This document shows, piece after piece, positions 1-24,000 of a DNA stretch of 24,000 nt. Source of the DNA: Candidatus Calditenuaceae archaeon HR02 (lineage in GTDB: Archaea; Thermoproteota; Nitrososphaeria_A; Caldarchaeales; Calditenuaceae). Each line of letters starts with the position of its first letter. The first letter of the stretch is position 1. Both the position numbers and the translations under genes were made by a program. The stretch covers positions 77,544 to 101,543 of the forward strand of contig BEHE01000002.1 of NCBI GenBank assembly GCA_002898395.1, given 5' to 3'. Under the pieces are notes generated by a model. That model ran no database searches and had not been told where the DNA came from. It worked only from the letters and a program-made list of their open reading frames with translations.

Positions 1-368
1 ACGCCGTAGCGAGGGCACTCGGCATCGACCCAGAGCTGAGGCTTGGACAGCTAACTGACCAGCAGCTAGCACTAATTGAAGACTGCATCAGGAATCCGGA
101 AAAGTATGGTATTCCATCATGGATGTATAATAGGAGGCGTGACCCTCAGAGTGGAAAAGACCTTCACCTGATAGGGGCTGATCTTGACTTGGCAATAAAA
201 GAGGATATTCAGAGGGAGATGAGGATAAAGTCTTGGAGAGGTGTTCGTCACTCTCTAGGCCTTAAGGTTAGGGGGCAGAGGACTAGGACTACCGGGCGGA
301 AGACCGGGCCGGTAGGTGTCGTCAGAAAGGCCGCCGAGGCGGCTGCGAAGGAGTCAAGCAAGAAATAG
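1..368 (+). CDS. rps13: 30S ribosomal protein S13 (uS13), 5'-truncated by the window edge
   Basis: The frame starting at nt 3 reads AVARALGIDPELRLGQLTDQQLALIEDCIRNPEKYGIPSWMYNRRRDPQSGKDLHLIGADLD...RGQRTRTTGRK, which is typical archaeal uS13. Stop TAG at 366-368. Confidence 0.9.
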   Translation, partial: AVARALGIDPELRLGQLTDQQLALIEDCIRNPEKYGIPSWMYNRRRDPQSGKDLHLIGADLDLAIKEDIQREMRIKSWRGVRHSLGLKVRGQRTRTTGRKTGPVGVVRKAAEAAAKESSKK

Positions 369-369
369 C

Positions 370-1488
370 TTAGCTCCTTTCTATAGCCCCTCGCGCGAGG
401 CTGGCCCCCAAAACCAAGCTTTTCTCCTTCTTGAAGGCAACATCCCACCTCCTAGTTCTTAAGCCGCAGTCGTTGCAAGCTATAATTCGAGACGGGTCGT
501 CAAGAACTCTAGCGGCGAAGATAAGCCTATCCCGCACCAGCTCCGGAGGCTCTATGTAATCTGAGTGCACATCTATTACGCCAGGAGCAATCATAAAGTT
601 CGCCGAGTATTCCCTGAAGAGCCTCAGAGCCTCATAGCCGATCCTCTCACTCTGCCCTAGCCTCACCGTGTCTCTGTTTGCACACTCAATAGAGAGCTCA
701 TGTGTCTTGGCTTCGAGTATGTGTGGGAATAGTAGGCGGTAATCGCTGTAGCAGATGTGGATTGTGAAGCGCGCGTTGATTCCCTTCACCACCTCATTAA
801 ACGCCTCCACGAATAGACCTACCTCTCCGGGCTTAGTTGTGGCTGCAGGCTCATCAATCTGGATCCTATAGGCGCCATTCTCTACAAGCGACAGAACTAC
901 GGGCCTCACCACCTCCTTGGCCAGATCAAACACCATCTCTCTCTTCGCCTCTCTCTTCTTCTCTACTAGGCTCTCAGTAGGTCTAGCTTTTGCGATATAG
1001 TATTCGTCGAAGCTCCAGTCCGATAGAGTGTAGGGCCCGGTAATGGGGACCTTTAGCTCTCTCCGCGCGTGCTTCTTCGCGAACAGGAACTCAGAAACGT
1101 AGCTGTTCTCAACTAGTAGAGGCTTTGACCTTATCGCCGCCTTATTATATGTCTCTGCATCCCAAACCTTCACTTTCCCGAGAAACTCTACACCACGTAC
1201 TTGTCTAAGCGCGTGTTCATACATCTCAACCCTCTTCTGCTCACCATCCCAAACCACATCGAGCCCCGCAGCCTCGTGGAGGCGTATAGCATAGAGCGAG
1301 GCCCAATCCCGCAGCTCCTCTTGCGTATACTCTTTTCTTCTAAGCTTATCCACCAGCACTTCAAATCCCTCCACGCCTAACACCCTCCCCCAGTACTCCG
1401 CCTCAGATATCGCAATCTCGTCAAGCCTCTTTCGCAGAAAAGGAGCCCTCATCAGGCTTCCAACTTCTTGTGTGGGGAAGAGCTTCAC
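370..1488 (-). CDS. metE: Cobalamin-independent methionine synthase, catalytic (MetE C-terminal-type) subunit
   Basis: 372 aa. MetE-type Zn-ligand motifs are present: FTIHICYSDY (His-x-Cys) and IACNDCGLRTR (Cys). It overlaps the upstream MetE-N-like ORF by 4 nt. Confidence 0.8.
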   Translation of the reverse strand: MKLFPTQEVGSLMRAPFLRKRLDEIAISEAEYWGRVLGVEGFEVLVDKLRRKEYTQEELRDWASLYAIRLHEAAGLDVVWDGEQKRVEMYEHALRQVRGVEFLGKVKVWDAETYNKAAIRSKPLLVENSYVSEFLFAKKHARRELKVPITGPYTLSDWSFDEYYIAKARPTESLVEKKREAKREMVFDLAKEVVRPVVLSLVENGAYRIQIDEPAATTKPGEVGLFVEAFNEVVKGINARFTIHICYSDYRLLFPHILEAKTHELSIECANRDTVRLGQSERIGYEALRLFREYSANFMIAPGVIDVHSDYIEPPELVRDRLIFAARVLDDPSRIIACNDCGLRTRRWDVAFKKEKSLVLGASLARGAIERS

Positions 1489-2477
1489 GACATGCCACCT
1501 CTAAGAAGCCTGTAAGCAACTGCAAGCCTCTCAACCTTCGCATCCGCCACACGCCTTGGTAGATACTCAAGATCGGTGTTGGTGGTTAAGTGGTATGACT
1601 TGGCATTCACGCACTCAACCACGCTGGACAATATAGCCACTATTTCCTCATTGCTCTCAACGTAACTATTTCGCGCATCTATGCATCCAACAGCGAGAGC
1701 CCCCTCGAAGGAGTACCCCCTTATTTCCCCCGGATCGGTGGAGAAAGGGTCTATCCCCACAATATCGAGCGGAGCATCAAGTATCCATGGAAAAGCATTG
1801 GAGGCGTCGTGGAAGAACAGATGGACCATAAGCAGCCCGCTGAATCCATTCTTTATCACCCTGAGGGCCTCTTTCACAGTCTCTACCTGGTCTATGTCAA
1901 GCCTATTCTCGACGAGGGATGGAGCGCTTAGCTGAAGGAGCGCCGGCCCAGAGCCCTCAAGCGACCTCAATTCCTCCACAATTATCTCTGCAAAGTCTAA
2001 AACTAGGTCTTCCCATCTGTTATAGGATTGATTGATTGAGAGGCTATAGAATGTATAGGGCTCCGGGAGAATCAGTTTCCAATTAATCTCCTTTAACAGA
2101 TCTGTGAAGACATATTTTTCAAGAATTCTAGTGGTTCTCGAGAGGTTTGATACTATTATTGGCCTCTTGTAGAAGAGGTTGTTGTCAAACCACCGCGTCA
2201 GTGGCCCCAACTTGACACCCTCCAGGTGTTCTGCGAAGGGTCTTAGAATATCATGCCATAGGAGCTGCCCCTCAGCTATATAGGTCATGCCCAGCCGCCT
2301 CTGCATCTCAATAACCGCAGAGGCCTCACGCCGCGCCAGACCAACTACACTGTCGTAAGACTCCCTCCCCTCCGCCAGCCGCCTAAAAGCCATAATCAGC
2401 TCCTCAGACCTCGGCATCACACCACCTAAGTGACATGCATCTACCTCCAACACCAAGCTATAATACACCCACTCCAA
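1485..2477 (-). CDS. MetE N-terminal-domain-like protein (non-catalytic half of the split methionine synthase)
   Basis: 330 aa with MetE-like (beta/alpha)8 features (HLGGVMPRSEELI near the N-terminus, compare the G-x-PR-x-G-x-x-EL motif) but no His-x-Cys Zn motif. Tandem with, and 4 nt overlapping, the catalytic ORF. Confidence 0.6.
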   Translation of the reverse strand: MEWVYYSLVLEVDACHLGGVMPRSEELIMAFRRLAEGRESYDSVVGLARREASAVIEMQRRLGMTYIAEGQLLWHDILRPFAEHLEGVKLGPLTRWFDNNLFYKRPIIVSNLSRTTRILEKYVFTDLLKEINWKLILPEPYTFYSLSINQSYNRWEDLVLDFAEIIVEELRSLEGSGPALLQLSAPSLVENRLDIDQVETVKEALRVIKNGFSGLLMVHLFFHDASNAFPWILDAPLDIVGIDPFSTDPGEIRGYSFEGALAVGCIDARNSYVESNEEIVAILSSVVECVNAKSYHLTTNTDLEYLPRRVADAKVERLAVAYRLLRGGMS

Positions 2478-2548
2478 AGCCGTAATAAAGGTGTTACACG
2501 CGGGTAATCCTCTTATCTTAGCCGGCCAACAATAAACGGTGCTGAATC

Positions 2549-4006
2549 ATGGGCGACTCTAACAGAGACGTAGCCGCTTTTTATGCTAGCTGTAAGGAGG
2601 CGGCGGACTATATTCGAGAAGAGGTGAATCGCGGCGCGGAGATACTTGTCGCCGGACACAACGATGCAGATGGATTATCCTCGATAGGGGTTGTGGCTGG
2701 TGGGCTACTAGATCTCGGAGCCAAGTTTATCGCGAGGAGTGTTTTTAGGCTTGAGGAGTTTATAGAAGTGATGGGTGAACATAATGGCAGAATGATTATC
2801 CTCGTGGACATGGGTAGCGGCAGTATAGGTGAGCTTAGGAGCATTTTCGAGGAGGCGAAGCTCGTTATAATTGATCACCACCAGCCTGACCAGGCGGCTG
2901 TGGAGGGGTGGAAACATGTTAACCCCCACCTATTCGGTATTGACGGAGAGTCTGAGGTGAGCGCGGCAGGTGTTGCATACCTCGTGATGAGGAATATAGT
3001 CCCTAATCCCCAGAGATATGCCCCCCTGGCAGTAGTTGGGAGCCTCGGAGACCTTCAAGACAAGGGGGAGAAGAGGAGACTGGTCGGGTTAAACGAGGAG
3101 ATCGTCTCAGAAGCAGTCAAGGGATCACATCTCAGGGTCAGGGAAGACTTCATCCTCTATGGTAGAGAGTCCAAGCCTATACACCAGGCATTAGCTGGCA
3201 CTCAGAGCCCATACCTCCCAGGCCTCAGCGGGGACGAGGCCGCGTGTCTCTCACTCGTCATGGAAGCTGGAATAGAAGTGCAGGATGGGGATAAGTGGCG
3301 GACAATCGCTGACTTGGCTGAGGAGGAGAAGAGCCGGCTCTATAACGCGATAGTCTCCTATCTTGTGAAGAATAACCAGCCAATAGAGCCTGTCAAAGAT
3401 TTGATTGGGACTGTATATGAGCTGGTTAACGAAAGTGCCTCGTCAGGTCTCAGGGATGCTAGGGAGTATTCACAGCTTCTGAATGCATGTGGTAAGACGA
3501 ATAACTCTTGGCTTGGAGTCGCGGTTGCCATGGGGTATAGGGGCTGGGTCCTCAAAGAGGCGCAGAAGGTTGTGGAGCAGTACAGGGCAATGCTGAAGAA
3601 GAGCCTTGACTTTGCCTCAAAAAATCTGGAGCAGATGTACCACATAATGGTCCTTCGTGTGGGGCCTGAAATAGACGTCCGGCAAGTTAGCTCTGTGGCC
3701 TCTATTCTCTCGTCTTCAAAACTCATACCGGCTGATAAGCCCCTAATAGTGGTAGGCCAAGAGGGTGGTATTGTTAAGATTTCAGCTCGCGCCTCACCAA
3801 GACTAGTCTCTCTGGGCCTGAACCTAGGCGCAGTCATGAGGGAAGCCGCCTCAAAGTTTGCCGGGCGGGGCGGGGGCCACAGGATAGCAGCCGGAGCCGA
3901 AATACCTGCAGAAAGGCTGACGCTCTTTCTACTCGAGGTTGACAGACTTATCGGGGAGGCTCTCTCCCACGTTAATACTCAGATAACACTGGATGATGAT
4001 TCTTGA
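2549..4006 (+). CDS. RecJ/Cdc45-family DHH phosphoesterase (archaeal GAN/RecJ-like)
   Basis: 485 aa. DHH-family motifs are present: VAGHNDADGLSS, ILVDMGSG and VIIDHHQP. A C-terminal GGGH motif (GRGGGHRIAAG) is typical of the DHHA1 domain. Confidence 0.8.
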   Translation: MGDSNRDVAAFYASCKEAADYIREEVNRGAEILVAGHNDADGLSSIGVVAGGLLDLGAKFIARSVFRLEEFIEVMGEHNGRMIILVDMGSGSIGELRSIFEEAKLVIIDHHQPDQAAVEGWKHVNPHLFGIDGESEVSAAGVAYLVMRNIVPNPQRYAPLAVVGSLGDLQDKGEKRRLVGLNEEIVSEAVKGSHLRVREDFILYGRESKPIHQALAGTQSPYLPGLSGDEAACLSLVMEAGIEVQDGDKWRTIADLAEEEKSRLYNAIVSYLVKNNQPIEPVKDLIGTVYELVNESASSGLRDAREYSQLLNACGKTNNSWLGVAVAMGYRGWVLKEAQKVVEQYRAMLKKSLDFASKNLEQMYHIMVLRVGPEIDVRQVSSVASILSSSKLIPADKPLIVVGQEGGIVKISARASPRLVSLGLNLGAVMREAASKFAGRGGGHRIAAGAEIPAERLTLFLLEVDRLIGEALSHVNTQITLDDDS

Positions 4007-4278
4007 GGCACGAGGCTATTCTTGTTGTAAGGTTTTGCAGCGCAGCCGAGGCAGAGATAGCTGAGCGTTCTCTCGCCCCTGATAATCATCCCCTACCACC
4101 GTATCTGAACCTCGGCGTAGAGAGAAGGGGAGAGAATCTGGTTTATAAAGTCGCATGCAACGACAGACCTCTTCAAACCCTCCTCTCAACACTAGATGAC
4201 ATACTGCGGGCGCTCCTAATAGTTGAGCCCATCATATGTGAGAATAGAGGGGAGGATGCTGAGCGGCGCCGCGTGTGA
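4003..4278 (+). CDS. pcc1: KEOPS subunit Pcc1-like protein
   Basis: 91 aa. The pattern AILVVRFCSAAEAEIAERSLAPD...LVYKVACNDRPLQTLLSTLDDILRALLIVE resembles the archaeal Pcc1/CTAG fold. The TTG start overlaps the recJ-like stop (TTGA). The call rests on pattern resemblance only. Confidence 0.55.
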   Translation: MRHEAILVVRFCSAAEAEIAERSLAPDNHPLPPYLNLGVERRGENLVYKVACNDRPLQTLLSTLDDILRALLIVEPIICENRGEDAERRRV

Positions 4279-4325
4279 CGTTATATTTAAAATGTTGATT
4301 AGGCGCTAAAGGGTGAAGAGCAGGG

Positions 4326-4943
4326 ATGTCGTCAAAGGCTGCGAAGAAAGGAGAGAAGGCCGAGTACGTGATTAAGGCACCCCCCTACTTCGCTGAAAGG
4401 ACACTAGGAATAACCAGCAGCGATGACCCCAAAAAGCTACTGAACAGGACGGTGAAAACCAGCCTCTATACACTAACAGACGACCCAACAAAACAGTACA
4501 TCTTGGTCAAGTTTCAGATCGTAAATGTTGACGGCAATGTAGCAGAGACCATCTTTTATGGACATGAATATGATAGAGAATTTCTCAGGAGCCTTGTGAG
4601 ACGCGGTACAAGCAAGATAGACGGGTACTATAACGTTGAGACGAGAGATGGGTATAGGCTGAGGGTTCAATGTACGGTATTTACCCATAACAGGGTAAGG
4701 TCTGGGAAGAAGACGTCTATCCGGCACATCATGAGAGAGGTGGTTGAAGCCTCGGCTAAAAAGCTTGAACTGGGACAGTTTGCGCAGGAGATTGTGCTAG
4801 GTAAGACCGCTTCAGACATCTACAACGCCGTCAAGAAGATTCTTCTCCCCCGGCATGTGGGAGTAGTTAAAACGAAGGTCCTCGCAAAGCCTCAACTTTC
4901 GGCAGCTGACAAGGGACTAGCCGCTGGACAACCCCAATCCTAA
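4326..4943 (+). CDS. rps3ae: 30S ribosomal protein S3Ae (eS1)
   Basis: 205 aa. The N-terminal KKGEKAEYVIKAPPYF...LLNRTVKTSLYTLTDD and the later FYGHEYDREFLRSLVRRGTSKID are characteristic of eS1. A/T-rich TATA-like sequence (tatatttaaaat) lies upstream. Confidence 0.9.
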   Translation: MSSKAAKKGEKAEYVIKAPPYFAERTLGITSSDDPKKLLNRTVKTSLYTLTDDPTKQYILVKFQIVNVDGNVAETIFYGHEYDREFLRSLVRRGTSKIDGYYNVETRDGYRLRVQCTVFTHNRVRSGKKTSIRHIMREVVEASAKKLELGQFAQEIVLGKTASDIYNAVKKILLPRHVGVVKTKVLAKPQLSAADKGLAAGQPQS

Positions 4944-5326
4944 GGGCTTACACCGTCCCTATCGCTGGAGACTCCGTGGTGGCGCTTCCTGTGATACGCC
5001 CTTAGATAGTAGCCCTCCTCTCTCAGGGGCCCGAAACTCCTCACGCCCTTCTCATAGACCTGTCTCTTCAGCCTCTCTGACTCCTCCTCCGTGATCTCTC
5101 CCCTCTTCTTTAGAAACTCTATCACTTGTATTGCCTCTTCCTCTGTTGCGCACCTCATTAGGTAGTCCTCTGGGCCAGGCATGAAGCCCCTGAGCGGCTC
5201 CCCCTCCATCTCTACGCTAGAGTCTTCTAGGCTTGTGCTAGGTTGTTCGAGCTCGTCAGATAGGGCTGGGAAGAGCCTCTTAAAGTCGCGCTTGTCCCAA
5301 GGGATCACTAGGCCTCTATCAAGCAT
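4940..5326 (-). CDS. Conserved archaeal hypothetical protein (DUF2095-like, recalled from memory)
   Basis: 128 aa. FKRLFPALSDEL...YLMRCATEEEAIQVIEFLKKRGEITEEESERLKRQVYEKGVRSFGP resembles a small archaea-specific family. Convergent with rps3ae, overlapping it by 4 nt. Confidence 0.5.
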   Translation of the reverse strand: MLDRGLVIPWDKRDFKRLFPALSDELEQPSTSLEDSSVEMEGEPLRGFMPGPEDYLMRCATEEEAIQVIEFLKKRGEITEEESERLKRQVYEKGVRSFGPLREEGYYLRAYHRKRHHGVSSDRDGVSP

Positions 5327-5366
5327 ATGCTTCCCGATATTTAAGCAGAGGGGTCTGCCACGGGAT

Positions 5367-6050
5367 CTAATCCCCTATACGCGGCCCACTGGTTTTCAGC
5401 CTCTCATAGAGGTCGTAGAACTTGAGGTCTTTCTGTACCCTCTCCCTCGCCTCGTTTGGATACACTCCCTTAACTCTGCCTTCCTCAAGTAGGGCTATCT
5501 CATCCGCTACTAGGAGCGCCTCGAGCGGGTCGTGGGTCACATATAATATTGGGGTCTCGAGGATTCTGATCAAGTTGAGTACCTGCTTCTTGTTAAGCCA
5601 GTCAAGGTTAGCGCAGGGCTCATCCATTAGGAGGGCTTCAGGATTCTTCAGAAGGACTGTTGCGATGGTGAGTATCTGAGTCTCTCCAAGCGACAGGTTC
5701 CTCTTCCCTACGAGGGGTTCGAGCCCTAGCTTGGATATGAGGGGCCTATAGTCTGTGCCATGTAGCTTGGAAAAGTATTCCAGCTGGTCGCGGGGGCTCA
5801 TGGCCAGCCTAACTACTCTCTGTGGGACATAACCTAACGGCCTATCCTCCACTGCTAGGTCGGAGATGTCGCGCCCATTGACGATTATTCTTCCATTAGC
5901 CGGTCTGATTAAACCCATAATGGCCTTAAGCAATGTTGATTTTCCAGCACCGTTCCTCCCCAGCAGAACTGTCTTTGACCTCACCTTTAACAGCCCAATT
6001 TCAAGCCTCCAATCCCCCCTAACTATGACGAGGTCACGTACTTCCAGCAC
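5367..6050 (-). CDS. ABC transporter ATP-binding protein (molybdate/tungstate-type operon, short form without a TOBE domain)
   Basis: 227 aa. Walker A GRNGAGKST, signature LSLGETQ, Walker B LLMDEP, H-loop YVTHDP. GTG start overlaps the permease gene end. Confidence 0.85.
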   Translation of the reverse strand: MLEVRDLVIVRGDWRLEIGLLKVRSKTVLLGRNGAGKSTLLKAIMGLIRPANGRIIVNGRDISDLAVEDRPLGYVPQRVVRLAMSPRDQLEYFSKLHGTDYRPLISKLGLEPLVGKRNLSLGETQILTIATVLLKNPEALLMDEPCANLDWLNKKQVLNLIRILETPILYVTHDPLEALLVADEIALLEEGRVKGVYPNEARERVQKDLKFYDLYERLKTSGPRIGD

Positions 6051-6732
6051 GCTCCAACACCAACGTAACCAGAGTCAGCATCATAGCGACCGCTAAGAGC
6101 ACTAGGGAGGCGGAGACGACCGCTGTTGGACCGCTCCTGAGGAACTCCTCGAAGATGTATACACCCACCGTCTGTGGTCTCTGCGCCACGATGAGGAAGA
6201 CGCCCAGCTCGGAGAAAGCTCTAAACCACGATAATAGCGCCGCGAGAAGGACACTCGTGGGGGATGCTCTGAGGTAGAACCACTGCAGCCTCATGCCCCT
6301 CACACCCATACTTCTCAAGAACTCCTCCAGCTCGACCCCCTGGGCCGCAAACGAAGCCCTCATAACTCCGACCCCGATGGGCAGCGACACAACAAACATT
6401 CCGAGAACAATTGAGGTGGCAGTATCTGTTATCTTGAGGCTAAAGACTATTGGGGCTAGTAGTATTCCAATGGCGGTGTGTGGGATAGCGGTGGAGAACA
6501 GTATTAGGGGCGTCATGTAGCTGCCTGAGGGCCTGAATGCGAGGGCGAAACCCACTATGAAGGATACCGGTAGGACTATGAGTGAGGACGCTGTCGCGTA
6601 TGTTGCGGTGGATGCGACGATCCGGAAGAAACTGGACGAAGGAGCGGCACCAAACATTACTACTGCTGGCAACGACAGTAGTAGAAAATATGCAACGGAG
6701 ACTATAACTGCGATGAGAAGTATTCTATCCAT
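6034..6732 (-). CDS. ABC transporter permease (ModB/WtpB-like)
   Basis: Polytopic hydrophobic protein with a degenerate EAA-like loop (EEFLRSMGVRGMRLQWFYLRASP). I prefer the ATG at 6732, which is preceded by GGAGGAG, over the ORF-track start at 6750. Confidence 0.75.
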   Translation of the reverse strand: MDRILLIAVIVSVAYFLLLSLPAVVMFGAAPSSSFFRIVASTATYATASSLIVLPVSFIVGFALAFRPSGSYMTPLILFSTAIPHTAIGILLAPIVFSLKITDTATSIVLGMFVVSLPIGVGVMRASFAAQGVELEEFLRSMGVRGMRLQWFYLRASPTSVLLAALLSWFRAFSELGVFLIVAQRPQTVGVYIFEEFLRSGPTAVVSASLVLLAVAMMLTLVTLVLERAGST

Positions 6733-7594
6733 GGCTCCTCCATAAACCATATTTTTCTAAGTCTATCTGCTCGATTTTATCAAGTAAGTCATCTCCTATG
6801 GGAGTGAATGAAGCGGCAAATGCGCGAAACGCCTTAACCTCGATGGAGCCAGATTGAGTGATGGCTACGAACTTTAGTGGAGGATCCTGAAGAAATGTTA
6901 TCTCGCCCGGCAACTCTATTATCTTGAAACGGACGATATAACCCCTCGCGACTACAAAAGGCGAGTGGGCAAAGATACAGTCAACCGCCCCACCCTCAAG
7001 CAATGCGGCTACACCCGCTAAGTCGTCCCGCGCTGTGAATCGCCCCCTTGCCTCGAAGCTGCGGACATCGATCCAGACGCTGCGGTCGGAATAGTTGTGA
7101 ATATAACTGATATTGAGACTTCGGCTCACCTCTTCGAGCGCGACTAACTTATATTTAGTGCCAAGCAAGTAAATTGCGGCTAATGATCTGTAGCCTATGG
7201 GCGCGAAGTTGGGGTTGGCTAAGCCTAGGTTGACTTGCCCAAGGTCATTAAGCGTATAGTCCTCCCTACAGACTAATAGAAGCCTGAAGTATCCCAGATC
7301 CAAGACTCTGCGGGGCTGGATAAACTTCAAGAGCTCCCAGTCCACGCTAAGGAAGACATCCGGCACATTACCAGACTGAATCAGCCTAATCCCCAGCACA
7401 CTACCTATCGTTCGCACGTCAACCAAGTCAGACCCATAGAGGTTCGCAGCATCCTTAGCCACCCCCACCAAGGTAGGAGCCGTGAAAACGGTAACACGCC
7501 CCCTATCGCCTAACGGATTTAAAAAAAGAAATGCTGTGACAATCACAGCTACAACAACCGCAGTTACTATTGACGGTAGCGTAAATTTACTCAT
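6725..7594 (-). CDS. Periplasmic-type substrate-binding protein, ModA/WtpA-like (molybdate/tungstate)
   Basis: N-terminal signal/anchor MSKFTLPSIVTAVVVAVIVTAFLF, followed by the ModA-like VTVFTAPTL...IGSVLGIRLIQSGNVPDVFLSVD. I prefer the ATG at 7594 (25-26 nt from the TATA box) over the track start at 7648. Confidence 0.7.
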   Translation of the reverse strand: MSKFTLPSIVTAVVVAVIVTAFLFLNPLGDRGRVTVFTAPTLVGVAKDAANLYGSDLVDVRTIGSVLGIRLIQSGNVPDVFLSVDWELLKFIQPRRVLDLGYFRLLLVCREDYTLNDLGQVNLGLANPNFAPIGYRSLAAIYLLGTKYKLVALEEVSRSLNISYIHNYSDRSVWIDVRSFEARGRFTARDDLAGVAALLEGGAVDCIFAHSPFVVARGYIVRFKIIELPGEITFLQDPPLKFVAITQSGSIEVKAFRAFAASFTPIGDDLLDKIEQIDLEKYGLWRSHG

Positions 7595-7619
7595 CACCTG
7601 GCTTACCTCTCTTATACAG

Positions 7620-7629
7620 TATTTAAATA
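7620..7629. promoter_or_regulatory. Palindromic TATA box (TATTTAAATA) shared by divergent leaderless genes
   Basis: A 10-bp perfect palindrome. It sits exactly 25 nt from the ATG at 7594 (minus strand) and 25 nt from the ATG at 7655 (plus strand). Confidence 0.6.
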
Positions 7630-7654
7630 TGTGCAGCATAATACTCAACGATAC

Positions 7655-8218
7655 ATGTCGGTAACCGAAGTTCGTGGTGGAAAGGTGGTTTTGAAGCTTG
7701 ACAGAGACAACTACATGAGCGTTGGGCTACAATACTTCGAGCTACTTGATGGTGTGAGGAGGTATGGGACTCTAAGCAAGGCGTGCCGTGAGGTAGGTGT
7801 GACTCTCAAGACTGGCTCGAAATGGATTCGCCTCCTAGAGTCTCGGCTTGGAGTTAAACTCGTGGAGGTGAGGAAGGGGGGCAAGGGTGGTGGTGGAAGC
7901 GCACTGACTGAGCATGCTTACAGGCTTCTTGAGAGCTATTATTCCGCTAGGACTGTTACTAGGCCAGGCTTCATAACCACCTTCATAGAAAGCTTATTGA
8001 GCGCGCGTAACATCTTGAGGTGCAGGATCAGGCGTGTTCAGAGAGCAGAGGTGTTGAGCCTGCTTGAGCTGGATCTGGAGCCTGGCCAGGCTTTGAAGGC
8101 GGTAGTTACGACACAGAGTGTTGATAGACTGAACATCCATGAGGGAGGGGAGATCCTTGCAATAATTAAGGCTACTGAGGTCCTAGTCGCATCGAAAGAC
8201 CTTATACGAATCAGATAA
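7655..8218 (+). CDS. ModE-like molybdate/tungstate-responsive transcriptional regulator (wHTH + single TOBE/Mop domain)
   Basis: The N-terminus (FELLDGVRRYGTLSKACREVGVTLKTGSKWIRLLESRLGVKLVEVRKGG) matches the ModE N-domain pattern. The C-terminus (LSARNILRCRIRRV...LKAVVTTQSVDRLNIHEGGEILAIIKATEVLV) is TOBE-like. I prefer the ATG at 7655 over the GTG at 7631. Confidence 0.75.
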   Translation: MSVTEVRGGKVVLKLDRDNYMSVGLQYFELLDGVRRYGTLSKACREVGVTLKTGSKWIRLLESRLGVKLVEVRKGGKGGGGSALTEHAYRLLESYYSARTVTRPGFITTFIESLLSARNILRCRIRRVQRAEVLSLLELDLEPGQALKAVVTTQSVDRLNIHEGGEILAIIKATEVLVASKDLIRIR

Positions 8219-8223
8219 TTTCC

Positions 8224-9996
8224 TCACGCAGGCACCTCGGCCTTTAACGCCCCAATCTCCGACCTTATCTCTGTCTCCAGCTCGTCGAACTTCTCAAGCT
8301 CGTCGTTTCTCACCATGTATTTTGCCCTCAGAATCTTTGTAATGACCTTGAGCGCGCGTATGTCCTCAATCTTCACTCCCCTGCTTATGGCTGCGAGTGC
8401 TTGCTCATAGAAGTTGACAAACATCTTTAGCATCTTAAACTGTTTCTGCGGGTTACAGTAGGAGTCTACTTCGTCGTATGCGCTCTGTTGTAGGAATCCC
8501 TCCCTGATCATCCTCGCAACATCAAGGATGAGGTTTTCTTCATCCGCGAGTGCTTCGGGGCCCAGTAGCCTCACTAGCTCGAGCAACTCCTCCTCCCTCC
8601 TCAGAATACTATATAACTTGGCCCTCGCATCATACCAGTCTCCGCCTATCTTGCTCCACCACTCCGCGACGGTGTCAACGTATGCGGAGTAGCTCATTAT
8701 CCAGTTTATAGCCGGGTAGTGTCTTGTATATGCGAGGTTGGGATCTAGCGCCCAGAAGACCCTCACAAACCGGAGCGTATGTGTAGTGACAGGCTCTGTG
8801 AAGTCTCCGCCAGGCGGCGAGACAGCCCCGACTATGGTGAGGCTTCCAACCCTACTTGGCTCACCGAGGACCTCAACCCGTCCTGCCCGCTCATAAAACT
8901 CCGCAAGCCGGCTTGCCAGATAGCTGGGATACCCCTCCTCGGCGGGCATCTCCTCTAACCGCCCGCTAATCTCCCTCAGAGCCTCGGCCCACCTACTCGT
9001 CGAGTCGGCCACTAGCAAGACATCATACCCCATGTCCCTATAATACTCGGCCAGGGCAGCACCGGTGTAGATGCTGGCCTCCCTAGCCGAGACGGGCATA
9101 TTGCTGGTGTTAGCTATTAGAACAGTCCTCTCCATAAGAGGCCTGCCGGTATGAGGGTCTGTCAAATGTGGAAACTCCTTTAGAACCTCAGCCTCCTCAT
9201 TTCCCCGCTCACCACACCCGATGTGAAGTATAACTTTCGCATCGCTCCACTTAGCTAGCTGGTGCAGCGTGACTGTCTTCCCAGTACCGAAGGCTCCTGG
9301 TATACATCCAGTCCCACCCTTGGCCATTGGGAAGAGAATATCTAGGACCCGCTGACCAGTTATTAGGGGGACGACTGGGTCGAGCCTCCTCTTTATTGGC
9401 CGTGGGGTTCTCACGGGCCACCTATGCATCATCGATACAACCACTTTTCCGTCCTTACCCTCCACTTCAGCTACGGTCTCCTGAACCGTATACTCACCCT
9501 CCGGCGCAACATACCTTACCGTTCCCGGCTTACCGTCCGGCGGAATCATTATGAATGTCTTGATAAGGGGCGTTTCCTCAACCTCGCCTATCACGGTCCC
9601 AGGCTCCGCCTGTGCGCCCACCTTGATCAAGGGTTTAAACCGCCACTTCTTATCTAACGGGATGCTCGGAACGGATACACCCCTCTTCACAAAGGCACCG
9701 ACTTGTTGAGCTATTCTATCGAGTGGCCTCTGAACACCGTCGTAGATACTACCTATTACTCCGGGTCCGAGTGTGACGGAGAGGGGGCCGCCCGTGCCTA
9801 TGACGGGCTCCTCAGGCGCTAATCCAGAGGTATTCTCATATACCTGCACATAGGCGTTGTCTCCGCTAAGTCTGATGACCTCGCCCACCAGCTTCTCCTC
9901 ACCCACATAGACCATTTCATACATCTTAGCGCCTGTCATGCCTCCCGCCTTAACCGTTGGACCGGATATCCAGAGGATCTTCCCCTTAACAGGCAT
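8224..9996 (-). CDS. atpA: A/V-type ATP synthase catalytic subunit A
   Basis: 590 aa. Walker A GAFGTGKT, followed by [30 protein letters not shown]-like and [15 protein letters not shown]. The protein is contiguous, with no intein-sized insertion. Confidence 0.95.
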
Positions 9997-10043
9997 AACT
10001 AATGGTCACAGCATCCATCCAGCTAAAAAACTTTGACTATCTA

Positions 10044-10652
10044 TCATGATGAGAGAAGCCGCTTGATTATTTCACCACGTATTTCCTCGCGCATCCTCTC
10101 AAGCCTAGCCTCGACAGTATTATCATATATCATAGACCCGTCCCCTCTAATCACCCTAACCCCACCTACACTATCCAGCGAGTTCTCCGATAACCTAATT
10201 TTTACACCCAGCTCCTTTCCCAGCTCTCTTGCAAGCTCCCTAACCTGCTGCTGATCCTCTCTCGCACACTCAACCACGACTTCATCACTCCCCACAACCT
10301 CTAGGGCCTCCCTCAGAAGGGCCCTGAGGGCCTGACGATACTCGCCGCTCCTCTTTAGAGATGGTATTCGGTCCATGGCCTCCTTGACGATTGTATTGAC
10401 GCATTGCTCAACCGACTCCAAGTATTCGCGCCTGGCCTCAAGCATAGCCTGGCTGACAAGTCTCATTCTCAAGGCATTAGACTCCCTCTGAATAGACTGT
10501 GAAGCAATGGCCGCCTGTTTGCTAAGCTCATCAGCACCATCCCTAAGCCGCCTCAAACCCTCTTCCTCAATCTCCCTGATCTTCGCCCTGAACTCCGCCA
10601 AGGAATCCTCAACAACACTCCTCAAAACATCCTCAAGCTTCATCGGAGGCAT
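10044..10652 (-). CDS. atpE: A/V-type ATP synthase subunit E
   Basis: 202 aa. A long charged coiled-coil N-terminus is followed by a globular C-terminus (IRLSENSLDSVGGVRVIRGDGSMIYDNTVEARLERM), typical of subunit E. It lies between atpF and atpA. Confidence 0.8.
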   Translation of the reverse strand: MPPMKLEDVLRSVVEDSLAEFRAKIREIEEEGLRRLRDGADELSKQAAIASQSIQRESNALRMRLVSQAMLEARREYLESVEQCVNTIVKEAMDRIPSLKRSGEYRQALRALLREALEVVGSDEVVVECAREDQQQVRELARELGKELGVKIRLSENSLDSVGGVRVIRGDGSMIYDNTVEARLERMREEIRGEIIKRLLSS

Positions 10653-10679
10653 AACCCATCAACCGCTCAGCCCGGCACG

Positions 10680-10976
10680 TTAAATACCTAATATCCTTCT
10701 AAGCATCGCCCTGTAGTCTACTTCAGAGGGCTTTTCACCCGGCCTCGGGAGAAGGTAGACGACGGGTTTAGGTAGGGTGGAGCTGAGTTGACTGACCTTG
10801 CTGGCAAACTCGGGGCCATATTCATCGCTCACAAGTATCAGGCCGACATCGGGGTCCCTAGAAAGCTCTTGAATGATCCTCAGAGCCTCTCGCCCCTCCT
10901 CCACAACCACACCCCCCATACCCGCAATCCGGAATGCTGCGACGAATAGCTTGCCGCCCACAGCCACTGCCCTCAT
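10680..10976 (-). CDS. atpF: A/V-type ATP synthase subunit F
   Basis: MRAVAVGGKLFVAAFRIAGMGGVVVEEGREALRIIQEL...GLILVSDEY is the typical subunit F pattern. The ATG at 10976 lies about 30 nt downstream of a TATA element, so the GTG at 11000 is too close to the TATA to be the start. Confidence 0.8.
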   Translation of the reverse strand: MRAVAVGGKLFVAAFRIAGMGGVVVEEGREALRIIQELSRDPDVGLILVSDEYGPEFASKVSQLSSTLPKPVVYLLPRPGEKPSEVDYRAMLRRILGI

Positions 10977-11001
10977 CCAAAAACCCACACACTCGTCCAC
11001 A

Positions 11002-11012
11002 CTTTATATTTT
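11002..11012 (-). promoter_or_regulatory. Putative TATA box of the atpF-E-A unit (AAAATATAAAG on the minus strand)
   Basis: A/T-rich octamer-like element centred about 31 nt upstream of the ATG at 10976. This is consistent with a leaderless transcript. Confidence 0.4.
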
Positions 11013-11227
11013 CCTGGAGCCAGACATGAGTACGGGGGCCGGTGGAACGGCGGCAGAGCACCCTGATAAGCCTCCTTAGTCGATGCTATAAGCCTCAAGC
11101 CGGGTTTCTATCGATAAGCCTGATAGCTTCAAGGATTACCGCCTTTCCCAGCATTGTTAATCGGCATGTCTAAAGAGCGGTTTAGTGCCTTCTAATCCCG
11201 TACGATGCCGAGATGAGCGTTTAAGGT

Positions 11228-11237
11228 TAAAATATTC
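11228..11237 (+). promoter_or_regulatory. Putative TATA box of tRNA-Ala
   Basis: TTAAAATATT is centred about 27 nt upstream of tRNA position 1 (11260). Confidence 0.45.
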
Positions 11238-11259
11238 ATGATGGAGAAGGCATAATGAT

Positions 11260-11361
11260 GGGCCGGTAGTTCAGTGGCAGAAAATATTGGGGGAAGTCTC
11301 CAATATCTGCAGCGCCCGGTTTGCACCCGGGAGGCCGCGGGTTCGAATCCCGCCCGGTCCA
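11260..11361 (+). tRNA. tRNA-Ala (anticodon UGC) with a non-canonical intron in the D-arm; CCA not encoded
   Basis: Hand fold. The acceptor stem GGGCCGG/CCGGTCC includes the G3:U70 alanine identity pair. The anticodon stem CCCGG/CCGGG carries the loop TT-TGC-AC (anticodon at 11322-11324). T-arm is GCGGG-TTCGAAT-CCCGC and the discriminator is A (11361). D-stem GTTC pairs with GAA...C only after about 30 nt are removed. Confidence 0.85.
11283..11312 (+). other. Non-canonical tRNA intron (about 30 nt, between positions about 24/25; boundaries +/-1-2 nt)
   Basis: The sequence aatattgggggaagtctccaatatctgcag interrupts the 3' half of the D-stem. It contains a 7-bp hairpin ATATTGG/CCAATAT, flanked by a GCAG/CTGC helix with a 3-nt AAA bulge (relaxed bulge-helix-bulge-like). 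Confidence 0.65.
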
Positions 11362-11503
11362 TAGGTAAAATTGGTTTGATTAGGAGTGGAGATGAAGTGG
11401 GGGGAGACCTTACCTCGAACGCCACCAAGAGCGAGACCATGGGATATATGACTAGAGCTAGACTCCTTAAAAACACGGTAATAGCTGCACATACTTCGCT
11501 AAA

Positions 11504-12227
11504 GGCGCTGTCAACCAGGTATTACACCTTCTCTGGTAGATTGCAGGAGTGAGTTGTGTATCAGAGCTATTGCGCTCACCAACTCTTCTAGGCTCTTCAT
11601 CGTTTTAGCGTTCACGTTGTTGTAGAACCTCTTTGTCCTGTCCTTAAGTTCCCTGAACCATCTCTCTATCCTGTTCCTTTTACCGAAGGTCTCATGTACG
11701 TATTCAAGTCCAAGCCTCTTCAATGCCCATGGATACCAAGGACCTCTATCAACTACTATCAAAGGCCTGTTCTCGCATGACTTAAGTACCATCTTGAGGA
11801 AGATCAAGGAGTTCAGAAGGGATCTGCTTCTGGAAACTAGGACTGCGATTATCTCCCCTGAATCCACGTCAATTGCAGACCAAATGAAGCATCTCTGTCC
11901 TTTCAAGCTGATCACGGTCTCGTCCACAGCCACAATCCTCCTGGACTTCCTCGAAGGATTGAACAGCATTGACGTCCTGTGAACCCATTCCCTAACGCTC
12001 TCCCTAGAAGCGCTGATCAAGTTGTACCTCTCAGAGATGTCCCTCAAGCTGAGACCTGCTAGATAGGGGATTACAGCATACGCCTTCTCCAACGGAGAGT
12101 AGTTATGGAACCTGAACAGGGAAGAGATCTTATCCAGCAAGTAATCTAATACGTGCACGGAAAGGGAAGAAGCAAGAAGCAACATAGGCATTTCTGGGAA
12201 AAGCTTAAGTAAAAGTTGACAGTGCGC
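11504..12227 (-). mobile_element. IS6-family-like insertion sequence (about 0.72 kb)
   Basis: A single DDE transposase ORF is bounded by imperfect inverted repeats, GGCGCTGTCAAC (11504-11515) and GTTGACAGTGCG (12215-12226), matching 10/12. No clear target-site duplication was seen. Confidence 0.55.
11511..12191 (-). CDS. IS6/IS240-type DDE transposase
   Basis: HTH (LSLRDISERYNLISASRESVREWV). DDE region: VAVDETVISLKG ... IVVDRGPWYPWA ... KRNRIERWFRELKDRTKRF. I prefer the ATG at 12191 (227 aa), because the track start at 12257 lies outside the right inverted repeat. Confidence 0.8.
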   Translation of the reverse strand: MPMLLLASSLSVHVLDYLLDKISSLFRFHNYSPLEKAYAVIPYLAGLSLRDISERYNLISASRESVREWVHRTSMLFNPSRKSRRIVAVDETVISLKGQRCFIWSAIDVDSGEIIAVLVSRSRSLLNSLIFLKMVLKSCENRPLIVVDRGPWYPWALKRLGLEYVHETFGKRNRIERWFRELKDRTKRFYNNVNAKTMKSLEELVSAIALIHNSLLQSTREGVIPG

Positions 12228-12312
12228 TGAATAACTCTGAAAAGAAAAAAAATACAATAACTAAACACATAACAACATTTACGAAGACTCTCTTATTAAT
12301 TATTAGTAGGGA

Positions 12313-13400
12313 ATGCCTTGTGGCTTATTTCATAGGCTTTTCTAGGTTCTTGAGTCTTCTCTCCGGCTTTGTATTGGTGCTTCTGGGTTTTGGAGGCGGT
12401 TCTTTATGAAGATTAAGGCCTATGGCCTACCGTTACTTCCCTCTTCTCAATGACTTCCTGCTGGAAGAGAGTTGATGATAGGCTCATCAGGAGGGGCATA
12501 CTTATCCTGGACCTGAAGTTTGTTAGGAGTTATGCAGATGAGCTCAGGGATATGAACGACGGTAGGAGGGGTAGGCCATACAGGATAACGAATAGCTTCA
12601 TCATATTCCTAGCGGTCTTTAGGTATGTATTCTCTGTTAGGTTTAGGCAGCTTGAGGGCTTCACTATAGCACTGAGAAAAATGTTCCCAATACTTCCCAG
12701 CATAGACTATTCATGGATTAGGGGGAGGATAATGAGGCTGGGTATCGATCTAAGCCCCCTAGGCTCCAACGGAGTCTGGAGAGCCTGTAGTCGTAGTCCT
12801 GGACTCTACTGGTGTTAAGGCTTGTAGGGCTGGATCATGGCTTGAGAGGGGGTATGGTAAGAGGAGGAGGTATGTCAAGATACATGTAACTGTAAACGCT
12901 AAGACCGGAGAGATAATAGATATTGAAATGTCTAGGGATGATGTTCATGACTCAGAGATGGTGGATAAGATGATTGAGAGATCCATGAAGGCTGTGGAGA
13001 TACATGGAGTAATAGCTGATGGAGCATACGACTCCATAAAGCTATACAGACATCTAGAAGCTATGGGTATATAGCCTATAATAAGGCCTAGGAAGAACGC
13101 TAGGACAGATAGGGGCCTCCCCCTAGGAGATCAGCAGCCAGAATGATAAGAGACTATGGATTCGACATATGGCGTAGGGTGGTAGGCTATGGCAGGAGAT
13201 GGATGGCAGAGACAGCAATATCAATCTTCAAGTCGATCTTCGGGGAAGAAATCCTCTCCAAGAAGCCCAGATGGATGAAGGTAGAGATGGTACAGAAGGC
13301 ATACATATACACCCTCCTACTGAACACCGCATAAACCTAGGATTTAGAAAGACCAGCAAGAGAAGAGGATATCAAGCTAAAGGAATTAAGCCACAAGGCA
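12313..13400 (+). mobile_element. Decayed IS4/IS5-type insertion sequence (1088 bp)
   Basis: Terminal inverted repeats TGCCTTGTGGCTTATTTC (12313-12330) and GAATTAAGCCACAAGGCA (13383-13400) match 17/18. The internal transposase reading frame is broken in three places. Confidence 0.8.
12450..13334 (+). pseudogene. IS4/IS5-type DDE transposase pseudogene (two frameshifts and one in-frame TAG)
   Basis: Frame A runs 12450 to about 12760 (W..RLIRRGILILDL). Frame B runs 12763-13143 (VVVLDSTGVK...GVIADGAYDS) with an internal TAG at 13072-13074. Frame C runs 13143-13334 and carries the Y-2-R-3-E-6-K signature (YGRRWMAETAISIFK). Confidence 0.8.
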
Positions 13401-13410
13401 GGACTATCAG

Positions 13411-13440
13411 AATGCTTAAATGTCAGCTGTTTTAAAAATG
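13411..13440 (+). promoter_or_regulatory. Putative promoter region of the Mo-hydroxylase operon (TATA-like CTTAAAT / TTTAAAAA)
   Basis: Two A/T-rich boxes lie 20-40 nt upstream of the ATG at 13457, and GAGGGG at 13442-13447 is a possible Shine-Dalgarno site. The region starts only about 10 nt from the right end of the IS. Confidence 0.35.
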
Positions 13441-13456
13441 CGAGGGGCTTGACAGT

Positions 13457-14305
13457 ATGAGTCTAATTACGAGTGGCTATTTTGCGCCTGTCAGTGTGCG
13501 GGAGGTCTTGTCGCTTAAGCGGAGACTCCGAGATAAAGCACTGATTGTAGCTGGTGGAACAGCAGCGGTACAGTTAATCAGCAAAATGATCGTTGAACCT
13601 CAAGCTATAATCTCTCTAGAGAAAGTCCCGCTCGACTATGTGAAAATGAGGGCTAACAGTGTCGAGATAGGTGCGACAACCCCACTAGCTAGGTTGATTC
13701 ATAGAAAAGACCTTCCAGACGCGTTGAAAAAGGCTGTAGAAAGTATTCACGGCCTAGCACTCAAAGACATGGCTACAGTTGGCGGCAACATATTTACACC
13801 AGCTCCAGCAGGCGATATTGCAACAGCCCTCCTGTCCCTAGATGCAGTACTTATTCTGAGAGGAGCTAGGGGTACGAGAAGCGTGCAACTGTCTAAGTTC
13901 TACAGAGGTCCCTTACAATTCAACATAAAGCCAGATGAGATACTGACAGCGGTCAGGGTTAACAGGCCGCCGAGAATGTCTGCATTCTTAAAGCAGACTC
14001 CTTGGAAGTATAGCGGGCCAACAATTGCGTCTGTCGCCGTAGGCTTAGATTTGGACAAAAATGGTAAGACGCGTAGAGCAATGGTGGCACTGGGGGGCCT
14101 GACCACCCACCCATACCGCGCTAAAAAAGTTGAAAAAATGATTACAGGTAAAAAGTTGTCCGAACAGCTTATCGAAGGAGCGGCTCAGCATTTAACAGAT
14201 GGTGTAGAGGTCATCGATGATGCTCTCGCATCTTCCTGGTACAGGATGCGGGTTGCTGAGGTCCTTTTCAAAAGGATTTTATACAACATCACCGCTGGAG
14301 GGTGA
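13457..14305 (+). CDS. Molybdenum hydroxylase (xanthine dehydrogenase/CoxM/CutB family) FAD-binding subunit
   Basis: 282 aa. YFAPVSVREVLSL..., LIVAGGTAAV, ATVGGNIFTPAPAGDIATALLSLDA and a C-terminal CO-dehydrogenase-flavoprotein-like tail. Confidence 0.85.
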   Translation: MSLITSGYFAPVSVREVLSLKRRLRDKALIVAGGTAAVQLISKMIVEPQAIISLEKVPLDYVKMRANSVEIGATTPLARLIHRKDLPDALKKAVESIHGLALKDMATVGGNIFTPAPAGDIATALLSLDAVLILRGARGTRSVQLSKFYRGPLQFNIKPDEILTAVRVNRPPRMSAFLKQTPWKYSGPTIASVAVGLDLDKNGKTRRAMVALGGLTTHPYRAKKVEKMITGKKLSEQLIEGAAQHLTDGVEVIDDALASSWYRMRVAEVLFKRILYNITAGG

Positions 14306-14311
14306 TTGAGA

Positions 14312-14767
14312 ATGAGGATAAGATTTAGACTTGATGGTCAATCCGTCGAAGTAGACGTAAAGCATACAGAAACTCTTTTGAGGGTGTTGAAGGACAGGTT
14401 AGGCGTAGGTTCTGTTCATTTTGGATGCGGAGAGGGGTCGTGCGGTGCTTGTATTGTCTTGATAGACGGCAGGCCCAGGTATTCATGCCTAACACTTGCG
14501 GGTTATGTTGACGGAAAGGAGGTCTCAACAGTTGCTGCTCTTGCGCGAGATGGCGAATTGACCGAGATACAGAAAGCATTTGTCGAGAATAACGCGGCCC
14601 AGTGTGGATATTGTACACCCGGAATGATCCTGATCGTCAGGGCACTTCTTGAAAAGAACCCATCCCCTTCTGACGAGGAATTGTTTGATGCATTGGCAGG
14701 CAATCTTTGCAGATGTACCGGCTATGTTCCAATCATAAATGCCATTAGGTCCGTAATTAAGAGGTGA
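14312..14767 (+). CDS. Molybdenum hydroxylase [2Fe-2S] small subunit (CoxS/CutC family)
   Basis: FGCGEGSCGACIVLIDG...SC (plant-type cluster) plus QCGYCTPGMI...CRCTGY (second cluster). The ATG at 14312 is 6 nt after GGAGGGTGA. The track's TTG at 14306 is an alternative start. Confidence 0.9.
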   Translation: MRIRFRLDGQSVEVDVKHTETLLRVLKDRLGVGSVHFGCGEGSCGACIVLIDGRPRYSCLTLAGYVDGKEVSTVAALARDGELTEIQKAFVENNAAQCGYCTPGMILIVRALLEKNPSPSDEELFDALAGNLCRCTGYVPIINAIRSVIKR

Positions 14768-14773
14768 AGGGGC

Positions 14774-16132
14774 TTGTCGGAGCAGTTTTCTATAGTTGGT
14801 AAACCCATCATGAATGCCCAGTTGTTGGGCCACGTGACTGGCTCAACCCAGTATGTCGACGAGATATCATTCCCCGGAATGCTGTGGATGAAAGCTGTCC
14901 GCAGCCCTGTGCCGCGAGGAAAGATTAGGAGGATTGACACCTCGAAGGCTGAAAAACTGCCTGGCGTGGTGCGGATCATAACCGCGAAAGACGTGCCTAA
15001 CAACATACATGTCAACATGGCTGCGATCGGGATTGGGCCGCCCGACGAGCCCGTCCTACCCGAGGATGAGGTCAACTATAAGGGAGAGGCGATATGCCTC
15101 GTAGTTGCTAAAGACGAGGAGACGGCCGCTAAGGCCGCTGAGATGGTTGAAGTTGAGATAGAGGAGCTCCCCCCTGTCCTCGACATGGAGGAGGCCTTGA
15201 AGCCGAGTGCGCCGGTCATCAAGAAATGGGGCATGAACGCCTTTATCTTTGGTTCAGGAATGGATGGAGCTACGAGGCCCGGTAGACCTGGCAGGCCCTT
15301 ATTCCTAGTGAAGAGAGGTGAGGTGGAGATAGCCTTGAAACAGGCGGACTATGTGGTTGAGGGCAGCTACCTAATCCCTCCCATAGAGCATGCCCCGATT
15401 GAGCCGCATGTATGCGTGGCCAAGCCCGAGCCTGGGCAGAGACTCACAATTTACACTACAACGCAGGCGCCTTATTTTGTGAGGGACAACGTCGCTACAA
15501 TCCTCAACATTCCGCCCTCTAACATTAGGGTTGTCGCCCCGGCCGTCGGCGGGGGGTTCGGAGGAAAGGTGGACCCAGAATTTGAGATGCAGGTCGCCGT
15601 CGCCGCCATGTGTGTTGGGAGACCAGTTAAATGGAGATGGACTAGGGAGGAGGAGTTCACAATATCTACTACGCGACCAGCTGTAAAGATAGAGTTCCAA
15701 GATGCTCTCTCTAAAGATGGCTTAATACTTGGAAGAAAGGCGAGACTACTCCACGACTCAGGCGCATATACAAGGACATCGCCTTACGGAGTAATAAAAG
15801 CGACCGTCAACCTCTCAGGTCCCTACTACATACCCAATGTACATTACGAGGGTTATTGCGTATATACCAATAGGCAGCCCTCAAGTGCTATGAGAGGGTA
15901 CGGAGTCTTCGAGTTTTCTTATGCTGTTGAGTTACAGATGGAGAGGGATGCTAAGAAGCTTGGTATTGATTCGTGGGAGTTCAGGTTTAAGAACGCCTAC
16001 AGGAACGGACAAGTCTCCGCTACGGGAAAGCTGATAGACGATGCATATCTCATCGAGGTTATGAAGGAGGCGGTCGCGCTTGCTGGGGTTAGTCTGCCTA
16101 ATCATTTGCTTCAGATGAGCTCGTGGGGGTGA
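14774..16132 (+). CDS. Molybdenum hydroxylase Mo-cofactor-binding subunit, N-terminal part (L-like, 452 aa)
   Basis: FSIVGKPIMNAQLLGHVTGSTQYVDEISFPGMLWMKAVRSP (Ald_Xan_dh hammerhead), VGGGFGGK and SSAMRGYG. The RGYG motif indicates the XDH/aldehyde-oxidoreductase type rather than the CODH VAYRCSFR loop. TTG start is 6 nt after GAGGTGA. Confidence 0.85.
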   Translation: MSEQFSIVGKPIMNAQLLGHVTGSTQYVDEISFPGMLWMKAVRSPVPRGKIRRIDTSKAEKLPGVVRIITAKDVPNNIHVNMAAIGIGPPDEPVLPEDEVNYKGEAICLVVAKDEETAAKAAEMVEVEIEELPPVLDMEEALKPSAPVIKKWGMNAFIFGSGMDGATRPGRPGRPLFLVKRGEVEIALKQADYVVEGSYLIPPIEHAPIEPHVCVAKPEPGQRLTIYTTTQAPYFVRDNVATILNIPPSNIRVVAPAVGGGFGGKVDPEFEMQVAVAAMCVGRPVKWRWTREEEFTISTTRPAVKIEFQDALSKDGLILGRKARLLHDSGAYTRTSPYGVIKATVNLSGPYYIPNVHYEGYCVYTNRQPSSAMRGYGVFEFSYAVELQMERDAKKLGIDSWEFRFKNAYRNGQVSATGKLIDDAYLIEVMKEAVALAGVSLPNHLLQMSSWG

Positions 16133-16138
16133 GAGGGT

Positions 16139-17143
16139 GTGGCGAAGCTTAGAGGTCGCGGCATTGCCGCAATTTGCTATCCAACAGGTATGAATCTAGG
16201 TGGAGACCCCAGCCAGACAGTTATAATAGCTCAGCCTGACGGAACTTTCGTGGTAAATGTGGCTAGTGTTGAACTAGGTCAAGGTTTGAGGACTGTGCTA
16301 GCGCAGATCGCGGCTGAGGCTATAGGTGCCTCCATTGAAGACATTGAGGTTAGATTTGGGGACACACAATTGGCACCACATGATACAGGCACATTTGCGA
16401 GTAGAACAACCCACAGGATGGGGAACGCGATCATAAAGGCTGGACAGGAAGTAAGGCAGATACTGTTAGATGTAGCATCTAAGATACTGGAGGTCTCCCC
16501 CCAAGACCTAGAGATTAGGAATGGGAAGATATGGGTTAGAGGTGTTCCTGATAAGTTTATATCGGTAAGGGAGGTAGCTAGCCAGGCACAGTTCGTCTAC
16601 AACATTCCAGTGGTAGGAAAGGGTCACTACGTCAAGCCCAAAAGCATTGTAGACCCTGAAACTGGTGAGTCTGACCCACATTCAACAATGGCGCACGGCT
16701 GTGTGGTAGCCGATGTAGAGGTCGACACTGAGACTGGTGAGGTAACCGTTCTCCGGCTATTTACAGTCTACGAGGTTGGCAGGGCAGTTAATCCAAAACT
16801 CGTCGAGGGCCAGATAATAGGCGGCGCGGTGATGGGTCTTGGAGCTGCATTGAGAGAGACAGTCTATCCCCGCTACCCACAGATAATACACCAAACCACG
16901 AGTTTTCGCGAATACGTCTTACCTACAGCGGGCGACGTTCCAAAGATTATCTACAAGATAGTTGAGTCACCCACACCGACAGGACCATACGGTGCTAAAG
17001 GTGTCGGCGAGATGGTAGCAAACGGCATAGCACCCGCGATAGTTAATGCGGTTTACGATGCAATTGGTGTACAGATAACCGAGCTACCTATAACCCCTGA
17101 GAAAGTGTTAAAGGCCTTAAGTGAAAAGGGGAAATCAAAATGA
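16139..17143 (+). CDS. Molybdenum hydroxylase Mo-cofactor-binding subunit, C-terminal part (M-like, 334 aa)
   Basis: LRGRGIAAICYPTG..., FGDTQLAPHDTGTFASRTT, and YGAKGVGEMVANGIAPAI carrying the conserved catalytic Glu. GTG start is 6 nt after GGGGGTGA and in the same frame as the preceding ORF. Confidence 0.85.
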   Translation: MAKLRGRGIAAICYPTGMNLGGDPSQTVIIAQPDGTFVVNVASVELGQGLRTVLAQIAAEAIGASIEDIEVRFGDTQLAPHDTGTFASRTTHRMGNAIIKAGQEVRQILLDVASKILEVSPQDLEIRNGKIWVRGVPDKFISVREVASQAQFVYNIPVVGKGHYVKPKSIVDPETGESDPHSTMAHGCVVADVEVDTETGEVTVLRLFTVYEVGRAVNPKLVEGQIIGGAVMGLGAALRETVYPRYPQIIHQTTSFREYVLPTAGDVPKIIYKIVESPTPTGPYGAKGVGEMVANGIAPAIVNAVYDAIGVQITELPITPEKVLKALSEKGKSK

Positions 17144-17161
17144 AGAGCTTCAAATATAACG

Positions 17162-17171
17162 CTTATATATC
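17162..17171 (+). promoter_or_regulatory. Putative TATA box for the MBL-hydrolase/DUF3237 pair
   Basis: CTTATATATC is centred about 29 nt upstream of the ATG at 17195, and no Shine-Dalgarno site is present, which suggests a leaderless transcript. Confidence 0.4.
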
Positions 17172-17194
17172 ATCTCCATATTTTCTACCTCGCC

Positions 17195-18007
17195 ATGCCA
17201 GAAATTAAGATACAGTATATCGGACACGCATCTTTTTATATTGAATGGAAAGATGAGAAGATCTATCTCGACCCTTGGCTGAAGTCTCCTGGAATCGCGG
17301 GTGGGTGGACCAACCCTGTGAGCCCTGTTGCTCTTGATGATGTAAAAGAGGCCACTGTGGTTCTCGTGACACACGGCCACATAGACCATATTGGACACGC
17401 TATCGAGATCGTGAAGAAGACCGGTGCATGCCTGATATGTAGCCCAGAGGTTGGAATGTATGCAGACATACACGGAATACCCTACGACTCTGATCCAGAC
17501 CCAAAGGCAGGGCGGAATTACTGGATGTATCCGCTTAACGTGGGAGGAAGCTGCAACATCAGGGGAGTCACATACACGATGGTCCCTGCATTCCACTCAA
17601 GCAGCATCATGCACTACGACTATGTAAAAAACAAGACTAGGTATCCGGACGGCGCGGTAGGGTATGTGATATCTTTCCCTGACGGGCCTGTGATCTATGC
17701 CTCGGGAGACACGGGCGTCTCTATGGAGATGCACATGATTCAAGAGCTATACGGTCCCGAAATATGCATAATGACAGCGGGGGGCCAGTATAATATGGGC
17801 GTTAGGGAGTTCGCGTATGCGTGCAAGATATTGAAGCCTAAGATAGCCATACCCTGCCACTACGATACTTTCCCGCGGCAGAGACTAGATAAAGAGAAAC
17901 TAAGACAGGCTGTATCTGTCATGTCACCATCTACAAATCTTGTTTTTCTTAATCCAGGCGAGAGTTTAAGATATGTAACGGAATCGACCTGGTTTGTGGA
18001 GAGGTGA
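17195..18007 (+). CDS. Metallo-beta-lactamase-fold metal-dependent hydrolase (UPF0173-like)
   Basis: 270 aa. IKIQYIGHASFYIEWKDEKIYLDPWL, then VLVTHGHIDHIGH (HxHxDH motif), with later Asp/His ligand positions (SGDTG, PCHYDTF). Confidence 0.8.
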   Translation: MPEIKIQYIGHASFYIEWKDEKIYLDPWLKSPGIAGGWTNPVSPVALDDVKEATVVLVTHGHIDHIGHAIEIVKKTGACLICSPEVGMYADIHGIPYDSDPDPKAGRNYWMYPLNVGGSCNIRGVTYTMVPAFHSSSIMHYDYVKNKTRYPDGAVGYVISFPDGPVIYASGDTGVSMEMHMIQELYGPEICIMTAGGQYNMGVREFAYACKILKPKIAIPCHYDTFPRQRLDKEKLRQAVSVMSPSTNLVFLNPGESLRYVTESTWFVER

Positions 18008-18414
18008 TCTTGGTGGATCTGGACCTGCTCTATGAGTTGGAAGCTAAGGTCATTAGGACTGTTGAGATTGGTGGCGGAGCTACAGGGGGTAGAACCGACT
18101 TCTACATGCAAGGGAAGGTCTCGGGGAAAATAAATGGCTCGTATGAAGGAGTAGACTACGGATCAACGGTTAAGACGGAACGTGGTGACGCTGTCTATGT
18201 CCATGTACACGAGACAATAAAGACAGATAAGGGGATAATCTCGGCATTTAGGCGTGGATATGCCATCCCCTCTGGCCAGGGGTATAATGTGAGAGCGTTT
18301 GTTCTTTTCCAGACAGGGGTGCCTGAGCTCAGATATCTGAACTGGACTTTGGGTTTGGCTGAGGGCGTAGCTGGCCCTGATGGTCTTAAACTCAAGATAT
18401 ATGCAGTTAGGTAG
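18004..18414 (+). CDS. DUF3237-like small beta-barrel protein
   Basis: 136 aa. IGGGATGGRTDFYMQGKVSGKINGSYEGVDYGSTV...ETIKTDKGIISAFRRG resembles the DUF3237/UPF0311 pattern (recalled from memory). The true start is probably TTG 18010 or GTG 18013, just after GAGAGGTGA. Confidence 0.5.
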   Translation: MILVDLDLLYELEAKVIRTVEIGGGATGGRTDFYMQGKVSGKINGSYEGVDYGSTVKTERGDAVYVHVHETIKTDKGIISAFRRGYAIPSGQGYNVRAFVLFQTGVPELRYLNWTLGLAEGVAGPDGLKLKIYAVR

Positions 18415-18970
18415 AGAAGGTTCTTTTTCTTCTAAGCCCCTCAAATGTTATTTTCCTTAATCGTTTACCTTCTAGGATGACTATCGAAGAGCGGAAGGAC
18501 AGGCCATACTCTCGAGCAGCCCTTAAAGGCCCGTATTCACCTAACTTGTAGCCATAGTTAATCAAGGCATCATATGCTTTGCGCTTAAAGCCGCGGAGGT
18601 AAGGGCCTATGACTTTTAACAGTATCACAGCCCTCAGCCCTAAGACGTAAATTACTATCCACGACCCCCTCCTTAACACCCATGCATCACCAACCTGCCT
18701 GACAACAAAAGAAGCTGTATCCTCATCACAGCGCATCGTGGCAAACGGAGTATAGAGCATCGGGCTTTCTGAGACCTGTAAGTATCCTAACTCGCCTGAA
18801 GCTTGGAGTAGCCCTGCTATGAAGCTACTCACCACGGGGCTTAGAAGCTGTCTATTAGGCGGCTTCCTCTCAAGCTCGCAAAGCACAGTTGAAAAATCGT
18901 CAACGACCCAATCCTTCCCTGGCTCACAAAACACACGCCACCAAGGCGGGACAAGACCTGGCGCAACCAT
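18407..18970 (-). CDS. Hypothetical protein (187 aa), last gene of the sugar ABC operon
   Basis: The ATG at 18970 lies 1 nt after the TAG stop of the upstream ATPase. I recognise no motif. It has one hydrophobic stretch (SWIVIYVLGLRAVILLKVIGPYL) and a basic C-terminus. Confidence 0.55.
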   Translation of the reverse strand: MVAPGLVPPWWRVFCEPGKDWVVDDFSTVLCELERKPPNRQLLSPVVSSFIAGLLQASGELGYLQVSESPMLYTPFATMRCDEDTASFVVRQVGDAWVLRRGSWIVIYVLGLRAVILLKVIGPYLRGFKRKAYDALINYGYKLGEYGPLRAAREYGLSFRSSIVILEGKRLRKITFEGLRRKRTFST

Positions 18971-18971
18971 C

Positions 18972-20066
18972 CTAAATAATTACCATCTCAGTCTCAGCGT
19001 CTATTACATGAATATGTTCCTTATTGAAAACAGCATAAACCTGCATACCCTCTCTAACATTTAGACCCGCATCACAGAGACATTTAAATGACGCTGAGCC
19101 ACTCTTTAACTCTACAAGAAGCACCGTGCCGAGCGACTCTATATAATTTACATAGCATGGGATCGAGTCGCTCACCGGTGCAGTTGAGATGCTAATGTCA
19201 TGAGGCCTCACACCTAGCTGGATATTTTCTAGCTTGTCTTGCCGTGACTGTAACGCGAATTTAGCCGCCTCTCCTAATTCTATATGCGAGTCACCCACAG
19301 AAGCGTAGAGCTTACTCTCCACTAGCTTAAGCTTTGTATCGATGAAGTTGATGGTGGGCGAGCCTATGAAATAGGCGACAAACTTGTTGACTGGGTGGTA
19401 GTAGATCTCGTCGGGAGACCCCACCTGCTGGAGTCGTCCGTCACGAAGTATACCGATCCTATCCGCTATAGCCATGGCCTCCAACTGGTCGTGAGTGACG
19501 TAGATAAAGGTGCCTCCGACCTCCCTGTGTATGCGCTGGAACTCTGATCTAAGTGACTCTCTTAGCTTAGTGTCAAGGTTGCTGAGGGGTTCATCGAATA
19601 TGAATACCCGCGCATTTCTCACTATAGCTTTAGCTATAGACACGCGTTGCAGTATTCCAAAGTCAATCTCATGGTGCCTCTTATTTAGATGCTCTTCTAT
19701 GCGGAGAAGCGAGGCAGCCCACCTAACCCTCTCACGCTCGTCCTGCTTGCTCTTGACCTCGCGCCTGATGGCTAGGGCTATGTTGTCGTATACGTTTAGG
19801 CTTGGGTATATTGAAGGGAACTGGAAAACCATCGCTATATTCCTCTCAGACGGTGATAAATCAGTGACATCTTCGTCGTCAAAGAATACCGAGCCACTCG
19901 TAGGGGTCTCCAGGCCAGCTATTATCCTCATCAGGGTTGTCTTACCCGACCCGCTAGGTCCCAGAAGACAGAAGAATAATCCGTGGTCTACCGTTACCGA
20001 AACATTGTCCAATGCTTTTAAAGTCTTGAAAATCTTTGTTATATTCTCAGCGCGTACCTTCACCAA
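18972..20066 (-). CDS. MalK/UgpC-type sugar ABC ATPase, paralog 2 (degenerate signature motif)
   Basis: Walker A GPSGSGKTT, Q-loop VFQFPSIYP, Walker B VFIFDEP and H-loop YVTHDQ are intact. IDFGI (19653-19667) replaces LSGGQ. FIGSPTINF and a C-terminal regulatory/TOBE-like domain are present. The start is TTG 20066 or GTG 20063, just after the stop of the 90-aa ORF. Confidence 0.85.
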   Translation of the reverse strand: MVKVRAENITKIFKTLKALDNVSVTVDHGLFFCLLGPSGSGKTTLMRIIAGLETPTSGSVFFDDEDVTDLSPSERNIAMVFQFPSIYPSLNVYDNIALAIRREVKSKQDERERVRWAASLLRIEEHLNKRHHEIDFGILQRVSIAKAIVRNARVFIFDEPLSNLDTKLRESLRSEFQRIHREVGGTFIYVTHDQLEAMAIADRIGILRDGRLQQVGSPDEIYYHPVNKFVAYFIGSPTINFIDTKLKLVESKLYASVGDSHIELGEAAKFALQSRQDKLENIQLGVRPHDISISTAPVSDSIPCYVNYIESLGTVLLVELKSGSASFKCLCDAGLNVREGMQVYAVFNKEHIHVIDAETEMVII

Positions 20067-20071
20067 GTCTC

Positions 20072-20344
20072 CTACACCACCAGGAGGGGTACAAGATAAA
20101 TTGATAGCATGACAAAGAATACAACAACGCCCACGAGCGTCACAAGCCATCTTATCATTGTTTTTGGACCTACATCGCCACCTGGATTGTTCGGCAAGTA
20201 CGTGGAGTAGACATATGTAAAGCCCCCAACCCCTAGCAGGATAAAACCATAATATAGTAGCTGGCTGCTAAAAGGCTGGAATACAAGTGCGAGACCGATG
20301 AATGATAGGGTAAGCCCAACTTTTTCTAGCAAATTCTTCTTCAT
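20072..20344 (-). CDS. Small predicted 3-TM membrane protein (90 aa)
   Basis: The ATG abuts the TAA of the upstream ATPase with 0 nt spacing. There are three hydrophobic segments (GLTLSFIGLALVF, LLYYGFILLGVGGFTYVY, WLVTLVGVVVFFVMLSIYLVPLLVV). I recognise no family. Confidence 0.6.
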   Translation of the reverse strand: MKKNLLEKVGLTLSFIGLALVFQPFSSQLLYYGFILLGVGGFTYVYSTYLPNNPGGDVGPKTMIRWLVTLVGVVVFFVMLSIYLVPLLVV

Positions 20345-21433
20345 TTAATACATCGCCTCCCCACTTGCTACGTCAAAAAGAATGACCCTATCACCTGGAA
20401 TATTTATCGTCACTTCATCACCATATCTATACGGCCTCATGCCCTTAGATACTGCTTTCAACTCGACATCGCCGAGACTAAGGGTAACTATTGTTTCATA
20501 GCCCAGCCTCTCTGCAGCCAGAATCTTTGCTTTGAATGAATTGCTGTTCTTAGGCGCCTCTAAGACTATGTCTTGTGGTCTGATGGCAAGCTCCACTTCA
20601 GAGCCGTCAGAAAGCTTAGAGGAAGCGCCTATATTGCCCAACTGGATTTTCAGACTGGTTGTTGAAAACTCCCAGCCATGAGCCTGCCGCCTAACGATCC
20701 CCCGCATAATGTTTATAGTGGGGCTCCCTATGAAAGTCGCCACAAACCGGTTTTTCGGCCTCCTCATCAAATTTATGGGTGTATCGTACTGCAATATCAC
20801 GCCATCCTTTATTACTGCGACCTTCTCAGCAACTGCAAAAGCCTCTAAGAAGTCTGGGGTGGCGTAGATGATCGTCTGTTTCAACTCCCTATGCAGTCTC
20901 TTGAACTCCGTCCTCATCTCTTCCCTAAGCTTGGCATCTAGATTCGAGATAGGCTCGTCCAGGAGAAAGACCCTCGGATTCCTAACCAGTGTGCGCGCAA
21001 GTGCTACACGCTGCATCTCGCCACCACTAAGTGTGGATGGATCTTTTCTGTCTAGGAGATGTGCTATTCTTAGCTTCTCAGCTACGGCTTTTACCGACTT
21101 GTCAATATCTTCCCTGCCCCATTTACGCTCCTTTAACGGGTAGGCGATGTTGTCGTAGACACTCATATGTGGATAGAGCGCGTAAGTTTGGAAGAACATG
21201 GCTACATCTCGTCTCCAAGGTGGAGTTCCTAACACACTCTGTCCATCGAAGAGTATATCACCAGCGTCGGGCTCTTCAACACCGGCGATGCATTTAAGGA
21301 GAGTTGTCTTTCCCGCACCTGTCGGTCCTAAGAGCGCTACAAGGGCGCCGGACTCAACCTCTAGGTTAATACCTTTCAGTGCTTGAACAGGTCCAAAAGA
21401 CTTCTTTAGGCCGCGTATCTCGACCCGCGTCAA
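20345..21433 (-). CDS. MalK/UgpC-type sugar ABC ATPase, paralog 1 (degenerate H-loop)
   Basis: Walker A GPTGAGKTT, Q-loop FFQTYALYPHMSV, signature LSGGEMQRVALAR (21017-21031) and Walker B VFLLDEP are intact. The H-loop reads IIYATPDF, with Pro (20855-20857) in place of the switch His. The TTG start abuts the permease stop. Confidence 0.9.
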   Translation of the reverse strand: MTRVEIRGLKKSFGPVQALKGINLEVESGALVALLGPTGAGKTTLLKCIAGVEEPDAGDILFDGQSVLGTPPWRRDVAMFFQTYALYPHMSVYDNIAYPLKERKWGREDIDKSVKAVAEKLRIAHLLDRKDPSTLSGGEMQRVALARTLVRNPRVFLLDEPISNLDAKLREEMRTEFKRLHRELKQTIIYATPDFLEAFAVAEKVAVIKDGVILQYDTPINLMRRPKNRFVATFIGSPTINIMRGIVRRQAHGWEFSTTSLKIQLGNIGASSKLSDGSEVELAIRPQDIVLEAPKNSNSFKAKILAAERLGYETIVTLSLGDVELKAVSKGMRPYRYGDEVTINIPGDRVILFDVASGEAMY

Positions 21434-22339
21434 CTATTTTGCACCCCTCACTGTACCGAAGGTCATCCCCCTCAGCAAGAAGCGCTGGAGAACGAAGATA
21501 AGAACGAGAGCAGGCAGAATGTAGAGTGTCTCTATAGCTGCGATAAGGCCCCAGTTGATGCCGACCTCACCCCTCGTCCCCGCGATCATAACAGGTACCG
21601 TCCTAGTAGCCCTCTCCGTCAGCAGCAATGCGAAAAGAAATTCGTTCCAGACATTAATTATTAGGAAACCTATTGTGGCCCCTAGGCCCACCAACACCTG
21701 CGGAAGGGCGATCTTGTAAAAGACTTTGACCGGGTTCGAGCCATCGACTAACGCGGCCTGCTCGATATCTCTAGGCACCTCATCAAAGAAGCTCTTCATC
21801 ATCCATACAGCGAATGGTAGGTTGAACATCGTGTAGAGCAGGATAAGTCCAATATATGTGTTGTAGAGGCCTAGGCTCCGATAAAAGAAGTAAATTGGAA
21901 TGGCGACCACGATGGCTGGCAGCATCCTTGTAGAAAGGATGAAGAACATTAAAGTGTTGGTTCCTGCAGGCTTGTATCTTGAGAAGCTGTATGCGGCTAG
22001 AACCCCTATCACTGTAGCGATGGCTATACTGGAGAATGTCACTACGAAGCTATTGTAGAAGAAGGTCTCAGCACCTGTAGCCAACTCTAACTCCTGCCCG
22101 GTTATTGCCTCGATCTCTGTCTGCCTCTTCAGGAAAATGTCTATAAAGTTTCGGAATGTTGGCTCCCAGACAAAGAGTGGGGGTGTACTGAAGGCCTGTG
22201 CCCTTGTCTTTAGCGAGGTTGCTACGAGCCAGTAAATAGGGAAGATGAAGAAGATGACCGCGATAATCGCCGATATGTATATGAGAACTGTTCTCACGAT
22301 CTTACGCCTGCCACGCCTGTTATTTCTTGAATTTGCCAT
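21434..22339 (-). CDS. Carbohydrate ABC transporter permease (MalG-type)
   Basis: 301 aa polytopic protein with EAA loop DIEQAALVDGSNPVKVFYKIALPQ. Confidence 0.85.
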   Translation of the reverse strand: MANSRNNRRGRRKIVRTVLIYISAIIAVIFFIFPIYWLVATSLKTRAQAFSTPPLFVWEPTFRNFIDIFLKRQTEIEAITGQELELATGAETFFYNSFVVTFSSIAIATVIGVLAAYSFSRYKPAGTNTLMFFILSTRMLPAIVVAIPIYFFYRSLGLYNTYIGLILLYTMFNLPFAVWMMKSFFDEVPRDIEQAALVDGSNPVKVFYKIALPQVLVGLGATIGFLIINVWNEFLFALLLTERATRTVPVMIAGTRGEVGINWGLIAAIETLYILPALVLIFVLQRFLLRGMTFGTVRGAK

Positions 22340-22341
22340 CT

Positions 22342-23220
22342 CTACTCCCTCCTCGCTAACCTGAGATAGATGTTCGTCAAAAGCACTATAATTACTAAGA
22401 ATATAAATGCTAGCGCGGTAGCCTCACCAGTCCTGAAAAACTGGAAGGCGATGCGGTAAATCTGTATTGACAACACCTCAGTGGCGGTTCCAGGCCCTCC
22501 CCCCGTTAGCGTGAAAATTGTGTCAAAGGTCCTGAAGGCGTCCATCGTCCTAAAAAGAAGGGCAAGTGCTACCAGTGGTCTAATGGTGGGCCAGACAACG
22601 TACCTAAACTTTGTAAACATTGACAATCGGTCAATCTCGGATGACTCCAACATGTGTTTCGGAATAGCCTCGAGGCCTGCCAATATGAAGAGCATCATGA
22701 ACGGAGACCACTGCCAGACATCCATGAATATAATTGCGAACATTGGATGTTGGGAGAGTATCTTGACTGACTGTCCTGTTATCAGCTGCGCAAAATAGCT
22801 GTAGACACCAAAGGTCGCGTCAAAGAGGTATCGGTGGAAGATGCCTACTGCCACCGGGGCGACGAGAAGGGGAGTTGTTACAAGGGTTATTGCTAGCCGC
22901 CTACCACTGAACTGGTTATAGAATAGCAGAGCAAGCCCAAATCCAATTAAGAATTCAATACTTACCGCATAGAAGACGAATTGCCCGGTCAAAACGAATC
23001 TCCTCCACACGTCTAGACTATTCAAGAGCCTGTAATAATTCTCAACCCCGACAAAAACAGGTGCCTCCCCGCGAATAACGTTATATGAGTAGAAGCTAAG
23101 GCCGAGAGCCCAGATGAGCGGGAAGATTACAAGGAATGTGACGAGAGCGACTGCAGGTAGTATGAGGAGGACGGAGAAAATCCTAATTAGCCGACTACCA
23201 GTAGTGGCTTGTAAAGTCAT
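22342..23220 (-). CDS. Carbohydrate ABC transporter permease (MalF-type)
   Basis: 292 aa polytopic protein with EAA-like loop LESSEIDRLSMFTKFRYVVWPTIRP. Confidence 0.85.
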   Translation of the reverse strand: MTLQATTGSRLIRIFSVLLILPAVALVTFLVIFPLIWALGLSFYSYNVIRGEAPVFVGVENYYRLLNSLDVWRRFVLTGQFVFYAVSIEFLIGFGLALLFYNQFSGRRLAITLVTTPLLVAPVAVGIFHRYLFDATFGVYSYFAQLITGQSVKILSQHPMFAIIFMDVWQWSPFMMLFILAGLEAIPKHMLESSEIDRLSMFTKFRYVVWPTIRPLVALALLFRTMDAFRTFDTIFTLTGGGPGTATEVLSIQIYRIAFQFFRTGEATALAFIFLVIIVLLTNIYLRLARRE

Positions 23221-23264
23221 ACAAAAACACTTTACTGACCGTGTATTTGAATTTATTTTGGGCT

Positions 23265-24000
23265 TTAGCCGATAGGCAGGCCTCGTCTTATAAGCTGTGC
23301 TACATTCTTCGCAGGTTTTCCATATTTCTCAAATGCTGCGGGATAGTTCTCCCTTTCAATTATCTCCTTGTGCCGCCGCGCCATGTTATCTAGTGCGGTT
23401 TGAGGAGTGATATTGCCCGCTAGTGCTGCATGTATCTCTTCTTGTACGACAGTCAGCATCTCGAAGAAGAATGGAACGTTCCAGAAGTCGACTTGGAATG
23501 CTATAGAGTCGGCATAGGCCCGGTTGTATGGTGTTAGGTTCCTAAACCACTCGGTCTGGACGATGTCCCTGATACATACTCCGCCACCACCTTCAGCCCA
23601 TCTACGCTGATTCTGGGGCTGGAACCAGAATTTTATGAAGGCAAGCGCCTCCTCTGCATAGTCGCTGTAGGCGTTTATACACATCGGCTGTCCCCCGATT
23701 CCGCTATACCTCCTGAATATACCATCATCTCCTTTGTGCCCAGGCGGAGGCACAACCCTTATCACGTTGTATACCTTGGATGCCGCAGGGTCGAAGAGCT
23801 CGGAAGGAAGCCGGCCCAGTTATAGATCATGGCTACTCTTCCAGCCTGCATTACGGCATTGGCCTCGTCAAACCATATTTCAAGGGCGTTCGGTGGGGCA
23901 TAGGGGACTAGCGAGACATAGAACTCGAGGGCCTGCCGCGCCCTCGGGCTATTGATCCATCCATCAACTTCTCCCGTCTCAGGGTCCCACCAATACTCTC
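23265..24000 (-). pseudogene. Extracellular solute-binding protein (family 1, sugar), interrupted by a 1-nt frameshift; 5' end outside the window
   Basis: The frame from 23998 reads EYWWDPETGEVDGWINSPRARQALEFYVSLVPYAPPNALEIWFDEANAVMQAGRVAMIYNWAGFLP and then runs into a TGA at 23762-23764. The continuation ELFDPAASKVYNVIRVVPPPGHKG... is in the -1 frame, which is open only from 23819. The switch point lies within about 23795-23812. Confidence 0.75.

What the first reader, a model, noticed from the sequence alone, without database searches (positions are those of the whole stretch)
18972..21433. Two different MalK-type ATPases whose motif lesions fall in the same composite ATP site, in a type I sugar importer
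CUT1/MalFGK2-type importer operons normally encode one ATPase that acts as a homodimer. This operon encodes two paralogs.

- Paralog 1 (20345-21433) has an intact signature LSGGE (21017-21031), but its H-loop reads YATPDF. Pro at 20855-20857 replaces the catalytic switch His of the YVTHDQ consensus.
- Paralog 2 (18972-20066) has an intact H-loop YVTHDQ (His at 19491-19493), but IDFGI (19653-19667) replaces the LSGGQ signature.

Each ABC ATP site is built from the Walker A, Walker B and H-loop of one subunit plus the signature of the other. In a 1:2 heterodimer both lesions therefore land in one site, and the second site is fully consensus. This one-degenerate, one-consensus arrangement is well known in heterodimeric exporters (TM287/288, TAP, CFTR class). 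I do not know of it as a feature of binding-protein-dependent sugar importers. The rest of both proteins, including Walker A/B, the Q-loop, the D-loop SNLD and FIGSPTIN, is well conserved, which argues against simple decay.
Basis: partly seen in the sequence, partly recalled or inferred. Interest (0 to 1): 0.75.

Follow-up and report, generated by a model that had tools for sequence, protein, structure and literature searches.

The report
Sugar importer with one dead ATP site
This archaeal nutrient-uptake pump is driven by two different motor proteins whose conserved defects both fall in the same one of its two ATP pockets, so it probably runs on a single working ATP site, and I found the same unremarked pattern in the known bacterial glycerol importer GlpSTPQUV.

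Summary

- **Lesions.** ATPase A1 (20345-21433, minus strand) has an intact LSGGE signature, but Pro replaces the H-loop His. ATPase A2 (18972-20066) has an intact His, but IDFGI replaces LSGGQ.
- **Not decay.** All 37 A1 orthologs keep Pro. All 32 A2 orthologs keep Asp at the signature Ser position. dN/dS is about 0.04-0.05 for both genes.
- **Synteny.** Eight archaeal loci examined, besides the window, share the order binding protein, permease, permease, A1, small membrane protein, A2.
- **Polarity.** Among 468 MalK-like ATPases I collected, 62 have a degenerate signature and 59 a degenerate H-loop. None has both.
- **Best reading.** A1 and A2 form an obligate heterodimer with one consensus and one degenerate ATP site.
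Two-ATPase importers of this type are already known. The Rhizobium glycerol transporter GlpSTPQUV has the same six-part make-up. I found its GlpS (YATTEP) and GlpT (LTADQ) carry the same complementary lesions. No paper in the searched library mentions this.
- **Extras.** The 90-aa membrane protein between the ATPases belongs to a large unannotated family. The binding-protein frameshift is a 1-nt deletion seen only in this window.

No biochemistry was done. Novelty: a new variant of a known kind.

The parts
23265..24000 (-). 3' part of the substrate-binding protein gene (SBP_bac_1/8 family; orthologs are 553-580 aa). It runs off the window end and is interrupted by a 1-nt deletion near 23798.
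   Evidence: The C-terminal ORF 23265-23765 hits SBP_bac_8 and SBP_bac_1. Three-frame translation shows the frame switch. DNA alignment to L001 and L002 shows one missing base (AGCC to AGC); both orthologs are intact.
22342..23220 (-). Permease 1 (UgpA/MalF/GlcT-like, BPD_transp_1).
   Evidence: Pfam PF00528; NCBIfam UgpA and GlcT. dN/dS is 0.04 against L001.
21434..22339 (-). Permease 2 (GlcU/MalG/UgpE-like, BPD_transp_1).
   Evidence: Pfam PF00528; NCBIfam GlcU and MalG. Its stop codon TAG abuts the TTG start of A1. dN/dS is 0.02.
20345..21433 (-). ATPase A1, 362 aa, of the 'T-type' lineage. Walker A GPTGAGKTT at 21302-21328; Q-loop FFQTY at 21182-21196; intact signature LSGGE at 21017-21031; Walker B FLLDEP at 20951-20968; degenerate H-loop YATPDF at 20849-20866 (Pro193 at 20855-20857).
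   Evidence: All 37 orthologs have YATPD[FYH] plus LSGGE. dN/dS is 0.048. It clusters with the GPTGAGK-type partner subunits of bacterial two-ATPase systems.
20072..20344 (-). Small integral membrane protein, 90 aa. I read it as three hydrophobic segments from the sequence; it carries the conserved G..(x)QPF...Y.YGF...G motif. It is a probable sixth subunit.
   Evidence: Its ATG abuts the A1 stop. It is present at the same position in all eight archaeal loci examined, at 90-94 aa. dN/dS is 0.063. My HMM finds shorter homologs directly upstream of the ATPase pair in about 20 bacterial loci. At least 6,962 database clusters match, all annotated 'hypothetical'. There is no Pfam or NCBIfam hit.
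18972..20066 (-). ATPase A2, 364 aa, of the 'C-type' lineage. Walker A GPSGSGKTT at 19935-19961; Q-loop VFQFP at 19815-19829; degenerate signature IDFGI at 19653-19667; Walker B FIFDEP at 19587-19604; intact H-loop YVTHDQ at 19485-19502 (His192 at 19491-19493).
   Evidence: All 32 orthologs have Asp at the signature Ser position, together with VFQFP and THDQ. dN/dS is 0.041. Its start lies 5-8 nt after the small ORF's stop.

Best explanation
The minus-strand operon encodes a six-component, binding-protein-dependent type I ABC importer of the CUT1/MalK kind. The components are a binding protein, two permeases, ATPase A1, a small membrane subunit and ATPase A2.

**Heterodimer.** A1 and A2 form an obligate heterodimer. 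In the universal head-to-tail dimer of ABC nucleotide-binding domains, two composite sites form:
- Site 1 is built from A2's Walker A, Walker B and His192 plus A1's LSGGE. It is fully consensus and is the catalytic site.
- Site 2 is built from A1's Walker A, Walker B and Pro193 plus A2's IDFGI. It lacks the switch His, and Asp and Phe occupy the positions of the gamma-phosphate-contacting Ser and Gly.

**Inferred mechanism.** Transport is powered by hydrolysis at site 1 only, roughly one ATP per cycle. Site 2 probably still binds Mg-ATP, because A1's Walker A Lys, Walker B Asp-Glu and Q-loop Gln are invariant. It would hydrolyse that ATP slowly or not at all, acting as a structural or allosteric latch as in TM287/288, TAP and CFTR.

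**Shown versus inferred.** Shown here: the motif states, their strict conservation, their polarity, the co-occurrence of the two genes and purifying selection. Inferred: heterodimer formation, single-site catalysis and nucleotide occupancy of site 2.

**Wider family.** The system is an archaeal branch (Nitrososphaerota, Bathyarchaeia and Wolframiiraptor MAGs by source names). It belongs to a wide cross-domain family of two-ATPase importers that includes the Rhizobium glycerol transporter GlpSTPQUV, whose GlpS and GlpT carry the same complementary lesions.
For: 1. **Motif positions.** Confirmed against solved MalK-type structures and at exact coordinates.
2. **Conservation.** H-to-P is present in 37/37 A1 orthologs down to 53% identity. 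S-to-D at the signature is present in 32/32 A2 orthologs down to 48% identity. In each protein the other motifs are intact.
3. **Clade-specific changes.** In A1 they include Walker A (S38T, C40A) and the H-loop (V190A, H192P). In A2 they include the signature helix (S135D, A143S, R146K). These lie on the two faces of one composite site.
4. **Purifying selection.** dN/dS is 0.048 for A1, 0.041 for A2 and 0.063 for the small ORF, at dS of about 0.8-0.9 for these three genes. The flanking permease and enzyme genes give 0.02-0.04.
5. **Synteny.** The order is identical in eight other archaeal loci, with abutting stop and start codons. Ten further A1/A2 ortholog pairs sit on contigs of identical length.
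6. **Polarity.** Of 468 MalK-like ATPases held, 62 have a degenerate signature, and all 62 have an intact His. 59 have a degenerate H-loop, and all 59 have an intact signature. None has both lesions.
7. **Other lineages.** Every locus I inspected that has a strongly degenerate signature has an adjacent partner with a degenerate H-loop:
   - L006 and L007: LTADQ or LTSGQ with YATPDQ.
   - L035: LGADA with YSTTEP.
   - L089: LDAGT with YATPDP.
   - L090: IDPGL with YATGDP.
   - R. leguminosarum GlpT LTADQ with GlpS YATTEP.
8. **Predicted natural fusions.** Some predicted proteins join a lesioned T-type domain to a lesioned C-type domain: P0241, and P0334, which also has Walker B LDDP.
9. **Established knowledge.** Each ABC ATP site combines the Walker A, Walker B and H-loop of one domain with the signature of the other. 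Substituting the H-loop His cripples ATPase activity in MalK, HisP and HlyB.
Against: - No biochemical or structural data exist for this system or, as far as I could find, for GlpST. Heterodimer formation and site inactivity are inferred.
- The catalytic Glu of A1 (E160) is retained, whereas many degenerate sites in exporters have lost it. Residual hydrolysis at site 2 therefore cannot be excluded.
- The invariant Asp at the signature Ser position might prevent ATP-dependent closure of site 2 altogether. That would make the 'ATP-bound latch' sub-claim wrong.
- The binding-protein gene in this particular window is frameshifted, so this copy may be non-functional unless the deletion is a sequencing error.
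- My 468-protein sample was gathered by similarity to A1 and A2 and is not an unbiased census.
- Partial states exist. In L024 and L042 H-to-N pairs with an intact partner signature. In other loci LAGGD or LPAGD pairs with an intact partner His. Lesions need not arise together.
Confidence: 0.8

Rival explanations
1. Pseudogenisation: the operon is decaying, and the motif substitutions are inactivating mutations like the binding-protein frameshift.
For: The binding-protein gene in the window carries a 1-nt deletion.
Against: The substitutions are fixed in all 37 and 32 orthologs. dN/dS is 0.04-0.05 at dS of about 0.8. The ORFs are full length. The binding protein is intact in all eight other archaeal loci. 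Around the deletion the binding-protein sequence still differs from L001 by scattered single-base changes only, so the deletion is recent or an error.
Confidence: 0.02
2. Each paralog works as a homodimer, for this or another transporter.
For: Canonical MalK-type ATPases are homodimers. Some genomes share one ATPase among several CUT1 systems (established knowledge: MsmX, MsiK). A canonical MalK, P0044, lies on the same 45-kb Wolframiiraptor contig.
Against: A1:A1 would give two sites without the switch His. A2:A2 would give two sites without a signature. Only A1:A2 restores one consensus site. The two genes are never seen apart in the loci examined and are translationally packed. Predicted T-C fusion proteins exist. 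Lesion polarity is perfect across lineages.
Confidence: 0.05
3. A1 and A2 form a heterodimer, but both sites are catalytically competent. The substitutions are tolerated or compensated, for example because the retained catalytic Glu of A1 suffices.
For: A1 retains Walker A Lys42, Walker B D159 and E160, and Q-loop Gln82. Relatives in rhizobia, Chloroflexi and other bacteria keep two consensus sites, so the ancestral machine used both.
Against: By established knowledge, H-loop His substitutions in MalK, HisP and HlyB nearly abolish hydrolysis, and the signature Ser and second Gly contact the gamma-phosphate. Across lineages the His position drifts among P, T, G, S and N, and the signature drifts among IDFGI, LDMGT, LTADQ, LGADA and LATDV. 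That is the pattern of relaxed catalytic constraint, not of a new catalytic solution.
Confidence: 0.1
4. Site 2 is nucleotide-free. The two domains are held together by their C-terminal domains and by site 1 only, and the conserved Asp of A2 makes a protein-protein contact that replaces ATP.
For: Asp replaces the signature Ser in 32/32 orthologs, and a bulky residue (F, L, M or A) replaces the first Gly. An acidic side chain facing a gamma-phosphate is unfavourable (inference).
Against: A1's complete and invariant Walker A, Walker B and Q-loop would be hard to explain without nucleotide binding.
Confidence: 0.2

Closest known systems
GlpSTPQUV glycerol ABC transporter of Rhizobium leguminosarum (Ding et al. 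2012, as cited in PMC7912956 and PMC11962113; KEGG glpS/T/P/Q/V from my own knowledge)
   Same: It has the same six-part composition: binding protein, two CUT1-type permeases, two different MalK-like ATPases and one small integral membrane protein (PMC7912956; locus L091). The lesions are equally complementary. GlpS has GPTLAGKTS, an intact LSGGQ and the H-loop YATTEP. GlpT has GPSGCGKTT, VFQFP, the signature LTADQ and an intact YVTHDQ. Both binding proteins are long, about 570 aa, and weakly homologous: 22% identity over 524 aa, pairwise E 1e-11, measured against the Geminicoccus homolog.
   Different: Identity is only 37-40%. The gene order differs: S-T-P-Q-U-V against V-P-Q-A1-small-A2. The small subunit belongs to an unrelated family: DUF2160 in Glp against the 'QPF' family here, with hhalign probability 0.1%. 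The lesion residues differ (Thr against Pro; LTADQ against IDFGI). There are no glpD or glpK neighbours, so the substrate is unknown. I found no paper that notes the degenerate site in GlpST.
MalFGK2 / MalK (E. coli, Thermococcus litoralis), GlcV (Saccharolobus), UgpC, AlgS
   Same: The ATPase fold and domain order are the same: nucleotide-binding domain plus C-terminal TOBE/OB domain, with E-values down to about 1e-84 against solved chains. The permease and binding-protein families are the same.
   Different: Those ATPases are homodimers with two consensus sites. Here there are two paralogs at 36% identity with one consensus and one degenerate site, plus a small membrane subunit. NCBIfam scores fall below every curated cut-off: UgpC 346/432, MalK 311/568, GlcV 296/450.
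Heterodimeric ABC exporters with one degenerate site (TM287/288, TmrAB, TAP1/2, BmrCD, CFTR, MRP1)
   Same: The logic is the same. H-loop loss in one domain and signature loss in the other fall in one composite site, and the second site is consensus (PMC3971661, PMC7756269).
   Different: Those are type IV exporter folds with fused membrane and nucleotide-binding domains and no binding protein. They usually also lose the catalytic Glu, which A1 retains. There is no close sequence relationship beyond the ABC domain.
Fused-ATPase importers with a degenerate site (RbsA, NupO, MglA; CUT2-type)
   Same: They are binding-protein-dependent importers in which one of the two ATP sites is degenerate (PMC11466899).
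   Different: Their two nucleotide-binding domains sit in one polypeptide, the permease family differs, and the lesions include loss of the Walker A Lys. They are not MalK-type.
Two-ATPase importers with two consensus sites: the rhizobial, Thalassospira and Chloroflexi loci found here (for example R. acidisoli pRapFH23b, L088); more loosely OppDF, DppDF and LivGF
   Same: L088 and L021 have the same parts and the same QPF-family small protein: binding protein, permease, permease, small protein, C-type ATPase, T-type ATPase. A1 clusters with their T-type subunit.
   Different: Both sites are consensus (LSGGD plus LSGGE; both THDQ). The ATPase order is reversed. A dihydroxyacetone kinase gene follows the operon. 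The small protein has two rather than three hydrophobic segments.

Membership tests
ABC transporter ATPase superfamily (PF00005) | Walker A, Q-loop, signature, Walker B, D-loop and H-loop in the canonical order, with a Pfam score above the gathering cut-off. | tested here: met
   A1 scores 126.2 bits and A2 100.3 bits against a cut-off of 25. The motif order is confirmed. One motif in each protein is non-consensus.
MalK/UgpC/GlcV-type (CUT1) ATPase | A C-terminal TOBE/OB regulatory domain after the nucleotide-binding domain, and closest solved relatives that are MalK-type. | tested here: met
   TOBE_2 scores 28.5 and 24.2 bits against a cut-off of 21. OB_MalK is sub-threshold. The top solved relatives are AlgS, Pyrococcus and Thermococcus MalK, and MsmX, at E 1e-70 to 1e-84.
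MalK, UgpC or GlcV equivalog (NCBIfam) | A whole-protein score at or above the curated cut-off. | tested here: not met
   A1 scores UgpC 345.6/432, MalK 311/568 and GlcV 295.5/450. A2 scores UgpC 320/432, GlcV 288.5/450 and MalK 269/568. It should not be named MalK, UgpC or GlcV.
CUT1-type binding-protein-dependent importer | Two BPD_transp_1 permeases plus an SBP_bac_1/8 binding protein in one operon with the ATPase(s). | tested here: met
   for the window. The full-length binding protein is seen in the orthologous loci.
ABC heterodimer with one consensus and one degenerate ATP site | Two different nucleotide-binding domains encoded and conserved together. | tested here: met
   36% identity between them. 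They are adjacent in the window and in all eight other archaeal loci examined.
ABC heterodimer with one consensus and one degenerate ATP site | Non-consensus residues confined to the Walker/H-loop side of one domain and the signature of the other, leaving the second composite site fully consensus. | tested here: met
   No protein among 468 carries both lesions.
ABC heterodimer with one consensus and one degenerate ATP site | A physical A1:A2 heterodimer, and lack of hydrolysis (with or without ATP retention) at the degenerate site. | not testable with these tools
   This needs purification, ATPase assays or a structure.
GlpSTPQUV glycerol transporter | Six components: binding protein, two permeases, two ATPases and a small membrane protein. 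| tested here: met
   Window operon compared with L091 and the description in PMC7912956.
GlpSTPQUV glycerol transporter | A small subunit of the DUF2160 family (GlpU). | tested here: not met
   The window's small protein has no DUF2160 hit. hhalign of the QPF family against DUF2160 gives probability 0.1%.
GlpSTPQUV glycerol transporter | Linkage to glpD and glpK, and glycerol as the substrate. | tested here: not met
   There is no glpD or glpK in the window or in the archaeal loci. The neighbours are DUF3237, MBL-fold, AP_endonuc_2 and GFO_IDH_MocA genes. The substrate itself cannot be tested here.

The most novel reading that the evidence does not exclude
A large and ancient family of type I, binding-protein-dependent ABC importers, found in both Bacteria and Archaea, works with a single catalytic ATP site. 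The family includes this archaeal system and the characterised glycerol transporter GlpSTPQUV. Its second site has been converted into a permanently non-hydrolytic nucleotide latch or sensor. The complex also needs a dedicated small membrane subunit, drawn from one of two unrelated families (QPF-type or DUF2160). If so, nature has already run the 'one ATP is enough for import' experiment, and these complexes would be the importer counterpart of TM287/288 and TAP.
Probability: 0.4. Interest if true: 0.75.

Novelty: new variant of a known kind. Interest (0 to 1): 0.62.

Why it matters
How many ATP molecules a type I importer needs per substrate, and what the second site contributes, has mostly been studied with engineered half-dead mutants such as those of HisQMP2. 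Degenerate sites are treated in reviews as a hallmark of exporters (PMC3971661, PMC7756269).

A naturally asymmetric MalK-type heterodimer would give a clean system for measuring coupling stoichiometry and the role of a non-hydrolytic site in an importer. It is conserved under strong purifying selection from thermophilic archaea to Rhizobium, and it has a genetically tractable member in GlpSTPQUV.

The finding also exposes two annotation problems:
- A1-, A2-, GlpS- and GlpT-like proteins are all labelled generically as 'ABC transporter ATP-binding protein' or 'multiple sugar transport ATP-binding protein'.
- The accompanying small membrane subunit has at least 6,962 database clusters and no family model.

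Tried and rejected
- **Pseudogenisation.** Rejected on ortholog conservation and dN/dS.
- **Genome scan for taxonomy.** It did yield the bacterial two-ATPase family.
- **Small protein as GlpU/DUF2160.** There is no Pfam or NCBIfam hit and no profile-profile similarity, so the two are analogous, not homologous.
- **MptABCDE polyol transporter of S. meliloti.** I considered it as a possible two-ATPase relative. The accessible paper (PMC3599248) does not describe its subunits, and a follow-up search was uninformative. It remains an untested lead.
- **Literature.** Nine literature searches (seven aimed at a prior description) plus the papers I read turned up no description of a degenerate site in a MalK-type importer. 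The library lacks most subscription papers, including Ding et al. 2012 itself.
- **First dN/dS script.** It timed out and was rerun successfully.
- **NJ tree.** It places the A2 clade, P0157 and the GlpT-like L035 subunit on long basal branches. I do not rely on it for the number of independent origins of the lesions.


Full report
**1. What is in the window**

On the minus strand lies a compact operon. In order it holds:
- The 3' part of a substrate-binding protein gene (23265-24000, running off the window).
- Two BPD_transp_1 permeases (22342-23220 and 21434-22339).
- ATPase A1 (20345-21433).
- A 90-aa hydrophobic ORF (20072-20344).
- ATPase A2 (18972-20066).

Pfam and NCBIfam place the permeases with UgpA/MalF/GlcT and GlcU/MalG/UgpE. 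Both ATPases fall with UgpC, MalK and GlcV, but below every curated cut-off. The junctions are tight: TAG|TTG between permease 2 and A1, TAA|ATG between A1 and the small ORF, and 5-8 nt between the small ORF and A2.

**2.

Alignments to solved MalK-type ATPases put A1 YATPDF opposite YVTHDQ and A2 EIDFGILQR opposite ELSGGQRQR. Walker A, the Q-loop Gln, Walker B (Asp-Glu) and the D-loop are intact in both proteins. A1 keeps LSGGE and A2 keeps His192. A1 and A2 are 36% identical.

**3. It is not decay**

Database searches give two sharply delimited ortholog sets from Nitrososphaerota/Thaumarchaeota, Bathyarchaeia and Wolframiiraptor MAGs.
- The A1 set has 37 members at 92-53% identity.
- The A2 set has 32 members at 92-48% identity.
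- Scores then drop abruptly to generic MalKs.

Every A1 ortholog reads YATPD[FYH] with LSGGE. Every A2 ortholog has Asp at the signature Ser position ([IL]D[FLMA]G.LQ; one has Ser in place of the Gly), together with VFQFP and YVTHDQ.

Clade-specific invariant changes include Walker A and the H-loop in A1 (S38T, C40A, V190A, H192P). In A2 they include the signature helix (S135D, A143S, R146K). These are the two faces of one composite site.

Against the 92%-identical locus L001, dN/dS is 0.048 for A1, 0.041 for A2, 0.063 for the small ORF and 0.02-0.04 for the permeases, at dS of about 0.6-0.9. The flanking enzyme genes give similar values.

In the 50%-identity representative library of 1.84 billion proteins, the A2 clade collapses to two representatives. 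It is therefore a narrow clade.

**4. The two ATPases belong together**

Eight further archaeal loci (L001, L002, L003, L004, L005, L092, L093) show the same order: binding protein (553-580 aa, intact), permease, permease, A1, small protein (90-94 aa), A2. Ten more A1/A2 ortholog pairs sit on contigs of identical length.

Only an A1:A2 dimer restores a fully consensus site. Either homodimer would have two defective sites. This follows from the established head-to-tail architecture of ABC nucleotide-binding domain dimers.

**5. The wider family**

Scanning species-representative genomes, and extracting motifs from every MalK-like ORF in the fetched loci, showed that adjacent pairs of MalK-like ATPases are common in bacteria. 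The pattern is a 'C-type' subunit (GPSGCGKTT) next to a 'T-type' subunit (GPTGAGKTT). It occurs in Mesorhizobium, Bradyrhizobium, Thalassospira, an Agrobacterium plasmid, a Pelagibacteraceae (SAR11-type) genome, Herpetosiphon and Micromonospora.
- Most such pairs keep two consensus sites.
- A neighbour-joining tree puts A1 inside the T-type lineage.
- Some lineages show the same complementary lesions as the window:

| Locus or protein | C-type signature | T-type H-loop |
|---|---|---|
| L006 (Poribacteria), L007 | LTADQ / LTSGQ | YATPDQ |
| L035 (Geminicoccus) | LGADA | YSTTEP |
| L089 | LDAGT | YATPDP |
| L090 | IDPGL | YATGDP |
| P0241 (predicted fusion) | LATDV | YATTDP |
| P0334 (predicted fusion) | LDAGS | YATSDS, with Walker B LDDP |

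Partial states also exist:
- LAGGD or LPAGD paired with an intact partner His.
- YVTNDQ paired with an intact partner signature.

Across all 468 MalK-like proteins I held, 62 have a degenerate signature and all 62 keep His. 59 have a degenerate H-loop and all 59 keep the signature. None has both. The sample is biased by how it was gathered, but the polarity is absolute.

**6. Link to a characterised transporter**

The Geminicoccus locus has the order glpD, T-ATPase, C-ATPase, permease, permease, DUF2160, 591-aa binding protein. The same arrangement on an R. leguminosarum plasmid is flanked by glpR, glpD and glpK (L091). This is the glpSTPQUV glycerol ABC transporter. [quoted passage not shown] 2012; also cited in PMC11962113; gene list in PMC11223650).

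Reading its motifs:
- GlpS has GPTLAGKTS, an intact LSGGQ and the H-loop YATTEP.
- GlpT has GPSGCGKTT, VFQFP, the signature LTADQ and an intact YVTHDQ.

The known glycerol importer therefore carries the same one-consensus, one-degenerate design. I found no paper that says so. Reviews discuss degenerate sites for exporters (PMC3971661, PMC7756269), and one paper notes them in the fused importer ATPases RbsA and NupO (PMC11466899).

The window's system is a distant relative, not an ortholog:
- Identity to GlpS and GlpT is 37-40%.
- The gene order differs.
- There are no glpD or glpK neighbours.
- The small subunit belongs to a different family.

**7. The small subunit**

The 90-aa ORF is under purifying selection. 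It shares a G..QPF...Y.YGF...G core with 55-73-aa proteins encoded directly upstream of the ATPase pair in about 20 bacterial loci. PGAP annotates one as 'hypothetical protein' in Rhizobium acidisoli.

A profile search finds at least 6,962 clusters, none with a Pfam domain or an informative name. The family is not detectably related to DUF2160. The archaeal, L089 and L090 versions carry a third hydrophobic segment.

**8. The binding-protein frameshift**

Relative to both L001 and L002, the window lacks one base near 23798 (AGCC to AGC). Elsewhere the alignment to L001 shows only scattered single-base substitutions. All orthologs are intact. The deletion is either a sequencing or assembly error or a very recent lesion. 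It says nothing about the ATPase motifs.

**9. Mechanism**

Shown here: motif states, conservation, polarity, linkage and selection.

Inferred:
- A1:A2 binds the two permeases.
- ATP is hydrolysed only at the site formed by A2's Walker A, Walker B and His192 with A1's LSGGE.
- The A1 P-loop site probably still binds Mg-ATP, because its Lys42, Asp159-Glu160 and Gln82 are invariant. It cannot hydrolyse efficiently, because it has no switch His, and Asp and Phe replace the gamma-phosphate-contacting Ser and Gly.

Whether that site is an ATP-bound latch, as in TM287/288 and TAP, or is empty remains open. I give the heterodimer, single-catalytic-site model 0.8 and the ATP-latch sub-claim about 0.5.

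The substrate is unknown. Neighbours in relatives hint at polyols or ketoses rather than a classical sugar: AP_endonuc_2, GFO_IDH_MocA, zinc alcohol dehydrogenases, FGGY kinases and dihydroxyacetone kinase.

**10. Verdict**

The asymmetry itself appears to be an unreported, family-wide property rather than a peculiarity of this archaeon. Novelty: a new variant of a known kind. Interest: 0.62.

Noticed in passing
window 20072-20344 (-): A 90-aa membrane protein sits between the two ATPases. It is conserved in all archaeal orthologous loci, with dN/dS 0.063. Short proteins homologous to it lie upstream of the ATPase pair in many bacteria. At least 6,962 database clusters match, all 'hypothetical', with no Pfam or NCBIfam model. 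It is not related to DUF2160.
   Followed up: yes
window ~23798 (binding-protein gene 23265-24000, -): A single-base deletion (AGCC to AGC) frameshifts the binding-protein gene. L001, L002 and the other orthologous loci are intact. It is a sequencing error or a very recent lesion.
   Followed up: yes
L091:7510-9666 (R. leguminosarum plasmid pSK05, glpS and glpT): The characterised glycerol transporter's ATPases carry the same complementary lesions: GlpS has the H-loop YATTEP, and GlpT has the signature LTADQ with VFQFP. I found no mention of this in the searched literature.
   Followed up: yes
L088:2445-9684 (R. acidisoli plasmid); L021:2282-9723 (Thalassospira): A sister family with both ATP sites consensus has the order LacI, binding protein, permease, permease, 62-aa QPF protein, C-type ATPase, T-type ATPase, dihydroxyacetone kinase. 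It is uncharacterised and may import dihydroxyacetone or a polyol.
   Followed up: partly
L024 and L042 (Micromonospora, Oceanitalea); L013, L014, L017, L030, L056: Partial or intermediate states exist. A T-type H-loop YVTNDQ pairs with a partner whose signature is intact. A C-type signature LAGGD or LPAGD pairs with a partner whose His is intact. These may be steps toward, or independent versions of, site degeneration.
   Followed up: partly
P0241 (588 aa), P0334 (580 aa), P0046 (583 aa): Some predicted single polypeptides fuse a T-type and a C-type nucleotide-binding domain. P0241 and P0334 carry the complementary lesions, and P0334 also has Walker B LDDP. I did not check whether they are true fusions or gene-calling artefacts.
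   Followed up: partly
window 17195-18414 (+): An MBL-fold (Lactamase_B_2/3) gene and a DUF3237 gene lie next to the transporter here and in L001-L003, L092 and L093. The recurrent linkage suggests a shared pathway.
   Followed up: no
window 18407-18970 (-): A 187-aa ORF lies directly downstream of A2 and has no family hit. A counterpart of 159-190 aa is present in the closer relatives (L001-L003, and probably the 177-aa gene in L093). It evolves faster than its neighbours: dN/dS 0.17 and 77% identity to L001.
   Followed up: partly
window 13457-17143 (+): This is an operon of the xanthine dehydrogenase / CO dehydrogenase family: an FAD-binding subunit (13457-14305), a 2Fe-2S subunit (14306-14767), and a molybdopterin large subunit split into two ORFs (14774-16132 and 16139-17143). 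The split is conserved in L002 and L003.
   Followed up: no
window 18972-20150 (-): The mechanical ORF for A2 extends 84 nt upstream to an ATG at 20150 and overlaps the small ORF. Orthologs and gene calls use the short start (TTG 20066 or GTG 20063).
   Followed up: yes
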